From a virus, in IMG/VR virus record IMGVR_UViG_3300021085_000019, positions 19,653-83,652 of that record: DNA of 64,000 nt; one strand, given 5' to 3'. The translations under genes were made by a program, and so were the position numbers. The notes beneath the pieces are model-generated. The model saw only the letters and a program-made list of their open reading frames with translations. It was not told where the DNA came from and made no database searches. Positions 1-64,000 of this stretch are shown here, piece after piece. Position 1 is the first letter of the stretch; each line of letters begins with the position of its first letter.

Positions 1-1
1 G

Positions 2-1546
2 GGAATAACTCCCGGTACAGGATTAGATGTAAGTAATACACCGATTACAACTAGCGGTAATATAAGTATCTCTTTAGACTTATCAGACCTTACTGATATG
101 ACTGCAACGGTTAATAGAGATCAAGACGAACTTATATTGCTTGATAATGGAGCCGAACGTAGAAAGCTGACTAAGGAAATTGGACTGTCAGTCTTTAACA
201 ATGACCTTGGAAACTATGGAGGTTTCTCTACAACCGATACATTCTTAAGTGATGTAACAGCTATCACTGATAATACAACCGATATTAAATTGGTTCACAC
301 AATGTCTAACGCCGCTACCCACGATATTGTTATAGAAGCTGGATCTGGTATTACACTAACAGATAATGCTAATAATGATTATGCGTTTGAAATCTCTGTT
401 AATGAATCTGATCTTGACTTTGATAACTATGCGCATTGGAGATTTAAGGAAGGTAATGGTACTGAGACTGGTATTATTACTTCAGAAGATACTTTACACT
501 TCGCTCAAGACGGTATTACTACTGTTGAAAAGACCGCTGATGATCAATTGACGATTAGTACTCCAGGCACAGATTTATCTAATACTACTACCACTACTAA
601 AGTCACTGTTGCATCGAGTACTGGTAATAATACTGATATATTAGAAGCCACGGGTTCAAGAGCTGGTGTAATGACAGTTGCGCATCATGATAAACTTGAT
701 GCTATTGCACCAAGTGCTGAAGTTAACCAAAATGCATTTAGTAATCTCATGGCGAATACATATGATTCTAGTACTCAGACTGGAATAAATGTTGCAGTAC
801 TTTCTGCAGATAGTAAAACAGATACATTTACTATTGAAACTGGTCATGGATTTACAACTACAGCAACTTCTTCTTCTGATTCAATGACAATCAATAGAAA
901 TAATGATTGGAGAACAAAATACGATAACGATAATGCTTACGTAGGTAATAAGAGTAAAGAATACATATACTTTGATCCAGCTGGAGAAGTTAAGTTATAC
1001 TCTCATGGCGTAGAAAATGTAAGATTTTATAACCCTAGCGGGACCGTAAATAGTGTCATGTATTTCCCGCATTCAATGGGCCCAGCTATGGGTATTAAAA
1101 GTAGTGAGGGTACTGGAAGTAATAAGTTAGAGATATTTGCTGAAAACACTGGTAACCTAGATGCGAAATTTATATTTACTCATGCTGGAGCGTTACATGT
1201 ACATGATGATATTACAGCTTTCTCATCATCAACTGCCTCTGATGTTAAACTCAAAGAAAATATTGAAAGAGTTGAAGGTGCATTAGATAAAGTATCACAA
1301 TTAGATGGCGTAACATTTACTTGGAAGAGAGACGGAAAAGAATCTGCTGGTGTTATTGCACAAAATGTAGAAGAGGTATTACCATCTGCAGTAAAAGAAG
1401 TTGAGACAGTAGATGGTGAAGAAATTAATAAGCATGTTGATTATACACAATTATCGGCATTGTTCATCGAAGCAATTAAAGAATTAAAAGAAGAAAATAA
1501 ATTACTTAGAGCTGAGATTGAAAGCTTAAAAGATATAAATAGTTAA
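2..1546 (+). CDS. Tail fibre protein, 5'-truncated, with C-terminal peptidase S74-type intramolecular chaperone
   Basis: Frame is open from base 2 (GITPGTGLDV...), so the ATG at 98 is internal. C-terminus has SDVKLKENI...LDGVTFTWK...GVIAQNVEEVLP followed by a coiled coil. Confidence 0.85.
   Translation, partial: GITPGTGLDVSNTPITTSGNISISLDLSDLTDMTATVNRDQDELILLDNGAERRKLTKEIGLSVFNNDLGNYGGFSTTDTFLSDVTAITDNTTDIKLVHTMSNAATHDIVIEAGSGITLTDNANNDYAFEISVNESDLDFDNYAHWRFKEGNGTETGIITSEDTLHFAQDGITTVEKTADDQLTISTPGTDLSNTTTTTKVTVASSTGNNTDILEATGSRAGVMTVAHHDKLDAIAPSAEVNQNAFSNLMANTYDSSTQTGINVAVLSADSKTDTFTIETGHGFTTTATSSSDSMTINRNNDWRTKYDNDNAYVGNKSKEYIYFDPAGEVKLYSHGVENVRFYNPSGTVNSVMYFPHSMGPAMGIKSSEGTGSNKLEIFAENTGNLDAKFIFTHAGALHVHDDITAFSSSTASDVKLKENIERVEGALDKVSQLDGVTFTWKRDGKESAGVIAQNVEEVLPSAVKEVETVDGEEINKHVDYTQLSALFIEAIKELKEENKLLRAEIESLKDINS
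1534..1541 (+). promoter_or_regulatory. T4-type late promoter
   Basis: TATAAATA 17 nt upstream of the 1559 start. Confidence 0.7.
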
Positions 1547-1558
1547 AGGAATTGAGGA

Positions 1559-1909
1559 ATGGCGATATATTCTAACTTAACAGTAGATCAAGGTTCAACA
1601 TTTTCAGTCGAGATTGACGTAACAGACTCGGCTGGAGATCCATTAAACCTTACTGGTTATCAAGTTGCAGGGCAGATAAGAAAAACTTATAGCTCTAATA
1701 CATTTACCAATTTTGCTGCATCTGTTTACAACAATATAGGTGGAGTAGTAAAAATAGAATTAAGCGCTGCTACTACGAACGCGATGAAAGCTGGAAGATA
1801 TGTCTACGATGTAGAAATATCAAGAACTATTAATAGTGTTGATGAAGTTACTCGTATAGTAGAAGGGCAGTTAGAAGTTAAACCAGGAGTTACTAAGGTA
1901 ATAGAATGA
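1559..1909 (+). CDS. Small virion structural/adaptor protein
   Basis: NLTVDQGSTF...GRYVYDVEI...RIVEGQLEVKPGVT pattern typical of aquatic T4-like tail regions; GAGG SD. Confidence 0.65.
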   Translation: MAIYSNLTVDQGSTFSVEIDVTDSAGDPLNLTGYQVAGQIRKTYSSNTFTNFAASVYNNIGGVVKIELSAATTNAMKAGRYVYDVEISRTINSVDEVTRIVEGQLEVKPGVTKVIE

Positions 1910-2151
1910 CTATAAAGGCTAAGATAAGGCAGACCGGAAAGTTAATAGGTAAGGCACAGACACAGAATGAAATTGTAGCTACTTCAATGAAAATCCAAGC
2001 TGGTGAATTAAGGCTTGGAGATTTGGCCGATGTTGACGCATCTCAACAAGCAGATGGAACTATGATGATTTACGATGCTGCATCAGGCACATATAAAATT
2101 ACAACTCAGATTGAAAATGAGAATCTGAATATAATAGGAGGCACGTACTAG
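1906..2151 (+). CDS. Small fibre-associated protein
   Basis: ATGA overlap with upstream gene; LGDLADVD motif; ends IIGGTY. Confidence 0.65.
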   Translation: MTIKAKIRQTGKLIGKAQTQNEIVATSMKIQAGELRLGDLADVDASQQADGTMMIYDAASGTYKITTQIENENLNIIGGTY

Positions 2152-3824
2152 TGGCTAATTTGACAAGAATAAAAATCTTAACTACGGGGTCAACCACTAC
2201 CGCTCCTAGTAATCTAAAAACTGGTGAGTTAGCGTACTCCTACGTAGCTGGAACACAGGCAAATAATGGTGACAGATTATATATCGGAACAGGAGCTGAA
2301 AGCGGAAATCCTGCAGTTGCATCAACAGTTGATATTATTGGCGGTAAGTATTTTACTAGCTTATTAGCTCATGAGCACGGAGTACTAACTAATAATAGTG
2401 CAGTGATTGTTGGACCAACTGGAAAGGTTGATCAATTTAATGTAGACAATTTAAAATTAGATGGAAATTCTATTACTTCTACCAACACTGATGGTAATAT
2501 AGTAATTAATCCAAATAATAATGGTAAAACCGTATTGCATAATACGTTTATTGGTGGGACAAGTGTAAGTTTAGAAGAATTTATTTATGATACAGTTGGA
2601 GGAGCAGTAACTGCAGGGACAGGAATTACTGTTACTAACGACGATGCTGGTAACTCATCAACAGTTTCTATTACAAACACTGGAGTATCTGCAGGAACAT
2701 ATGGTTCGGCTTCTAAAATTCCAGTACCTGTCGTAAATGCTCAAGGTCAAATCACATCTATTACTGATGTTCATCTTCCAGACTTAGCATTTTCTGGTGA
2801 TTCTGGCACAGGAGCAATTGATCTTAATACTGAAACGTTGACATTTTCTGGCGATACCGGAATTACTACAACAGTAAGTGCAAACGATGTTAATATTGAT
2901 TTAGACGATACTACTGTTAGTGCGGGTCAGTACGGTTCAGCAACTCAGATTGCACAGTTTACAGTCGACGTTCAAGGTAGGTTAACACAAGCTGCCAATA
3001 TTAATATTGCTACAACTCTTAATATCGCCGCGGATAGCGGGACAGATGATGGAGTTGCTCTATTAACTGATACGCTTACTATTGCTGGTACAACTAACGA
3101 AATTGAAACATCTGTTACAGGCGATACAATTACAGTCGGACTACCTAACAACGTAGAAATTGGCAACAATCTTGTTGTTGGTGGCAACTTAACAGTTGAA
3201 GGTACAACTACTACTGTCGAATCTACTATTATTGCGCTATCTGATCCTGTTATTGCTCTTGCAGACGATACTACATCAGTCACTTCAGACGGATTTGATC
3301 GTGGTGCTAGATTTAAGTGGGGTAATGGAACAGCCGTTAAAACTGGTTTCTTTGGTTTTGACATTCAAACAGAAAGATTTGTATTTACTAAAGACGAAAC
3401 AGTTACGTCCGATGATTTCTCATCGCCTTGGGGTGACGCTGAATTTGGAAATGTTTATGGTACTGGTGCTGACTTTGGTAATGTACAAGTTGGATTAGGC
3501 GACAATCAGACAATTACTACTGCATCTGGAAAACTAGTTCTAGACGCGTCAACCAATGAAGTTGAAGTAAATGCTTTCCTAGATGTTAATGGTAATGCTG
3601 ACGTAAGTGGTACTTTAAATTCTACAACCCTCACTCTTACAAATGACCTCGCTGTTACTCATGGTGGTACTGGATTAAGTTCTTTCACCGGCAAAGCGGT
3701 GTTTATTTCTAACAATGCTGGAACTGCAGTCTCATTCCTAACTGGAACCGAAGGTAACATTATACAATTTAACAATCAAGGTGAACCTATTTCATCAAAT
3801 ATAATTGACGGCGGAGAATATTAA
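2151..3824 (+). CDS. Tail fibre protein with Mtd_N-like N-terminal domain
   Basis: GTG start after GGAGG; APSNLKTGELAY N-terminus; G/T/S-rich repeats (AGTYGSA..IP..VNAQGQIT twice); ends IDGGEY. Confidence 0.75.
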   Translation: MANLTRIKILTTGSTTTAPSNLKTGELAYSYVAGTQANNGDRLYIGTGAESGNPAVASTVDIIGGKYFTSLLAHEHGVLTNNSAVIVGPTGKVDQFNVDNLKLDGNSITSTNTDGNIVINPNNNGKTVLHNTFIGGTSVSLEEFIYDTVGGAVTAGTGITVTNDDAGNSSTVSITNTGVSAGTYGSASKIPVPVVNAQGQITSITDVHLPDLAFSGDSGTGAIDLNTETLTFSGDTGITTTVSANDVNIDLDDTTVSAGQYGSATQIAQFTVDVQGRLTQAANINIATTLNIAADSGTDDGVALLTDTLTIAGTTNEIETSVTGDTITVGLPNNVEIGNNLVVGGNLTVEGTTTTVESTIIALSDPVIALADDTTSVTSDGFDRGARFKWGNGTAVKTGFFGFDIQTERFVFTKDETVTSDDFSSPWGDAEFGNVYGTGADFGNVQVGLGDNQTITTASGKLVLDASTNEVEVNAFLDVNGNADVSGTLNSTTLTLTNDLAVTHGGTGLSSFTGKAVFISNNAGTAVSFLTGTEGNIIQFNNQGEPISSNIIDGGEY

Positions 3825-3841
3825 TTCAAGGTTTCTTCTAG

Positions 3842-3849
3842 TATAAATA
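3842..3849 (+). promoter_or_regulatory. T4-type late promoter
   Basis: Intergenic TATAAATA. Confidence 0.8.
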
Positions 3850-3921
3850 GAATAAAGGTTTATATAAACCATTAGAATTTTATACAGCTCTATATAGAGA
3901 TTGACATAGGAGAAGCCTAAA

Positions 3922-6900
3922 TTGGCCAGAAAGACAGACATTAGACTAAGGCGTTCTAATACAGAAAACGCTATACCAACTCACACCAATTTGAATGATG
4001 GCGAACTCGCCATGAACACCTATGACGGTGCTCTTTATTTCAAAAAATCTGATAACACGATAATTACTGCACACGATAATACTATTTTACATCTTAATAG
4101 TAATACAAGTCGTGTCGGTATTGGAACAACATCTCCGGCCGGTAATCTTCATGTCAAATCTGTAGGTGATGTCGGCGATGCTTTACTTATCGTTGAAGCA
4201 GATGCAGATAATAATGTTGAAGGCGATAATCCAAAAATTGAATTAAGACAGGATTCTGGTTTTGTTACAGGCGCTATGTATTTAGAAGGTAATGCCGCCT
4301 CACAAGCAACTAACTCATTACAAAACGGTTTTTTACTAGACGCAAAAGGAGCCTCAAGCGATGGAGGCACAATACAATTTGCTACTGGTGGATTAGCCGC
4401 TAATCAAAGTGGCGGACCGACCAATAGTGCTGTGAGAATGACAATTCTACGGGACGGAAACATAGCCATTGGTCAAATCACATCTAGCCATAAACTTACA
4501 GTAGCAGGAAATACTTTCTTATCAGGCGATAACAGACATGTATATTTTGGTGGTAATAATACTTTTATTGGAGAAAATTCTAGTTCTAGTAAACTAGAAT
4601 TAAGAGGCGGCGGGTCTAGCTCATCAGAAACAGTTTATGTCAATAGTAATGGAGCAGTCGGTATTGGGATAATTGCACCTACTGAAAAGCTTCATGTTGT
4701 TGGTAATGCAATTTTTCATTCTGGTGCGGCATACGGCGATTTAGTCGTTGGGCGTGGCTCCAACCAAGAAATTAAATTATACGTTAGTGACGCAAATACA
4801 CAAATTATTGGATATCAGGATAGTGACAGTGATGGAAATCATTCTTTCGATATAATCAGAGAATTTGATGGTGCTGGTGAAAATGATTTTACTATTAGAA
4901 AGGGGTCAGGATCAGTACAATTTGATATTAATAAAGATGGTAATATTACATTTAATAATGCATTTACTTTTCCAAATGCAGATGGACAAGCTGATCAGAT
5001 ATTAAAAACAAATGGAAGTGGTACCTTAACTTGGGCAAATGATTCTGGTGGTGGATCTTCAGTTAGTCTATCCGATAGTGATAACGACACTCTTATTCAA
5101 GTAGAAGAAAGCAATGACGAAGATATAATTAGATTTGATGTTGCGGGTTCTGAAGTTGCTCAAATGACTGACGACGGCCTTATATTGAATGATGGATATA
5201 ATTTTGAAGGCGATGTTATTGGAGCTATTAAATTTAAGGCACAAGCTGGTGAAGCTTTAACAAAGGGTGATGTAGTTTATATATCTGGTATATCAGGTAA
5301 TACAACAGTAGTATCAAAGGCAGATGCAAATGACGCTGCTAAAATGCCGGCGTTTGGATTAGCTGCAAGTACAGTAAGTTTAAATGCTGCGGTACAAATT
5401 GTCACATTTGGTACTTTACAAGGAATAGACACATCATCATATTCAGAAGGTGATGAACTATACGTTAATGTATTAGCCGGCACACTCACAGATAGCGCTC
5501 CTACAGGTTCTAGCTCTGCGTTACAAAAAATAGCAAAGGTCACTCGATCAGATGCAAGTGCTGGTTCAGTAAAAGTTTCAGGAGCTGGAAGAACAAACGC
5601 TACTCCTAATCTTGATGAAGGTAAGATATTTGTAGGTAATGCTTCTAATAAGTCTGTTCAAGGCGATGATACACTTCATGTTGATATGGCTAATAGCCGT
5701 GTTGGTATTAATAAAGCTTCTCCCGACCGTTCACTGCATATTGATGGAACTGTTAGAATCGACGGGGGAACAGGAGTAGTTTCGACTGGTGTTTTAGAAG
5801 TAATGCAAAATGGCGATACTGCCAATAACGCAATCGCTCTAACAAGCAGTAATGCCGTTTCAACTAGGATATGGAAAAATGGTAGTGGAACATTTTTTAT
5901 TGGATCGTCTAGTGCTAATAACGCTTTTCAACAATTAGTAAATGGCAATACTACTATCAATGCTCAAGAGTTTACTATAGCACATGCCAACCCAACTCTT
6001 ATATTAAAAGACACAACTGACGACGATGATCATAATATATTATTTAAAGACAGCTCCGATAATACTATTGCTAAAATAAGTACAGCTTTACCAGTAATGG
6101 ATGATTTAAATATTGGTACTGTTACTGCTAGGGAATTTAATCTATTCACAAATAACACCACCGCGATGTCAATCGACACATCTCAAAACTCAGTATTTGC
6201 AGGTGATGTTTCTATTTTAACCGGCACAAGCGCTAAGCAAGCTAGTGATATGTTATATATTGGCGGATCCGGTTTAGGTAGCACTGATGCAGCAATTTAT
6301 CTAGGAAATGCCGGTGACGGAACTGGATATGGATGGAGATTTTTCTATAAAGGTTCTGGTGATGGTAATGAAAATAGATTAATTATTAGATCTGAAAATT
6401 CCGGATCGCCAGTCGATGCATTGTCGTTTACCCAAAATGGCCAGGCATTATTCGGCGATAGCATTGTAATGGGTAATAGTGAGAAGATATACTTCTTATC
6501 AAATGGTGACGCGAATACTGGATCATCGTATTGGTATAGAGCTGGTGGTAATGCTACTAGATTGCTTTATAGAGATAATGTTTTAGTGTTTGATGCATAT
6601 CAAGATCATTCTGCTGAATTTAGAAACTCTAACGATGATATTATATTTAAAGTCACTCCAAATGCAACTGCTACTAATAGTGCAACAATAGTTAGTAATG
6701 GTAACTTTTCTATCGCTAATGGAGCATTAAATATTGGAGGATCTGAGCTTTCTGACAATAATAGAAATGTAACAACTAATAATTTAACTGTTGGTGGTAA
6801 TTTAACAGTTAATGGTTCTGTGACAACATTAAACACTGCCACGCTTACCGTTGATGATTTAAATATTACAATCGCTGATGGAGCCGCTAATGCAGCTGCC

Positions 6901-9900
6901 GCAAATGGTGCTGGAATTACGGTTGATGGTGCAAATGCTACAATTACATATACATCAGCCCAAGATGAATGGAACTTTAATAAAAATGTAGTAATCGGCG
7001 GAAAGGACACAACTGCTTCTTTCCCACTTATGATAAGATCTGATTCTGCGCATAAGGGACTTCATATAGAAGAAAATGCTGGCGCCGAAAGTTGGCAGAT
7101 GGGCGTTAGTGTTACTGGCGATTTACACTTTTATAATTCTGGTTCTAATACTGCTTCTGTTACTTTTGAAGATAGTGGTGATGTTGGTATTGGGGTATCA
7201 GCACCAGGCCAAAAATTAGATGTTGCAGGTAATGTTCGAGTTACAAATAACGCAGCATTTATGGGAACAAATGTCGCTGGAAGTTCTAGGTCGCTTGTGC
7301 ATTTGGGCAATGATAATATTCTAAGAATAAAGGGTAACGATTCAGAAGGTTCTGCTAATGTAATGTCTATGATTGCTGGCGGTAGTGTTGGTATTGGAAC
7401 TACTGCGCCAATCGCTAAGCTTGATGTGAACGGAAGTATTAATGTAAAACAAGCTACTTCTATTGCATTAGCTCAAGACACTTCTAGTACTGTTGCTATT
7501 CTAATTCCTAGAGGTTTAAAAATTGCAAGTAATACCACAGGAGATTATATTAGAAATATAATTGAACACGGTGGTACGACCGGTAATGGTCCTATTAATA
7601 TTGGCCAACAAGGAACGGCCATTATTACTGATATTAATTTATATCCTGGAAGTTCAGGAAAAATGCAGGTTTTCTCTGATGGAACTTCAACAGCTAAAGT
7701 TGTAATTGATTCCGCAGGTAAAATGAGCATAGGAAATAATAATCCAGAATATAATCTTGATATTCGTGGCGATAGCCCAGTTTTAAGAATTGCCGATGAC
7801 AATTTAAATAACGTAGAAGATGCTGCAGCAATTTGGTTTGGTGAAAATGATACAAGTGAATCCAGAGGGGCTGGTATAACATATGACGGAGCTAATAACG
7901 CTTTACATTTTAGAACGAGTAATAACGGTGCAACTTTAACAGATCCATTTGATTCAGAAAAACGTATGACAATACTTGAAACAAATGGTAATGTCGGAAT
8001 AAACATAACAGACCCAGATGAAAAATTAGAAGTCAACGGATCTATTAAAGTAGACTACAGTAGCACAAATGCTAATATGTTTAAGCAAGGAAACGCTTTT
8101 GGTGGTGGGTCTATTACTCCTTTTAATAACAGTGGACATTTTGTTTTTAATGTAGAATATACAGCTGGAGATTCTGATTACATCTGGAGAGTAAACGATA
8201 CAACTGAGCTGATGAGACTTGAAGAACAAGGACAGCTTGGTATCGGAACGAATAACCCAACTGAAAGACTGCACGTATCTAATATAACCGGTGGTGAAAC
8301 TAAAATACGAATCGATTCACTAGACAATGCTAGAAACAATTATATTGGTATTACTGGACATGATAACTTAGTATTGTCTGCAGATGCTGGTCAAGAGGGC
8401 GCGGACAGTTCTATTAGATTTAATGTTGATAATGCAGAAGTTGGTAGATTTACGCACCATGGCAGATTTGGAGTTGGAGGAATTATTCCAGCTACTACTT
8501 TAGAAATTTCTGATAGTGCGCCTAAACTAAGAATTACAGATACTAGAAATATTTCATGGACCGTAGGTGATACTATGGCGTCAATTGAATTTGATAGTGA
8601 CGATTCATCAGGTGGAGCAGGGACCTCAGCTGAGCCTAGAGCGGCAATTACAATGTATGCGGCCAGCACTTTTGGTTCATCAACAGGCCTAGCCTTCTAT
8701 ACTAAGTCTGATACTACTGACTATCCAACTAGGCAAATGGTTATTACTAACGACGGCAAGGTTGCTATCGGTACTTTAACAGCAAATGCTAAGCTTCATG
8801 TATCAGATGCGTCTGCACCAACATTTAGACTTTCAAGAACTGGCACAGGTCAAATTTGGCAACAGTCTATTGATTCAAGCGGTAGATTTCTTTTACAAGA
8901 AGGAGCAAGTGAAGGCGGTACAAAATATACTAGATTCGCAATAGATGATGATGGAAACGTAGGTATCGGCACAGGTGATCCAGGAAGGAAATTGCACGTT
9001 GAAGGGGACAACAATACTGCTATAACTGTTGTATCACCAAATACAAACTATGCTCAATTAGCTTTAGGTGATACAGATGATGATAATTATGCTCAACTAA
9101 TATTAGATAATGCTACTAATAAACTACAACTTCAAAATGGCGGCGGAGGAGTTGTAGGCGAAAGAGGAATTACATTAGATAGTTCAGAAAAAGTCGGTAT
9201 TGGAACGTCTTCTCCAAGAGAAGAGCTGGAAGTTAATGGTACTATATTCGCAACTCCGGCCAGCTATGCATCAAATCAGAATACGTATGTCTTAAAAGTA
9301 GGAGCTACTAATAATACTGCCTGGGATGGAATGGGCTTTAAGTTGAAGTCTTTATCTGGTGGATCGCCGTATCTAAGTGTTATGGGAAGTCCTTCTGTTG
9401 AAACAATGGTCTGGAAAAGCCAGCATGTAGGCATGGGAATTGCTGATCCATCTGTAAGCGGATCTAGAACTACTTTACACATTGATAATGTAAGTAACGG
9501 CTCAGCAATTAGACTATCACAAAATGACTCAGGGGCGTTATTTAGATATGATACGACTGCTGGCTTAAAAATAGGAACCATTTCTACTGAAAATTTAACA
9601 CTTGAAACTGACGATGTCGCTAGGTTGGTAATTGCTGCAGATACCGGTAATGTTCTTATTGGCACTAATACAGTACAGCCTGAAAAGCTTTATGTAAATG
9701 GTGCTACAAGAATTGTCGGCCAAGGCAATACGCAACCTGCGTTTGAAGTATTTACTAGTCAAGATAATGACGCCACTGATGATTACAATGCTATGGTTAT
9801 TGATTATAATGTTACCGGTAGCCAAACGATTGTTTCTGATGATACACTTCATAAAGCTTTATTCATTGATGTAGATTCTACTGCAACCGGAGGCACCACA

Positions 9901-11730
9901 GCAGACGAGCATAGACTTTATGGAATGCATATTGATATAGATTTTAGTGGCGATAGCGATATAGTTTACGGTTCTTTAGTTCAAGCCGAATCTAATACGA
10001 CTGCTGGCCAGGTGACTAGTTTATATGGTGTTTACGGCCAGGCCGTAAACGATACTTCAGGCACTGGTAAAGTACTAAACTCATATGGCGGATATTTTAA
10101 TGCACAGTTTCAGCATAGCTCTACAAATACAACTAGAGATCAAAATATAATAGGTGCTTACGCACGTGCCGCAGTCGTAGCTTCAGCTGATGGCGGTGGA
10201 ATGAATGATGTTACTGGCTTATTTGCTGAAGTTGAAATTGATGATATAGGCCAGGCCGGAGTAATGGATAATATATATGTTGTAAGAGCATATTATGACA
10301 ATGATGATACAGCTAATAATTATCTGGATATGGGATCCACATATCTATTTCATGGAACATACGCTGGCGGAATTCCTGCTAATGCAAATAGTGCTTATGG
10401 TATGTACATTAGCACTAATGTTAATAACTACTTATTGGGCTCTTTAGGAATTGGTATTCAAACAACCGGTCAGAGCTGGCCCTACAAATTAGACGTCCAA
10501 GGAGAAGCTAATAAAGCTGCAACTAGAATAAGAAATAATACTGTTACTAGCTCTGATTGGTGGTCAAATTCACAAGCTGCATTACTTATAGGAAATGTTG
10601 ATACAAGCCAATCAGCTATACTAAAGTTTGATCGTGCATCAAGCAGAATCGTATATGGTTCCAGCAGCACTGATGATAGATTAGTTTTCTCGTCACGTCA
10701 TTCAACTTCAGCTAGTTCTGATCAAGTAGTATTTGACAATAACGGAAACGTAGGTTTAGGAACTACAGCTCCGGGTCAACAGCTTCATATTAAGAAAACT
10801 GTAACTGCTACAACAACTGCAGGTTTGGCTGGTATTAGATTGCAAAATGATGATACAAATACTAATTCTAAAACTGGTATTGTATTTCAAAAAGCTAGGC
10901 CAACATCTGGAACTTCTACTTCATACTTGTATCAAGACTCATATAATGTGACTATGGACTGCGATGAAGCATTCACTGTTAAGACTAACGGTAGTAATTC
11001 ATTACACATAGCCGGAACAGGCCTCATCGGGATTAACAATCCTGGTCCAGATTATAGACTGGATATTGGAAATCAATCGTCTCCATCTACTACTAACACT
11101 ATAAGAATTGGACAGCAGAATAGTGGAACAGCAATTCGTATTGGTGCAGGTGGCGGCTCTTCAGATGTAGTACTACTCAGAGTTGATGGTGATAGTACTG
11201 ATAATAAACATGATGGTACAACAGATGCTGGAGCATATGGATTTTCGCTAAAGTATATGGGCTCTAGATCAGGAAATGAAAATGCACTTGCGATCATGTC
11301 TGATAATGGCGGTAATGTTACTCAGGTAGAAGCATTGACGGTATTACAGGCCGGTGAAGTTGGAATATTTAATGCATCACCTAAAGCTAGATTCCAAGTA
11401 GAAGAATACGGAATTGATACAACAGAAACATCGTCTTCGGCTACTACTGAAATTGCTATACACACTTTCCCAATTGCTGACTTTAGAAGCGCCAGGTTTA
11501 CAGTTCAAGTTACTAATTCAACTGATAATACATATCACACAACTGAGTTATTGGCTTTACATGATGGAACAACTGCAAATATTACGGAGTTTGGAACAGT
11601 ATTTACCGGATCAGCCATTGAAGCTCAGTTTGACGCGGACGTAAATTCTGGAAACTTTAGACTATTAGCAACTCCTTCTTCTACAGATAGCATGGAATTT
11701 AAAGTTGTATGTCATAGTTTGACAGTTTAA
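3922..11730 (+). CDS. Very long tail fibre protein (2602 aa)
   Basis: TTG start after AGGAG; IRLRRS...LNDGELAMN N-terminus; many G(N/K)VGIGT..P...LHV repeats. Confidence 0.8.
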   Translation: MARKTDIRLRRSNTENAIPTHTNLNDGELAMNTYDGALYFKKSDNTIITAHDNTILHLNSNTSRVGIGTTSPAGNLHVKSVGDVGDALLIVEADADNNVEGDNPKIELRQDSGFVTGAMYLEGNAASQATNSLQNGFLLDAKGASSDGGTIQFATGGLAANQSGGPTNSAVRMTILRDGNIAIGQITSSHKLTVAGNTFLSGDNRHVYFGGNNTFIGENSSSSKLELRGGGSSSSETVYVNSNGAVGIGIIAPTEKLHVVGNAIFHSGAAYGDLVVGRGSNQEIKLYVSDANTQIIGYQDSDSDGNHSFDIIREFDGAGENDFTIRKGSGSVQFDINKDGNITFNNAFTFPNADGQADQILKTNGSGTLTWANDSGGGSSVSLSDSDNDTLIQVEESNDEDIIRFDVAGSEVAQMTDDGLILNDGYNFEGDVIGAIKFKAQAGEALTKGDVVYISGISGNTTVVSKADANDAAKMPAFGLAASTVSLNAAVQIVTFGTLQGIDTSSYSEGDELYVNVLAGTLTDSAPTGSSSALQKIAKVTRSDASAGSVKVSGAGRTNATPNLDEGKIFVGNASNKSVQGDDTLHVDMANSRVGINKASPDRSLHIDGTVRIDGGTGVVSTGVLEVMQNGDTANNAIALTSSNAVSTRIWKNGSGTFFIGSSSANNAFQQLVNGNTTINAQEFTIAHANPTLILKDTTDDDDHNILFKDSSDNTIAKISTALPVMDDLNIGTVTAREFNLFTNNTTAMSIDTSQNSVFAGDVSILTGTSAKQASDMLYIGGSGLGSTDAAIYLGNAGDGTGYGWRFFYKGSGDGNENRLIIRSENSGSPVDALSFTQNGQALFGDSIVMGNSEKIYFLSNGDANTGSSYWYRAGGNATRLLYRDNVLVFDAYQDHSAEFRNSNDDIIFKVTPNATATNSATIVSNGNFSIANGALNIGGSELSDNNRNVTTNNLTVGGNLTVNGSVTTLNTATLTVDDLNITIADGAANAAAANGAGITVDGANATITYTSAQDEWNFNKNVVIGGKDTTASFPLMIRSDSAHKGLHIEENAGAESWQMGVSVTGDLHFYNSGSNTASVTFEDSGDVGIGVSAPGQKLDVAGNVRVTNNAAFMGTNVAGSSRSLVHLGNDNILRIKGNDSEGSANVMSMIAGGSVGIGTTAPIAKLDVNGSINVKQATSIALAQDTSSTVAILIPRGLKIASNTTGDYIRNIIEHGGTTGNGPINIGQQGTAIITDINLYPGSSGKMQVFSDGTSTAKVVIDSAGKMSIGNNNPEYNLDIRGDSPVLRIADDNLNNVEDAAAIWFGENDTSESRGAGITYDGANNALHFRTSNNGATLTDPFDSEKRMTILETNGNVGINITDPDEKLEVNGSIKVDYSSTNANMFKQGNAFGGGSITPFNNSGHFVFNVEYTAGDSDYIWRVNDTTELMRLEEQGQLGIGTNNPTERLHVSNITGGETKIRIDSLDNARNNYIGITGHDNLVLSADAGQEGADSSIRFNVDNAEVGRFTHHGRFGVGGIIPATTLEISDSAPKLRITDTRNISWTVGDTMASIEFDSDDSSGGAGTSAEPRAAITMYAASTFGSSTGLAFYTKSDTTDYPTRQMVITNDGKVAIGTLTANAKLHVSDASAPTFRLSRTGTGQIWQQSIDSSGRFLLQEGASEGGTKYTRFAIDDDGNVGIGTGDPGRKLHVEGDNNTAITVVSPNTNYAQLALGDTDDDNYAQLILDNATNKLQLQNGGGGVVGERGITLDSSEKVGIGTSSPREELEVNGTIFATPASYASNQNTYVLKVGATNNTAWDGMGFKLKSLSGGSPYLSVMGSPSVETMVWKSQHVGMGIADPSVSGSRTTLHIDNVSNGSAIRLSQNDSGALFRYDTTAGLKIGTISTENLTLETDDVARLVIAADTGNVLIGTNTVQPEKLYVNGATRIVGQGNTQPAFEVFTSQDNDATDDYNAMVIDYNVTGSQTIVSDDTLHKALFIDVDSTATGGTTADEHRLYGMHIDIDFSGDSDIVYGSLVQAESNTTAGQVTSLYGVYGQAVNDTSGTGKVLNSYGGYFNAQFQHSSTNTTRDQNIIGAYARAAVVASADGGGMNDVTGLFAEVEIDDIGQAGVMDNIYVVRAYYDNDDTANNYLDMGSTYLFHGTYAGGIPANANSAYGMYISTNVNNYLLGSLGIGIQTTGQSWPYKLDVQGEANKAATRIRNNTVTSSDWWSNSQAALLIGNVDTSQSAILKFDRASSRIVYGSSSTDDRLVFSSRHSTSASSDQVVFDNNGNVGLGTTAPGQQLHIKKTVTATTTAGLAGIRLQNDDTNTNSKTGIVFQKARPTSGTSTSYLYQDSYNVTMDCDEAFTVKTNGSNSLHIAGTGLIGINNPGPDYRLDIGNQSSPSTTNTIRIGQQNSGTAIRIGAGGGSSDVVLLRVDGDSTDNKHDGTTDAGAYGFSLKYMGSRSGNENALAIMSDNGGNVTQVEALTVLQAGEVGIFNASPKARFQVEEYGIDTTETSSSATTEIAIHTFPIADFRSARFTVQVTNSTDNTYHTTELLALHDGTTANITEFGTVFTGSAIEAQFDADVNSGNFRLLATPSSTDSMEFKVVCHSLTV

Positions 11731-11734
11731 TATG

Positions 11735-11742
11735 TATAAATA
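11735..11742 (+). promoter_or_regulatory. T4-type late promoter
   Basis: Intergenic TATAAATA. Confidence 0.8.
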
Positions 11743-11781
11743 GTATTATAATTTAACCGTGGACAGTGAAACGGAGTACAC

Positions 11782-14700
11782 ATGGCAACAGATCATAACT
11801 TTAAGGTCAAAAACGGCCTTGCCGTAGAAGGCGCAGATTTAAAAATAACCGGGGACGGAAACGATACTCGAATAGAATCAGGTGGAGAAATCAGATTTCG
11901 ACCTGAAGGTTCTTCATCGAATAAAGTCAGAATTACGTTAAACGAACTTGAAGTCTCAGGTTCCATTGACGCATCTGCAGATCTAAAAACAAATAACACA
12001 ACTCGTATTAATTCTTCCGGAGGCTTTACTCTAGGCAGTGGATCCATGACTGGTCCGGTTACAATTTCACCTCCAAGTGGACAAAATACCGTATTAAATC
12101 TAAACGGAGCATTAGATACGTTCTTAGAAAAGGACACTGGTAGCCACTTTTATATTGCTAATAATGTTGAAGATAAAGACATAAAATTTAGAATTAATAA
12201 CGGTGGAACTCAAAAAATTCCATTAACAATACACGGACAATCTGGCACAGTAGATTTAACTGGCGATTTAGATGTGTCTGGAGATCTCGCAGTTTCCGGC
12301 GATTTAAATATTACAGGTGATATCAATTCAGTTAGCACTACTGATTTGGATATTACAGATAAGACTATTACATTATCAAAGGGATCAACTAGTTCTTCAA
12401 CCTCTGATGGCGCAGGTATTATTATTGAAGGTCCGTCACCTGCACCTGAACTAAAATACCAACATTCGAATGCCAGATGGACGTTAAATAAAGAAGTATT
12501 TACTCCGTCAGGATTTATGATTGGTACAACATCTACTGATGTTGGATTGATGAGAAATAGTTCAGGCGTATTTGATTTCCAAGCTCAATCAGGTCGTGAA
12601 ATTTCATTTAGTAATGCTACTAATGGTGAACATGTAAGAATTGATGCTGACGGCAAAGTTGGTATCGGAACAGATAACCCAGGTGTTAATTTACAAATTA
12701 ATGATAGTACTACTACTCAAACTAATTCCGAATTTAGAATTTACGGATATGATACGGGAACTAGTGATGCAAAATATGGTAGAATTTTTATTGATAGTGG
12801 CGGTAATTTAAATGTTGCGGCTCAGGATAGTTATTTAATATTGACCTCAGGAAATTATATCCAAGCAAATGATACGCTCTACGCATTAGAATCTATATTA
12901 ATGCGCAACAACAAAAAGATTCAGATGGCTGGTAGTGATGGTGGCTTTAATGGAGTAATGAATGTTAGCACAAGTGACGTCGTTCAAGTTGGAGGTGTTA
13001 GTGGTTGGGGTGGTACAATTGGCCAGCTAGCTCTTTATAGTAATGATGGCGAAGCTGTTCGTATAGATGAAAATCAATGGGTCGGAATAGGAACTAATGA
13101 TCCATCTAGAAAGCTTCATGTTTATCAGAACAATGGAACTAATGTAGTTGCAGCATTTGAGTCAAACGACGCGCAAGTGTGGATTGATTTACGTGACTCT
13201 AATAGCACTAGTTATGGCGGAAGTGCTTATGGATGTTTACTGGGTCATGATCCTGTTAACGATCATTTGTTTATAGTTGCTGACGGCAACGTAACTAAAC
13301 ATTTTGTAGTAGATAATACAGGAAATGTTGGTATAGGAACTAGCGACCCTAAAACAGATTTGCACGTATTAGGAGCTTCGGGAAATGCTCAAGCTACAAC
13401 TGTCCGATTAGGCGGCGATGGCGCAAATGGAAATCATACTCCTAAGCTAGAATTTACAGAAGGTACAACCGGCACAAGCATGAATTTTGGATTTTCGCTT
13501 TTAGCCGATGGCAATAGCAGTAATAATTTCCTTATAAGGAATCATAATAGTAGCACTGGCGGAGCTGTTGCAATTTGTGTTGACCGTGCAACAGGATTTG
13601 TTGGAATAGGAAATAATTCGGGATCACCTAAGTCCAGGCTTGATATTAACTCAAGTGGAGATAATTTTGTATATTTAAATTATACAAGAAGTACTGGTGG
13701 AACAAATGAAAAGTATTGGAGATCTGGAATTGAAACAAATCACAGGTTTGCAATTGGTAAAGTTAACGACGCATATAATAGCTTATCCGAGTATCTAACA
13801 ATACTTAGTGGTGGTAATGTTGGTATTGGCATTAATAATCCATCTGAAAAATTAGAAGTCAATGGAAATATAAAGGCTGATACATTAAAAATCGATAATA
13901 TAGTATTTGAAGATGAAGATGGATCTCCTACTGATAGTATTACCGCATCTACGGAATGGGATGGAACAAATTCAACACTTTCATTCGAAGGTTCGGCTGG
14001 ACAATTATTTGCCATTAGTAATAACTTAACTGGAACTATATTCTCTGTAAATGACATTTCAGGTATTCCAAGTATTGAAGTTGAAGATGACGGAGAAATT
14101 CGTTTTGCTGAGTTTGGTGGATATGTAAAAATCGGACATGACTCATCAGTTCCCGGCCAAGAAGCGCCTCTCATCGTAACTAAAACACAGGGAACTTTAC
14201 CACCGGCTCCAGACACTCCAAGTAAAAACGTTGCAGTGTTTCAAAATAATTCAACTGCCGGAGAATATTCAATTATTTCGATTATTGGTGGTAATACCGG
14301 TAGATCATCTATTCATTTAGGTGATACTGATGACGATAATGCTGGAGCTATATACTATACACATAACGATAACAAATTACATTTTAGAACTAATAGTTCC
14401 GGTGATGATGTTCAAATAGAAAGTGATGGCACGTTAAATATTTCAACCGGTGATTTACGTTTAGGCGTTGGTAAAAAGTTTTATATGGGCGGTAGTAATC
14501 ATACATATATCAGCGAAGACATCGATGACAGATTACGATTCTTCACTGGTGGCCAAGAGTTTATGAGATTCACTGAGGCTGGAACAGACACAGTAAACTT
14601 CTACACGCCAGTTTCTTCATCAGGTACTATTACCGCTCCGGCTCTAAACGGTACGGATAGTACAAATAATGTCGGGTTTAATATTGCAACAGACAGCACT

Positions 14701-17700
14701 AGTAACGGTAGAGCATTTATAATTTTAGATAGTGATTCAACCGATGGCGTTGGAGTTGGAAGTGATTATACGTATATTGGTTCAGATTATGCTTCCTTTA
14801 GAGGCTGGGTAAGTGCCGGACAAAATGGTGCTTCAGGCGGCGTAAGGGTTTCTGACGGAAGTGGCACAGCTCCTACATTGTCATTTGCTGATAGAACTGA
14901 CACTGGTTTATGGGCTCAAGATTATAGTACCGGCGAAGACAGAGTAATGATAAGTACTGGAGGTTCTATTAGAGCTGAGGTTCAAAGTGCGGGTGTTTAT
15001 TCATATGCAAATGTATATGCTGTTAATGAGTTTAGAAATATTACTAATACCTGGAAAGCAACTACGTCTCAAGTTTCCCAAGATTTTCAGTTTATAGGTA
15101 ACACAAGCAATACTCCTGTGACAATAATGCATTTAGATACCGGCAACGCAAACGTTGGTATTGGCACGACTAGTACAGATTCTACGTATAAACTTCAAAT
15201 TGCTGGAGCTCAGCGTACTACAGTTACTGGTTCTAACACGGTGGCCGGTTGGTTTGAAAATACAGACGATCATGATTATAATATTAGAATTGTACCAAAG
15301 CTTTCATCGGGAGGTTATAATCCAATAACTTCTACTGGAGACTCTGGAATAATTTTCTCAACCGATAACGACCATACTAATGCTGTTGATAATAATGGAT
15401 TAATTATTGCGCCACATAGTGATGAAAAAGGTGGGTTGTATATTGCGGAAAGCGGTAACGTTGGTATTAATGTAAGAAATACTGGGTCTCAGGCTTTATG
15501 GGTAGAAATTCCAACTGCGCAGCAAAGTGATACAAATCTAGTAGCATATTTTAAATCTCACAATAATAAAGCGTGTATTCAAATTACAGATAATGATACA
15601 ACTGCAGTTGTATCAGCTGAAGGCACTAGGATGTCTTTAGGTGGTCAACAAGGTGTTCATGCAAATAACGTAAATATTAACACTTCAAATGCAAATACAG
15701 GAATAGGTATTATTACTGGTAGTGATGGTGATTTAAGCTTAAATGTGCCGCGGCTTCATGTAAAAGCTGATACTCAGCAGGGTGTTAATGCGTTAGTCGC
15801 TAGATTTGAAGCTGGTAATGATAATGATAATACCGGCGCAGCAATTCTCATCAACCATTCAAATGATAGAGGATTGTTAATTGAAGGCGGTAGATCTAAC
15901 TCGGATAGAGCAATAGCACATTTGGGTCTTGTCACTTCAGGTGGTGATCACAATCGCGTTTTGACAATTAGACAAGACGGAAGTAATTACTGGGCAGGTA
16001 TTGGCACAGAAGTTCCTGAAGCGCTTTTACACGTAAAGGCTGCTAGTGGAACTACAGCAACTATAAGAATCGAAGGCGGCAGCAACACTGTTTCTGCAAG
16101 CGGCGAAATAAATTCTCAACTTGACTTTGGTTCAAATGATGGTTCTGTAAACAGCGCTGGCCAAGTTGGAGGTAGAATAGCAAGTGTTACCGAAAATACA
16201 AACGGCGCTTACACTGGAATGGCGTTTTATACCTTCACACAAAGCGGGTCTCCTGATTTAGCTGAGAAAATGCGAATCAGGTACGATGGTAGTGTTGGAA
16301 TTGGAGAGGCCTCTCCAACAACTGGAAAGCTTGTAGTAAATGGTAATACTAATCAGTATACACTTAGACTAAATGGTGGAACTTCATCCGGAACTAGCTA
16401 TGGTGCTAGGATACGTGCCGGAACTAATACTTCTGATTATGGATTAATAGTTGAAAATACAAGCGCGGGCCCGCAGTTTGCTGTTAGAGGTGATGGCCAT
16501 GTAGGTATTGGAACTAATGACCCTATCGATCAATTTCATTTAAAAAGTTCCAGTGGTGATGCAAGGATGGTTCTTGAATCTCCAGTAGATTCCGATTGTG
16601 AAATTAAACTTTCAGAGAATGGAACGGTAAAATTCACTGTTGGATTTAATGCAGCAGATGATACATTTAGAATAGGAACTACTAACGTAGACACAAACCC
16701 AAGGATGGCTATCACTTCGGCCGGTAAAGTTGGATTTGGTAGAGAAAATCCGCATAATAAATTTCATGTAATTGGCGATGGACGTTTTGAAGGAAACCTA
16801 ATGACGGGAAGTGCCTCGTATACTAACGTTCCCGCTAAGGCAATTCATATTAAAGATAGTGGCGATAACGCATGTCTAAGAATAGAAGACTCTACTGGCA
16901 GTAATAAAGTTTATGATTTTAGAGTAAATACTGGAGCTGGTTTAAAAATTATTGACCAAGGGACAGTAGGAACGGGGAATAACGTAAGATTTAGAATTGA
17001 AGACGATGGTAAGGTTGGTATTGGCAACTTCCCAACAACTAATAACAATTCTAATAATCATGATTCAATTGCTCCTGCGGCAAGGCTTCACGTATATGAT
17101 ACTGGTGGCGGTGGAACAGAAAAGCCATTAATGATATTAGAAAATTATATCGGCGATCATGGTACTACACCTTCTAAAGTAAGTATTGATATAAGAAACC
17201 AAGACAGTAATAATAATCCTAACAGAGTATCATTAAAAAATGTCACCGTCAATTCTACGACTTATGGAGTAAACGATGAAGCTGCTGCTCACTTTGTTAT
17301 TGGACTAAGTAAAGGTGGAAATGTTATAGAAAGAGCAATGTTCCATGCTGACGGTCATATGTCTATTGGTACTTCAATGTTTAATCCGTATACTCACGTG
17401 AACACCGGATCTTACTTTAAACCAAAAACAAATGTAACTAGTAATAGAACTTTATCAATCGGGGGTGGTGATGCAGGCGCTGATATTAGTTTAGTTTCTA
17501 GTACTACATCTGATGATGGACACGTTGGTGGATTATTTTTTACTTCTACTGCTGGTGCAACTGATGCGCATAAACAATTAGCCGGTATAGATTGTGTATA
17601 TGATAAACATGCAACTAGTGACGCGGTAAGTGGTGGTCATTTAAGATTCTTTACTAAACCTACTGGATCTGGTATTAATAGTCCAAGAATGTGGATACAC

Positions 17701-18360
17701 CAAAATGGTAATATCTACATGAAAAATCAGAGTGGTTCAGATGTGGTAGCATTTGATGCACAAAACTCTAGATTTAACTGTGATTGGTTTGGTGGTTATC
17801 AATATGCAGCCAATTCGTTCCTAGATTTTGATAATGACTCACCTGGTAGTAGTGGATCTAATGGTGTTCATTTGGCGTCAGTTGCTGGTATGGACTTTAC
17901 TATTGACTCAAATAACAATGGGACAGCTGATGAATTTACCTGGCGCGTCAACTCGCCTACAGCGTCAACCGGCACTGAGTTGATGAGCTTAGACAGCGAC
18001 GGTGATTTAACAGTTACTGGAGCTCTTGCCGCAACAACAAAATCATTTGATATTGAGCATCCAACAAAAGAGGGTAAGAGATTACATCATGGTGTTCTTG
18101 AAGGACCCGAGCATGCAGTATATATTAGAGGAAAAACAAAAGAATCAATCATTCAATTGCCTGAATATTGGAATGGGCTAGTTCATGAAGATACTATAAC
18201 TGTTCAGCTTACAGCAATTGGCCGGTCAGAATATCTTTATGTCGACGGCATTAAAGATAACACTGTAAGTATTTCTAATGACACTGAATATTTTTACTTT
18301 ATACAAGCCGAGCGTAAAGATGTCGAAAGGTTTGAGGTAGAATATGACGACGTCGACTAA
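11782..18360 (+). CDS. Long tail fibre protein (2192 aa)
   Basis: NFKVKNGL N-terminus; VGIGT repeats; C-terminal KSFDIEHP...LEGPE..VYIRG...AERKD domain. Confidence 0.8.
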   Translation: MATDHNFKVKNGLAVEGADLKITGDGNDTRIESGGEIRFRPEGSSSNKVRITLNELEVSGSIDASADLKTNNTTRINSSGGFTLGSGSMTGPVTISPPSGQNTVLNLNGALDTFLEKDTGSHFYIANNVEDKDIKFRINNGGTQKIPLTIHGQSGTVDLTGDLDVSGDLAVSGDLNITGDINSVSTTDLDITDKTITLSKGSTSSSTSDGAGIIIEGPSPAPELKYQHSNARWTLNKEVFTPSGFMIGTTSTDVGLMRNSSGVFDFQAQSGREISFSNATNGEHVRIDADGKVGIGTDNPGVNLQINDSTTTQTNSEFRIYGYDTGTSDAKYGRIFIDSGGNLNVAAQDSYLILTSGNYIQANDTLYALESILMRNNKKIQMAGSDGGFNGVMNVSTSDVVQVGGVSGWGGTIGQLALYSNDGEAVRIDENQWVGIGTNDPSRKLHVYQNNGTNVVAAFESNDAQVWIDLRDSNSTSYGGSAYGCLLGHDPVNDHLFIVADGNVTKHFVVDNTGNVGIGTSDPKTDLHVLGASGNAQATTVRLGGDGANGNHTPKLEFTEGTTGTSMNFGFSLLADGNSSNNFLIRNHNSSTGGAVAICVDRATGFVGIGNNSGSPKSRLDINSSGDNFVYLNYTRSTGGTNEKYWRSGIETNHRFAIGKVNDAYNSLSEYLTILSGGNVGIGINNPSEKLEVNGNIKADTLKIDNIVFEDEDGSPTDSITASTEWDGTNSTLSFEGSAGQLFAISNNLTGTIFSVNDISGIPSIEVEDDGEIRFAEFGGYVKIGHDSSVPGQEAPLIVTKTQGTLPPAPDTPSKNVAVFQNNSTAGEYSIISIIGGNTGRSSIHLGDTDDDNAGAIYYTHNDNKLHFRTNSSGDDVQIESDGTLNISTGDLRLGVGKKFYMGGSNHTYISEDIDDRLRFFTGGQEFMRFTEAGTDTVNFYTPVSSSGTITAPALNGTDSTNNVGFNIATDSTSNGRAFIILDSDSTDGVGVGSDYTYIGSDYASFRGWVSAGQNGASGGVRVSDGSGTAPTLSFADRTDTGLWAQDYSTGEDRVMISTGGSIRAEVQSAGVYSYANVYAVNEFRNITNTWKATTSQVSQDFQFIGNTSNTPVTIMHLDTGNANVGIGTTSTDSTYKLQIAGAQRTTVTGSNTVAGWFENTDDHDYNIRIVPKLSSGGYNPITSTGDSGIIFSTDNDHTNAVDNNGLIIAPHSDEKGGLYIAESGNVGINVRNTGSQALWVEIPTAQQSDTNLVAYFKSHNNKACIQITDNDTTAVVSAEGTRMSLGGQQGVHANNVNINTSNANTGIGIITGSDGDLSLNVPRLHVKADTQQGVNALVARFEAGNDNDNTGAAILINHSNDRGLLIEGGRSNSDRAIAHLGLVTSGGDHNRVLTIRQDGSNYWAGIGTEVPEALLHVKAASGTTATIRIEGGSNTVSASGEINSQLDFGSNDGSVNSAGQVGGRIASVTENTNGAYTGMAFYTFTQSGSPDLAEKMRIRYDGSVGIGEASPTTGKLVVNGNTNQYTLRLNGGTSSGTSYGARIRAGTNTSDYGLIVENTSAGPQFAVRGDGHVGIGTNDPIDQFHLKSSSGDARMVLESPVDSDCEIKLSENGTVKFTVGFNAADDTFRIGTTNVDTNPRMAITSAGKVGFGRENPHNKFHVIGDGRFEGNLMTGSASYTNVPAKAIHIKDSGDNACLRIEDSTGSNKVYDFRVNTGAGLKIIDQGTVGTGNNVRFRIEDDGKVGIGNFPTTNNNSNNHDSIAPAARLHVYDTGGGGTEKPLMILENYIGDHGTTPSKVSIDIRNQDSNNNPNRVSLKNVTVNSTTYGVNDEAAAHFVIGLSKGGNVIERAMFHADGHMSIGTSMFNPYTHVNTGSYFKPKTNVTSNRTLSIGGGDAGADISLVSSTTSDDGHVGGLFFTSTAGATDAHKQLAGIDCVYDKHATSDAVSGGHLRFFTKPTGSGINSPRMWIHQNGNIYMKNQSGSDVVAFDAQNSRFNCDWFGGYQYAANSFLDFDNDSPGSSGSNGVHLASVAGMDFTIDSNNNGTADEFTWRVNSPTASTGTELMSLDSDGDLTVTGALAATTKSFDIEHPTKEGKRLHHGVLEGPEHAVYIRGKTKESIIQLPEYWNGLVHEDTITVQLTAIGRSEYLYVDGIKDNTVSISNDTEYFYFIQAERKDVERFEVEYDDVD

Positions 18361-19621
18361 TCAAAAAATAGTTACCAGGGGATTAAAATACGCCTGGGAT
18401 ATGAATAATAAAAAGTCGTGGAAAGGTAAACCGACTACTAACTTATTAAGTAATCCTGATTTTAGTAATGGAACTACTGGCTGGACTCTAACTTCAAGGT
18501 CGTCATCGACACACAACGATACTATGGAAATTAGATACGAGCCTAATGGTACACCGTATCTTAACATGCATTTGGAAAGAACTTCCGGCAGCGGGAATAG
18601 TTGGTCTCACTTAAGACAAGGCTCTGTATTCTCCTCGACTGGAAATTATGCAACTTCAGGACAATTTAGAGTTAATGCGTATTCGGTATCTAGTGGGAGC
18701 ACATTGTCACAGTTTAGAGGGTCCGCCTTTTATAATGATTGGTGGTCAGCAAATAGACCTATTAGAAATATATCTGCAAGTGATATAGGTCAGGGATGGT
18801 TGGATTTAGAATTAAATAGAGATTACGTGTCCTCATATACTGATAGTAACGGAACAGTTTATAATTTAGATGGGTGTTTTGAATTTTATACTGGAAGTAT
18901 GCCAGCCGTTGGAGATCTTATTGATATCGATATAAGATTAATTCAAATAGAGTCAGGCACTTTTGCCACGCCTTTTGTGAATGGCACTAGAACGAATACG
19001 AACTCATTACGCGATATGACTTCTAGTAATACTCTTACACTAAGCGCGCTTACATATAATTCTGACGGGACTTTTGAGTTTGATCAAAGCGCTTCAAATA
19101 GAATTACATCTGATAAACTTATGAGAACTCTTATGGATAGTGTAGACACTTATACGTATTCATGTGTTATAAAAAGAACAGCGTCTATGCCTGACGGTCA
19201 CGGGATTGCTTTAGGACTTCAAGGATATAACTGTGGTATTCTTTTAAAGAACGATGGTATTATTGCAAGTAATTGGTATAATAATGGGTCGGGGTATTCT
19301 GTTAAACAAAGCGGAACTGCAACTTTAGCAAATAACACTTGGGCCCATGCGACTATGACTTGGAATTGTAGAGAAAACATGAAGCTGTATATTAATGGCG
19401 AACTAACACATACTGTATCGGTTTCTGCTCAAACTGGTAGTAGCAATAATGAATGGTATGGAGTAACGTCTGCACACAGTAATCCAATAATGGCTGGCGG
19501 TGGTTCGAGTCATTGGGAAACAAATTCTGTAATAAAAGAAGCTCAGGTGTATGATAGAGAGTTAAGTGCAGAAGAAGTAAAACAAAATTTTATTGCGGTG
19601 AGAGGTAAATACGGTCTATGA
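18344..19621 (+). CDS. LamG/concanavalin-A-like virion protein
   Basis: KIVTRGL start; NNTWAHATMTW...LYING...QVYDRELSAEEVKQNF end. Confidence 0.75.
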   Translation: MTTSTNQKIVTRGLKYAWDMNNKKSWKGKPTTNLLSNPDFSNGTTGWTLTSRSSSTHNDTMEIRYEPNGTPYLNMHLERTSGSGNSWSHLRQGSVFSSTGNYATSGQFRVNAYSVSSGSTLSQFRGSAFYNDWWSANRPIRNISASDIGQGWLDLELNRDYVSSYTDSNGTVYNLDGCFEFYTGSMPAVGDLIDIDIRLIQIESGTFATPFVNGTRTNTNSLRDMTSSNTLTLSALTYNSDGTFEFDQSASNRITSDKLMRTLMDSVDTYTYSCVIKRTASMPDGHGIALGLQGYNCGILLKNDGIIASNWYNNGSGYSVKQSGTATLANNTWAHATMTWNCRENMKLYINGELTHTVSVSAQTGSSNNEWYGVTSAHSNPIMAGGGSSHWETNSVIKEAQVYDRELSAEEVKQNFIAVRGKYGL

Positions 19622-20754
19622 TTTCTCATAACAGCAAAATTACTCTTGATGGTTTAGAACTATATTGTGACGCAACAAATCCTAAAAGTTTTGAAGGTGA
19701 GGCTACTACAAATCTATCAAATACTTCGGCCGGAGTAAAGGATTGGACTATCGGCAATCTTGTGGCAAGTGTTTCTTTATCTACGGTTACAACTAATAGC
19801 GTATATAGGATTACTAGTGGGTCTACGGCTGGGGCTTTTAGATTTTATTTTAATGTTAGTAATTTAACGGACGGTGAAACGTATACTATGAGTTTTAGAA
19901 ATAAAATTATCAGTTCAACTGGTGGAGTAACTCCTAATTTTACTCCTACAGATTGGAACGATCAATCTATAACAAAGACACAAACGTTAAATAACGATCA
20001 TTGGTATCATACCGCAACTGGTTCAAGAAGTACATATACAAATACGTATAGATTTATGGATTTTTATATTACTGCAAATACAGTAGTTGAGATATACGAC
20101 GTTCAATTAGAAGAAAAAGATCATGCTACGCCGTACGTGGCGTATCAGAGAAATACATGGAAGGACTTGACTAAAAACGGTTATGATTTAAATTTTGTCA
20201 GTGGAACTCCGGAGTATTCATCTACTAATAACGCGGTGTCCTTTAGAAGCGCTGATACAGAATATAGTACGGCAACTATTGACAAAGGAATACTAAAAGC
20301 TACTAACGAACTTGGAGAGTGGTCGTTAGAATGTCTATTTAAACAAATAAGTGATTCTAATGCCAATGAAGCCGTAATTATAGGAAGAAGCGGACATCAC
20401 GGCGGAATATTAGTTCAGACAAATCATATACGCCATCAAATAAGAACTGTTGATGGTAGTACAGGACAGTTATCTGAATCGGCTGGAAACATGACAAATG
20501 GAAATTGGTATCATAGCGTTATGACATATGAAAATGGTTTAGTAAATTCGTATTTAAATGGCGTATTAGTTTCTTCCGATCAGTTCGACAAAAATACTTA
20601 TAATATACGCGCGTACGATAACACCTTATATGTTGGAGGTATTAGTGGTAGATATCCTAATATTGATTTATCGCTAGTTAGGGCTTACTCTAAAGCTTTA
20701 AATAGCTCTGAAGTTCTTACTAATTATCACGCGACAAAGGGAAGAATGATATGA
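19618..20754 (+). CDS. LamG/concanavalin-A-like virion protein
   Basis: KITLDGLELYCDA start; GNWYHSVMTY...YLNG...AYSKALNSSEVLTNY end. Confidence 0.75.
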   Translation: MISHNSKITLDGLELYCDATNPKSFEGEATTNLSNTSAGVKDWTIGNLVASVSLSTVTTNSVYRITSGSTAGAFRFYFNVSNLTDGETYTMSFRNKIISSTGGVTPNFTPTDWNDQSITKTQTLNNDHWYHTATGSRSTYTNTYRFMDFYITANTVVEIYDVQLEEKDHATPYVAYQRNTWKDLTKNGYDLNFVSGTPEYSSTNNAVSFRSADTEYSTATIDKGILKATNELGEWSLECLFKQISDSNANEAVIIGRSGHHGGILVQTNHIRHQIRTVDGSTGQLSESAGNMTNGNWYHSVMTYENGLVNSYLNGVLVSSDQFDKNTYNIRAYDNTLYVGGISGRYPNIDLSLVRAYSKALNSSEVLTNYHATKGRMI

Positions 20755-22088
20755 GTTTATTAGTTGCCATTGATGCCTATAATCCGTCTAGCTGGAAGGG
20801 TAGACCTACTAACAATTATTTAGCTACTTCTACTTGGGGCCAGGCCAATAGTGTTGGAAGATCTGACAAAAAGCCTTTTGCCAGTAATAGCCACTCTGCT
20901 AGTGGTCAGTTGGCTTCTGATGCAAACTGGTATGTTGGTCCAATTATAAACATTCCAGAATTGCCTGTTGAAGATTGTAATATATTTTATGTGGAAGATA
21001 GTAATCCAGACAATTATTCTAGATGGAGCCCCCACGCTGGGTTTGACATTGACGAATTAGATACACTAGATGTTACTCACGTTTTAAGTTGTTATGTTTA
21101 TATACCTCCAGGAACAACGGTAGGTAATAGCACATTTTCTACGGTCACGCAAAATAGCACAGGTGCGGATTGGCATACACAAAATTCAACCGCTTCTTCG
21201 GCAGTATATAATAGCCAATATAATTATTGGAATTTTACCGCAGATATAAATCAAACTGAGGTACTGGCAAACACTAGCACTCGTGGTTCATGGCAACGAA
21301 TACACGTTCCTTTTGTTCCTAAAAGCACTATTAGAGATCAGGAAAGTGATAGTCCTAGGATAGATAAACTAGGCGGATATTTAAGGCCTAATTTAGTAGG
21401 ACAGTCTAACTATAATTATCTGTACATTGCAGCCAGTCAGCTAGAAGAAGGTAGCTTGCCTAGTCCGTACATTAGAGGCGAAAGATCTAATACAGAATCT
21501 ATATTAGATTTGTCTTCTTATAAGCGAACGGTTACTGCTACATCATTAACATATGGATCCAATGGCAAATGGGAATTCACGAATACGTCAAACGATAAAA
21601 TAACAATAGATAATAACAACGATCTACATCCAGATGGAGACTTTTCAGTTGAGTGGTGGTTTTATTGCGATTCTTCTCAAAATAATCCATATCCAAGAGT
21701 TTTTGATAAAACCAATCCGTTATGCCATATAGGACAGACGTTTCCTACTTATGTAGCATTTAATAAAACAATTGCCGGAAGCACGTTAAGACAAACAACT
21801 GCTTCAAGTCCTATTAATCACAGCACTTGGTACCATATAGCATTTACATATAATGGTAGATACGCAAAAATATATATTGATGGAGTATTAGTCGTAGATA
21901 AAGACTGGACCACTGTAGAATATTTAAGCTCAGGTGGAATTGGGACTGATATGACTATTGGTGGAAACAGCGGAACAAGCAGAAGTTTTAATGGTAAGAT
22001 AGAGATGTTTAAATTCTATAAGGATGAGATATTATCAGCCGCTGAAGTAAAACAAAGTTATTTAAGAGGAAGAGGGAGATACCTATAA
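20751..22088 (+). CDS. LamG/concanavalin-A-like virion protein
   Basis: DFSVEWW, TWYHIAFTY...IYIDG, LSAAEVKQSY. Confidence 0.75.
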   Translation: MSLLVAIDAYNPSSWKGRPTNNYLATSTWGQANSVGRSDKKPFASNSHSASGQLASDANWYVGPIINIPELPVEDCNIFYVEDSNPDNYSRWSPHAGFDIDELDTLDVTHVLSCYVYIPPGTTVGNSTFSTVTQNSTGADWHTQNSTASSAVYNSQYNYWNFTADINQTEVLANTSTRGSWQRIHVPFVPKSTIRDQESDSPRIDKLGGYLRPNLVGQSNYNYLYIAASQLEEGSLPSPYIRGERSNTESILDLSSYKRTVTATSLTYGSNGKWEFTNTSNDKITIDNNNDLHPDGDFSVEWWFYCDSSQNNPYPRVFDKTNPLCHIGQTFPTYVAFNKTIAGSTLRQTTASSPINHSTWYHIAFTYNGRYAKIYIDGVLVVDKDWTTVEYLSSGGIGTDMTIGGNSGTSRSFNGKIEMFKFYKDEILSAAEVKQSYLRGRGRYL

Positions 22089-22090
22089 GG

Positions 22091-22098
22091 TATAAATA
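22091..22098 (+). promoter_or_regulatory. T4-type late promoter
   Basis: Intergenic TATAAATA. Confidence 0.75.
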
Positions 22099-22103
22099 GA
22101 AGC

Positions 22104-22298
22104 ATGCAAGCTAATTTTAAGTATAATAAATCAACTGGAGAACTTACAATCGTAGATAAAGATGGTGAGGAAATGTCAGTACACGCAGAAATTACATCTG
22201 ATACACCGACTAGAGTATTGTTTTATGTGCAATGCGACGTCGAAGATGATTTTAGTTTATATCCATATTTAGAACCAGGAGTTGACGATGGCGACTAG
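22104..22298 (+). CDS. Hypothetical protein (64 aa)
   Basis: Fills the gap directly after a late promoter; overlaps the next gene. Confidence 0.55.
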   Translation: MQANFKYNKSTGELTIVDKDGEEMSVHAEITSDTPTRVLFYVQCDVEDDFSLYPYLEPGVDDGD

Positions 22299-24840
22299 AA
22301 CATCATCCCAGTCAGGAAATTTTAATTCTACCTCAACTTGGGGAGGCTCTGCAGTTCCCGTAGATGGAGATCAATTTGTGGTTTCTGCCGGTCATATAGT
22401 AACCGTTAGCGATGATCGCAGAACTACTAACGGTTATCATGATTCTACGTGTTATGGAAAGCTTCATATTACTGGTTCTGGCAAAATACGAATGAACGGC
22501 AATTTTACAGTTGATCACGTAAATGGTACCGGCGGAACAAATGCTAATGATATAAATTATTATTTTATAGAAAACAACGCAAATACCGGGCCGTATTTTT
22601 TAATGGACAACGGTGCTATTTTTGAAATAAAAGGTAACGATGCAGACCAACATTCGATTAGAATGAAAGGTCGATACGTAATGACATTTGAAGTTAATGG
22701 TAATAATCCTAATCAAGAAACTACGTTAAATGGCGCAAAGACTATAGGATCTACGGCGCTGACGTTTACTTCAGCATCTGGCTTTGCCGCAGGTGATTGG
22801 ATTCAAGTTTATAGAACTCTTGAAAATACAAATCAATACTGGAATCACGGAAAAATGGATGAAGGGTTTATTGTGCATGATGTGAGCGGTAACGCCGTTT
22901 ATTTTAGACAATTTGTTTCTCCTACTGCGGTTATTGAAAAAGTTAATGGAACTAAGGTACGAGTCGATGATGCATCGGCGTTTAGAGTTGGACAAAAGGT
23001 TATTTTTGGAACTGGATCAAACAGAAATATTAAGACTATTACAGATATAGGGCTTGGCGGTAATCGTATAACATTTAATAACGCTGTTGCTGGTAGTGTA
23101 GTAGGAGAAACTATGTACCAAACTGGAACAGAAAAATATCATTATGATGATGATGCTGTTCAAAAAGTTGCAACACCGTTAACTGCAGACTCTAATGCAG
23201 GAACTAATCAGATTACAGTAGCTTCTACTGCCGGTATGGCAGTAGGCAAAAGAATATTAATTGACGCAAACAATCCTTCAGATACTAACTGGGATTATGA
23301 AGCTAGATATACTATTTCTGCGATAAGTGGCAATACAATTACGTTAACAACAAATTTAGCAAATGACCGTAAAGCAAGAACAACTTCAAATCCTGGCGGC
23401 TGGGTGCTTATCTACGATAGAGATACACAAATTAGGGCTGCTACTATTCAAGAAGACGGCGGGGCTAGTACATCAGAGGATAGACCGTTTATTTACATCG
23501 AAGGAACTACAAGCAGCAACGCATATAAAAGACGATTTAGGTTGCGGAATTGTTTGTTTGAAGGTATAGGATCTAATAGTAAAAATAGTACTTGGTATAG
23601 AGGAGTAATGTGTCGTGGTTACTTTAGTTATGACAATGCTTCTCATGGTCAATATGCTTCTGGAATTGAAGGTAATGTGTATACGCCAAACAATAGTGGC
23701 AATAATTCTTCATTTGCTGTAAGAGATTTTCACCAAGGGTATATTAAGCGTAATGTCTATTACAACGGTCATCAAAACATGTGGAGATATTCTAGTGGTA
23801 ATAACATGCAGATTATGGGAAATTACTCAACTAGGTCTTCATATTCATCTTTTCATTTTGATGGTTTTTACGAGCCTTATACCGAATTTGCATATAACTA
23901 TGGTTCTAGGTCAGACGATTATGGTGTATTAGTACATCATCAGCGTGCAGCATCATCTTTAATACGACATAATTACTTGTTGTTTCATGAGCAACGGCCT
24001 TGGTATGAATATTATACTGCTGGCAATGTAGTTCGCGATAGAAATTACTTTGACTTTTATAGATCTTGGCCTATTTTAGGAACTGGCGGAAATGTAAATT
24101 GGCTAAACTCTTATTTTGGAAATCAATGGGATGCTACTGGCGGAGCAACAACTCCGGTAAACGGAGTACAAATACAGGGTAATGGCAACCAGTCTCCGGA
24201 TAGATCATATAAAAACGAAATTATGACTTCAATTAATCATAATTTTAAAATAAACGATACTGCGCAATGGACATATCGAAGATGGAGAACTTGGGACAAT
24301 GATGAAAACGCATGGAAAAATTATGTAGATACTAATTCCAGCAACGAAGGTGGTTTTGCAGAATCAGTGTATGTTCCAGCTGGCGCTACAGTTTATATTG
24401 CTGGAGAATTAAAATTAAGTAGTGGATTTAGTGGGACAATGCCGTATATAGTAGGTAGGTGTGTAAACAGCTACCTACAAGGAAGATTCTACGATGGATC
24501 TGCTACAAGTGGACAGCAATCAGGAGTATCTCCAGATTCTTACTGGGGTGGCTTCTTTGAACAAAATCAATTTACAACAGCGGCCGCTTCTGGTTATGAA
24601 AGAAAGACTGTTACAATTGATCCTGTAAATTATGATTATTATATTACAGCTTATATAAGATCTACATCAACAAACCAAGGTGATGGAGATGAACATTGGT
24701 TTGAAAAACCAATTGAAATTTATATGGATAAAGGAAGCGGCGTAAAAGAACGAAAATTTATGACACATCAACAATCTAGAAGAGGATTTAACAACTCGAC
24801 CACTCGAAGAGTAAAGCGTATTGGCGGTAGATTAAAATGA
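22282..24840 (+). CDS. Virion protein with G8-like N-terminus and probable beta-helix (tailspike/depolymerase-like)
   Basis: SSQSGNFNSTSTWGG..VP..GD...V.AGH.VTV N-terminus; N/Y-rich beta-helix-like central region; likely start at ATG 22288 after AGGAG. Confidence 0.55.
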   Translation: MTMATRTSSQSGNFNSTSTWGGSAVPVDGDQFVVSAGHIVTVSDDRRTTNGYHDSTCYGKLHITGSGKIRMNGNFTVDHVNGTGGTNANDINYYFIENNANTGPYFLMDNGAIFEIKGNDADQHSIRMKGRYVMTFEVNGNNPNQETTLNGAKTIGSTALTFTSASGFAAGDWIQVYRTLENTNQYWNHGKMDEGFIVHDVSGNAVYFRQFVSPTAVIEKVNGTKVRVDDASAFRVGQKVIFGTGSNRNIKTITDIGLGGNRITFNNAVAGSVVGETMYQTGTEKYHYDDDAVQKVATPLTADSNAGTNQITVASTAGMAVGKRILIDANNPSDTNWDYEARYTISAISGNTITLTTNLANDRKARTTSNPGGWVLIYDRDTQIRAATIQEDGGASTSEDRPFIYIEGTTSSNAYKRRFRLRNCLFEGIGSNSKNSTWYRGVMCRGYFSYDNASHGQYASGIEGNVYTPNNSGNNSSFAVRDFHQGYIKRNVYYNGHQNMWRYSSGNNMQIMGNYSTRSSYSSFHFDGFYEPYTEFAYNYGSRSDDYGVLVHHQRAASSLIRHNYLLFHEQRPWYEYYTAGNVVRDRNYFDFYRSWPILGTGGNVNWLNSYFGNQWDATGGATTPVNGVQIQGNGNQSPDRSYKNEIMTSINHNFKINDTAQWTYRRWRTWDNDENAWKNYVDTNSSNEGGFAESVYVPAGATVYIAGELKLSSGFSGTMPYIVGRCVNSYLQGRFYDGSATSGQQSGVSPDSYWGGFFEQNQFTTAAASGYERKTVTIDPVNYDYYITAYIRSTSTNQGDGDEHWFEKPIEIYMDKGSGVKERKFMTHQQSRRGFNNSTTRRVKRIGGRLK

Positions 24841-24841
24841 G

Positions 24842-24849
24842 TATAAATA
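24842..24849 (+). promoter_or_regulatory. T4-type late promoter
   Basis: Intergenic TATAAATA. Confidence 0.8.
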
Positions 24850-24874
24850 AGAGTATAATTGGAGGAAATGACTA

Positions 24875-27800
24875 ATGTCAGATGATTTACTGATAACCCC
24901 GGGATCGAGAAAGCAAGAGTTTAAAGATTCTTCTGGGAACGTCGACGCAAAAATTGAAACGGATTCCAGTGGCAATCTTAAGATTACTAATGCTGGTGGT
25001 GATATCGAAATTGGAGATACTTCTTCTGATGTATATATTGGTGACGGTACTAACAGCGTCGATATTGTTTTTGAACAAGATGGTAGCATTCGTGGTACAT
25101 CCGGAGTAACGCTTACATTAGGCGCAAGCGGAAGTAATGTGTCATTAGCGTCAGATCTTTCTTTAGGAGGCAATGATTTAACTAATGTAGGTGATCTTAC
25201 GATTACTGGAAATTTAAATATTACTGGCGATATCAATAGCACATCTGTTACTAACTTAGACGTTACTGATAAAACAATTACAGTTGGTATTGGCCAAAAT
25301 GAAGCTTCTTCCGGTGGTTCTGGATTAATTGTTGATGGTTCAGGCGCCCAAATGCTTTGGGACGAAACCGATAACAGGTTTGAATTTAATAAGAATGTGT
25401 ACACAACGGGACAATGGCAAGGAAACGGTTCAGGCCTAAATACTTTAAATGCTTCTAATATTTCAAGTGGCACTATTGCAGATGCTCGATTATCGTCAAA
25501 AGTATTTTTAGCAAATAATAGTGGAACTATTTCCGGAGGTAATTCGCAGGACTTTAATGATAAAACTGCTAATGGTATTCATTATATTTCAAATTGGCCT
25601 AATGGCACAGGAACAGCTAACGGGCCTGCGCACGAGGGTAATGCATATGGTTGGGGTATGCTTCGTGTAACTCAATTTATAGACAATGATAATTATGTAG
25701 TGCAAGAATATATACCACACAATGATGATGGTGCTTTTATTCGTGTAAAATGGAATGGCACATGGGGTCCCTGGAGACAAAGCTGGACAAGTAGAAGCGA
25801 TGGTGCAAGCTCAGGCCTTGATGCGGATAAGTTAGATGGCCAACAAGGTTCTTATTATGCAGCTGCCTCTAGTATTCCTTCTGTAGGCAATGGCACTCTT
25901 ACTATTTCTACGTCAGGAATTGTTTCTGGCGGAGGGACTTTTACAGCAAACCAAAGTGGTAATACTTCTATTACAATATCTGCATCAGAATCTGATACTT
26001 TGGATTCTGTAACTGATAGGGGAAACACTACACCAAACCAAATTGGTGTTGGCGGAGCATCTATACATACAACGGGCGGAACTCACGGACTTATAACAAA
26101 TTCATTCTCAATACATTCAAGTGGAAGTGACTTAATGTATATGAGACCTTCTGCATTGAGATCGGATAACGGATTTTTTCAATGGCAAACATATAATGGT
26201 AATAATGATGGTGATATTGAACTACAGCCTTATGGTGGTTCTGTAACAATATCAACTGGAAGTTCTGCAACTTCTTCAGATAGAGGTCTTAGATTTCAAA
26301 CAGGTTCAGGAAGTTACTCAGACGGCCGTTGGCAACATAGATTTAGAAAGCAAGATAAAGGTGGAGGAATACCACTTTATATTGATGTTTCAACTTCTAC
26401 CGCAAACTCATTTAGTGAACTAGCTAGATTTGGTACGTACACTGGTAACAGCTATGAGTTTGAGGTTACAGGTGATATAAACGCAACTGGTGCTGTATAT
26501 TCTAATGGTAACCAGGTACTTACATCACACCAATCTTTATCGGCGTATGCTCCAATAGCCAGCCCAACATTTACTGGCGACTTAAATATGCCAAACAAAT
26601 TAAGGCATGACGGTGATACAAATACATACATACAGTTCCATGCAGCAGACCAATTTAGAGTTGTGGCCGGTGGTAATGAGGTAACAGAATGGCGTTCAGA
26701 TAGAATGCAGATGAATGGAGTAAAGCCAATCACGTGGACCAGTTGGGATAGCTTTAGTGAAACTGCTCTAAGTGGGTTCGGATATTCAGCACTTAACGCT
26801 CCAATACATTTGCCGGCGTTCAACGTACAAACTACAAACAAATATTTACCTTTCCTACAGGGTTCTGCTCAACATGGTTCAGGTTATAGAACAAGTTATG
26901 TGTTTGGAGCCTATAAGAGGGCTGTACTTGATAACGGAACAACTCAGGCTAGCTGGGGAGATGGCCATACCGGCTTCTTTATGGCTATGGGTGAGAATGA
27001 TAGTAACCCTACTGAAGAATTTAGATTTTCTTGGGATGGAAAAATATGGCATAGCGGAAGCGGAAATGGTAGTACTTATATTGATTATGGTGATGCAAAC
27101 GTATTAAAGTTTGTCGCGAATAGCACACAAAGAATGGAAATTACTGCTGGAGGAACTACTTTTAATGATAATGTGAACATTGGAGATAATCAATTAGAAA
27201 ATATTGGTGATGCTTACTTTAATGAATATCTGTATCATACTGATGATACAGACACTTATATTAGATTTGAAGCAAACTCAATGAAATTTAGAACAGGCGG
27301 TGGCGATAGATTACAAGTTACGAATGATACGGTAACCGTAAATGCAAACCTAGACTTAAAAGCAGAAGATGGTACAGGTACAAACTCTATTCACTTACCA
27401 AGAGGCGGGCAAATTACATTCTATGGAGATGGTAGCGCTCATCATAGTATAGCATCTACAAGCAGTTCCAATAGCGTTACGGATGACATGAGAATTTCAT
27501 CTTATGGAGCTGTATACGTTGACTTAGATTCAAACAATAATAATACTTCTACTGCAAATTTTGTTATTGCAAGACATAACACTGCAGCGGCCCTATTTGA
27601 AGTGGATGGAGAGACAGGAGCAGGAAAGGGTATGCATTCATATCCAAATGCTGGAGCTGATGGTGTATCTCTTATGTCATACGCTCAGGGAACTGTACCG
27701 ATCAATCAAGGCGTTGTACAGATCAGGTCAGTTGGTAAAACTGGTTGGGCCAATGGCGACGAGATGGGTAGTATCGATTGGTATAACAGCGATGGTTCAG

Positions 27801-29407
27801 GAGTAGGCGCAAGAAATCTTGCAAGAATTGTTGCAGTAAATACCCAAGGTAATGGTTCAAGTACCACTACTTTTAATGGTGAACTTCATTTTTACACCTC
27901 AGATTACAATACTGCTCAGTTAAATGCTCCTGCAATGAAGATTACCGCGAGTAATAAAGTAGTTATTGGAGATGGTACTGATGCAGGTTCTTGTCTACAG
28001 TTAAGACCTGCTGATGATGGCGCTGCTGATGATATACAGTTCTACAATGGCTCTACACGAGTGGGAGAAATCGGAACACAAGACACTAGTTGGTTAAGAA
28101 TAAACCAAACAACAAGCAAAAACATTTACACTCCTCGTTATATTCGAGCTGATAGTGGATTGTTTGTGATGGAATCAAGTGTAAACTACGGAATTAATAA
28201 TTCTGGTAATGGAGTATTTAGGACTGCAGCTACTGTTGGAGCTACTGATATAACTGGTACGGTAACAGTTCATGACGGGTCCGGCGAATTATGTTCATTG
28301 AATGGTTGGGGATTATCAATGGCCCGCGGTGCTTCATATATTAGGCCGAGCACGGATAATGATAAAATACTTTATATTGGAGGTGCAGATGCATCTTTAG
28401 ATTGGAACTCAATATATTTTAGAAGTGGAAATGGTCTTTATATGACCGGCGTTCGTTTCATGGATAGCGGTAGAAATATAGAAAACGTACCTCTGGCAAC
28501 TATAGGTAAATTGCATGTTGGCGGTGATACAACTAATTACCCAGATGGTAACGATCCCGACATTTCTACTGATGACATGTTTGCCACAGTAAAAGTAGTT
28601 TCTCCAAAGTTTGTATGGCTTAACGATGCATCTGGCGATGATAACTATGTTATCTGTGACGATGGCAATACTGCGTATTCAGTCGACGGTAACAGCGCAG
28701 GGGCTTGGTGGAAATGGTATGGAGATAAAACCTTAAGCCACGCCGGACATGTCTTTGATTATTGGAAAGGTAAAGGTGCCGAATTAAGCCAGAATATAAA
28801 AATGAGTACTACCGGCGGTGAAATTCGCTTTTATATTGACACATACTCAATAAATGCATATGGCCAATCAGTATTTAGAGGCGGCAGTACTACTGATCAT
28901 GATAGCAGGAATGGAATAAGATTTTATCATTCGATGGGCCCTCAAATGACATTGTGGTATCATGCTTCTGGAACTGGCGTTGGTAATATGAAAATATTCT
29001 CTTCTAATAGTGGTGTTGGTGATTGTTTTCAATTTACTCCTACTGGTGCTTTTCATGCTAAGGGAGATATTACTGCGTTTTCGACCACAACCACTTCAGA
29101 TGCTAGATTAAAGGAAAACGTAAGAGATTTAGAAGGATCATTAGATAGAACACTGAAATTAAGAGGTGTAAAGTTTGATTGGATTGATGAGAGTAAGTCA
29201 AAAGACAATTTAGGATTTATTGCTCAAGAAGTAGAAGAAGTAATACCCGAGGTTGTAAAAGACATTACAAATATCGATGGGGAAGAACACAAAGTAGTAA
29301 ATTATCAAGCAGTTGTTCCAGTACTAGTAGAAGCAATAAAGGAGCAACAAAGTCTTATAAATAGATTAGAGGAAAGACTAAAAGTACTCGAAGAGGGCGA
29401 GAAATAA
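24875..29407 (+). CDS. Tail fibre protein with knob domain and C-terminal S74 chaperone
   Basis: GLDADKLDG motif; knob-like VQEY..FIR....WGPW; SDARLKENV...GFIAQEVEEVIPE. Confidence 0.8.
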   Translation: MSDDLLITPGSRKQEFKDSSGNVDAKIETDSSGNLKITNAGGDIEIGDTSSDVYIGDGTNSVDIVFEQDGSIRGTSGVTLTLGASGSNVSLASDLSLGGNDLTNVGDLTITGNLNITGDINSTSVTNLDVTDKTITVGIGQNEASSGGSGLIVDGSGAQMLWDETDNRFEFNKNVYTTGQWQGNGSGLNTLNASNISSGTIADARLSSKVFLANNSGTISGGNSQDFNDKTANGIHYISNWPNGTGTANGPAHEGNAYGWGMLRVTQFIDNDNYVVQEYIPHNDDGAFIRVKWNGTWGPWRQSWTSRSDGASSGLDADKLDGQQGSYYAAASSIPSVGNGTLTISTSGIVSGGGTFTANQSGNTSITISASESDTLDSVTDRGNTTPNQIGVGGASIHTTGGTHGLITNSFSIHSSGSDLMYMRPSALRSDNGFFQWQTYNGNNDGDIELQPYGGSVTISTGSSATSSDRGLRFQTGSGSYSDGRWQHRFRKQDKGGGIPLYIDVSTSTANSFSELARFGTYTGNSYEFEVTGDINATGAVYSNGNQVLTSHQSLSAYAPIASPTFTGDLNMPNKLRHDGDTNTYIQFHAADQFRVVAGGNEVTEWRSDRMQMNGVKPITWTSWDSFSETALSGFGYSALNAPIHLPAFNVQTTNKYLPFLQGSAQHGSGYRTSYVFGAYKRAVLDNGTTQASWGDGHTGFFMAMGENDSNPTEEFRFSWDGKIWHSGSGNGSTYIDYGDANVLKFVANSTQRMEITAGGTTFNDNVNIGDNQLENIGDAYFNEYLYHTDDTDTYIRFEANSMKFRTGGGDRLQVTNDTVTVNANLDLKAEDGTGTNSIHLPRGGQITFYGDGSAHHSIASTSSSNSVTDDMRISSYGAVYVDLDSNNNNTSTANFVIARHNTAAALFEVDGETGAGKGMHSYPNAGADGVSLMSYAQGTVPINQGVVQIRSVGKTGWANGDEMGSIDWYNSDGSGVGARNLARIVAVNTQGNGSSTTTFNGELHFYTSDYNTAQLNAPAMKITASNKVVIGDGTDAGSCLQLRPADDGAADDIQFYNGSTRVGEIGTQDTSWLRINQTTSKNIYTPRYIRADSGLFVMESSVNYGINNSGNGVFRTAATVGATDITGTVTVHDGSGELCSLNGWGLSMARGASYIRPSTDNDKILYIGGADASLDWNSIYFRSGNGLYMTGVRFMDSGRNIENVPLATIGKLHVGGDTTNYPDGNDPDISTDDMFATVKVVSPKFVWLNDASGDDNYVICDDGNTAYSVDGNSAGAWWKWYGDKTLSHAGHVFDYWKGKGAELSQNIKMSTTGGEIRFYIDTYSINAYGQSVFRGGSTTDHDSRNGIRFYHSMGPQMTLWYHASGTGVGNMKIFSSNSGVGDCFQFTPTGAFHAKGDITAFSTTTTSDARLKENVRDLEGSLDRTLKLRGVKFDWIDESKSKDNLGFIAQEVEEVIPEVVKDITNIDGEEHKVVNYQAVVPVLVEAIKEQQSLINRLEERLKVLEEGEK
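29356..29363 (+). promoter_or_regulatory. T4-type late promoter (intragenic)
   Basis: TATAAATA about 45 nt upstream of 29409; a second copy at 29525-29532 precedes g13. Confidence 0.55.
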
Positions 29408-29408
29408 C

Positions 29409-29678
29409 ATGGCAATTACAAAAACAAGGAAAATTGAGAATATAAAGGTATTACCAGCTGAGGATCAATCTTTAGAGGCTGATGTATCAACTAATAGAGC
29501 TAATCCTACAGTCACGGTTGTGTATATAAATACATGGGACGATCCTAACGACGGCGACTTACCTGTAGTATCACCGTCCTCTCATGTAATATTTAGATAT
29601 CAAGACGACGGAACAAGCACTGACTATTCGACGCACGATGAGTTGGTTAGATCAATATGCTTGGCAACTTGGAGTTAA
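29409..29678 (+). CDS. Hypothetical protein, possible fibre assembly factor
   Basis: Directly follows the S74 fibre gene. Confidence 0.6.
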   Translation: MAITKTRKIENIKVLPAEDQSLEADVSTNRANPTVTVVYINTWDDPNDGDLPVVSPSSHVIFRYQDDGTSTDYSTHDELVRSICLATWS

Positions 29679-29681
29679 AAA

Positions 29682-30428
29682 ATGGCAAAACCAAATAGCA
29701 GAACAACATTAATAGACTATTGCTTTAGAGCCTTAGGTGCACCTGTAATTGAAATTAATGTTGACGATGATCAAGTCGATGATAGGATTGATGAAGCGTT
29801 ACAATTCTACCAACATTATCATGCAGATGCTATTGAAAAGGTGTTTCTAAAGCATCAGGTAACTGCAGATGATATCACTAATGGATACTTAACAGTTCCA
29901 GATTTAGTTACAGATGTTGTTCAAATATTCCCTCTAAGAGAAAGCGGCGGCCATAATATGTTTGATATTCAATATCAGATGCATTTAAATGATATGTACT
30001 CTCTTGGTTATATGGGATCTCTCGTAGAATATGAGATGGCACAACAATGGCTATCTATGTTGGATCTTATTATGGATTCAGACACTAAGCATCTTAGCTT
30101 TGATAGACATAAAAACCAATTACGAATTGACATGGATTGGTCTAAAGAAGTAGAAGTTGATGAGTATATAATTATTGAGTGTTATAGAATTTTAGATCCA
30201 ACCACATACACTGATGTTTATAACGATTATTTTTTAAAACGATATGCTACTGCTTTAATAAAAATGCAATGGGGAATTAACCTATCGAAGTTTGAAGGTA
30301 TGGTAATGCCTGGTGGTGTAACATTTAACGGACGTCAAATACTAGAAGATGCTAAAGAAGAAATCGAAAAATTAAATGAAGAAGTCAGACTAAATTGGGA
30401 ACAACCAGTCGACTTTTACACAGGGTAA
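29682..30428 (+). CDS. g13: Neck protein gp13
   Basis: LGAPVIEINVDDDQVDDRIDEALQ; KFEGMVMPGGVTFNG; synteny. Confidence 0.93.
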   Translation: MAKPNSRTTLIDYCFRALGAPVIEINVDDDQVDDRIDEALQFYQHYHADAIEKVFLKHQVTADDITNGYLTVPDLVTDVVQIFPLRESGGHNMFDIQYQMHLNDMYSLGYMGSLVEYEMAQQWLSMLDLIMDSDTKHLSFDRHKNQLRIDMDWSKEVEVDEYIIIECYRILDPTTYTDVYNDYFLKRYATALIKMQWGINLSKFEGMVMPGGVTFNGRQILEDAKEEIEKLNEEVRLNWEQPVDFYTG

Positions 30429-30432
30429 TTAA

Positions 30433-31362
30433 ATGCCAAGAAATGTATATTTCTCTCAGGCTGTGGCCTCTGAGCAAACAGTTTACGAAGATCTAGTAAT
30501 AGAATCTCTCAAAATATATGGACAAGATGTTTATTATATTCCAAGGGTTTTAGTTAATAAAGATAATATCTTAGGAGAGGATCATGCTTCTAAGTTTGAT
30601 GATGCGTATCTGATTGAAGCTTATATCGAAAATCCAGATGGTTTTGACGGCCAGGGCGATTTGTATCAAAAATTTGGTATAGAAATACGTGATGAGGTTA
30701 CGTTTGTTATAGCCCGTAGACAGTGGACAAATTTAGTAGGTGTTTGGAATAACGATGTAGAAACTATTAGGCCAATGGAAGGTGATTTAATATTTTTACC
30801 GATGACTAATAAGTTTTTTGAAATAAGTTTTGTTGAGCATGAACAGCCCTTTTATCAATTATCAAATTTGCCGGTGTATAAACTTAATTGTAGCTTGTTT
30901 GAATATAACGATGAGGACTTTGATACAGGCGTTGGAGCAATAGATATTACGGAAGTTAAAAATTCATATCAGGTTCCAATGACTCTTACTGTTGAAAACA
31001 ATGAGCATTTTGAAATAGGTGAAATTGTAACTCAAGTTATTAGTACTGATCCTGCTATAACTGTATACGGAACAGTTCAAACAATAACAAAGGTTTCAAA
31101 TCTTTTATCAGAAATATCAGTTTCAAACATAGGTGTTAATGGAAGCACTGAGGCTAGAGACTTTTATGTATCCGACAGTGTCGGATTAACCGGAAGTATA
31201 CACGGATATATTGCGTATCCTACTGCGGTCGGTAATGTAGCAGACGATACTGCATTTGCTAGTGATGGACATGCGGAAAATTATGCGTTTGAAATAGAAG
31301 CCGATGGCTTTGTAGATTTTACTGAAACTAATCCCTTTGGCGATATATCGGAGACTTATTAA
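30433..31362 (+). CDS. g14: Neck protein gp14
   Basis: ESLKIYGQDVYYIPR; RPMEGDLIF; FVEHEQPFYQL; NPFG. Confidence 0.92.
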   Translation: MPRNVYFSQAVASEQTVYEDLVIESLKIYGQDVYYIPRVLVNKDNILGEDHASKFDDAYLIEAYIENPDGFDGQGDLYQKFGIEIRDEVTFVIARRQWTNLVGVWNNDVETIRPMEGDLIFLPMTNKFFEISFVEHEQPFYQLSNLPVYKLNCSLFEYNDEDFDTGVGAIDITEVKNSYQVPMTLTVENNEHFEIGEIVTQVISTDPAITVYGTVQTITKVSNLLSEISVSNIGVNGSTEARDFYVSDSVGLTGSIHGYIAYPTAVGNVADDTAFASDGHAENYAFEIEADGFVDFTETNPFGDISETY

Positions 31363-32108
31363 TGTTTGGAAGTCATTTTTATCACGCAACTACTAGAAAG
31401 GCAGTAGCTTTGTTTGGAACGCTATTTAATAATATCTCTGTAATTAGAAAGGATGGAAATGGCAATGTGTTAAATCAAATTAAAGTTCCTCTTGCATATG
31501 GACCTAAGCAAAAGTTTTTGGCAAGGCTAGATCAGTCTACAAACACTGATGCTTCTATGGCGATTAAACTTCCTAGAATGGCCTTTGAAATAACATCAAT
31601 GGACATTGATTCGACACAGAAGTTAGCTAAGAGAAATCAGATAGTAGAAGCGCATGCCACGGATTCGAATAAAAAGAAGACAATTAAACAAGCGGTGGCT
31701 TATAACATTAATATGTCGTTATTTGCTATGGCAAAAAATCAAGATGACGGGTTGCAAATTATGGAGCAAATACTGCCGTACTTTCAACCCGAATATACAG
31801 TAACGATTACTCCAGTTAATGGATTTACATACAAGCAAGATGTTCCTATTATATTGAATAACGTAACAGTTCAAGATGATTATGAGGGTGATTTCTTAAC
31901 TAGAAGAGCTTTAATATATCAGTTTGATTTTGTTATGAAGATGAAGTATTTCGGGCCCACTGCCGATCAAGGTGTTATAAAAGAAATTAATATTGATTTT
32001 AACGCTGATCAAGGTGGATCTAATGTTTTAGAAAATATGGATTTTACAATATCTCCAACAACTGCTGATGAGGACGATAACTATACAGTTAATGTAAGTA
32101 TAACATAG
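31362..32108 (+). CDS. g15: Tail sheath stabilizer/terminator gp15
   Basis: FYH..RK....FGTLFNNI; VPLAYGPKQKFLARL; EQILPYFQP. Confidence 0.93.
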   Translation: MFGSHFYHATTRKAVALFGTLFNNISVIRKDGNGNVLNQIKVPLAYGPKQKFLARLDQSTNTDASMAIKLPRMAFEITSMDIDSTQKLAKRNQIVEAHATDSNKKKTIKQAVAYNINMSLFAMAKNQDDGLQIMEQILPYFQPEYTVTITPVNGFTYKQDVPIILNNVTVQDDYEGDFLTRRALIYQFDFVMKMKYFGPTADQGVIKEINIDFNADQGGSNVLENMDFTISPTTADEDDNYTVNVSIT

Positions 32109-32115
32109 GTATATT

Positions 32116-32547
32116 ATGGATAAATTAGAAAAAATGCAGGCAAGCCTGAATAAGAACTTGCCTGAGAAAAAAGTCAAAACTGCTGAGCTCACAAAGACCC
32201 AAAAAGAGGTCAAAGATGATTATGAATTTTCTAGGAAAACATATAAGGATCTCATTGAAACTGGAGTAAGATCTCTTGATGTATTAGCAGAACTTGCAAG
32301 GGAATCAGAGCATCCAAGAGCATTTGAAGTTTTATCTAAGGCTATAAAGGATATCGGTGATGTGACCGATAAACTTATGGACCTGCAGAAAAGTAATCGC
32401 GATTTAAACGATGAAAATAAGGGTAAGAAAGAAGTAACTAATAACAATTTATTTGTTGGTAGTACAACAGATCTACAAAGGTTGTTTGCAAAGCACGATA
32501 AAGAAAATAAAGAAAAGAAGATTATAGATGCCACGCCCGAAGAATGA
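32116..32547 (+). CDS. g16: Terminase small subunit gp16
   Basis: DYEFSR; ESEHPRAFEV; NNNLFVGSTTDLQ. Confidence 0.92.
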   Translation: MDKLEKMQASLNKNLPEKKVKTAELTKTQKEVKDDYEFSRKTYKDLIETGVRSLDVLAELARESEHPRAFEVLSKAIKDIGDVTDKLMDLQKSNRDLNDENKGKKEVTNNNLFVGSTTDLQRLFAKHDKENKEKKIIDATPEE

Positions 32548-34126
32548 ACATGAAGGTTATCTAGGAAATCCTAATGTAAAAAAGGATGGAGTAGAAAGCC
32601 AATTTAGCGAAGAACAAATAAAGGAGTACCGTCAGTGTATGATGGATCCTGCGTATTTTGCTATTAACTATCTAAAAGTTATTTCATTGGATGATGGTCT
32701 TGTTTCTTTTGATTTATATCCATATCAAAAAAACATGTTTAAACATTTTAACGATAATAGATTTAGTATAGTTTTAGCGTGTAGGCAGTCTGGTAAATCA
32801 ATTTCAGCCGTTGCATATCTTCTATGGTATGCTTGTTTTCATCCAGAAAAAACTATTGCGATATTAGCAAACAAAGGATCTACTGCAAGGGAGATGCTTG
32901 CTCGCATAACGTTGATGTTAGAAAACTTACCATTTTTTCTACAGCCTGGATGTAAAGCATTAAATAAAGGATCAATTGAGTTTAGCAATAACTCTAAAAT
33001 AATCGCATCGGCTACTTCTGGTAGTTCTATTCGTGGCTTATCTATTAACCTATTGTTCTTAGACGAATTTGCGTTTGTAGAAAATGATGCGCAGTTTTAC
33101 ACATCGACGTACCCTGTTGTATCTTCAGGTAAGGATACTAAAGTTATCATTACTTCTACTGCTAATGGAATTGGTAATGTATTTCACAGGATATGGGAAG
33201 GTGCAACAACATATACAAATGAGTATAAAGCTTTTAGGGTTGATTGGTGGGATGTTCCTGGAAGAGATGATGAATGGAAAAGGCAGACAATTGCAAACAC
33301 TTCGGAATTGCAGTTTGACCAAGAGTTTGGAAATAACTTCCACGGAAGGGGAAACACGTTAATTGATGCAAGTGATCTACTTGCTCAGAAATCCTTGCGG
33401 CCTATGACGTGGAATGAAAATTTATACATATACGAAAAATGTAAAGAAGATCATCAGTACGTAATGACGGTTGACGTATCAAAAGGCCGTGGTCAGGATT
33501 ATAGTACCTTTACTGTAATAGATACTTCATCAAATCCGTTTAAACAGGTATGTGTGTTTAGGGACAACAATATATCTCCTATGCTGTTACCTGATATGTG
33601 TTATAAATACGCTAAACTATATAACGATGCATACATTATCGTAGAATCAAATGATCAAGGGGCTATTGTATGTAATGGGTTATATTATGATTTAGAATAT
33701 GAAAATATGTTTGTAGAATCGCAGGTTAAGGCGAATGCGATTGGTGCAACTATGACAAGAAGAGTTAAGAGAATAGGTTGTTCTACGTTTAAAGATTTGA
33801 TAGGTCAAAAAAAGCTTCATATTGTTGATGCTAATACTATTGAAGAAATGTGTACGTTTGTTGCAAGAGGTAACTCATTTGAAGCACAAGCTCCTAATCA
33901 CGACGACCTAGTAATGAATTTAGTATTGTTTTCATGGTTTACAACAACTGATATTTTTCAAGGTATAACAAATATTGATATGAAAAATTTATTATATAAA
34001 GAACAATTGCAGGCAATACATGATGATTTATTGCCGTTTGGTCTTATTAATGATGGTCGAAGTACCGTTTCTGATGGAAAGGGTGATGGAGAGGGTAATG
34101 TTTGGTTCGAAGTAGAGCACCTTTAA
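32528..34126 (+). CDS. g17: Terminase large subunit gp17
   Basis: RQSGKS Walker A; LLFLDEFAF Walker B; VDVSKGRGQDYS and HDDLVM nuclease motifs. Confidence 0.96.
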   Translation: MPRPKNEHEGYLGNPNVKKDGVESQFSEEQIKEYRQCMMDPAYFAINYLKVISLDDGLVSFDLYPYQKNMFKHFNDNRFSIVLACRQSGKSISAVAYLLWYACFHPEKTIAILANKGSTAREMLARITLMLENLPFFLQPGCKALNKGSIEFSNNSKIIASATSGSSIRGLSINLLFLDEFAFVENDAQFYTSTYPVVSSGKDTKVIITSTANGIGNVFHRIWEGATTYTNEYKAFRVDWWDVPGRDDEWKRQTIANTSELQFDQEFGNNFHGRGNTLIDASDLLAQKSLRPMTWNENLYIYEKCKEDHQYVMTVDVSKGRGQDYSTFTVIDTSSNPFKQVCVFRDNNISPMLLPDMCYKYAKLYNDAYIIVESNDQGAIVCNGLYYDLEYENMFVESQVKANAIGATMTRRVKRIGCSTFKDLIGQKKLHIVDANTIEEMCTFVARGNSFEAQAPNHDDLVMNLVLFSWFTTTDIFQGITNIDMKNLLYKEQLQAIHDDLLPFGLINDGRSTVSDGKGDGEGNVWFEVEHL

Positions 34127-34137
34127 AACTTTATTTA

Positions 34138-34145
34138 TATAAATA
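34138..34145 (+). promoter_or_regulatory. T4-type late promoter
   Basis: TATAAATA upstream of g18. Confidence 0.8.
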
Positions 34146-34209
34146 ATACTGATTGAATATAACCGTATTATGAAAACTTATTAATAACTCAAATTGAGAG
34201 GACAAAAAA

Positions 34210-35892
34210 ATGGCATTTCAAGTATCACCAGGCGTCCAAGTCAAGGAAATTGACGCATCGGGCGTAATACCTGCCGTATCAACCAGTATTGGTGGATTCG
34301 CAGGCGCTTTTAATTGGGGTCCAGTAGAAGAGGTTGTTACGGTTGGTTCAGAGACAGAATTAGCTAACATCTTCGGTTCACCAGATTCCAGTACGGCAAA
34401 ATACTTTTTAACTGCAGCATCATTCTTAAAGTATGGTAATGCACTAAAAGTAGTACGAGCAGCATCAGGTCATCTAAACGCGACTGACGGATCTGCACAA
34501 CTTATTAAAAATTTAGAACACTTTGAGGAATCTTCTATTACTACCGGGCAGTTTCATGCAAGATATCCCGGAAAATTAGGTAATTCACTAAGTGTTTATA
34601 TAGCTACGAACTCAACTTCCCAGGCTGCTCTCCCGGCCCAAGTAAAAGCCGAATTCGATAGAGACCCCGGCACGTCGGAAACTGCATCTGCATCACCATA
34701 TACGATTACAGGCGATGAAATGAATATTGCAGTTGTTGATAGCTTAGGTTCATGGACAGGAGTTCCTGGTACTGTTTTAGAAACTTTTCAGTTAGTTTCT
34801 CAAGCTATCGATTCTAAAACTCCACAAGGTACATCTAACTATTACAAAGAGGTTATTAACAGAACTTCTAGGTATGTTTATGCGAATCTTGAACCTTCGA
34901 CGTTAACAGAAATAGGTGACCCAATTAGTGGATTCACAGCAAACGGTTCATATACTACCTCTGACGCCGAAATTGTAGTTGATTTAGTAAATGGAACTGA
35001 CGATAACGCACCAACTCACGGTGAGATTGGTACTGGATTTGATGCCTTAGCAGATGCTGAAACAGTTGATGTTAACTTGTTGTTTGCATATCCAGACGCC
35101 AACAGCCAAAAAAATATTGCAGATAAACTAATTTCCATATGTGAAAGTAGAAAAGATTGTATGGCTTTTATATCGCCTCCGATTGAAGCTTCTGTTGGAG
35201 TCGCTAATCCAGCTGCAACAGTAAAGGCTTGGGTTGACGATATTAACTCAACTTCTTATGCTTCTGCTGATTCAAGTGCTGTATACGTTTATGATAAATA
35301 TAACGACGTTTACAGATGGTTGGGTGCTTCTGGTCTTTGCGCAGGTCTTTGTGCGAACACAGATAACGTTGCTGATGCATGGTTCTCACCTGCAGGAACA
35401 ACAAGAGGTCAACTATTTGGTGTAACCAAACTAGCATATAATCCTAAGAAAGCTGATAGAGACATGCTTTATAAAGCAAGAGTTAACCCACTCGTTTCTT
35501 TCCCTGGACAAGGTACAATGTTATTTGGTGATAAAACACTATTAAGTAAGCCAAGTGCATTTGATAGAATTAACGTAAGGAGATTGTTTATTGTAATTGA
35601 AAAAGCAATCGCGACTGCAGCTAAAGGACAACTTTTCGAATTTAATGACGAGTTTACTAGAGCTCAATTTAGAAATCTTCTTGAGCCATTCTTAAGAGAT
35701 GTAAAAGGAAGACGTGGTGTTACAGACTTTAGAGTCGTATGTGATACTACAAACAACACAGGTCAAGTAATTGACGCTAATAGATTTGTTGCTGATATCT
35801 TTATCAAGCCTTCTAGATCTATTAACTTCATCACACTTAACTTTATTGCAACAAGAACCGGAGTCGATTTCTCAGAAGTCGCCGGCGGTTAA
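34210..35892 (+). CDS. g18: Tail sheath protein gp18
   Basis: MAFQVSPGV; WFSPAG; FDRINVRRLF; FEFNDEFTR. Confidence 0.96.
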   Translation: MAFQVSPGVQVKEIDASGVIPAVSTSIGGFAGAFNWGPVEEVVTVGSETELANIFGSPDSSTAKYFLTAASFLKYGNALKVVRAASGHLNATDGSAQLIKNLEHFEESSITTGQFHARYPGKLGNSLSVYIATNSTSQAALPAQVKAEFDRDPGTSETASASPYTITGDEMNIAVVDSLGSWTGVPGTVLETFQLVSQAIDSKTPQGTSNYYKEVINRTSRYVYANLEPSTLTEIGDPISGFTANGSYTTSDAEIVVDLVNGTDDNAPTHGEIGTGFDALADAETVDVNLLFAYPDANSQKNIADKLISICESRKDCMAFISPPIEASVGVANPAATVKAWVDDINSTSYASADSSAVYVYDKYNDVYRWLGASGLCAGLCANTDNVADAWFSPAGTTRGQLFGVTKLAYNPKKADRDMLYKARVNPLVSFPGQGTMLFGDKTLLSKPSAFDRINVRRLFIVIEKAIATAAKGQLFEFNDEFTRAQFRNLLEPFLRDVKGRRGVTDFRVVCDTTNNTGQVIDANRFVADIFIKPSRSINFITLNFIATRTGVDFSEVAGG

Positions 35893-35905
35893 TTAGGAGA
35901 AGAAA

Positions 35906-36433
35906 ATGGCAATTTTAGGCGTAGACGATTTTAAATCTAAGCTCGTTGGAGGTGGTGCACGTTCTAACATGTTCAAAGTAACATGTAACTTCCCATCTTA
36001 TGCTCAAGGCGATGTTGAATTATCTTCTTTCATGATTAAGGGTGCTCAGTTTCCTTCATCAGTTGTAGCTCCTGTCCCTGTATTATTTAGAGGCAGACAA
36101 CTACAATTGGCTGGAGACAGAACTTTTGAGCCAGTATCATTAACAGTGATTAATGACACAGGTTTTGAAGTAAGAAATGCATTCGAAAGATGGATGAATG
36201 GTATCAGCGAACACAATAACAATACAGGTCAAAGTAATCCTACTGATTATATGGCTGATATTATTGTTGAGCAATTAAACAAGCAAGGTGAAGTAACTAA
36301 GACTTACGATATGAGAGGTTGTTTCCCAACAAATCTTTCTACAATTGAGCTTTCATACGACAATGAAAACCAGATTGAAGAATTTACTGTTGAGTTACAG
36401 GTTCAATATTGGGAGTCAAATACTACTTCTTAA
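35906..36433 (+). CDS. g19: Tail tube protein gp19
   Basis: GGGARSNMF; AGDRTFE; IEEFTVELQVQYWE. Confidence 0.95.
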   Translation: MAILGVDDFKSKLVGGGARSNMFKVTCNFPSYAQGDVELSSFMIKGAQFPSSVVAPVPVLFRGRQLQLAGDRTFEPVSLTVINDTGFEVRNAFERWMNGISEHNNNTGQSNPTDYMADIIVEQLNKQGEVTKTYDMRGCFPTNLSTIELSYDNENQIEEFTVELQVQYWESNTTS

Positions 36434-36439
36434 AAGCGG

Positions 36440-36477
36440 TATAAATAATATTAGATGAGGGGAGTTGTTCTCCCCTC
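36440..36477 (+). promoter_or_regulatory. Late promoter followed by a GC-rich leader hairpin
   Basis: TATAAATA at 36440-36447; GAGGGGAG-TTGTT-CTCCCCTC at 36457-36477. Confidence 0.7.
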
Positions 36478-36501
36478 TGATAATATTGAGGTAAATAAAA
36501 A

Positions 36502-37992
36502 ATGGCAGAACTTTTTGGTTTTGAGATCAATAGAAAGGGTCAAAAGCTTCCAGAGCTTCCTTCTTTTGTTCCGGACACAGATGATGATGGTGTTGGCGTC
36601 ATTAACAGCGGTGGTCACTTTGGCCAGTATGTTGATATTGATGGCGATACTGCAAAAAATGAAGTAGATCTTATATACAAGTATAGAGATATCGCTTCAC
36701 ACCCAGAATGCGACGCGGCCGTAGAAGATATTGTAAATGAAGCAATTGTAGGTGATAATAAATCAGCACCTGTTGAAATTGTTATGGATGAGATGGATGC
36801 TTCAACTCAAGTTAAAAAGGCTATGAAGGATGAGTTTGAAAATATTATTTCATTGTTAAAATTTAATAGCTATTCGCACGACATTTTTAGAAAATGGTAT
36901 GTAGATGGTAGATTACCATATCATATTATTATCGATAATAATAACCCTAAAAAGGGTATATTAGAATTAAGATATATTGATCCCACTAAATTAAGAAAGA
37001 TTAAAGAGATCGAAGAAGAAAAAGATCCAAGGACTGGGGCTAATATCATTAAGAAGTCAGAAGAGTACTTCTTATTTCAAGACGGAAAGATGACCGGTGA
37101 AAACCAAGGGTTAAAGATTCACCCGGATTCAATAGCATATTGTACTTCTGGTATGTTAGATCCAAGTAGAAAAAGAATATTATCATTTTTGCATAAGGCT
37201 ATTAAGCCAGTAAATCAGCTAAGAATGATGGAAGATTCATTGGTAATCTACAGAATTAGTAGGGCGCCGGAACGAAGAATTTTTTATATTGATGTTGGTA
37301 ACCTTCCTAAAGGTAAAGCAGAAGAATATCTAAAAAATATTATGGGCCAGTATAGAAATAAATTGGTCTATGATGCTAAAACCGGTGATATAAAAGACGA
37401 CCGTAAGCATATGTCTATGTTAGAAGATTTCTTTTTACCACGTAGAGAGGGCGGAAGAGGAACAGAGATTTCAACCCTACCAGGTGGAGAAAACTTAGGT
37501 CAAATAGAAGATATTGTATATTTCCAAAAGAAACTATATAAATCATTAAACGTTCCTGCTAATAGACTAGAGCAAGAATCTGGATTTAATTTAGGTAGAA
37601 GCACCGAAATTACCAGAGACGAAGTTAAGTTTAAAAAGTTTTTAGATAGACTGAGAAAGAGATTTAGTGATTTGTTCTTACAACTGTTAAAAACACAGTT
37701 AATGCTTAAGGGCGTAATTACTAAGGAAGATTGGGTTAAATGGAAGGAAGATATATATTTTGACTTTATCGAAGATAATTATTTTAGTGAGTTAAAAGAA
37801 GCTGAAATTATTCGTGAAAGGTTTGAAATGCTTGCTCAGATGGATGAGTACGTTGGGAAGTATGTGTCTAATGAGTGGATTCGTAAGAATATCTTACGTC
37901 AAAACGATGATGAGATCGCTGAGATGAAGAAACAAATCGAAGCAGAGAAATCTTCAGGTGAAATTGAAGATGAAGATGATCTTGACATTTAA
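36502..37992 (+). CDS. g20: Portal protein gp20
   Basis: YRISRAPERRIFYIDVGNLPK; LPRREGGRGTEISTLPGG. Confidence 0.97.
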   Translation: MAELFGFEINRKGQKLPELPSFVPDTDDDGVGVINSGGHFGQYVDIDGDTAKNEVDLIYKYRDIASHPECDAAVEDIVNEAIVGDNKSAPVEIVMDEMDASTQVKKAMKDEFENIISLLKFNSYSHDIFRKWYVDGRLPYHIIIDNNNPKKGILELRYIDPTKLRKIKEIEEEKDPRTGANIIKKSEEYFLFQDGKMTGENQGLKIHPDSIAYCTSGMLDPSRKRILSFLHKAIKPVNQLRMMEDSLVIYRISRAPERRIFYIDVGNLPKGKAEEYLKNIMGQYRNKLVYDAKTGDIKDDRKHMSMLEDFFLPRREGGRGTEISTLPGGENLGQIEDIVYFQKKLYKSLNVPANRLEQESGFNLGRSTEITRDEVKFKKFLDRLRKRFSDLFLQLLKTQLMLKGVITKEDWVKWKEDIYFDFIEDNYFSELKEAEIIRERFEMLAQMDEYVGKYVSNEWIRKNILRQNDDEIAEMKKQIEAEKSSGEIEDEDDLDI

Positions 37993-37997
37993 TTTTT

Positions 37998-38005
37998 TAT
38001 AAATA
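37998..38005 (+). promoter_or_regulatory. T4-type late promoter
   Basis: Intergenic TATAAATA. Confidence 0.8.
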
Positions 38006-38025
38006 TATAACGAAGGAAACAAATA

Positions 38026-38193
38026 ATGAGTATTGAAAATTTAATTGATAATGTTAAAAATGGCGATAATGTTGCTGCTAGTAAGCAGTTTAACTCTATT
38101 ATGGCCGATAAATTAACAGCTGCTCTTGATGCAAAGAAGATTGAAATTGCTTCTACATTGCAAGACAGACAAGCCTCTAAAGAAGAGGAATAA
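38026..38193 (+). CDS. Small prohead core protein, gp67-like (55 aa; not in the ORF track)
   Basis: Manual translation MSIENLIDNVKNGDNVAASKQFNSIMADKLTAALDAKKIEIAS...EEE; AAGGA SD; lies between g20 and g21. Confidence 0.75.
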   Translation: MSIENLIDNVKNGDNVAASKQFNSIMADKLTAALDAKKIEIASTLQDRQASKEEE

Positions 38194-38209
38194 TAACGGA
38201 AATAAGTAA

Positions 38210-38863
38210 ATGAAACTTATAGCAGAATTTAATGACAGTAACCTAGAGGTTATTGAAGAAAAGGTTAATGGCAAAAAGACTCTCGTGATCGAGGGTGTTT
38301 TTATGCAAGCCGATTCTAAAAATAGAAACGGTCGTATTTACGAAAAGAGCATTCTTGAAAATGCGGTAAGTAAATATGTAAAAGAACAAGTAAGTACTGG
38401 TAGAGCAGTTGGGGAACTAAACCACCCTGAAGGTCCTACTATTAACTTAGATAAAGTTTCACATAAGATTACGGAACTCAAATTTGACGGAAGTAATGTT
38501 ATTGGAAAAGCATCGATCTTAGAAACCCCTATGGGGCAAATTGTAAAAGGTTTGCTTGAAGGTGGAGTTAAGCTTGGTGTATCAAGTCGTGGTATGGGTA
38601 GTCTTGTGCAAAAGAATGGCGCTATGTATGTGAAAGATGACTTTATGTTGTCTACAGTAGATATCGTTCAAGACCCTTCAGCTCCAGAGGCATTTGTCAA
38701 TGGAATTATGGAAGGTGTTGATTGGGTATGGAATAATGGCGTTCTTTGTCCACAAGAAGTTGAGAAAATTGAGACTGAAATCAAGGAAGCTCGAGGTGTT
38801 AGTTCATCTGATGTCGAGATTAAAGCTTTTAAAAATTTCCTCTCTAAACTTGTAAATTCTTAA
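38210..38863 (+). CDS. g21: Prohead protease gp21
   Basis: NRNGRIY; GELNHP; GVSSRGMGS; DPSAP. Confidence 0.95.
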   Translation: MKLIAEFNDSNLEVIEEKVNGKKTLVIEGVFMQADSKNRNGRIYEKSILENAVSKYVKEQVSTGRAVGELNHPEGPTINLDKVSHKITELKFDGSNVIGKASILETPMGQIVKGLLEGGVKLGVSSRGMGSLVQKNGAMYVKDDFMLSTVDIVQDPSAPEAFVNGIMEGVDWVWNNGVLCPQEVEKIETEIKEARGVSSSDVEIKAFKNFLSKLVNS

Positions 38864-38877
38864 TAGGAGAATAAATT

Positions 38878-39993
38878 ATGTCTAATGACGAAATTAAAAA
38901 TGATTTAGTCGAAGACGTATCAGAAACTGAAGAGCTTGATAACGAGGAGCTCGTTGAAGACGAACAAGTTCAAGACGAAGAAATCGTAGAAGCTAAAGTC
39001 AAGAAAGAAGCTGACGAAGAAGGCGATGATGATGACGAGGAAGAAGTTAAGGAAGATTCCGATGAGGAAGATGACGAAGACGAAGAGCCTGTTGTTGAAA
39101 TGCCTAAAACTAAAGCTGCAATCATGGCATCAGTAAATGATATGTTGAAGAAATCAAAAAAACTAGACGCACAAAAGATTTACGCTAGCGTTGTGAAAAC
39201 AATGGAAAGTGATCATGGTGATGACGAAGAAGAAGAGAAGCCAGTTAAGGAAGACGTTAACGTTGACCATATTGACTACTCTGAAGATTTAGAAAACCTA
39301 GTCGCTGAAGAAGCTACGTTGTCTGACGGTTTCCAAGCGAAAGCTGGAATTATCTTTGAAGCTGCTTTAAAATCTAAAGTAGGTGCAGAGATCGAAAGAC
39401 TAGAATCTGAGTACGTTTCAAACCTTGAAGAAGAGGTAACTGAAATCAAGACTGAGCTCGTAGAAAAGGTAGATTCTTACCTTAACTATGTTGTTTCAAA
39501 CTGGATGACAGAGAATGAAGTTGCGGTAACTACAGGACTTAGAACTGAAATTGCTGAAGACTTTATGACTTCTTTACAGTCAGTGTTCAAAGAACACTAT
39601 ATCGAGGTTCCAGAAGGTAAGGTTGACCTAATTGACGAATTGTCAGATCAGGTTGCTGAGCTTGAGGAATCATTAAATAAATCAACAGAAGAGAATATCG
39701 CACTAACTGAGTCTGTTTCCAATTTGGAAAGAGCTGAGATTGTGAGAAACGCTTCTTCTGGGCTAGCATTGACTGAAGCTGAAAAGCTTGCATCTTTGGT
39801 AGAAGATATTGATTTTGATTCAGCAGAATCTTTCGAAATGAAAGTGAATGTTGTTAAAGAGTCATACTTCAAATCTGAAGCTCAAGAATCAGTAGATGAA
39901 GCTCAAACCTTAGTTGGTACTGACGAAGCTCCGGCTGACCTCAGTGATGTAATGGCTAGATACACTTCAGCTATTTCAAAATTTAACAAATAG
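38878..39993 (+). CDS. g22: Prohead core scaffold gp22
   Basis: Acidic N-terminus; IFEAA; VDSYLNYV..WM.EN; synteny. Confidence 0.9.
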   Translation: MSNDEIKNDLVEDVSETEELDNEELVEDEQVQDEEIVEAKVKKEADEEGDDDDEEEVKEDSDEEDDEDEEPVVEMPKTKAAIMASVNDMLKKSKKLDAQKIYASVVKTMESDHGDDEEEEKPVKEDVNVDHIDYSEDLENLVAEEATLSDGFQAKAGIIFEAALKSKVGAEIERLESEYVSNLEEEVTEIKTELVEKVDSYLNYVVSNWMTENEVAVTTGLRTEIAEDFMTSLQSVFKEHYIEVPEGKVDLIDELSDQVAELEESLNKSTEENIALTESVSNLERAEIVRNASSGLALTEAEKLASLVEDIDFDSAESFEMKVNVVKESYFKSEAQESVDEAQTLVGTDEAPADLSDVMARYTSAISKFNK

Positions 39994-40014
39994 TCTAATA
40001 GGGGAAAACAAAAA

Positions 40015-41379
40015 ATGTTTAACGCAGACAAAAACTTAATGGAAAAGTGGGCTCCGGTTCTCGAGCATGCTGATGTTCCATCAATTCAAGACGGCCATAA
40101 GGCAGCTGTTACAGCACGTCTTTTAGAGAACCAAGAAATCTCAGCAAGAGAAGAAGAAATTGCTAAGCAAGGTAACTTCCTTGGTGAAGCGGCTGCAGCT
40201 AACCACATTGGTGCTGGTAACGCTGATGCAATCAAAGGCTTTGATCCTGTATTGATCTCTCTCGTAAGAAGAGCAATGCCGAATCTTATTGCTTATGATA
40301 TTGCTGGTGTTCAGCCTATGTCAGGTCCTACTGGACTTATCTTCGCAATGAAGTCAAGATACTCAACACAAGCTGGTACTGAAGCACTATTTGACGAAGC
40401 TAATGCTTCATTCTCAGGTGACGCTTCTGTTACTCAAGAAGCTGGTCCTTCAGGTCTTGAAGCTGCTGTTGATAACGGCGACAAAGACTTAAGCACTAAC
40501 GAAACAGCTGGCGAAATCGTTTCTGACGTTGCTGGTGGTCTTTCTACTAGTGCGGCTGAGAGATTAGGCGTTGGCGAATCAGGCGACGGTGCTTTCGGTG
40601 AGATGGCTTTCTCAATCGATAAGGCTACTGTAACTGCTAAGTCAAGAGCTCTTAAAGCTGAATACACAATGGAGCTTGCTCAGGATCTTAAGGCTGTTCA
40701 CGGTCTAGATGCTGAAGGTGAGCTTGCTAACATCCTTTCTTCTGAAATCCTTGCGGAAATCAACAGAGAAGTTGTTAGAACTGTAAACAGAAAAGCTACT
40801 TTGGGTGCTGGTACATCTAACGTTGCTATCAAAGGTATCTTTAATGTAGATACTGATAGTGATGGCAGATGGTTGGCTGAAAAAGCTAAAGGTCTTATCA
40901 TGCAAATCGAAAGAGAAGCAAATGCGATCGCTAAAGCAACAAGAAGAGGAAAAGGTAACTACATTATCTGTTCTTCTGACGTAGCTTCAGTACTTGCTGC
41001 TTCTGGCATGCTTGACTATAGCCCTGCTCTTAACACTAACTTGAACGTTGATGATACTGGTAATACTTTTGCTGGTGTTCTTAACGGTAAGTTTAAAGTG
41101 TATGTTGATCCATATTCAGCAGGTGCTAACCCTGACTACGTAACAGTAGGTTATAGAGGTGCAAACCCTTATGACGCAGGTCTTTTCTACTGCCCATACG
41201 TACCATTAACAATGGTTAAAGCTCTTGGTGAGAATGATTTCCAACCAAGAATCGGCTTCAAAACTAGATACGGAATGATTGCTAACCCATTCGTTGCTGT
41301 TGACGGTACTACTGGTGCTGATAGAGCTAACCCATACTTTAGAATCTTTAGAGTAGACGGTATTATGGCTAGTGCTTAA
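40015..41379 (+). CDS. g23: Major capsid protein gp23
   Basis: LVRRAMPNLIAYD..GVQPM.GPTGLIFAM; KSRALKAEY; FQPRIGFKTRYG. Confidence 0.98.
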   Translation: MFNADKNLMEKWAPVLEHADVPSIQDGHKAAVTARLLENQEISAREEEIAKQGNFLGEAAAANHIGAGNADAIKGFDPVLISLVRRAMPNLIAYDIAGVQPMSGPTGLIFAMKSRYSTQAGTEALFDEANASFSGDASVTQEAGPSGLEAAVDNGDKDLSTNETAGEIVSDVAGGLSTSAAERLGVGESGDGAFGEMAFSIDKATVTAKSRALKAEYTMELAQDLKAVHGLDAEGELANILSSEILAEINREVVRTVNRKATLGAGTSNVAIKGIFNVDTDSDGRWLAEKAKGLIMQIEREANAIAKATRRGKGNYIICSSDVASVLAASGMLDYSPALNTNLNVDDTGNTFAGVLNGKFKVYVDPYSAGANPDYVTVGYRGANPYDAGLFYCPYVPLTMVKALGENDFQPRIGFKTRYGMIANPFVAVDGTTGADRANPYFRIFRVDGIMASA

Positions 41380-41400
41380 TCTTTAATTAGATTAAACTTA

Positions 41401-41428
41401 AGGGGACTCTTCGGAGTCCCTTTTTTTT
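41401..41428 (+). terminator. Rho-independent terminator after g23
   Basis: GGGACTC-TTCG-GAGTCCC followed by T8. Confidence 0.92.
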
Positions 41429-41446
41429 ATTTGACTTTTAAACTTG

Positions 41447-41454
41447 TATAAATA
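41447..41454 (+). promoter_or_regulatory. T4-type late promoter
   Basis: TATAAATA 5 nt before the g3 ATG (near-leaderless mRNA). Confidence 0.75.
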
Positions 41455-41459
41455 AGTGT

Positions 41460-41918
41460 ATGACTACTGCAAATAAAAACTTTTTAAGTCCCACTGGGTT
41501 TCAATTTAAAATCGATTCTACTCAATATGCAAACATTGAGTATTTTTGTACATCCGTAACTCTTCCTGATCTGTCGTTAGGTGAATCAGCAGCTCCATAT
41601 AAAGGAACTAATTTATCTTTTACTGGGGATAGAATGACTTTTGGTGATTTAACCCTTAGGTTTAATGTAACTGAAGACATGGAGAATTATGTTGAAATGT
41701 TTAACTGGATGCATAACATTATTGAAAAGGGAGATTCCTTTAAATCAGATGCAACGTTATCAATTCTAAGTAGTCACAATAACGTAACGAAAGAAATTAC
41801 ATTTAGGGATTGTTTCCCTACAAATTTATCAGCAGTAGAGTTCTCTACACAGCAAACCGATATAGAATACTTACAAGCTGATGTTACATTGAAATACACT
41901 TACTTCGATATAAAGTAG
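41460..41918 (+). CDS. g3: Tail tube terminator/completion protein gp3
   Basis: NFLSPTGF.F; F.VTEDMENY.EMFNWM; FPTNLS. Confidence 0.85.
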   Translation: MTTANKNFLSPTGFQFKIDSTQYANIEYFCTSVTLPDLSLGESAAPYKGTNLSFTGDRMTFGDLTLRFNVTEDMENYVEMFNWMHNIIEKGDSFKSDATLSILSSHNNVTKEITFRDCFPTNLSAVEFSTQQTDIEYLQADVTLKYTYFDIK

Positions 41919-41922
41919 CATA

Positions 41923-41930
41923 TATAAATA
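41923..41930 (+). promoter_or_regulatory. T4-type late promoter
   Basis: Intergenic TATAAATA before uvsY. Confidence 0.7.
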
Positions 41931-41983
41931 TATATTGTAATGCATATTGTAATGCATATTACAATGTATAAAATGGAAATATT

Positions 41984-42430
41984 ATGAATAATTTAGAACA
42001 AATACTTGAGATGTGGAAAAAAGATTCCGTCATCGATGAACTTCAATTAGATCAATCAGCACGCGATTCCGCAAAGCTTCATTCGAAGTACCTAGAACTA
42101 TACTCTGTAAACAAGCTTAGATATAAAAAGCTTGACCTGGAATTTAAAGTTTTACTTAAAGACAAGTTTATGCATTATAACGGCAAACTGAGTCAAGAAG
42201 AAATGGACTCTAAGGGTTGGGACTATGATCCATTAAATGGCCTTACTGTGTTAAAAGGTGATATGGATAAATGGTATGATGCTGATCCAGTCATTCAGGC
42301 ACATCAAGCTAAGATGCATTACACTCAAGAGCTTATAGATACATTGAAAGAAATATTAGATAATATTAAATGGCGACATCAAAACATAAAAAATATTATT
42401 GAGTGGAATAAATTTACTAGTGGAATGTAA
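41984..42430 (+). CDS. uvsY: Recombination mediator UvsY
   Basis: W.KDS.ID; LHSKYL; R...IKNIIEW.KF..G. Confidence 0.88.
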   Translation: MNNLEQILEMWKKDSVIDELQLDQSARDSAKLHSKYLELYSVNKLRYKKLDLEFKVLLKDKFMHYNGKLSQEEMDSKGWDYDPLNGLTVLKGDMDKWYDADPVIQAHQAKMHYTQELIDTLKEILDNIKWRHQNIKNIIEWNKFTSGM

Positions 42431-43938
42431 TGGATCAGATAGTAGTTAAAAAGAAAAATGAAGTCTTTTTAAGTATAGACACAGAGCCGAGCATAGAAAT
42501 GGAACTATCCGAGCATTTTTGCTTTTATGTTCCTGGATATAAGTTCATGCCGGCATATCGCAATCGTATGTGGGATGGTAAGATACGGCTATATGATTTG
42601 CGTAAACAACAGCTGTATAGTGGATTGTTTAAATATTTGTCTGAATTTGCAGACGCGCGAAATTATGAGATTGTGGTAGAAGATAATTCTGCTTTTGGTA
42701 GGCCTGATAGTACTGAGCTTCACGACATTCCCAGCTTCTTAAAAGATGTAACGCTTACGGCTAACGGAGATAGTATTACACCTAGGGATTATCAATTAGA
42801 TGCGCTCTCACACGCGCTTCATAGAAAGAGTTCTTTGTTGTTAAGTCCAACTGCATCTGGAAAAAGCTTAATAATATATTTGGCCATTAGGTATTATCTT
42901 GAAATGTATGATAAGAATGTACTAATAATCGTTCCTACTACGTCACTAGTTGAACAGATGTATTCTGATTTCGGTGATTATTCAGCAAAGGATGAATGGT
43001 CGGTTGAGGATAATTGCCATAGAATATATTCTGGTAAAGAAAGATATAACCTAAAACATAGAGTGATTATTACTACATGGCAGTCAATTTATAAGATGCA
43101 GAGCAATTGGTTTAAGGATTATGGAATGGTTGTTGGTGATGAGGCACACAATTTTAAAGCTAAGTCGCTAACTGCAATATTAGAAAAATGTGTTAACGCA
43201 CAATTTCGTATGGGTACTACTGGAACATTAGATGGTACACAAACCCATCAGCTAGTATTAGAGGGGTTGTTTGGTCCTGTACATAAGGTCACAACAACTA
43301 AAAAGTTAATTGAAGAAAATTCTTTAGCACAATTAGATATCTTCGTGTTATTGTTAAAATACGGAGAAGAGTATCGCAAACTTGTGTCAAAGATGAAATA
43401 TCAAGATGAGATTGATTTTATAGTAAAGTACGAACCAAGGAATAATTTTATATCTAACCTTGCTATGGATCAGGATGGTAATACACTTATTTTATTTCAA
43501 TTTGTAGAAAAACACGGTAAGCCACTACATAATATGTTACGCGAGAAGTTTGACGCATTACCACGTAATACTAGGAGATTATTTTATGTATCAGGAGAGA
43601 CCGACGTGGATACGAGGGAAGAGATACGAGCAATTACAGAGGAGCAGGACAACGCGATTATTGTCGCGAGTATGGGCACTTTTTCTACTGGTATTAATAT
43701 TAAGCGGCTCCATAACATTGTTTTTGCTTCACCAAGTAAGTCTCAGATTAGGGTTCTTCAAAGTATCGGAAGAGGATTAAGGAAATCTGGGGATGGTATA
43801 AATACTAAAGTGTATGATATTGCTGATGATCTTCATTGGAAAAATAAGAAAAATTATACATTAGAGCACGCAGCTGAGAGAATTAAAATATACAGTCGCG
43901 AAAAATTTGACTACAAATTACACGATATAAATATATAA
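42430..43938 (+). CDS. uvsW: SF2 DNA/RNA helicase UvsW
   Basis: PTASGKS; DEAH; GTTGT; QSIGRGLR. Confidence 0.95.
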   Translation: MDQIVVKKKNEVFLSIDTEPSIEMELSEHFCFYVPGYKFMPAYRNRMWDGKIRLYDLRKQQLYSGLFKYLSEFADARNYEIVVEDNSAFGRPDSTELHDIPSFLKDVTLTANGDSITPRDYQLDALSHALHRKSSLLLSPTASGKSLIIYLAIRYYLEMYDKNVLIIVPTTSLVEQMYSDFGDYSAKDEWSVEDNCHRIYSGKERYNLKHRVIITTWQSIYKMQSNWFKDYGMVVGDEAHNFKAKSLTAILEKCVNAQFRMGTTGTLDGTQTHQLVLEGLFGPVHKVTTTKKLIEENSLAQLDIFVLLLKYGEEYRKLVSKMKYQDEIDFIVKYEPRNNFISNLAMDQDGNTLILFQFVEKHGKPLHNMLREKFDALPRNTRRLFYVSGETDVDTREEIRAITEEQDNAIIVASMGTFSTGINIKRLHNIVFASPSKSQIRVLQSIGRGLRKSGDGINTKVYDIADDLHWKNKKNYTLEHAAERIKIYSREKFDYKLHDINI

Positions 43939-44310
43939 ATGGAAGCTATAGATATAAGACACTTTAAACTAACGAATGGCGAAGATCTAATTTGCTATGT
44001 CCAGTCGACAAATGAGCATGCCTTTATTGTAGAACGGCCTGCGGCCGTACGGGTTTCACCCGCTGGTATATGGACTTTTGCCGATTGGTTTCCATTTTCA
44101 GAAAAGAAAGTATTTAAAATAATGAAGCGGTTTGTCATTAATCATACGGAAGTAGTAGACGAAACAAAAGAGTCATATATAAAGTACTCTTGTCAAGATA
44201 TGATTAAGAAAGTTCGAGAAACAGTAGAATCGTTTGAAGAATATGGTGATGAAATTAATATTGATGAAGCCTTTGAATTTGATGCGGAAGAGAACAAAAC
44301 AATACATTAG
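43939..44310 (+). CDS. Hypothetical protein (Sm-like beta N-terminus)
   Basis: FKLTNGEDLIC motif; TATAAATA at 43926-43933 just upstream. Confidence 0.7.
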   Translation: MEAIDIRHFKLTNGEDLICYVQSTNEHAFIVERPAAVRVSPAGIWTFADWFPFSEKKVFKIMKRFVINHTEVVDETKESYIKYSCQDMIKKVRETVESFEEYGDEINIDEAFEFDAEENKTIH

Positions 44311-44340
44311 TATACCCCTACCTCACCGGTGGACTCTTAT

Positions 44341-44369
44341 ATTATATCACGCTTTTCGTGATTTGTACA
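44341..44369 (-). promoter_or_regulatory. Early-type promoter on the minus strand
   Basis: Reverse complement reads AAAAAGG-TGTACA-N17-TATAAT, with TG at the extended -10 position. Confidence 0.7.
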
Positions 44370-44414
44370 CCTTTTTATGCAAAAAAACTAAATTAATTTA
44401 AATTGAAAAAACTG

Positions 44415-44443
44415 TTTACTTTTTGAGTAAACTGTGGTATAAT
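44415..44443 (+). promoter_or_regulatory. Early promoter of g55
   Basis: A-tract, GTTTACT, 17 bp spacer, TGTGG-TATAAT; matches the T4 early consensus. Confidence 0.8.
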
Positions 44444-44464
44444 ATACCATTATAGGAGAATTAC

Positions 44465-45040
44465 ATGACTAAAAAAATCAAACCTAAAGATAAACCGCAT
44501 TATGTGAATAACAGAGATTTTTCACAAGCAGTAATGGATTACGCTGTAAAAGCTAAAGCCGCTAAAGAAGCAGGCGAACGTACTCCTATTGTTACTGATT
44601 ATATTGCCACATGTTTCATGAAAATTTCAGAAGGCCTGTCTCACAGACCGAACTTCGTTCGGTACACTTATCGTGAAGAGATGGTAATGGATGGAGTAGA
44701 AAATTGTTTAAGAGCAATTAATAATTATAAAATTGATACTGCTACAAGAACCGGTAATCCAAACGCTTTTTCTTATTTTACACAAATATGCTACTTTGCT
44801 TTTATACGTAGAATAACTAAAGAGAAAAAGCAACAAGATATTAAGTTTAAGTTCATCGAAAAGATGGGAATTGAAGACTTTGCTGCTATGGGTATGGACG
44901 ATGCAGGTGCTCAACAAACAATGGCCTATGTAGATACGCTAAGAAGCAGAATCGATCAGATTAGAACTAAAGATGCTAAGATTAAAGAGTTCGCAAAGAT
45001 TGAAAAAGAGAAAGAAAAACTAGAACTCTTTATGGTATAA
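44465..45040 (+). CDS. g55: Late sigma factor gp55
   Basis: HYVNN; LSHRPNF..YTYREEM..DG.EN; NAFSYFTQI. Confidence 0.95.
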   Translation: MTKKIKPKDKPHYVNNRDFSQAVMDYAVKAKAAKEAGERTPIVTDYIATCFMKISEGLSHRPNFVRYTYREEMVMDGVENCLRAINNYKIDTATRTGNPNAFSYFTQICYFAFIRRITKEKKQQDIKFKFIEKMGIEDFAAMGMDDAGAQQTMAYVDTLRSRIDQIRTKDAKIKEFAKIEKEKEKLELFMV

Positions 45041-45043
45041 TAT

Positions 45044-46105
45044 ATGAAAATAGCAATATTAAATGACACTCATTGTGGTGTAAGAAACTCGTCTGATATT
45101 TTTTTAAAGTATCAAGAAAGATTTTATGAGGAAATATTTTTTCCATATTTGAAAGAAAATAATATAACAAACATTCTTCATTTAGGAGATTATTATGAAC
45201 ACAGAAAATTCGTTAACTTTAAAGCACTCAATGCTAATCGTAAGCATTTTCTTGAGCCTATGCGTGATGCCGGTATTACCATGGATATTATTCCCGGAAA
45301 TCATGATGTCTATTTCAAAAACACTAACGAGTTGTGCAGCCTCAAAGAATTGCTTGGTTATTTTACCAGCAATGTAAATATAATTATGAAACCAACGGTG
45401 TTGGACTATGATGGTTTAGGCGTTGCAGTTATCCCGTGGATTAATAATGCTAACTATAAAGAGTATGTCGATTTTGCTTTAAACTGTAAAGCTCCTATTC
45501 TCGGCGCGCATTTAGAATTGGCTGGTTTTGAAATGATGGCAGGAGTAACTAATCCTCACGGAATGAATGCAGACATTTTCTCTAGGTTTGAAAAAGTATT
45601 GTCCGGACATTTCCATACAAGATCAAGTCAAGGTAATGTTGATTACTTAGGTTCCCAGTTTGAGTTTACATGGGCCGATGTCGATGATCCAAAATATTTT
45701 CACGTATTAGATACTGAAACAAGAGAAGTAGAGGCTGTCCGTAATCCTATTACTATGTTTAAAAAGATTATATACGATGATAGTAATACCGATTATACTA
45801 ATTTTGATTTTACAGATTATGAGCATAAGTTTATTAAGCTTATTGTATTGAACAAAAATGATTTATACATGTTTGATAAATTTGTCGATAAGCTACAAAG
45901 CACTGAAACGTATGAACTGAAAATTGCCGAAAGTTTTGAGGAATACTTAGGTGAAAGCGTAGAAGATGAAAAAGTATCTTTAGAGGATACAACTGAATTA
46001 TTAGATTCTTATGTAGAAGCAGTCGACACTGAACTAGATAAAGATCATTTAAAAATTGAATTGAGAAAGCTTTATACAGAAGCACAAAACTTAGAGGTAG
46101 TATGA
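45044..46105 (+). CDS. g47: Recombination nuclease gp47 (Mre11/SbcD-like)
   Basis: DTH.G; LGD; GNHD; SGHFH. Confidence 0.95.
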   Translation: MKIAILNDTHCGVRNSSDIFLKYQERFYEEIFFPYLKENNITNILHLGDYYEHRKFVNFKALNANRKHFLEPMRDAGITMDIIPGNHDVYFKNTNELCSLKELLGYFTSNVNIIMKPTVLDYDGLGVAVIPWINNANYKEYVDFALNCKAPILGAHLELAGFEMMAGVTNPHGMNADIFSRFEKVLSGHFHTRSSQGNVDYLGSQFEFTWADVDDPKYFHVLDTETREVEAVRNPITMFKKIIYDDSNTDYTNFDFTDYEHKFIKLIVLNKNDLYMFDKFVDKLQSTETYELKIAESFEEYLGESVEDEKVSLEDTTELLDSYVEAVDTELDKDHLKIELRKLYTEAQNLEVV

Positions 46106-47817
46106 TACATTTCAAAAGCGTAAGTTGGAAGAATTTTCTTTCGACTGGAAATGATACAATTAAAGTCCAATTAGATCGAACACCATCGACACTCATCGTA
46201 GGTTCTAACGGTGCAGGTAAGTCAACAATGCTAGATGCTCTGTCATTTGGACTATTTGGAAAGCCACACAGGGACATTAAAAAAGATCAGATGATTAATA
46301 GTATCAATAAGAAAGGTACTATTGTTGAAGTAGAGTTTGCTATTGGTAATTCGGATTTTAGAATCTTGAGAGGAATTAAACCTAACAAGTTTGAGATTTG
46401 GCAAAACGGAAATATGATTAACCAATCATCAAATGCTAGAGATTATCAAAAGTTCTTAGAACAGAACATACTTAAATTAAACCATAAATCATTTCATCAA
46501 GTTGTTGTATTAGGAAGTAGTTCTTTTATACCATTTATGCAACTACCAGCTTGGACACGTAGATCTGTTATCGAGGATTTATTAGATATTAATATTTTCT
46601 CAAAGATGAACATGTTACTAAAAGAACGTAACTCTAAGATTAAAGACGAACTTACTGAGATTAATCATTCTTTAGATCTATATAAAGCTAAGATGGATAC
46701 TCAAAGCAAGTATATTAAGGATCTACAAGCAATTAATAAAGATATGATTGCGTCAAAGCAAGGTTCAGTAGAATCCTATGAGGAAGATGTTAAGACTCTT
46801 GTTGGTGAATCTGCTGAACTAGGTAAAAACCTAGATACATTGACAGAGATTGAAAGCGATAGGCATGATGAACTATCTAAGAAAGTTTCTGACATTAAAT
46901 CTGAGGATAGAGTGTTTAAGTCAAAGATTAAAGATCTTGTAACTGAAGCTAAATTCTTCGAAGACAATCAGCATTGTCCTACGTGTGATCAAGATATAGA
47001 TGTGTCTATCAAAGAGTCTAAATTAGCTAAGATTAAAGAAGCTGCAGCAGAAATTCAAAGGGGTATGAAAGATCTTGCCGAAGAAAATGACGCATGCGCT
47101 GTACAGTTAACTGAATGCCAAGATAATATGAAAGAGTTAGTTGCTAAGCAAAGACAAATAAACTCTAATAACGATAAGATTAATTTAATTCAAAAAGAGA
47201 TTGAAAAGATCCAAAAGGAAATTACAAATTTATTACAATCGTCAGGAGATATTAAAACCGCTAAAGATGAACTTGAAACTCTTCGCGATGGTAAAGACAC
47301 AATGACCGAGAAAAAACTAGAATATGTAGAAGAGCGCACGTACAATGAAGTTATAGGCGAGATGTTGAAAGATACGGGCATAAAAACGAAGGTTATTAAG
47401 CAGTATCTTCCAGTTATGAATAGGCTTATCAATCAATACTTACAAGTGCTAGACTTCTTTGTTGCATTCCATCTAGATGAAAACTTCACAGAGACTATTA
47501 GATCGCGTCATAGAGATGCATTTAACTATGCATCATTTAGTGAAGGTGAAAAGCAAAGAATTGACCTATCACTATTGTTTACGTGGAGACAGATTGCTAA
47601 GATGAAAAATTCTGCATCTACTAATTTACTCATTCTAGACGAAACCTTTGATTCTTCATTAGATCATGATGGTATTGACAATCTAACAAAAATACTAAAT
47701 ACGTTAGAAGATGGCACTAATGTCTTTATTATATCGCATAAAGGGGACATTTTAGAGAATAAGTTTAGATCTAAGATCGAGTTTATCAAAGAAAGAAACT
47801 TCTCTAAGATTAAGTAA
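46102..47817 (+). CDS. g46: Recombination ATPase gp46 (Rad50/SbcC-like)
   Basis: GSNGAGKS; CPTC zinc hook; FSEGEK; LILDE. Confidence 0.96.
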   Translation: MIHFKSVSWKNFLSTGNDTIKVQLDRTPSTLIVGSNGAGKSTMLDALSFGLFGKPHRDIKKDQMINSINKKGTIVEVEFAIGNSDFRILRGIKPNKFEIWQNGNMINQSSNARDYQKFLEQNILKLNHKSFHQVVVLGSSSFIPFMQLPAWTRRSVIEDLLDINIFSKMNMLLKERNSKIKDELTEINHSLDLYKAKMDTQSKYIKDLQAINKDMIASKQGSVESYEEDVKTLVGESAELGKNLDTLTEIESDRHDELSKKVSDIKSEDRVFKSKIKDLVTEAKFFEDNQHCPTCDQDIDVSIKESKLAKIKEAAAEIQRGMKDLAEENDACAVQLTECQDNMKELVAKQRQINSNNDKINLIQKEIEKIQKEITNLLQSSGDIKTAKDELETLRDGKDTMTEKKLEYVEERTYNEVIGEMLKDTGIKTKVIKQYLPVMNRLINQYLQVLDFFVAFHLDENFTETIRSRHRDAFNYASFSEGEKQRIDLSLLFTWRQIAKMKNSASTNLLILDETFDSSLDHDGIDNLTKILNTLEDGTNVFIISHKGDILENKFRSKIEFIKERNFSKIK

Positions 47818-47896
47818 TTTCGAGTCCTTATTCCGAAAAGTTATAAGCTTATAATAAATACGTATAAAAAATATATACTTTTTTTTAAAAAAAGTG

Positions 47897-47925
47897 TGTA
47901 CAAACACCTCAAAACTTAGTATAAT
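47897..47925 (+). promoter_or_regulatory. Early promoter
   Basis: A-tract, TGTACA-N17-TATAAT. Confidence 0.8.
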
Positions 47926-47953
47926 GGTACCATATTAAAGATAAGGAGTTAAT

Positions 47954-50065
47954 ATGTACGACAATTCAAGCTTACCCAAACTACTGGCGAAAGAGAATAT
48001 CTCTATTCGTCACGGCAACTATCAAACCCCTTGGTTTGACATCAAGAACCGTGTTCTCGGTCTTCCTCTCTGGAAGGATATGGGTAAAGACGTTTATGAT
48101 CTATTTGTTGGTCATGAAGTTGGTCATGCATTAGAAACTCCATATGAAGGATGGCACGACAGCCCTGAAAAACTTCAAGGCTGTCCACGTTCTTATATTA
48201 ACGTTATTGAAGATGCTAGAATCGAAAGAAAAATCAAAGCTAGATATCCTGGTTTAGTTGGTCCTTTTAGTAGAGCTTATGCTACACTATATGATGACAA
48301 CTTCTTTTCTACTGATGATCTAGATCTTACAAAACTTAGAATCATTGATAAAATTAATCTTCAAGCTAAAGTTGGTGTTCACGTTGATATCGACTTCAAC
48401 GACGAAGAACAAGTGTTTATGGATAGAGCAATGTCGACTAATGACTTTCAAGAAGTCTTAGAATTAGTTAAAGACATTGTTGAGTATGATAAGCAATTCG
48501 ATGACGAAGATGAAGAACCAAATGCTCCTGAAGATGATAATGAAGAGCAACTTGACGAGCCTCAGTTCAATGATGATAGCAACGACGGTCAAGGAGATAA
48601 CGAGTCAGAAAAAGAAGACGAAACTCCAAACTCATCAGGAGATGATGACGACGAAGAAGAAGAGTCGGAAGAAGAACAAGAAGTTTCTGCTTCTAAAGGA
48701 GCTGACGGTAAACTTTCTATTACTGACGAAGCTTTTAGAAATAACGAAAGTTCTTTACTTGACACAAACGAAAATGGACAACAAACTCTAACTTTGTCTG
48801 ACATTAATAAAGAAATAAGAAAAAGAATTGTTATTGACAACAAAACTCTACAAGAAGAAAGAGATTATAAGATCGAAAACGCTGCAGATTACGTTAAAGA
48901 CAGTATTGCTATGGCAATGGCTGAATATGGTTCATATATGAAAAGCGCAAACAGATCTGTTGCAGTCGCTGTAAAAGAGTTTGAAATGAGAAAAGCTGCG
49001 GTTCAATGGCAAAAAGCTTCAACCGCAAAGACAGGAATTATTGACGTTAATAAATTGTTTTCTTATAAAACAAATGACGATATATTCTTGCAAACGACAA
49101 GACTACACGATGCTAAGAATCACGGAATGATGATGCTTATCGATTATTCTGGATCTATGTCTGAGTCACTTCAACATGTACTAGATCAATTAATTCACTT
49201 AGTGTTATTCTGTAAGAAAGTAAATATTCCTTTTGAAGTTTATGCTTTTACTACTACGAATCAATCAATCGATTCTTGGGATTTAAGAAATCAAGGTTTA
49301 CTGTTTGATGGCGATTTAGATTTAGATAATCTCTCAATGCCATTGTTAATTTCGTCAAAGCTTAAAAAGCCAGACTTTGAAAAAGCACTTACTTCTTTAT
49401 ACTTAAGATCGAAAATTGGTGGTTGGAGTGGTAGAGACATCATCTCTAATCACGAAGATTGGGGTTCTACTCCACTAGATCAAGCTTTAATTATGTCACA
49501 TCATCTAGTTAAAGAATTTAAATCTAAGAATCAAGTAGAAAAAATGAATCTAGTTGTGTTCTCTGACGGAGAATCAAATGGAATAAGAGGTTACTCTGAC
49601 AACTCTATTGATAAAGTTCCGACTAATCATGGTTATAGTTCGATCAACATAATGGTTGACGGCAAACTAGTTAAAGCCGAAGGTAGAAAATATACAACAA
49701 AGGCATTACTTGAAAACCTAAGATCAAGATACAACATTAACTGTATCGGATTCTTTATGGCTGATAACAATAGAATGTTCAACACTAAAGTTGATGATAT
49801 CGTCGGTGTGACTTGGGCTGAAGATTCTAGGAGAGAAGCTCAAAAAGAGTATAGAAAAAATAAGTGTGTTGTTAGAACAAATGCATTAGGATACAACGAG
49901 TTTTACTTGATCAAAGGCGGAAATCAACTTGCGACTGACGACGACGAATTTGATGTGAATTCAGACCAAACTAGAGGTCAAATGGCAAGCGCGTTTAAAA
50001 AGTACTCAAAGAGTAAGAAGCAAAACAAGGTTCTTATGACCACTTTCGGTAGAGCAGTTGCATAA
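47954..50065 (+). CDS. Metallopeptidase-like plus VWA domain protein (CobT-like partner)
   Basis: HEVGH and NVIEDARIE; acidic linker; MIDAS DYSGS...T...SDGE. Confidence 0.8.
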   Translation: MYDNSSLPKLLAKENISIRHGNYQTPWFDIKNRVLGLPLWKDMGKDVYDLFVGHEVGHALETPYEGWHDSPEKLQGCPRSYINVIEDARIERKIKARYPGLVGPFSRAYATLYDDNFFSTDDLDLTKLRIIDKINLQAKVGVHVDIDFNDEEQVFMDRAMSTNDFQEVLELVKDIVEYDKQFDDEDEEPNAPEDDNEEQLDEPQFNDDSNDGQGDNESEKEDETPNSSGDDDDEEEESEEEQEVSASKGADGKLSITDEAFRNNESSLLDTNENGQQTLTLSDINKEIRKRIVIDNKTLQEERDYKIENAADYVKDSIAMAMAEYGSYMKSANRSVAVAVKEFEMRKAAVQWQKASTAKTGIIDVNKLFSYKTNDDIFLQTTRLHDAKNHGMMMLIDYSGSMSESLQHVLDQLIHLVLFCKKVNIPFEVYAFTTTNQSIDSWDLRNQGLLFDGDLDLDNLSMPLLISSKLKKPDFEKALTSLYLRSKIGGWSGRDIISNHEDWGSTPLDQALIMSHHLVKEFKSKNQVEKMNLVVFSDGESNGIRGYSDNSIDKVPTNHGYSSINIMVDGKLVKAEGRKYTTKALLENLRSRYNINCIGFFMADNNRMFNTKVDDIVGVTWAEDSRREAQKEYRKNKCVVRTNALGYNEFYLIKGGNQLATDDDEFDVNSDQTRGQMASAFKKYSKSKKQNKVLMTTFGRAVA

Positions 50066-50102
50066 TACTGCTAAAAAATATATACTTTTTTTCAAAAAAG
50101 TG

Positions 50103-50131
50103 TGTACAAAGCCGCTGAAACTTGGTATAAT
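50103..50131 (+). promoter_or_regulatory. Early promoter
   Basis: A-tract, TGTACA-N17-TATAAT with TGG extension. Confidence 0.8.
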
Positions 50132-50166
50132 ATAACCTGAATTAATAATTGATAAGGAACTACATT

Positions 50167-51300
50167 ATGAAAGATATGAAAATCTCAACACAAAATATTT
50201 TAAAAGAACTGGCTAAGAATTATCCAGATCAAACTTCGTTCAGAAAGAACGTAATTGAAACCACGGCGAAATCCATGGGTTATACAGGAAAAGACTTTTA
50301 TCCTATGCTTACTGCAGAAAATAGAGTCAAGATCGGTACTTATGACTTAAGTGCTTTACTACAAACCGTAGAGGTAGATAATAACGTGATTGACATCGCT
50401 CCTGCAGCTAAGATGCAGTCTATTGTAAATGAAGAAAAAACCTTTGCGAAAGCGGATCCTACGTTTGTTCCTTGGGGAGCATTCCATGATCTAGTAAAAA
50501 TGATTAAATCAGAAATGTTCTATCCTGTTTACGTTTCAGGACTATCTGGTAACGGTAAAACGTTTATGGTAGAACAAGCGTGTTCAAAACTTAATAGGGA
50601 GTTCATACGTGTTCAAATTAATCCGGAAACAGATGAAGACGATTTGCTTGGAGGTTTCAGACTTATCAATGGAGAAACTGTCTTCTCTAAAGGTCCTGTT
50701 CTTAAAGCGATGGAAAACGGTGCAATCTTATTGCTCGACGAAATTGATAGAGCTACAAATAAAATTATGTGTCTACAAGGCATACTTGAAGGTAAACCTG
50801 TTCTTGTTAAAAAGACGGGTGAGACAATCTCTCCTGCGCCTGGCTTCAATGTTATAGCGACTGCTAATACAAAAGGTAAAGGTTCAGAAGACGGTAGGTT
50901 TACTGCTGCTTCGATCATTGATGAAGCTTTCTTAGAAAGGTTTACAGTTGCGATCGATCAGAAGTTTCCATCTCCTTCAATCGAAACTAAAATTCTTAAC
51001 AATCACATGTCTAAGTTCGGAACTGAAGATGCCGACTTTGTAGAAAAGCTAATTACTTGGGCTGACATTATCAGAAAGACTTTCTATGATGATGGTGTTG
51101 ACGAAGTTATTTCAACTAGAAGGCTTTGTCATATTGCTCAAACATTCTCTATCTTTAAGAATAGAGCAAAGGCGATCGATCTATGTATCGCTAGGTTTGA
51201 CGAAGACACTAAGTCAGCTTTCTTAGATCTCTACAGCAAAGTTGATGCTGGAGTCGAAACCTTAGATACAACAGAGGATAACTATGGCGAAACAGCATAA
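50167..51300 (+). CDS. CobS/MoxR-like AAA+ ATPase
   Basis: GLSGNGKT; LLLDEID; TANTKGKG; AFLERF. Start moved to ATG 50167, after TAAGGA. Confidence 0.88.
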   Translation: MKDMKISTQNILKELAKNYPDQTSFRKNVIETTAKSMGYTGKDFYPMLTAENRVKIGTYDLSALLQTVEVDNNVIDIAPAAKMQSIVNEEKTFAKADPTFVPWGAFHDLVKMIKSEMFYPVYVSGLSGNGKTFMVEQACSKLNREFIRVQINPETDEDDLLGGFRLINGETVFSKGPVLKAMENGAILLLDEIDRATNKIMCLQGILEGKPVLVKKTGETISPAPGFNVIATANTKGKGSEDGRFTAASIIDEAFLERFTVAIDQKFPSPSIETKILNNHMSKFGTEDADFVEKLITWADIIRKTFYDDGVDEVISTRRLCHIAQTFSIFKNRAKAIDLCIARFDEDTKSAFLDLYSKVDAGVETLDTTEDNYGETA

Positions 51301-51577
51301 ACCCGATTATAAATTTAACGAAGGAGCTCTCATCGCAGAGCTCCACGCTTATATAGATTCTACTTACGGAGCACATTACGGTCAAGGAGGACTTCAATCA
51401 TCTGAAGTAATAGTTGATAGAGGACATGGACTTGGATTTTTTCTAGGAAATGTCGACAAATATAATGCTCGGTATGGTAAGAAGGGAACTCCAGAAGATC
51501 ACAGAAAAGATCTTATGAAGGTCTTACACTACGGATTGCTTGCGCTCTATGAGCATGATCGATTAAATAAAAAATAA
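51284..51577 (+). CDS. DUF3310-like hypothetical protein
   Basis: HY; GFFLGNVDKY..RYGKK; DLMKVLHY. Confidence 0.7.
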   Translation: MAKQHKPDYKFNEGALIAELHAYIDSTYGAHYGQGGLQSSEVIVDRGHGLGFFLGNVDKYNARYGKKGTPEDHRKDLMKVLHYGLLALYEHDRLNKK

Positions 51578-51580
51578 CTA

Positions 51581-51609
51581 TGTACAAACACGTTAAAATG
51601 TGGTATAAT
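51581..51609 (+). promoter_or_regulatory. Early promoter of g45
   Basis: TGTACA-N17-TATAAT with TGTGG extension. Confidence 0.8.
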
Positions 51610-51637
51610 AGAGGTAATAAATTAAAAAAGGTAAATT

Positions 51638-52303
51638 ATGAAAATATCAAGTGAAACAATTAGTATCCTAAAAAACTTTTCGGGTATTAATGCAAATCTA
51701 GTCTTTAAACCTGGAAAGGAACTAAAGACTATTTCGGAAGCAAAAACTATTATGGCAACCGCATCAATCCTAGAGGACTTTCCTGTAGAATTTGGTGTGT
51801 ATGATCTTAACGAGTTTTTGTCGTTGTATAATCTTATGGAAGATCCTACATTAGAATTTAGTGATAAGTATCTCACTATCTCAGATGGATCACAAAAGAT
51901 TAAATATTATTATTCTGAAGTCGATATCCTTACACAACCAAGTAAAGATATCAACATGCCAGAGTGTGAAGTTGTGTTAGATTTATCAATGGAAAACCTC
52001 CAGAAGATTCAAAAAGCAGCCGCTGTACTCGGACATTCAGAACTGAGTTTTATTGGTGATGGTAATAGCGTTGTCGCATCTGTATTTAATGAGAAAGATT
52101 CTACTGCAAATACATTTGATATCGACCTAGGTATTGGCACCAGTGAGACTTTTAATTATGTCTTTAGTATTTCTAATTTAAAAATGCTACAAGGCGATTA
52201 TAAAGTATCGATTTCATCTAGGCTCATTTCTAATTGGAGAAATGCTGATAATCCTTTAGATTATTTTATCGCTTTAGAGAAATCATCAAGTTTCGGTGTA
52301 TAA
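51638..52303 (+). CDS. g45: Sliding clamp gp45
   Basis: LKNFSGIN; FGVYDLNEFL; YFIALE. Confidence 0.95.
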   Translation: MKISSETISILKNFSGINANLVFKPGKELKTISEAKTIMATASILEDFPVEFGVYDLNEFLSLYNLMEDPTLEFSDKYLTISDGSQKIKYYYSEVDILTQPSKDINMPECEVVLDLSMENLQKIQKAAAVLGHSELSFIGDGNSVVASVFNEKDSTANTFDIDLGIGTSETFNYVFSISNLKMLQGDYKVSISSRLISNWRNADNPLDYFIALEKSSSFGV

Positions 52304-52306
52304 ATA
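52299..52306 (+). promoter_or_regulatory. T4-type late promoter
   Basis: TATAAATA overlapping the g45 stop. Confidence 0.75.
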
Positions 52307-52349
52307 AATATGCACAGAAAAAATTCTCATAATATTATGAGGATAATAC

Positions 52350-52378
52350 GAGAAGATGCCGAATTGGTCGGGTCTCTC
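52350..52378 (+). promoter_or_regulatory. Conserved leader RNA hairpin, copy 1
   Basis: GAGA-A-GATGCCGAATTGGTCGGGTC-TCTC; 20-nt core identical to 54844-54863. Confidence 0.7.
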
Positions 52379-52409
52379 ATAATTAGTCTACTTTGCAAAG
52401 GAGAAGAAA

Positions 52410-52685
52410 ATGACTGAAGAAGTAAACGCACCTGAAGGTGTACAAGAGGAGCAACAAGCTCCACAACTGTCTCTACAAGACATTGCAACTTTCGTACAGA
52501 TTATCGATATCTGTTCTAAAAGGGGTGGTTTTGAAGGTCAGGAAATGGAAGCTGTTGGCGGACTCAGAAACAGAACTGTTGCATTTCTAAATGCGGCATC
52601 TGCTGAGCAGGGCAAAGAAGCTCCAGAAGGCATGGTCCCAGCTGGCGACGATTTGCCTGAAACAGTTGAAGCTGAAGAAGCTTAA
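52410..52685 (+). CDS. Conserved viral hypothetical protein (91 aa)
   Basis: AAGGAG SD; IIDICSKRGGFEGQEM..VG core. Confidence 0.8.
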   Translation: MTEEVNAPEGVQEEQQAPQLSLQDIATFVQIIDICSKRGGFEGQEMEAVGGLRNRTVAFLNAASAEQGKEAPEGMVPAGDDLPETVEAEEA

Positions 52686-52700
52686 TTGTACTAGCTTAAT

Positions 52701-52719
52701 GTGGGGGTAGCTCCCCCAC
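52701..52719 (+). terminator. GC-rich hairpin (terminator or processing site)
   Basis: GTGGGGG-TAGCT-CCCCCAC; U-tract not immediately adjacent. Confidence 0.5.
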
Positions 52720-52751
52720 GCACTACTAATTTTTATTATGAAGGATATATT

Positions 52752-53009
52752 ATGGATCGCAATGAAGTTTCGCGTCTTATTGACGCACTTAAAAAAGGTA
52801 CTGTAACGGTCACCTTTCAGAAAATTGACTCTGACGAAATACGAGTCATGCCCTGCACTCTCAACCCTACTGTACTACAAGCGCACGGAATGAAATCCGT
52901 GATTGAAAGCGTTAGTCCTGAAACCGAGCACATTGCTGCATGGTCTCTAGACAAAGAAGCGTGGAGATCATTTCGCGTTAACACAGTTATTGGTTGGGAG
53001 GTATTATAA
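52752..53009 (+). CDS. SH3/WYL-like beta-barrel protein (DUF2693-like)
   Basis: V.FQK.D...R.M.CTL; WSLDKEAWRSFR. Start at ATG 52752 after GAAGGA. Confidence 0.7.
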   Translation: MDRNEVSRLIDALKKGTVTVTFQKIDSDEIRVMPCTLNPTVLQAHGMKSVIESVSPETEHIAAWSLDKEAWRSFRVNTVIGWEVL

Positions 53010-53944
53010 TGTCAGAATTTCTTTGGGTTGAAAAATATCGTCCACAAAAAATTCAAGACTGCATTTTACCAAAATCAATCAAGAAAACTTTTGAAGATAT
53101 TGTTAAAGGAGGTGACCTACACAATATGCTTCTTACCGGAACAGCCGGCCTGGGTAAAACAACAGTCGCGAAAGCTTTATGTAACGAACTTGAACTAGAT
53201 TATCTTCTGATCAATGGATCCGAAGAATCTGGCATTGATACTCTGCGCAACAAGATCAAACAATTTGCATCTACAGTTTCACTTCAAGGTGGCTACAAAG
53301 TAGTTATTTTGGATGAAGCAGATTATCTTAACGCTCAATCAACGCAACCTGCATTACGTGGTTTTATTGAAGAGTTCTCAAATAACTGTCGATTTATATT
53401 GACATGTAATTTCAAGAACAGAATCATTGAACCCTTGCATTCACGTTGTACTACCATTGAGTTTAACGTTTCTAAGAAAGATTCAGTTCCACTTTGTGGA
53501 CAATTTCTCAAACGTTGTACATCAATCCTAACGGACGAAGGTATATCATTTGATGAAAAGGTAGTTGCTGAACTTATTATGAAACACATGCCTGATTGGC
53601 GTAAAGTTCTAAATGAACTTCAACGTTACAGTAGTAGCGGTACTATTGATACAGGCATTTTAGTATCTTTATCGGAAGTCTCTCTTAATGATCTTATGAT
53701 TCACTTAAAAGAGAAAAACTTTAAAGGTATGCGTCAGTGGGTAAGTAATAATATTGATTCTGAACCTGCAGCAATTTATCGTAAAATTTATGATAATATG
53801 AATGACTATATTGATCCTCAGAGTATACCACAATTGGTACTTATTCTAGCGGATTATCAATACAAGAATTCTTTTGTTGCAGATCACGAATTAAATACTG
53901 TTGCTTGTCTTACTGAGGTAATGGCGGGGGTTCGTTTCAAATGA
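53009..53944 (+). CDS. g44: Clamp loader large subunit gp44
   Basis: LWVEKYRP; GTAGLGKT; ILDEAD; SRC. Start at ATG 53009 after GGAGG. Confidence 0.95.
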   Translation: MSEFLWVEKYRPQKIQDCILPKSIKKTFEDIVKGGDLHNMLLTGTAGLGKTTVAKALCNELELDYLLINGSEESGIDTLRNKIKQFASTVSLQGGYKVVILDEADYLNAQSTQPALRGFIEEFSNNCRFILTCNFKNRIIEPLHSRCTTIEFNVSKKDSVPLCGQFLKRCTSILTDEGISFDEKVVAELIMKHMPDWRKVLNELQRYSSSGTIDTGILVSLSEVSLNDLMIHLKEKNFKGMRQWVSNNIDSEPAAIYRKIYDNMNDYIDPQSIPQLVLILADYQYKNSFVADHELNTVACLTEVMAGVRFK

Positions 53945-54321
53945 ACCCCTTCGATTATCTAAACGCAATTAATGTAACAAAAAAGGATATAATGGTTGAT
54001 GATGTTTCTGAAAAAGCATATGCTCCATTTATGGTAAATCGTGGACTTTCTTATTTTCCTGACACTGTTCTTTTCGCTAATGAGATGAATGTAAATCATC
54101 ATATTGATCATCGTCTTCAATTTGATTTTTTTATAAATATAATTAACAAGAAGAAAAGATTTTCTAAATGGGCCAAACCCATTGACATAGAAAATTTAGA
54201 ATTAATAAAAGAATATTATGGATATAGTAATGAAAAAGCTAAATCTGTATTGTCATTATTAACTAATGATGAAATTAACGAATTGAAATTAAGGATTTAT
54301 AAAGGTGGAAAACGAAAATAA
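53941..54321 (+). CDS. g62: Clamp loader small subunit gp62
   Basis: Y.PFMVNRGLS; KKKRFSKW; YYGYSNEKA. Confidence 0.92.
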   Translation: MNPFDYLNAINVTKKDIMVDDVSEKAYAPFMVNRGLSYFPDTVLFANEMNVNHHIDHRLQFDFFINIINKKKRFSKWAKPIDIENLELIKEYYGYSNEKAKSVLSLLTNDEINELKLRIYKGGKRK

Positions 54322-54739
54322 TATTGAAGTCCAGTGGACTCCTGCTTCTATGTTGGAGATCACGCTTAACGAACCAGACGATTTTCTAAAAATCAGAGAA
54401 ACATTAACACGTATTGGTGTAGCGTCTAGAAAAGATCAAAAGCTATATCAATCATGTCATATACTGCATAAACAGGGAAGGTACTTTATTGTACACTTTA
54501 AAGAGTTATTCCTACTAGATGGGAAACCTTCAAACCTATTACTAAACGACATTCAACGTAGAAATACAATTGCTACGTTATTGGCAGACTGGGGGCTTAT
54601 TACTTTTGTTAGCTCTGAACAAGCTAAAGATATTGCACCGTTAAGGCAGATTAAAGTTATTCCATATAAGGAAAAAACACAATGGCAACTATGTCCTAAA
54701 TATAATATAGGAAATAGTAACAATGGAGAAAAAACTTAA
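54305..54739 (+). CDS. regA: Translational repressor RegA
   Basis: DDFLKIRETLTRIG; LYQSCHILHKQGRYFIVHFKELF. Confidence 0.96.
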   Translation: MENENNIEVQWTPASMLEITLNEPDDFLKIRETLTRIGVASRKDQKLYQSCHILHKQGRYFIVHFKELFLLDGKPSNLLLNDIQRRNTIATLLADWGLITFVSSEQAKDIAPLRQIKVIPYKEKTQWQLCPKYNIGNSNNGEKT

Positions 54740-54812
54740 AAAATATTGGAAACAATTTCATAAATTTATGAAGTGCGGCAGAATTAATAAAGTCGTTAAA
54801 AAATGTTTCTAA
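54723..54812 (+). CDS. Putative 29-aa cationic peptide (not in the ORF track)
   Basis: MEKKLKKYWKQFHKFMKCGRINKVVKKCF; overlaps the regA end; weak AGGA SD. Confidence 0.45.
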   Translation: MEKKLKKYWKQFHKFMKCGRINKVVKKCF

Positions 54813-54829
54813 AGTAACAGTGAAAGCTG

Positions 54830-54868
54830 TATAAATAAATGTGGATGCCGAATTGGTCGGGTCCACAT
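54830..54868 (+). promoter_or_regulatory. Late promoter plus conserved leader RNA hairpin, copy 2
   Basis: TATAAATA at 54830-54837, then ATGTG-GATGCCGAATTGGTCGGGTC-CACAT. Confidence 0.75.
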
Positions 54869-54900
54869 ATTAACCTTGCTATATATAGGAGGAAACTAAA

Positions 54901-55353
54901 ATGGTAAGAAGTACTATGAACGTACCACGTTCACTTTTCATTGGATTTGATCCAATATTAAACGAGCTTGAAAGAATTCACTCAGCTGGAAGATCTCAAG
55001 ATAACTATCCCCCACACAACGTTGTGAAGATCGATAATGATAACTTCAATATCGAACTCGCTGTTGCAGGATTTTCGGAAGAAGACATTTCTGTAGAAGT
55101 AAAGGATGGTATTCTATTAGTTAAAGGTCAACAAAGTGATGATGATCGTGAATACGCACACAAAGGTATCTCGTCCCGCAAATTTGAGAAGTCCTTCCGA
55201 CTCTCAGAATTTGTCGTAATAGATGGGGCCGATCTCGTGAACGGCATACTTGTGGTGAATGCCAGAGTTGAAGTTCCAGAAGAGAGGCGTCCTAGGAAGA
55301 TCGAAATCGGGTCTGCTGGGGCATCAAAGAAGAAGGAATTTATCCAAGATTAA
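54901..55353 (+). CDS. hsp20: Small heat-shock protein (IbpA-like)
   Basis: NYPPHN; IELAVAGF; HKGISSRKF; NGILVV; PEERRPRKIEI. Confidence 0.95.
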   Translation: MVRSTMNVPRSLFIGFDPILNELERIHSAGRSQDNYPPHNVVKIDNDNFNIELAVAGFSEEDISVEVKDGILLVKGQQSDDDREYAHKGISSRKFEKSFRLSEFVVIDGADLVNGILVVNARVEVPEERRPRKIEIGSAGASKKKEFIQD

Positions 55354-55411
55354 TTCCGGTGAGCAGCGAATACCCAGTGGATTGTAATAATCAATTTACT
55401 GGAGTCTAACT

Positions 55412-55531
55412 ATGGGTTACATACGTAAACACAAGGAAGGCATTAGATCTGGATTCGAATTAATGTTTATTATGGCTGGAATACTTTCTGTATCTCCACT
55501 GATAATTTACTTTCAAATGAATTCATTCTAA
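55412..55531 (+). CDS. Putative 39-aa single-pass membrane peptide (not in the ORF track)
   Basis: GGAG SD; MGYIRKHKEGIRSGFELMFIMAGILSVSPLIIYFQMNSF; followed by a terminator-like hairpin. Confidence 0.6.
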   Translation: MGYIRKHKEGIRSGFELMFIMAGILSVSPLIIYFQMNSF

Positions 55532-55544
55532 AGTCGACCTATCC

Positions 55545-55574
55545 GAGGGAGGGTAAAATCTCCCTCAACTTTTT
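55545..55574 (+). terminator. Probable rho-independent terminator
   Basis: GAGGGAG-N8-CTCCCTC, then AACTTTTT. Confidence 0.65.
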
Positions 55575-55575
55575 A

Positions 55576-55604
55576 TGTACAATGTGTTTAAATTATGATA
55601 TAAT
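55576..55604 (+). promoter_or_regulatory. Early promoter of g43
   Basis: TGTACA-N17-TATAAT with TG extension. Confidence 0.75.
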
Positions 55605-55634
55605 ATGTACATATAAATTTGATATGGCTATACT

Positions 55635-58151
55635 ATGAACATAAAATTCTATACAAACGTTTCTCGATACGGCAACTCGCTAATGTATCGTGGTTATAAA
55701 AACGGCAAAAAGATTCAAACAAAAATTAAATATCAACCTACTTATTTTGTAAGTACGGCCAAACCGTCTGCGTGGAAATCACTAGATGGTAATAACGTAT
55801 CACCAATTAAATTCGAATCTATGCGTGATGCAAAAGAATGGCTAAAGGTGAACGAGCATGTTGTTGGTAGACATATCTACGGAAACAACAAACACATTCC
55901 AGCTTTTATCAATGATGAATTTCCAGGTGAAATTAAATTTGATAGAAATCTAATTAACGTAACAACGATCGATATCGAGGTTCAATCCGACGCAGGATTT
56001 CCTGAACCAGAACACGCAGCGCATGAAGTTACTGCTATCTGTATGAAAAACAATATTGATAATACATTCTACGTATGGGGTTTAAAAGACTATGATGTAG
56101 AATCTTCGATCATGCAAGAAAACAGAGTTGTCTATAAGAAGTGCGCAACAGAATCTGAACTACTACTTGAATTTATTGCGCATTGGTCTTTACCTTCACA
56201 TTGTCCAGATGTTATTACGGGTTGGAACTCTCGATTCTTTGATATGCCATATCTGATTAATCGTATCATTAAAATACATGGCGAAGATATAGTTCGTAGA
56301 ATATCTCCATGGGGATTACTAGATCGACGTGATGTAACAACAATGCAACGTAAACAAATTGCATATGATATTCAAGGCATTGCTCAAATGGATTACCTTG
56401 ATTTATTTCGTAAGTTTGGCTATTCCTATGGTCCACAAGAATCTTATAAACTTGATCATATTGCTTCAGTTGTACTTGGTGAGAAAAAGCTAAGCTATGA
56501 AGAACACGGTAACTTGCATACGCTTTATAAGCATGATCATCAAAAGTTTATCGACTATAATATTAAAGACGTAGATCTTGTTGATCGCTTCGAGGATAAG
56601 ATGGGACTTATTACTCTAGCACTTACTATGGCGTATCGTGGTGGTGTAAACTACAGCGATGTTATGGGTACTACTGCAATATGGGATGCTATCATATTCC
56701 GAAATCTATATTCTAATAATGTAATTATTCCGTTTGGAGAAGAAAAGTTTAAAACCCCATATCCTGGTGGTTATGTGAAAGATCCACATGTTGGAATGCA
56801 CGAATGGGTTGTTTCTTTTGATCTTAATTCCCTGTATCCGTCTATTATTATGCAGTACAATATGTCACCAGAAACAATTATATCTGGTAAAGTTGCTAAC
56901 GTAAATGTAGACAATCTACTTACTGGAGAACTTAAACCGCGGCTCGAACAAGGCGAATGCGCTTCGGCTTCAGGTCAATACTTTAAAACAGATGAACAAG
57001 GTATCTTACCTAAAATCATTGACGAAATGTATAGTGAGCGTGTTGTCATTAAAAAGCAAATGATTAATTCGCAACGAGAGCTTGAAAGGATAGACAAAAA
57101 TGATAAACAAGAATTATACCGAGTACAGCGTGATATCGCTATAGCAGAAAATCAACAAATGTCTATTAAGATCCTTCTTAATTCTCTTTATGGTGCTTTG
57201 GGCAACAAGTACTTTAGATTCTTCGATCAGCGAATCGCAGAAGGAATTACGCTTACTGGACAGCTTACAATACGATGGGCTGAAAAAGCAATTAATAATT
57301 ACCTCAACTCAGTGCTTAAAACAAAGAAAGACTACGTCCTTGCTATTGATACCGACTCGGTGTATGTATGCTTAGACGATCTTGTATCTGCAGTAAATCC
57401 TAAAAACCCATTAGAATTTGTCGATACAGTTTGCAAAGAAAAGCTTGAAGACGTCCTAGAAAAATCTTATGGTGAATTGTTTGACATTATGGGTGGTATC
57501 GAAAATCGTATGGTAATGAAACGTGAAGCTATTGCTGACCGTGGTATATGGACTGCCAAAAAGCGGTATATCCTAAACGTGCTTGACAATGAAGGAGTAC
57601 GTTATGCCGAACCTAAACTTAAGATTATGGGTATCGAAGCTATTAAGTCTTCTACTCCGGCTCCTTGTCGAGAAGCTCTAAAAGAAATATTTAAAACAAT
57701 TATCGGTGGTACTGAACGTGATGTTCAAGGTAATATTGAATCATTCAGAACATATTTTAAAACATTATCACCAGATCAGATTGCATTCCCTCGAGGTATT
57801 ACAAATCTGACACAATTCAGAGATAAGCAAACTGTATACAAAAAAGGTACTCCGATTCATGCACGTGGCGGAATACTGTATAACAAAATGCTTAAAGATC
57901 TTTCATTAGATAAACAATACAACAAAATTCAGAATGGCGAGAAAATTAAATTCATATATCTCAGAACGCCAAATCATATCAAAGAGAATGTCATATCATT
58001 CCTTGACTATTTGCCGGAAGAGTTTGGATTGCATCGTTATATTGATTATGATACTCAGTTCAATAAAACCTTCCTTGATGTTATTGATCCGATACTATCA
58101 GCAGTTGGATGGAATTCAAAAGAAGTTGCAACACTCGACGAATTCTTTTAA
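55635..58151 (+). CDS. g43: Family B DNA polymerase gp43
   Basis: Exonuclease DIEV, GWNSRFFD, YNIKD; polymerase SFDLNSLYPS, KILLNSLYG, DTDS; C-terminal clamp-binding LDEFF. Confidence 0.97.
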   Translation: MNIKFYTNVSRYGNSLMYRGYKNGKKIQTKIKYQPTYFVSTAKPSAWKSLDGNNVSPIKFESMRDAKEWLKVNEHVVGRHIYGNNKHIPAFINDEFPGEIKFDRNLINVTTIDIEVQSDAGFPEPEHAAHEVTAICMKNNIDNTFYVWGLKDYDVESSIMQENRVVYKKCATESELLLEFIAHWSLPSHCPDVITGWNSRFFDMPYLINRIIKIHGEDIVRRISPWGLLDRRDVTTMQRKQIAYDIQGIAQMDYLDLFRKFGYSYGPQESYKLDHIASVVLGEKKLSYEEHGNLHTLYKHDHQKFIDYNIKDVDLVDRFEDKMGLITLALTMAYRGGVNYSDVMGTTAIWDAIIFRNLYSNNVIIPFGEEKFKTPYPGGYVKDPHVGMHEWVVSFDLNSLYPSIIMQYNMSPETIISGKVANVNVDNLLTGELKPRLEQGECASASGQYFKTDEQGILPKIIDEMYSERVVIKKQMINSQRELERIDKNDKQELYRVQRDIAIAENQQMSIKILLNSLYGALGNKYFRFFDQRIAEGITLTGQLTIRWAEKAINNYLNSVLKTKKDYVLAIDTDSVYVCLDDLVSAVNPKNPLEFVDTVCKEKLEDVLEKSYGELFDIMGGIENRMVMKREAIADRGIWTAKKRYILNVLDNEGVRYAEPKLKIMGIEAIKSSTPAPCREALKEIFKTIIGGTERDVQGNIESFRTYFKTLSPDQIAFPRGITNLTQFRDKQTVYKKGTPIHARGGILYNKMLKDLSLDKQYNKIQNGEKIKFIYLRTPNHIKENVISFLDYLPEEFGLHRYIDYDTQFNKTFLDVIDPILSAVGWNSKEVATLDEFF

Positions 58152-58159
58152 AAAAAGTA

Positions 58160-58188
58160 TGTACATTACATCTAAACTATGGTATAAT
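58160..58188 (+). promoter_or_regulatory. Early promoter
   Basis: A-tract, TGTACA-N17-TATAAT with TGG extension. Confidence 0.8.
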
Positions 58189-58210
58189 ATACCACATATA
58201 GGAGAAATAA

Positions 58211-58486
58211 ATGAAAATAGTTAGACTAACAACAGGTGACGAAGTTATCTGTAATGTTGAAGAAACCGAAAACACTATTGCTATGACAGATGCGTTTTCT
58301 ATGATAGCTACCGAGCCAGGAAAAATCGGATTTATTCCGTTTATGGCTTATGCTAAAAATGAAGAATTTATTGTTGATAAGCAATTTGTAGTTATGATTT
58401 TAGATCCGGTCGAAGAAATCGTAGATCAAATTAGATCTATGACGAGCGGAATCGTTACACCACCAAAACAGGGAATTATAGTATGA
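58211..58486 (+). CDS. Hypothetical protein (Sm-like fold)
   Basis: IVRLTTGDEVIC; GIVTP tail; AGGAG SD. Confidence 0.75.
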   Translation: MKIVRLTTGDEVICNVEETENTIAMTDAFSMIATEPGKIGFIPFMAYAKNEEFIVDKQFVVMILDPVEEIVDQIRSMTSGIVTPPKQGIIV

Positions 58487-58893
58487 GCACCGACTGGGTA
58501 AATGACATTGAAGTCATGCAGGATAAGTTTGAAACTCTTGAATGGGTTTTTAATAATAAAGAAAACAAAGACAAGCTAAAAGCTTTTCTTAAATTCAGAA
58601 TTGATTTTCTACAAGAAGAACTTGATGAAACTAAGAAGGCATATGAAACTATGGACGGTGAAGAAATCGTTGATGGTTTAATCGATTTATGTGTTGTTGC
58701 AATTGGAACCTTAGATGCTTTTGGCGTGGATGCGTACAAAGCATGGGATGAAGTTCTTAAAGCAAATATGTCAAAAAATGTTGGCGTTAAAGAAGGCCGA
58801 CCTAATCCGTTGGGACTTCCCGATCTTATGAAACCTGAAGGTTGGACAGCTCCATCACACGAAGGTAACCATGGTATCTTTGACGATCTTTGA
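58483..58893 (+). CDS. MazG/PRA-PH-like all-alpha NTP pyrophosphohydrolase
   Basis: LQEELDE...EIVDGLIDL...V.KANMSK...KPEGW. Confidence 0.8.
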   Translation: MSTDWVNDIEVMQDKFETLEWVFNNKENKDKLKAFLKFRIDFLQEELDETKKAYETMDGEEIVDGLIDLCVVAIGTLDAFGVDAYKAWDEVLKANMSKNVGVKEGRPNPLGLPDLMKPEGWTAPSHEGNHGIFDDL

Positions 58894-59788
58894 TAGTATA
58901 TACGATAACAAGACAGTAAAACGTGTTGACTATAATTCGTTTGACGACTTTGAGAAAGTATTATACAAACTAGCAGCAAGCGATAAGTATCAGAAAAAAG
59001 CTGATGCTCCCCTAATATCACCTGCTACATATCAACCCGAAACTACTCGAGCTAATGTAAATGTAACTGGCTGGGGTGGTTTCGGCATTGTTGATGTTGA
59101 TGATTATGAAGGATCAATCGAAGATATTCATGAAAAGTATTCAGAGTACAAGTATGTCTGTTATTCTACAGCATCATCAACTAAAGAACATCCTAAATTT
59201 AGATTAGTATTTCCACTTACAGAATACGTGGAAGCAGATAAAATCAAACACTTTTGGTTTGCACTCAATAAAGAAATAGGAGACATCGCAGATGCCCAAA
59301 CAAAAGATTTATCCAGAATGTACTACGTCCCAAGTAGATACAAAGGATCTTATAATTTCATATTCTCACACGATGGAGTCACAATGGACCCCAACAAACT
59401 TATGGAACAACACAGATATGTCGTACCAAATGAATCGTTTTTCGATAAGTTACCAAGCGCGATTAAGGAAGGGCTTATACAACATCGTAAAGAAAGACTC
59501 AGTAACACTGACTTTTCATGGACAGGATATCAAGACTGCCCTTTTGTAAATAAAAAGCAAATCTCTGATTATAAGTCTATTACAGGCTCTGGTTGGTATT
59601 TACAAATGTACAAGATTATGGTTTCAACCGCAGGTAATGCAATGCAAAGAGGTTATCCGATATCAGCAAAAGAAATTGCATGGATATGTTCAGATTTAGA
59701 TAACGATACAGGCGGTTGGTATGGTAAAAGAGATATGGTAAAAGAAGCTGAACGTGCCATCGAATTTGTATTTAGGAATAATATATGA
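58871..59788 (+). CDS. AEP-superfamily primase/primase-polymerase-like protein
   Basis: hhDhD (IVDVDD); YSTASS....PKFRLVFPL; D.QTKD.SR.YY. Confidence 0.7.
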   Translation: MVSLTIFDSIYDNKTVKRVDYNSFDDFEKVLYKLAASDKYQKKADAPLISPATYQPETTRANVNVTGWGGFGIVDVDDYEGSIEDIHEKYSEYKYVCYSTASSTKEHPKFRLVFPLTEYVEADKIKHFWFALNKEIGDIADAQTKDLSRMYYVPSRYKGSYNFIFSHDGVTMDPNKLMEQHRYVVPNESFFDKLPSAIKEGLIQHRKERLSNTDFSWTGYQDCPFVNKKQISDYKSITGSGWYLQMYKIMVSTAGNAMQRGYPISAKEIAWICSDLDNDTGGWYGKRDMVKEAERAIEFVFRNNI

Positions 59789-60306
59789 AAAAATTAGATA
59801 AGTTATTACTTGTTTTTGGCTATATAATAGTATTCACGTATTTTATACTAGCCGCTGGAAAGGCTTATGGATATGACGAAAATGAAACTATGTCTGACAG
59901 TAGATATTGTATGGCGCAAAACATTTATTTTGAATCTGCTAATCAGTCATTCGCAGGAAAATTAGCAGTAGCACATGTAGTTACAAACCGAGTAGAAGAT
60001 TTACAATTTCCAAATTCTGTTTGTGGCGTGATATATCAGTCGAAGACTAGGATTAATTGGAAAGGTAATGAGGTTCCAATTAGAAATCAATGTCAATTCA
60101 GCTGGTATTGTGACGGAAAATCTGATGAACCGGTAGATTCTGTTACGTGGATTAAGTCGCTTTATATTGCGGACTTAGTTTTGACTGGTAAATATAAAGA
60201 TATTACAGAAGGCGCTTTGTGGTATCATGCAGATTACATCTATCCGTATTGGGCAGATGAATTAGAAATAGTAACACAAATTGACAATCACATATTTTAC
60301 AAATAG
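59785..60306 (+). CDS. Cell wall hydrolase, SleB/Hydrolase_2 family
   Basis: N-terminal TM/signal; CMAQNIYFES; V.NRV...FPNSVCGV; CQFSWYCDG; YHADY; IDNHIFY. Confidence 0.88.
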   Translation: MKKLDKLLLVFGYIIVFTYFILAAGKAYGYDENETMSDSRYCMAQNIYFESANQSFAGKLAVAHVVTNRVEDLQFPNSVCGVIYQSKTRINWKGNEVPIRNQCQFSWYCDGKSDEPVDSVTWIKSLYIADLVLTGKYKDITEGALWYHADYIYPYWADELEIVTQIDNHIFYK

Positions 60307-60314
60307 GAGGAATA

Positions 60315-60734
60315 ATGTATAGGTATAAAGTGTATGTAACAAGAATAGTAGATGGAGATACGGTCGACGTAGATGTTGATTTAGGTTTCAGCACTATTCT
60401 TAAAAAGCAAAGAGTTAGAATGATGGGTATTGATACTCCAGAATCTAGGACTCGTGATTTAGAAGAAAAATTTTACGGTAAACAGAGTAAGGCTCACTTA
60501 GAATCAATCTTATCTGAAGGTGATGTGCAATTACAGTCGCACGGCAAAGGTAAGTTTGGTAGAATTTTAGGAGAACTATTTGTTGGAGATAGTTCATACA
60601 GTATTAATCAACAAATGATTGACGAACACCATGCTGTTCCATATTTCGGTCAATCAAAAGATGATACTGAAAAAGGACATTTGTGGAATAGAGCAGCATT
60701 AAACGAGCAAGGTATCGTTTATGAAGGTTCATAA
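60315..60734 (+). CDS. Thermonuclease (SNase-like)
   Basis: RIVDGDTVD; RVRMMGIDTPE; GKFGRILG. Confidence 0.88.
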   Translation: MYRYKVYVTRIVDGDTVDVDVDLGFSTILKKQRVRMMGIDTPESRTRDLEEKFYGKQSKAHLESILSEGDVQLQSHGKGKFGRILGELFVGDSSYSINQQMIDEHHAVPYFGQSKDDTEKGHLWNRAALNEQGIVYEGS

Positions 60735-61218
60735 GTCAGACATAATTACTGAATTCAATGGAATATATTCTGGAATTCCTACTTCAGAATTCATTGCTAA
60801 AAGAGATAAACACGTCGCTAAGACTCGTGATAATAGCGAGCTAAATAAATATCGCAGATGGGATTCAGAATTTCCAGAAAATGATATCATAAATCATCGC
60901 GATGATCTTACACTATATGAAGGTATTGCGTATGATAATGTACATGAAAAATACGGCAATATTGATTTTAAAATGTTTGCTAAGATCGGAGTTAAAATCA
61001 ATTACTATCCGCAAGAACAAGTACTACTAGGTAATATAGATCACTTTCTTATTTGGAAATGGGTAGAACAATGGTCAAATCCATTAAGAGAAGGCGAAGA
61101 ATATTCTTACGAAATACTTGGAATGATTGATGCTCATAAAGCGGTTAACGCGTTACGCGTCGGCAAATCGTTTCCAGGTAAAGATCCAGATTACAGGTTT
61201 AATTTCCCATTAAATTAA
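60721..61218 (+). CDS. Hypothetical protein, possible PD-(D/E)xK nuclease
   Basis: YD...(8)...IDFK spacing; weak evidence. Confidence 0.55.
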   Translation: MKVHKSDIITEFNGIYSGIPTSEFIAKRDKHVAKTRDNSELNKYRRWDSEFPENDIINHRDDLTLYEGIAYDNVHEKYGNIDFKMFAKIGVKINYYPQEQVLLGNIDHFLIWKWVEQWSNPLREGEEYSYEILGMIDAHKAVNALRVGKSFPGKDPDYRFNFPLN

Positions 61219-61230
61219 TGAAAAAAACTG

Positions 61231-61259
61231 TGTACAAACGCCTCACACTGTGTTATAAT
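61231..61259 (+). promoter_or_regulatory. Early promoter of the DNA-modification operon
   Basis: A-tract, TGTACA-N17-TATAAT with TG extension. Confidence 0.8.
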
Positions 61260-61288
61260 AACCATATTAAAATTGAAAAGGCATTACT

Positions 61289-61594
61289 ATGAAATTTGAT
61301 GAAGGCAAAGCTCCATTAGCTTTAATTCCACCAGAAGCATTATTAGAAATCGCAGAAGTATTCGGCTTCGGCGCAGAAAAGTATGGCGTAAACAACTGGC
61401 GTGATGATGGTGATTCAACCAGTAAGCTACGAACTTATTCTTCAATACAACGACATCTTAACGCATGGCATGCAGGCGAAGATCTAGATCCAGAATCTGG
61501 TAAAACACATTTATCCCATGCCGCAACACAACTAATGATTCTGATGATGCACTGTATGGAGCATCCGGAACTTGACGATAGGTACAAAAAATGA
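61289..61594 (+). CDS. dATP/dGTP diphosphohydrolase-like protein (DUF5664)
   Basis: KFDEGK..L.LIP..AL..IA.V..FGA.KYG..NW; RHL.AW..GED.DPESG..HL.HA. Confidence 0.85.
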   Translation: MKFDEGKAPLALIPPEALLEIAEVFGFGAEKYGVNNWRDDGDSTSKLRTYSSIQRHLNAWHAGEDLDPESGKTHLSHAATQLMILMMHCMEHPELDDRYKK

Positions 61595-62268
61595 TTTATA
61601 TAAACGCAATTAGAGAACACTTCAAACAGGAACTAGCAAATGAAAATTTTGTTATAGATCGTAATGGCGGTAAGACTATCGAATTGTTAGGTGCATCATT
61701 CCATGCATCGGAGCCTGCAATATTTGGTAAACCAAATGAAGAATATATTAAAGCGGAAATTGAATGGTATGAGTCACAGTCGACAAACATTAACGACATC
61801 TACAGGACAAAAAGTAGTCACGTTGGTTTAAGAAAGGCAACACCTGCCGCATGGGTAATGACCGCAAATGATCATGGTGAAATTAATTCAAACTATGGTC
61901 ATCTTATTTTCAGTGACAAGTATCACAATCAATTTGATCAAGTTGTAAATGAGTTACGTAAAAATAAAGATTCTCGTAGAGCATCAATGGTATATCAACG
62001 CCCATCAATTTGGCTTGAATACAATGATCAAGGTAAAAACGATTTTATTTGCACTAATTCAGTTACGTATTATATTCGCGATGATGTTTTACACTGTGTA
62101 GTTCAAATGCGTTCTAACGATGTTATATTTGGATACCGTAATGATTATGCATGGCAAGAGTACGTGTTATGCGAACTAGCAGACGAACTTGGTGTTGATG
62201 ATGGTGAAATATATTGGCAAGTGCAGAACCTTCATGTTTATGAACGTCATTTTGATTTGGTGAAGTAA
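61591..62268 (+). CDS. g42: dCMP hydroxymethylase, T4 gp42-like
   Basis: KTIELLGASF, GEINSNYG, DSRR, DFICTN, MRSNDVIFGYRNDYAWQ, LHVYERHF all recall T4 gp42; Asp (RND) at the dCMP-specificity position. Confidence 0.85.
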   Translation: MIYINAIREHFKQELANENFVIDRNGGKTIELLGASFHASEPAIFGKPNEEYIKAEIEWYESQSTNINDIYRTKSSHVGLRKATPAAWVMTANDHGEINSNYGHLIFSDKYHNQFDQVVNELRKNKDSRRASMVYQRPSIWLEYNDQGKNDFICTNSVTYYIRDDVLHCVVQMRSNDVIFGYRNDYAWQEYVLCELADELGVDDGEIYWQVQNLHVYERHFDLVK

Positions 62269-62729
62269 TGAGCTGGGATAGTGCAAAAACTTATAAATGG
62301 GATAAACGCTATTTAGCTTTAGCAGAACATATCTCGACCTGGTCAAAAGATCCATCAAAGAAGATTGGTGCTGTGGCCGTTGGTGAAAAGGGACAAGTAT
62401 TGGCTCAAGGTTATAATGGATTCCCTCGAGGAATCGATGATCAAGAATCAATGTACGAAAATAAAGTTATTAAATATCAGCATGTTGTTCATGCAGAGAT
62501 GAATTGTATATATAATGCTACATACAATGGAACGTCACTTGATGGAGCTACAATGTATATACACGGATTACCGGTTTGTTCAGAATGTGCAAAGGGCATT
62601 ATTCAAGTCGGTATTAAAAGGGTAGTGACTGAGGAGATACAAACATCTACGCCAGAACGTTGGGTAGAGTCGACTCAGTTAACTAAAAAAATGTTTGATG
62701 AAGCCGGAGTTATTTACGACTTTATCTAA
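62268..62729 (+). CDS. cd: dCMP deaminase
   Basis: WSKDPS; GYNGFP; HAEMN; PVCSECAK. Confidence 0.92.
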   Translation: MSWDSAKTYKWDKRYLALAEHISTWSKDPSKKIGAVAVGEKGQVLAQGYNGFPRGIDDQESMYENKVIKYQHVVHAEMNCIYNATYNGTSLDGATMYIHGLPVCSECAKGIIQVGIKRVVTEEIQTSTPERWVESTQLTKKMFDEAGVIYDFI

Positions 62730-62737
62730 AGCGTTAT

Positions 62738-62814
62738 GCGCTTGTAGCTCAGCTGGATAGAGCATCGGCCTTCTAAGCCGAGGGTCTCAGGTTCGAATCC
62801 TGACAGGCGCGCCA
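62738..62814 (+). tRNA. tRNA-Arg(UCU)
   Basis: Acceptor GCGCTTG/CAGGCGC; D-arm GCTC..GAGC; anticodon arm TCGGC-CTTCTAA-GCCGA; TTCGAAT T-loop; encoded CCA. Confidence 0.95.
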
Positions 62815-62833
62815 AAAAAAAGAGGAAAAGCAA

Positions 62834-63067
62834 ATGCTTTATATAGATTACAAATTTGAAATGACCGATGCGGGTTTAACTTTTATCGATACTGACTCAA
62901 TATTAGAGCCTGACTGTCTATTAAAAATAGATACGACTCCATTCAAAGTTGGAGATTGTTTTGTATTAACACAAACTGTAAATGGAAATCTGTTTTTTCG
63001 TAAAACAAAGCAAAGATTTAATCATTTATTCACGCCTATGCAATTAGAGCTAAATTTCGAGAAATAA
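62834..63067 (+). CDS. Hypothetical protein
   Basis: GAGG SD; tight packing. Confidence 0.65.
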   Translation: MLYIDYKFEMTDAGLTFIDTDSILEPDCLLKIDTTPFKVGDCFVLTQTVNGNLFFRKTKQRFNHLFTPMQLELNFEK

Positions 63068-63069
63068 CG

Positions 63070-63300
63070 ATGGCAACAAAAAATGATATAACTGGAGATT
63101 CTATTAAATCCAAAGGTCTATCTAAAAAAGGTAAAGATAACTGGGATAAGATTTTTGGTAAGAAAGATATAAAGGTACGTAAGACCACGCCTGATCATGG
63201 TAATACACAAGTCCATAAAGACAAAAGTAAATATGATCGCAAGTCTTATAAAGATGAAATTAGATCTCAGCAAGATCTTAACTGGGATGGTAATGACTAA
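63070..63300 (+). CDS. Basic phage hypothetical protein
   Basis: MATKNDITGDSIKSK...NWDKIFGKK. Confidence 0.7.
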   Translation: MATKNDITGDSIKSKGLSKKGKDNWDKIFGKKDIKVRKTTPDHGNTQVHKDKSKYDRKSYKDEIRSQQDLNWDGND

Positions 63301-63589
63301 AATGGTAGACTTTGATCCTAAAGAATTAAAGAATAGTAAAAGGATATTTAAAAGTGCAACTCCTAAATATACATTAGATTGGTATATTAAATGGATAGCT
63401 TCTGTATTTGTTTTATCTGCTATGTCCATGAGGGGAATTGAAGGATACCAGACTTATGATGTAGTTCTATCAATTATAGGCATTTTGCTGTGGTTAATAG
63501 TGTCTATTTTATGGAAAGATCGTGCACTCATACTTCTCAATGGTGTAGGATTATTATTTTTAGTGAGGAATTTGTTTACGATACTATGA
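63293..63589 (+). CDS. Small three-TM membrane protein (DUF6552-like)
   Basis: WYIKWIAS...LWKDRALILLN; start likely 63293 or 63302 rather than 63197. Confidence 0.65.
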   Translation: MTKMVDFDPKELKNSKRIFKSATPKYTLDWYIKWIASVFVLSAMSMRGIEGYQTYDVVLSIIGILLWLIVSILWKDRALILLNGVGLLFLVRNLFTIL

Positions 63590-64000
63590 TAAAAACTGAA
63601 TATTATTATGACTTTTTAAAGTACTTTAAACTTGCAAAAGATCAACAGATTAAGTGTAATGTGCCAAACTTTATGCCACACCGTGAAAGCAATATGAATG
63701 ACGATCTAATGGAAAACGTAGAACTATATGATGTAGTTGAACGTAAGTACGCAGGATTCTCTCAGATCATAAATGATATTTTTTACGGATGGACTGATAA
63801 ACATCCATATTGGGATAGAATGCAAGCAGGAGAAGCAACTGCTCAAAGGGAGTTGATCGCAAAAAACTGGACTGGTAAGACTCATTCTCTTGAGACTTGG
63901 TTATATCTTTTTATTCTACATAGAGTTACAGGTTCTGCTATCAATTACGGAACTAAACCATCTGGATATCATAACACATTACTGTTTAAACTTCATCTAG
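63586..64000 (+). CDS. 3'-truncated helical protein, candidate DNA hypermodification enzyme (not in the ORF track)
   Basis: ATGA overlap; open to the window end: MIKTEYYYDFLKYF...ELYDVVERKYAGFS...WLYLFILHRVTGS. Confidence 0.6.
   Translation, partial: MIKTEYYYDFLKYFKLAKDQQIKCNVPNFMPHRESNMNDDLMENVELYDVVERKYAGFSQIINDIFYGWTDKHPYWDRMQAGEATAQRELIAKNWTGKTHSLETWLYLFILHRVTGSAINYGTKPSGYHNTLLFKLHL

Follow-up and report, generated by a model that had tools for sequence, protein, structure and literature searches.

Among the closest counterparts of the locus described below are two replication origins of bacteriophage T4 and an antisense RNA of a cyanophage. The T4 record places oriE at 79355 on the minus strand with the remark that its 'primer RNA is complement of gene 5 transcript'; the oriE promoter (TTGATG-17-TGtTATAAT) is preceded by iterons, and two small open reading frames (ORFs), repEA and repEB, lie antisense inside the late gene 5. 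In the same record the RNA of oriF is the uvsY transcript, which runs towards the 3' end of uvsW. Both oriF and oriG consist of a promoter and an AT-rich downstream unwinding element, the active T4 origins sit where the transcribed strand switches, and R-loops are removed late in infection by UvsW (PMC3016281). In E. coli, untranslated antisense RNAs are prone to R-loop formation (PMC5909445, PMC11551753). As to antisense RNAs, CfrI of cyanophage S-PM2 is the only one that we found reported for T4-like cyanophages in the literature searched (PMC2984593, PMC12197685). It resembles the case presented here in that a promoter on an otherwise silent strand produces an RNA overlapping a coding gene; it differs in being a defined RNA of ~225 nt at psbA that was detected experimentally (PMC2984593, PMC12197685), whereas the RNA discussed below is predicted from sequence and has neither a terminator nor an Rfam match.

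The window (the whole stretch of 64,000 nt that was analyzed) lies on an IMG/VR virus fragment of 83.6 kb with an estimated completeness of 46%, which comes from a marine T4-like myovirus. According to tblastn, the identity of its gp55 is 59% with the gp55 of Phage C48C1 and 46% with the one of Pelagibacter phage HTVC008M; the two phages belong to Kyanoviridae. A matching gene order is annotated in C48C1, HTVC008M, P-RSM4, Melnitz, S-SSM4, P-SSM3 and Syn9. Nucleotide searches of the phage collection returned no match. All real genes near the junction studied here are on the plus strand (Table 1). The Sm-like gene and g55 are separated by a gap of 154 bp, and to the right of g55 there are ORFs located where C48C1 has g47 and g46. 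Transcription is predicted to diverge from the gap between the Sm-like gene and g55 and from no other place in the 83.6-kb contig.

Table 1. Features of the uvsW-g55 junction (positions in the window)
Feature	Position	Strand	Remark
gp19-like tail tube gene	upstream of uvsY	+	
uvsY	41984-42430	+	
uvsW helicase gene	42430-43938	+	Pfam UvsW_N, ResIII, Helicase_C; second gene crossed antisense by the predicted RNA
Sm/LSm-like gene (predicted), 123 aa	43939-44310	+	first gene crossed antisense by the predicted RNA
44-aa hydrophobic ORF, not a gene	44173-44307	-	no length conservation; no synonymous constraint on the overlapped Sm-like codons
Purine-rich start box: small variable hairpin, then AGGGGTATAC	44310-44333	-	conserved in 74 unique relatives
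Predicted transcription start, G seven nt past the -10 hexamer	44334	-	position inferred from the sequence
-10 hexamer TATAAT	44341-44346	-	TATAAT in 80/81 loci, TGTAAT in 1
17-nt spacer ending in TGa (extended -10; TG at 44349-44348)	44347-44363	-	holds a non-conserved 6-bp inverted repeat
TGTACA, the -35 hexamer of the orphan early promoter pointing left	44369-44364	-	T, A and C of T.TAC do not vary among 74 unique relatives
AT-rich stretch, bearing A-tracts, that separates the two back-to-back promoters	44370-44414	.	duplex instability (40 bp) at the 99th percentile for the 83.6-kb contig
g55 early promoter TTTACT-17-TGgTATAAT	44415-44443	+	conserved in relatives
g55, late sigma factor gene	44465-45040	+	tblastn matches to gp55 as annotated in C48C1, HTVC008M and cyanophages

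Homologs of the protein encoded between uvsW and g55 are labelled 'methylamine utilization' or hypothetical in public records. Its sequence profile matches 3BY7 in the PDB (E-value 2e-4), and its model (pLDDT 77) superposes on this structure with a target TM-score of 0.89 and an rmsd of 1.4 Å. Judging by profile and model, we assign it to the cyanophage-type Sm/LSm-like proteins of the 3BY7 family; it possesses an extra C-terminal helix and a disordered acidic tail, whose last residue is an invariant His. With this identity, the predicted RNA would cross, in the antisense direction, first a gene of an RNA-binding fold and then the gene of an R-loop helicase. The start codon of the Sm-like gene abuts the stop codon of uvsW (TAAATG). 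The sequence TATAAATA at 43926-43933 was not counted as a late promoter; it falls within the final codons of uvsW, whose stop is directly followed by the ATG of the Sm-like gene.

The first-pass annotation of this stretch had proposed a complete member of the phage's early promoter family on the minus strand, back-to-back with the g55 promoter, and this was borne out by the analysis: both hexamers and the 17-nt spacer are present, and the two promoters are 45 bp apart. The pattern T[GT]TACA-N17-TATAAT has 7 exact matches in the window, compared to 0.10 expected from shuffled sequences. Six of the 7 are on the plus strand, each preceding genes to the right of g55, while the orphan promoter is the only minus-strand member of the family in the whole 83.6-kb contig. 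An A-tract is found upstream of all promoters of the family; the corresponding upstream sequence of the orphan promoter is ATAAAAAGG. The full cassette, as read from the sequence, consists of the A-tract, the T[GT]TACA hexamer, the 17-nt spacer, TGnTATAAT and a purine-rich start box of ~25 nt. The inverted repeats that had been noticed in the spacers of both the orphan and the g55 promoter do exist in the window (6-bp arms) but are not conserved: arms of at least 5 bp occur in 23% and 18% of relatives vs 14% and 17% after the spacers were shuffled, so that these repeats are incidental and carry no signal. The g55 promoter exhibits two further peculiarities, namely a 13-nt direct repeat in 44403-44435 (TTGAAAAAACTGT / TTGAGTAAACTGT, spaced by 20 nt) and an AAAC ahead of the extended -10, which recurs in the other promoters of the family.

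The conservation of the orphan promoter was analyzed in 80 loci fetched from IMG/VR, with gp55 sequences 69–91% identical; altogether 81 loci were compared, 74 of them unique. The minus-strand promoter is kept in 80/80 of the fetched relatives. The spacer is exactly 17 nt long in 81/81 loci and its sequence varies, while the T, A and C of the -35 hexamer and the T.TAAT of the -10 hexamer are invariant; such a combination of fixed hexamers and a drifting spacer sequence is the signature of a working promoter. Throughout the relatives the cassette is located 28–44 nt from the stop codon of the Sm-like gene, with only 0–12 nt between this codon and the start box. The exact pattern of box plus promoter was found in at least 119 IMG/VR contigs, and among the matches listed with enough flanking sequence most exhibit the order uvsW, Sm-like gene, box, g55. 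Beyond this clade, a minus-strand promoter in the same gap was identified in C48C1 (TTGACG-17-TATAAT), in HTVC008M (a perfect TTGACA-17-TATAAT) and in the cyanophages P-RSM4, P-SSM3, S-SSM4 and Syn9 (TTGACA-17 followed by TATACT, TACACT, TACAAT or TAGAAT), with a weaker version in Melnitz. In the cyanophages the -35 boxes of the two opposing promoters interlock (TTGACA..TGTCAA), whereas in the clade of the window the promoters are separate. The earlier claim that no real gene lies on the minus strand also holds, since no long minus-strand ORF follows the promoter, and it is strongly backed by conservation. The orphan promoter is thus, as far as comparative sequence analysis can tell, a genuine and strongly conserved early cassette of the host sigma-70 type, which lacks a conserved ORF and is predicted to be active before the late phase.

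The cassette is not confined to the g55 junction. In another marine phage (L096/L152), a copy that is ~90% identical by eye to the L024 module immediately follows a gp4-like (TnsA_N) gene in the vicinity of gp53-like baseplate genes and points back into the gp4-like late gene, from which it continues in the sense direction into a late block. The gp4/gp53 context corresponds to the neighborhood of T4 oriE. Copies after the gp4-like gene were located at 4533-4592 in L096 and at ~29452 (-) in G001 (L226-L229); the 66-kb contig with the gp4-context copy carries 11 family promoters on its minus strand, of which the cassette comes last along the direction of transcription. In two other contigs (L104, 3766-3824 on the minus strand, and L109) the cassette lies between small genes, close to those of RNR-II and DUF6433, and acts as a normal sense promoter, and the box is used as a ribosome-binding site in L123, a phage of 230 kb that lacks g55. 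Occurrence in several gene contexts means that the unit is portable. The copy in L104/L109 retains an apparent remnant of the last Sm-like codons (GATACATTGG), which suggests that the cassette moves by recombination. Two independent insertions of ORFs between the antisense and g55 promoters were also observed, at 2239-2442 in L013 (67 aa) and at ~4814-5371 in L115 (~180 aa); the antisense promoter has remained 28–44 nt from the Sm-like stop in both. As the two promoters are ~215 bp or more apart in these relatives, close contact with the g55 promoter is not required in the clade.

The RNA is predicted to start near 44334 and to traverse the Sm-like gene and uvsW in antisense orientation. The claim that its start is unusually G-rich was corroborated: with 11 G in 25 nt it belongs to the top 0.06% of minus-strand windows and is one of ~12 such loci in the 83.6 kb. 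The start box, single-copy in the window, overlaps the last base of the Sm-like stop codon. In the clade it consists of a variable hairpin of 3–5 bp followed by AG[AG]GGTATAC, the related box of cyanophages reads GT[CA]AGGGTT..AGAGG, and a G-T step seven nt past the -10 recurs in the clade as well as in C48C1, HTVC008M, Melnitz, P-RSM4, P-SSM3, S-SSM4 and Syn9. The promoter and the purine-rich box upstream of g55 are therefore both kept, but some members of the clade lack the G runs of the box. The hairpin is weak (folding z-score -0.5 for the minus sense and -1.1 for the plus sense), and over its first 156 nt the predicted RNA folds less than any of the shuffled versions (z +2.4), which would be equally favorable for hybrid formation, antisense pairing and Rho loading. 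Sequence conservation is confined to the first ~25 nt of the RNA, with no constraint on the remainder. A codon-level scan of 59 gene pairs found synonymous variation of 0.75–1.16 of the expectation throughout uvsW and the Sm-like gene, which indicates neither an overlapping gene nor a constrained RNA body. The search of Rfam yielded only sub-threshold chance matches, and no minus-strand terminator was found down to 41.4 kb, so that the RNA has no defined 3' end. Altogether, we consider it very probable that this locus carries an orphan promoter with a non-coding RNA. Two candidates concerning the box were discarded: a sigma-dependent pause at the -10-like GGTATACT, whose essential final T is present in only ~60% of relatives (by eye), and a second copy of the box in Syn9, which turned out to be a near-match inside g23 that has no promoter and is attributable to chance.

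What could be the role of an early RNA that is fired backwards into late genes? The reading that we favor, at a tentative probability of roughly 0.4, is that it may serve as an origin-type primer or R-loop RNA, a marine counterpart of those of T4 oriE and oriF. The host RNA polymerase would fire the orphan promoter early in infection, the G-rich start would favor hybridization of the RNA to the C-rich DNA template, the 3' end of the hybrid would prime leftward leading-strand synthesis, and UvsW, made late, would later remove the hybrids. We prefer this possibility because it is the only one with a clear job for the RNA in both genomic contexts and because it has an exact precedent in T4. The locus shares with oriE a host-type early promoter, an extended -10 and a (here predicted) RNA complementary to a late gene (PMC3016281), and both seem to be close to a switch in the direction of transcription; the two differ in that oriE possesses 12-nt iterons and two small ORFs, neither of which occurs here, while the conserved purine-rich start box is a feature of the present element. 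With oriF it shares a pre-late promoter beyond the 3' end of uvsW that fires back towards uvsW (PMC3016281). The present promoter, however, reaches uvsW across the intervening Sm-like gene and is an early-type orphan, whereas the oriF promoter is a MotA-dependent middle-mode promoter that expresses uvsY; uvsY in the window lies upstream on the other strand.

Several results speak against this role. The locus, suggested as a possible R-loop origin in the first-pass annotation, has the anatomy of oriE and the position of oriF relative to uvsW, but the AT-rich downstream unwinding element of oriF and oriG was not found: the 40-mers downstream of the promoter are at the 37th–48th percentile of instability, and the least stable duplex of the region is the block upstream of the orphan promoter, between the two promoters. 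A search for iterons like those of oriE found none, the predicted RNA beyond the start box is C-rich rather than G-rich, and the variable G runs of the box mentioned above point in the same direction. The skew analysis was equally null: neither GC nor AT skew switches at the element in its own contig, and the skew extremes of Syn9, for which a single theta origin has been predicted (PMC2984593), are at ~4.9 kb and 99–102 kb and not at the element at 123.7 kb. Moreover, the origins of T4 have no common sequence motif, so that the T4 model leaves the conserved start box unexplained. A separate search for DnaA boxes found 20 near-matches vs 22 expected, with no cluster.

An only slightly smaller chance is left for a cis-antisense or boundary function, in which a long 'anti-late' RNA covering the Sm-like gene, uvsW and uvsY, or a parked or colliding polymerase marking the end of the late block, would delay or damp the expression of uvsW and the Sm-like gene, or would stop late read-through into g55. 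The consistent position of the cassette, 28–44 nt from the stop of the late gene it is fired into, agrees with such a function, as does its second context directly after the stop codon of the gp4-like gene. The same can be said of the lack of a plus-strand terminator, of which none was found between the Sm-like gene and g55, of the Shine-Dalgarno-like GGAG/GAGG in the start box, and of the small 5' hairpin, which could stabilize the RNA. In the phages with the inserted ORFs the antisense promoter kept its place next to the Sm-like gene, but with a stop-to-box gap of only 0–12 nt this evidence is weak. In the gp4 context, on the other hand, the RNA would become sense for late baseplate genes. 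The silencing of uvsW by an early antisense RNA, which had been put forward as an alternative to an origin, received no direct support, and no perfect early-family promoter was found upstream on the plus strand, hence there would be little early sense RNA to silence. Nor does the minus strand offer a terminator that would define a short RNA, and the predicted RNA has neither the defined 3' end nor the conserved body of a defined cis-antisense small RNA. Shortly before the gp19-like gene, at 41400-41423, there is a strong GC-rich hairpin of 10 bp with a T-run; no intrinsic terminator of the late block is clearer, and a leftward RNA from 44334 would meet no other hairpin earlier.

Or perhaps the RNA itself has no role, and the cassette is a portable early promoter that acts at the promoter level, by supercoil coupling or by a competition that times g55? 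This we regard as unlikely. The interlocked -35 boxes of the cyanophages imply that two polymerases must compete there, but the promoters are 45 bp apart in the clade of the window and still farther apart in the two phages with inserted ORFs, so interlocking is not the conserved feature. Likewise, the use of the cassette elsewhere, as a sense promoter in L104/L109 and with its box as a ribosome-binding site in L123, is what one would expect of a plain portable promoter, whereas the conservation of the start box in the antisense copy, with no ORF to serve, is not. The PeSL units, reportedly described by Arbiol et al. in 2010, are mobile early-promoter cassettes of T4-type phages that contain a stem-loop terminator and drive the early gene next to them downstream. 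The present cassette resembles them as a short promoter-bearing unit that recurs at gene boundaries in several genomic contexts, but the copy at g55 is inverted with respect to its neighbors and serves no gene.

A more elaborate version of the origin reading, which we regard as quite improbable, would treat promoter and box as a portable R-loop origin cassette, with the hybrid nucleated by the G-rich start of the RNA, the Sm-like protein handling the RNA and UvsW dismantling the hybrid late; the three would form a module shared from pelagiphages to cyanophages and mobile to other late-gene borders.

It is very doubtful that the conserved box is instead an element of the plus strand, i.e. a terminator or 3' stabilizer of late mRNA, or an anti-Shine-Dalgarno sequence hiding the g55 ribosome site in read-through transcripts. 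When the window is folded in the plus sense, CUCUUAUA does pair with UAUAGGAG of g55, and the small hairpin is slightly better on the plus sense, as given by the z-scores above. Across 73 relatives, however, the masking fails: the pairing probability of the leader with the g55 ribosome site is 0.386, vs 0.377 for a shuffled leader (p 0.55), and the site is more open with the native leader; we therefore rejected masking as a property of the window's own fold only. The hairpin has only 3–5 bp and is not followed by a U-run, and a plus-strand element cannot explain invariant hexamers at the exact 17-nt spacing.

The idea that the promoter expresses the 44-aa hydrophobic peptide, analogous to the small RepEA/RepEB proteins whose ORFs are borne by the oriE RNA of T4, is hardly credible despite the AGGGG located 7 nt before its ATG in the window, because the equivalent ORF has 1–80 codons in relatives (several are a start directly followed by a stop), its ATG/GTG is what the invariant codon for the C-terminal His of the Sm-like protein reads on the opposite strand, no start codon is present at the site in C48C1 and the cyanophages, and synonymous sites are not constrained. 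A recurrent minus-strand ORF of 44–45 aa inside uvsW (43584-43718), found in most relatives, was rejected as well: it exhibits no synonymous constraint and appears to be a by-product of conserved UvsW codons.

Myoviruses of the Kyanoviridae type are among the most abundant viruses of the sea. To our knowledge, neither their replication origins nor the control of their early-to-late switch has been mapped. In these marine T4-like phages the orphan backward promoter may mark a replication origin or drive an antisense control RNA. The cassette is conserved across the family, easily recognized and single-copy in the contig of the window, and its predicted minus-strand start can be specified also in cultured phages: at ~123,698 in Syn9 (NC_008296) and at ~80,260 in HTVC008M (NC_020484). 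With such precise predicted starts, the question of the origin, or of an unrecognized antisense control of uvsW and the Sm-like gene, becomes directly testable.

Contigs of marine metatranscriptomes, which are unstranded and hold no information on RNA ends, cover the region 43.6–44.5 kb thinly; one unstranded RNA contig, from run X2, spans 43951-44455 and thus extends across both promoters. In another metatranscriptome, X7, the contig depth is ~180–440 over the late structural genes at 38467-41268 vs ~0–6 elsewhere in the 14 kb examined, which is consistent with real late-gene RNA of the phage of the window or of a close relative.

What the first reader, a model, noticed from the sequence alone, without database searches (positions are those of the whole stretch)
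52299..54900. Shared structured leader RNA links hsp20 and an unknown 91-aa gene: candidate phage post-transcriptional regulon
Seen: GATGCCGAATTGGTCGGGTC is identical at 52355-52374 and 54844-54863. It folds as GAU/GUC, a bulged G, CCGA/UCGG and an AUUGG loop. The flanks differ in sequence yet both extend the stem (GAGA/TCTC versus ATGTG/CACAT), which argues for selection on RNA structure. Both copies follow a TATAAATA late promoter and precede a C(T)TTGC box and a strong AGGAG SD. Inference: a cis-regulatory element (protein-binding operator, thermosensor or stabiliser) co-regulates a small heat-shock chaperone and an uncharacterised protein, implying the latter acts in late-stage proteostasis or assembly. 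regA lies between the copies and is an obvious candidate ligand.
Basis: partly seen in the sequence, partly recalled or inferred. Interest (0 to 1): 0.75.

Follow-up and report, generated by a model that had tools for sequence, protein, structure and literature searches.

The report
ROSE-like leader hairpin on two phage genes
The repeated 20-base hairpin is the first stem-loop of a bacterial-type "ROSE" heat-sensing RNA leader that this marine T4-like phage carries in full before its small heat-shock gene, and in a diverged form before an unknown 91-aa gene next to the sliding-clamp gene; its response to temperature is untested.

Summary
The 20-mer is exact at 52355-52374 and 54844-54863, with none expected by chance and no third copy in the 83.6-kb record.

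It is not a new motif. Rfam ROSE_3 (short ROSE-like thermometer) matches both leaders end to end, below its cut-off of 43 bits (33.7 and 21.7). The 20-mer core equals the family consensus for hairpin I.

- **hsp20 leader:** a complete two-hairpin ROSE-like element behind TATAAATA. Hairpin I covaries in 11 of 12 pairs across 38 distinct relatives. Hairpin II pairs CUUGCU with AGGAGG around an unpaired G.
- **91-aa gene leader:** a diverged relative with an extra 5' hairpin, the same hairpin I (8 of 10 pairs covary) and a different small hairpin next to the SD.
- **Shared core:** U.G, bulged G, C-G is invariant in all 50 distinct 91-aa leaders and in 35 of 38 hsp20 leaders.
- **Relatives:** the hsp20 leader is also in the cultured phages Melnitz and C48C1 and in alphaproteobacterial ibpA genes.
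- **The two copies:** they differ in 30 of 35 related genomes, so their identity here is shared consensus.
- **Ligand and function:** RegA is not needed to explain the hairpin. The 91-aa protein is syntenic with gp45, not with chaperones.

This scan has already followed up ROSE-like phage hsp20 leaders on other DNA.

The parts
52299..52306 (+). TATAAATA box (T4-type late-promoter consensus) before the 91-aa gene. It overlaps gp45's last codon and stop (GTA TAA).
   Evidence: Conserved in relatives, but TATAAGTA in L033 and L050, so promoter status is less certain than for hsp20.
52323..52344 (+). Hairpin 0 of the 91-aa leader (AUUCUCAUA / UAUGAGGAU, loop AUAU)
   Evidence: Fold. 5 of 8 pairs change on both sides and 96% of cells are paired in 50 distinct leaders.
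52350..52378 (+). Hairpin I, copy 1: GAGA-A-GAU-[G]-CCGA / loop AUUGG / UCGG-GUC-UCUC. The bulged G is at 52358.
   Evidence: 8 of 10 pairs covary, and the U.G / bulged G / C-G core is invariant in 50 of 50.
52385..52415 (+). RBS box of the 91-aa gene. AGUC (52385-88) can pair with GACU (52412-15, covering the G of AUG and codon 2). Inside lies the small palindromic hairpin CUUUGCAAAG (52391-52400), which abuts and overlaps the SD AAGGAG (52398-52403).
   Evidence: Nearly invariant. Variants CUUUGAUCAAAG and CUAUGCAUAG keep the palindrome. Codon 2 is always ACU or GCU.
52410..52685 (+). 91-aa gene: two predicted helices (22-38, 44-67) between disordered acidic tails. It belongs to a family of unnamed proteins seen in marine viral contigs and metagenome assemblies, function unknown.
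   Evidence: (phrog_13789 only).
52701..52719 (+). GC-rich hairpin after the 91-aa gene (GUGGGGG / CCCCCAC), with a T-run 10 nt further on; a possible terminator.
   Evidence: Read by eye. Not called by the simple scan.
54830..54837 (+). TATAAATA late-promoter box of hsp20
   Evidence: Present at the same distance in all 80 related hsp20 loci.
54839..54868 (+). Hairpin I, copy 2: AUGUGGAU-[G]-CCGA / AUUGG / UCGG-GUCCACAU. The bulged G is at 54847.
   Evidence: 11 of 12 pairs change on both sides. It aligns to hairpin I of ROSE_3.
54874..54892 (+). Hairpin II (candidate thermosensor): the anti-SD CUUGCU (54875-80) pairs with the SD AGGAGG (54887-92), with G54878 unpaired or opposite a G.
   Evidence: -3.5 kcal/mol at 37 C, -6.8 at 15 C. 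The UUGCU/AGGAG core is invariant and the outer pair switches C-G to U-A in 7 distinct rows.
54901..55353 (+). hsp20, an IbpA-type small heat-shock protein
   Evidence: PF00011 3.7e-17 and phrog_432. 38% identical to E. coli IbpA; it keeps the Y34 and R93 equivalents.
55545..55566 (+). Terminator-like hairpin with a T-run that closes the hsp20 unit

Best explanation
The 20-mer is hairpin I of a short, two-hairpin ROSE-like 5' leader of the kind described for Pseudomonas ibpA (Rfam ROSE_3). Before hsp20 the whole element is present. A phage late-promoter box replaces the bacterial heat-shock promoter. A stable hairpin I follows directly. After a 5-nt linker comes a weak hairpin II, in which the ROSE anti-SD CUUGCU pairs with the Shine-Dalgarno AGGAGG around an unpaired G, 8 nt before AUG. 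The likely mechanism (inferred, not shown) is translational repression by hiding the ribosome-binding site. Repression would be relieved by warming, by titration of the phage's own IbpA-like Hsp20, or by both. Hairpin I would act as the temperature-insensitive folding or stabilising module. The copy before the 91-aa gene belongs to a diverged relative of this leader. It has an added 5' hairpin, the same hairpin I with the same invariant core (U.G, bulged G, C-G), and a different RBS box. That box is a 4-bp helix closing over the start codon around a tiny AU-rich hairpin that overlaps the SD. In this clade the leader separates the 91-aa gene from gp45 and gives it its own translational control. 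The exact identity of the two copies in this genome means only that both keep the consensus.
For: ROSE_3 aligns to both leaders over model positions 1-69. Its consensus hairpin I reads GAUGCCGAA...CGGGUC, the same letters as the 20-mer. All 80 related hsp20 loci have box + hairpin I + (A)AYCUUGCU...AGGAG + AUG. On 38 distinct leaders 94.5% of cells are paired, against 35-51% when partners are slid; 11 of 12 hairpin I pairs change on both sides, as does the outer pair of hairpin II. The 91-aa leader was found upstream of the gene in every p91 locus with enough upstream sequence. On 50 distinct leaders 96.2% of cells are paired, and 8 of 10 hairpin I pairs and 5 of 8 hairpin 0 pairs covary. The models hit each other's leader and nothing else credible: R1 scores the 91-aa leader at 21.1 bits, and R2 scores hsp20 leaders at 26-44 bits. 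The same leader stands before hsp20 in Methylophilales phage Melnitz (R1 56 bits, ROSE_3 34.1) and Phage C48C1 (28.5 and 26.8). It also stands before ibpA-like genes of uncultured Alphaproteobacteria, including a 2.4-Mb Micavibrio chromosome. Hairpin I is stable and hairpin II marginal (-14.5 against -3.5 kcal/mol at 37 C). This matches the probing of the Pseudomonas elements, where hairpin II melts and hairpin I does not (PMC3669281). The phage Hsp20 keeps the residues needed for IbpA binding to its own 5'UTR (PMC10474464).
Against: Both matches are below Rfam's gathering score (33.7 and 21.7 against 43 bits). No temperature response has been measured for any phage copy. Nearest-neighbour modelling does not show a masked SD. 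With coding context, the anti-SD prefers the start codon region AUGGUAAG and leaves the SD region 0.68 unpaired. The 91-aa leader lacks the U(U/C)GCU motif, reading UUUGCA. One clade has a different sequence at the SD (AAACCCCGGAG), so it may not be a thermometer at all. The lower stem of the hsp20 hairpin I lies in the 5 nt after TATAAATA, which a T4-type late transcript would not contain, yet it covaries. The transcript 5' end is therefore unresolved.
Confidence: 0.8

Rival explanations
1. Hairpin I is chiefly an operator for a trans-acting protein, most plausibly the phage's IbpA-type Hsp20. Free Hsp20 would bind the leaders and repress translation of hsp20 and the 91-aa gene. Aggregating late proteins would titrate it away. 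The two genes would then form an aggregation-sensing regulon.
For: The U.G / bulged G / C-G core is invariant in sequence (50 of 50 and 35 of 38 distinct leaders) while the rest of the stem covaries freely. This is more than stability requires. The same core occurs in the bacterial ROSE_3 consensus. E. coli IbpA represses ibpA, ibpB and rpoH translation through their 5'UTR stem-loops, and upstream stem-loops matter. The phage Hsp20 keeps the R93 and Y34 equivalents and a basic residue at 97. In one clade both copies changed the same pair next to the U.G.
Against: No binding data exist. The K98 equivalent, needed in E. coli, is Ser here. The RNA determinants of IbpA binding are not defined in the papers read. 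The parallel changes sit in a single clade and could be gene conversion. Hairpin-I deletion mutants of the Pseudomonas leaders still thermoregulate.
Confidence: 0.25
2. Hairpin I is only a 5' stabiliser or folding aid that protects the two mRNAs from 5'-end-dependent decay, with no shared regulation. The 91-aa leader is simply a structured spacer.
For: Hairpin I starts 1-2 nt after the promoter box in the hsp20 leader, so it sits at or near the 5' end. Krajewski et al. propose just this role for the Pseudomonas hairpin I, which does not melt up to 50 C. It is stable.
Against: In the 91-aa leader hairpin I is internal, about 40 nt from the predicted start and behind hairpin 0, so it is not a 5'-terminal cap. 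The strict sequence invariance of the bulge region is not needed for stability.
Confidence: 0.3
3. RegA, encoded between the copies, is the ligand of the shared hairpin.
For: regA (PF01818, 9e-44) lies at 54305-54739. From my own knowledge, T4 RegA represses genes of this same cluster.
Against: The hairpin core is the consensus of a bacterial family and stands before ibpA on a Micavibrio chromosome, in cells not expected to encode RegA. From my own knowledge, known RegA sites are unstructured AU-rich stretches at the start codon.
Confidence: 0.04
4. The identity reflects a recent duplication, gene conversion or a small mobile repeat and not a selected structure.
For: The match is an exact 20 of 20 in this genome. 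Some parallel substitutions occur in both copies within one clade.
Against: The two copies differ in 30 of 35 related genomes, and each covaries on its own. The flanks are unrelated. Only two copies occur per genome, always at the same two genes.
Confidence: 0.03

Closest known systems
Short ROSE-like RNA thermometers of Pseudomonas ibpA (Rfam ROSE_3, RF02523; Krajewski et al. 2013, PMC3669281)
   Same: Two hairpins. A GC-rich hairpin I with the same core letters (GAUGCCGA...UCGGGUC). U(U/C)GCU pairs with the SD in a short, weak hairpin II. The AUG lies outside hairpin II. It sits before an IbpA-type sHSP gene.
   Different: Here it is encoded by a phage and driven by TATAAATA, not a sigma-32 promoter. 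The leader is AU-rich. The score is below Rfam's cut-off. A second, diverged copy sits before a gene that is not a heat-shock gene.
Classical ROSE (Bradyrhizobium and other rhizobia) and enterobacterial ibpA/ibpB ROSE_2 elements
   Same: The same anti-SD motif and unpaired G opposite the SD, and the same gene family downstream.
   Different: Those have three to four hairpins and longer thermosensor stems. ROSE_2 did not match here.
IbpA self-repression through its own 5'UTR (Miwa et al., bioRxiv 10.1101/2020.04.20.050740; PMC10474464; PMC10410725)
   Same: The phage Hsp20 keeps the R93 and Y34 equivalents, and its leader is of the ROSE type that IbpA acts on.
   Different: Nothing has been tested for a phage protein. 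The K98 equivalent is Ser. The second target here would be a gene of unknown function, where E. coli has ibpB and rpoH.
FourU-type and single-hairpin thermometers (Salmonella agsA, Synechocystis hsp17; cited in PMC3669281)
   Same: The 91-aa leader's CUUU can pair with GGAG in a tiny AU/GU hairpin, a fourU-like geometry.
   Different: The one compensatory variant (CUAUGCAUAG) favours the palindromic register, which covers only the 5' edge of the SD. There is no functional evidence.
T4 RegA translational operators
   Same: Translational control of genes in the 45-44-62-regA cluster.
   Different: From my own knowledge, RegA sites are unstructured. The hairpin here also occurs in bacteria.

Membership tests
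ROSE-like RNA thermometer (short, ROSE_3 type) | Lies in the 5' leader of a small heat-shock (ibpA/hsp20) gene | tested here: met
   Met for the copy at 54839-54906 (hsp20: PF00011). Not met for the copy at 52350-52415, whose gene has no Pfam family.
ROSE-like RNA thermometer (short, ROSE_3 type) | Two hairpins, with the 3' one holding the SD | tested here: met
   Fold. Covariation on 38 distinct leaders. ROSE_3 alignment over model positions 1-69.
ROSE-like RNA thermometer (short, ROSE_3 type) | [quoted passage not shown] | tested here: met
   hsp20 leader: CUUGCU with AGGAGG, G54878 unpaired; the motif is invariant in relatives. 91-aa leader: UUUGCA, so the motif is not met.
ROSE-like RNA thermometer (short, ROSE_3 type) | Reaches Rfam's gathering score for RF02523 (43 bits) | tested here: not met
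   33.7 and 21.7 bits. Melnitz 34.1 and C48C1 26.8.
ROSE-like RNA thermometer (short, ROSE_3 type) | Temperature-dependent melting of hairpin II and temperature-dependent translation | not testable with these tools
   Energy models only: hairpin II is -6.8 kcal/mol at 15 C and -3.5 at 37 C. Accessibility modelling was not decisive.
ROSE-like RNA thermometer (short, ROSE_3 type) | Transcribed from a heat-shock (sigma-32) promoter | tested here: not met
   TATAAATA lies 1 nt upstream of hairpin I in all 80 phage relatives.
IbpA-type self-regulating sHSP | Arg93 and Tyr34 of E. coli IbpA, and basic residues at 97 and 98 | tested here: inconclusive
   The R93 and Y34 equivalents are present, R97 is Lys, and K98 is Ser. 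RNA binding itself is not testable here.
T4 RegA operator | Occurs only where RegA is encoded | tested here: not met
   The hairpin core is present in the ROSE_3 consensus and before ibpA on a Micavibrio chromosome.

The most novel reading that the evidence does not exclude
Hairpin I, with its invariant U.G / bulged G / C-G core, is a portable, sequence-specific operator and not a mere stabiliser. The phage's IbpA-like Hsp20 binds it. As a result hsp20 and the clamp-adjacent 91-aa gene form a two-gene translational regulon that senses protein aggregation, or heat, during late infection. Hairpin I survives here without the ROSE thermosensor hairpin. That natural experiment would give the 5'-proximal ROSE hairpins a function, which Krajewski et al. 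say is not understood.
Probability: 0.2. Interest if true: 0.75.

Novelty: new variant of a known kind. Interest (0 to 1): 0.5.

Why it matters
My searches of the paper library found no description of ROSE-type leaders in phages. The Melnitz paper mentions hsp20 only as an auxiliary gene. If the leader works as in bacteria, a large and abundant clade of marine T4-like phages controls chaperone synthesis after transcription, with a late promoter in place of the host's heat-shock sigma factor. At least 431 viral contigs hold this hsp20 and at least 554 hold the 91-aa gene. The point specific to this window is that hairpin I has been kept, with an invariant bulge core, on a second gene whose SD hairpin is not of the ROSE type. 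This argues that hairpin I has a function of its own and makes that function testable. The element belongs to a known family, RegA is not required, and the 91-aa gene's conserved partner is the clamp gene, not a chaperone.

Tried and rejected
- **Thermodynamic SD accessibility at 5-45 C:** not decisive. The SD region is 0.68 unpaired for hsp20 and 0.62 for the 91-aa gene, which is not unusual among 29 genes of the window. With coding context the anti-SD prefers AUGGUAAG.
- **Metatranscriptome contigs from four seawater runs:** they hold the stretch without mismatches. Pieces begin at 52299 and 52319, and at 54763 and 54828. Contigs cannot show starts or strand, and DNA may be present, so this is no evidence of transcription units.
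- **blastn 'distant' against INPHARED phages:** no match.
- **Function of the 91-aa protein:** no lead from Foldseek against PDB (best E 2.9), a PDB sequence profile, the ESM Atlas or a search for longer fused forms.
- **My own pattern scan for hairpin-I-like stems:** about 1 chance hit per 64 kb, and it missed copy 1 because of its bulged A, so it was too unspecific to list further members.
- **Weak R2 hits inside gp44 coding sequence (E 0.05-0.2):** read as chance.
It is neither supported nor excluded.
- **'Bacterial' loci L090-L094:** these are phage contigs binned into MAGs and were not used as bacterial evidence.
- **Pseudomonas origin of the ROSE_3 seed:** I could not confirm it from a sequence. 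The motif is not printed in PMC3669281, and the 14 control genomes gave no hit over the cut-off.
Full report
**Observation**

The 20-mer GATGCCGAATTGGTCGGGTC occurs exactly twice on the + strand, at 52355-52374 and 54844-54863. No other site matches with up to three mismatches, and shuffles give none. The full 83.6-kb IMG/VR record that contains the window has no further copy.

Their lower stems have different sequences. Each lies between a TATAAATA box and a strong SD.

**Context**

The genes are those of a T4-like replication module, in this order:
- gp45 clamp (51638-52303)
- the 91-aa gene (52410-52685)
- an 85-aa WYL_2 protein
- gp44, gp62 and regA
- hsp20 (54901-55353)
- gp43

This order holds in 80 related viral contigs. 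gp45 lies upstream of the 91-aa gene in 71 of 71 loci with enough flank. hsp20 lies downstream in 46 of 59.

Both genes with the hairpin look like small units of their own inside a cluster that otherwise has TGTACA-N17-TATAAT promoters. The nearest cultured relatives by Hsp20 are Phage C48C1 (50% identity), Methylophilales phage Melnitz (42%) and cyanophages. Melnitz clusters with the pelagimyophages (PMC9004378).

**What the element is**

A permissive Rfam scan matched ROSE_3 (RF02523) to both leaders over the whole model. The matches are 54839-54906 at 33.7 bits and 52349-52415 at 21.7 bits, against a gathering score of 43.

The family consensus for hairpin I reads ugCGgGAUGCCGAAg-CGGGUCcCGca. 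The 20-mer core is therefore the family's own sequence. The model's hairpin II aligns CUUGCU...AGGAGG of the hsp20 leader to ACUcGCu...GgAGg.

Krajewski et al. (PMC3669281) describe exactly this architecture for Pseudomonas ibpA. It has two hairpins, with U(U/C)GCU pairing imperfectly with the SD in the second. Hairpin II melts with temperature and is sufficient for regulation. Hairpin I is GC-rich, strongly conserved and not responsive to temperature. Its function is 'not fully understood', with transcript stabilisation or folding proposed.

**Comparative evidence, hsp20 leader**

At least 431 viral contigs encode a close relative of this Hsp20, and I fetched the best 80. All 80 have the same leader plan, in 38 distinct versions.

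I built a covariance model (R1) and counted pairs on its alignment:
- 94.5% of cells are paired, against 83.4% in shuffles and 35-51% with partners slid.
- 11 of 12 hairpin I pairs show changes on both sides.
- The UUGCU/AGGAG core never varies.
- The outer pair of hairpin II switches between C-G and U-A in 7 distinct rows.

This alignment was fitted to the model, which favours the structure. The raw sequences show the same compensations.

R1 also finds the leader in other places:
- Melnitz, at 56 bits, and C48C1, at 28.5 bits.
- ibpA-like genes of uncultured Alphaproteobacteria, including a 2.4-Mb Micavibrio chromosome. There the hairpin reads GAGAUGCC-UAAUGUA-GGGUCUC and is followed by AACCUUGCU...AGGAGG.

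A Synechococcus phage, S-CAM3, has the ROSE core ACUCGCU...AGGAGU behind a different upstream structure. The leader is thus an old companion of proteobacterial ibpA genes that travels with the phage gene.

**Comparative evidence, 91-aa leader**

At least 554 viral contigs encode the 91-aa protein. A second model (R2) finds its leader directly upstream of the gene in every locus with enough sequence.

On 50 distinct leaders 96.2% of cells are paired. 8 of 10 hairpin I pairs and 5 of 8 hairpin 0 pairs change on both sides.

The RBS part is almost invariant: UAGUCU-(A)A-CUUUGCAAAG-GAGAA-N4-5-AUGACU. Its small palindrome occurs as CUUUGCAAAG, CUUUGAUCAAAG and, in one divergent contig, the compensated CUAUGCAUAG. 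One clade has AAACCCCGGAG or AAACUCUGGAG instead. AGUC can pair with GACU over the start codon, and codon 2 is always ACU or GCU. This box lacks the U(U/C)GCU motif, so I do not file this leader as a ROSE thermometer.

It is nevertheless related to the hsp20 leader. R1 and ROSE_3 each score it at about 21 bits end to end. R2 scores hsp20 leaders at 26-44 bits. Neither model finds anything else credible in the window, in the whole record, or in five related contigs of 101-137 kb. The 'regulon' therefore has two members.

**The shared hairpin**

The core is 5'-U-[G]-C paired with 5'-G-G, that is a U.G wobble, a bulged G and a C-G pair. It is present in 50 of 50 distinct 91-aa leaders and in 35 of 38 hsp20 leaders, while the neighbouring pairs covary freely.

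The two copies in one genome are identical in only 5 of 35 cases. The 20 of 20 identity here is shared consensus, not concerted evolution. In one clade both copies changed the same pair next to the U.G. This might be gene conversion or selection by a common ligand, but it is a single clade.

**Mechanism**

What is shown: two conserved RNA structures, their relationship to ROSE_3, and their positions over the ribosome-binding sites.

What is inferred: translational repression relieved by warming. Isolated hairpin II is marginal (-3.5 kcal/mol at 37 C, -6.8 at 15 C) beside a stable hairpin I (-14.5), as in Pseudomonas. Whole-leader accessibility modelling was not decisive, because the anti-SD can equally pair with AUGGUAAG. 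Codons 2-3 of hsp20 (GUA AGA) are nearly invariant at synonymous sites, while later codons vary. This fits an RNA-level constraint there.

A second inferred layer comes from E. coli. There IbpA represses its own, ibpB's and rpoH's translation by binding their 5'UTR stem-loops. This needs Arg93 and Tyr34, and protein aggregates relieve it. The phage Hsp20 keeps both residues, has Lys for Arg97 and has Ser for Lys98. Hsp20 is therefore a better candidate ligand for the shared hairpin than RegA. RegA is not needed, because the hairpin exists in bacteria that are not expected to encode it.

**The 91-aa protein**

It has no Pfam family and only an unannotated PHROG. All 452 homologues are unnamed and come from marine viral or metagenome assemblies. 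The model shows two helices between disordered acidic tails (pLDDT 75.7). There is no fold or sequence match to solved structures and no fused form.

Its only firm association is with gp45. In Phage C48C1 a homologue (E 1.2e-8) starts 1 nt after the gp45 stop, with no leader. The structured leader is thus an addition in the window's clade. The proposed role in proteostasis is unsupported.

**Open points**

- The five nucleotides after the hsp20 TATAAATA form the covarying lower stem. A T4-type late start at the sixth nucleotide (54843) would exclude them.
- The box before the 91-aa gene overlaps gp45's stop codon and is TATAAGTA in some relatives.
- 5'-end mapping is needed for both. The metatranscriptome data were contigs only and cannot help.

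**Novelty and earlier work**

My paper searches found no description of ROSE-type leaders in phages. This scan has already followed up ROSE-like leaders on phage hsp20, and on dnaK, in other genomes. First readers also noted this same hairpin pair in three other genomes. I found the ROSE_3 match before consulting those notes, and they agree with it.

What this window adds is the second, non-ROSE leader that keeps hairpin I. I rate it a new variant of a known kind, with moderate interest.

Noticed in passing
window 51581-51609 and 55576-55604: Two copies of a TGTACA-N17-TATAAT promoter-like site with a TG extension, before gp45 and before gp43. This is probably the phage's early or middle promoter type, distinct from the TATAAATA boxes of the two hairpin-bearing genes.
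   Followed up: no
L090-L094 (genome contigs): Contigs filed under MAGs of Rhodobacteraceae, Gammaproteobacteria, Flavobacteriaceae and Planctomycetaceae carry this phage's hsp20 (73-93% identical) with the phage leader and TATAAATA. They look like phage contigs binned into bacterial genomes.
   Followed up: partly
window 54901-54909 and related loci: Codons 2-3 of hsp20 (GUA AGA) are almost invariant at synonymous sites in 37 distinct sequences, while codons 8-15 vary freely. AUGGUAAG is complementary to the anti-SD CUUGCUAU, a possible alternative pairing that hides the start codon.
   Followed up: partly
L208 1492-1710 (Phage C48C1, OQ984149): A homologue of the 91-aa gene starts 1 nt after the gp45 stop with no structured leader or late box, so the leader is clade-specific.
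   Followed up: yes
In relatives only the G/C part of this pairing is kept (77% of cells paired).
   Followed up: partly
window 55413-55532: A short ORF of about 39 codons lies between hsp20 and the terminator-like hairpin at 55545-55566.
   Followed up: no
L135 4992-5396: Some relatives carry an extra 134-aa ORF with hydrophobic stretches between gp44 and gp62. This pushes hsp20 further downstream.
   Followed up: no
L089 1410-1502 (Synechococcus phage S-CAM3): The cyanophage hsp20 leader has the ROSE core (ACUCGCU...AGGAGU with a bulged G). Its upstream structures are long and GC-rich and do not match hairpin I, ROSE_3 or R1.
   Followed up: partly
window 62738-62811: A tRNA gene (Rfam 70.6 bits), the only Rfam match over a gathering score in the window.
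   Followed up: no
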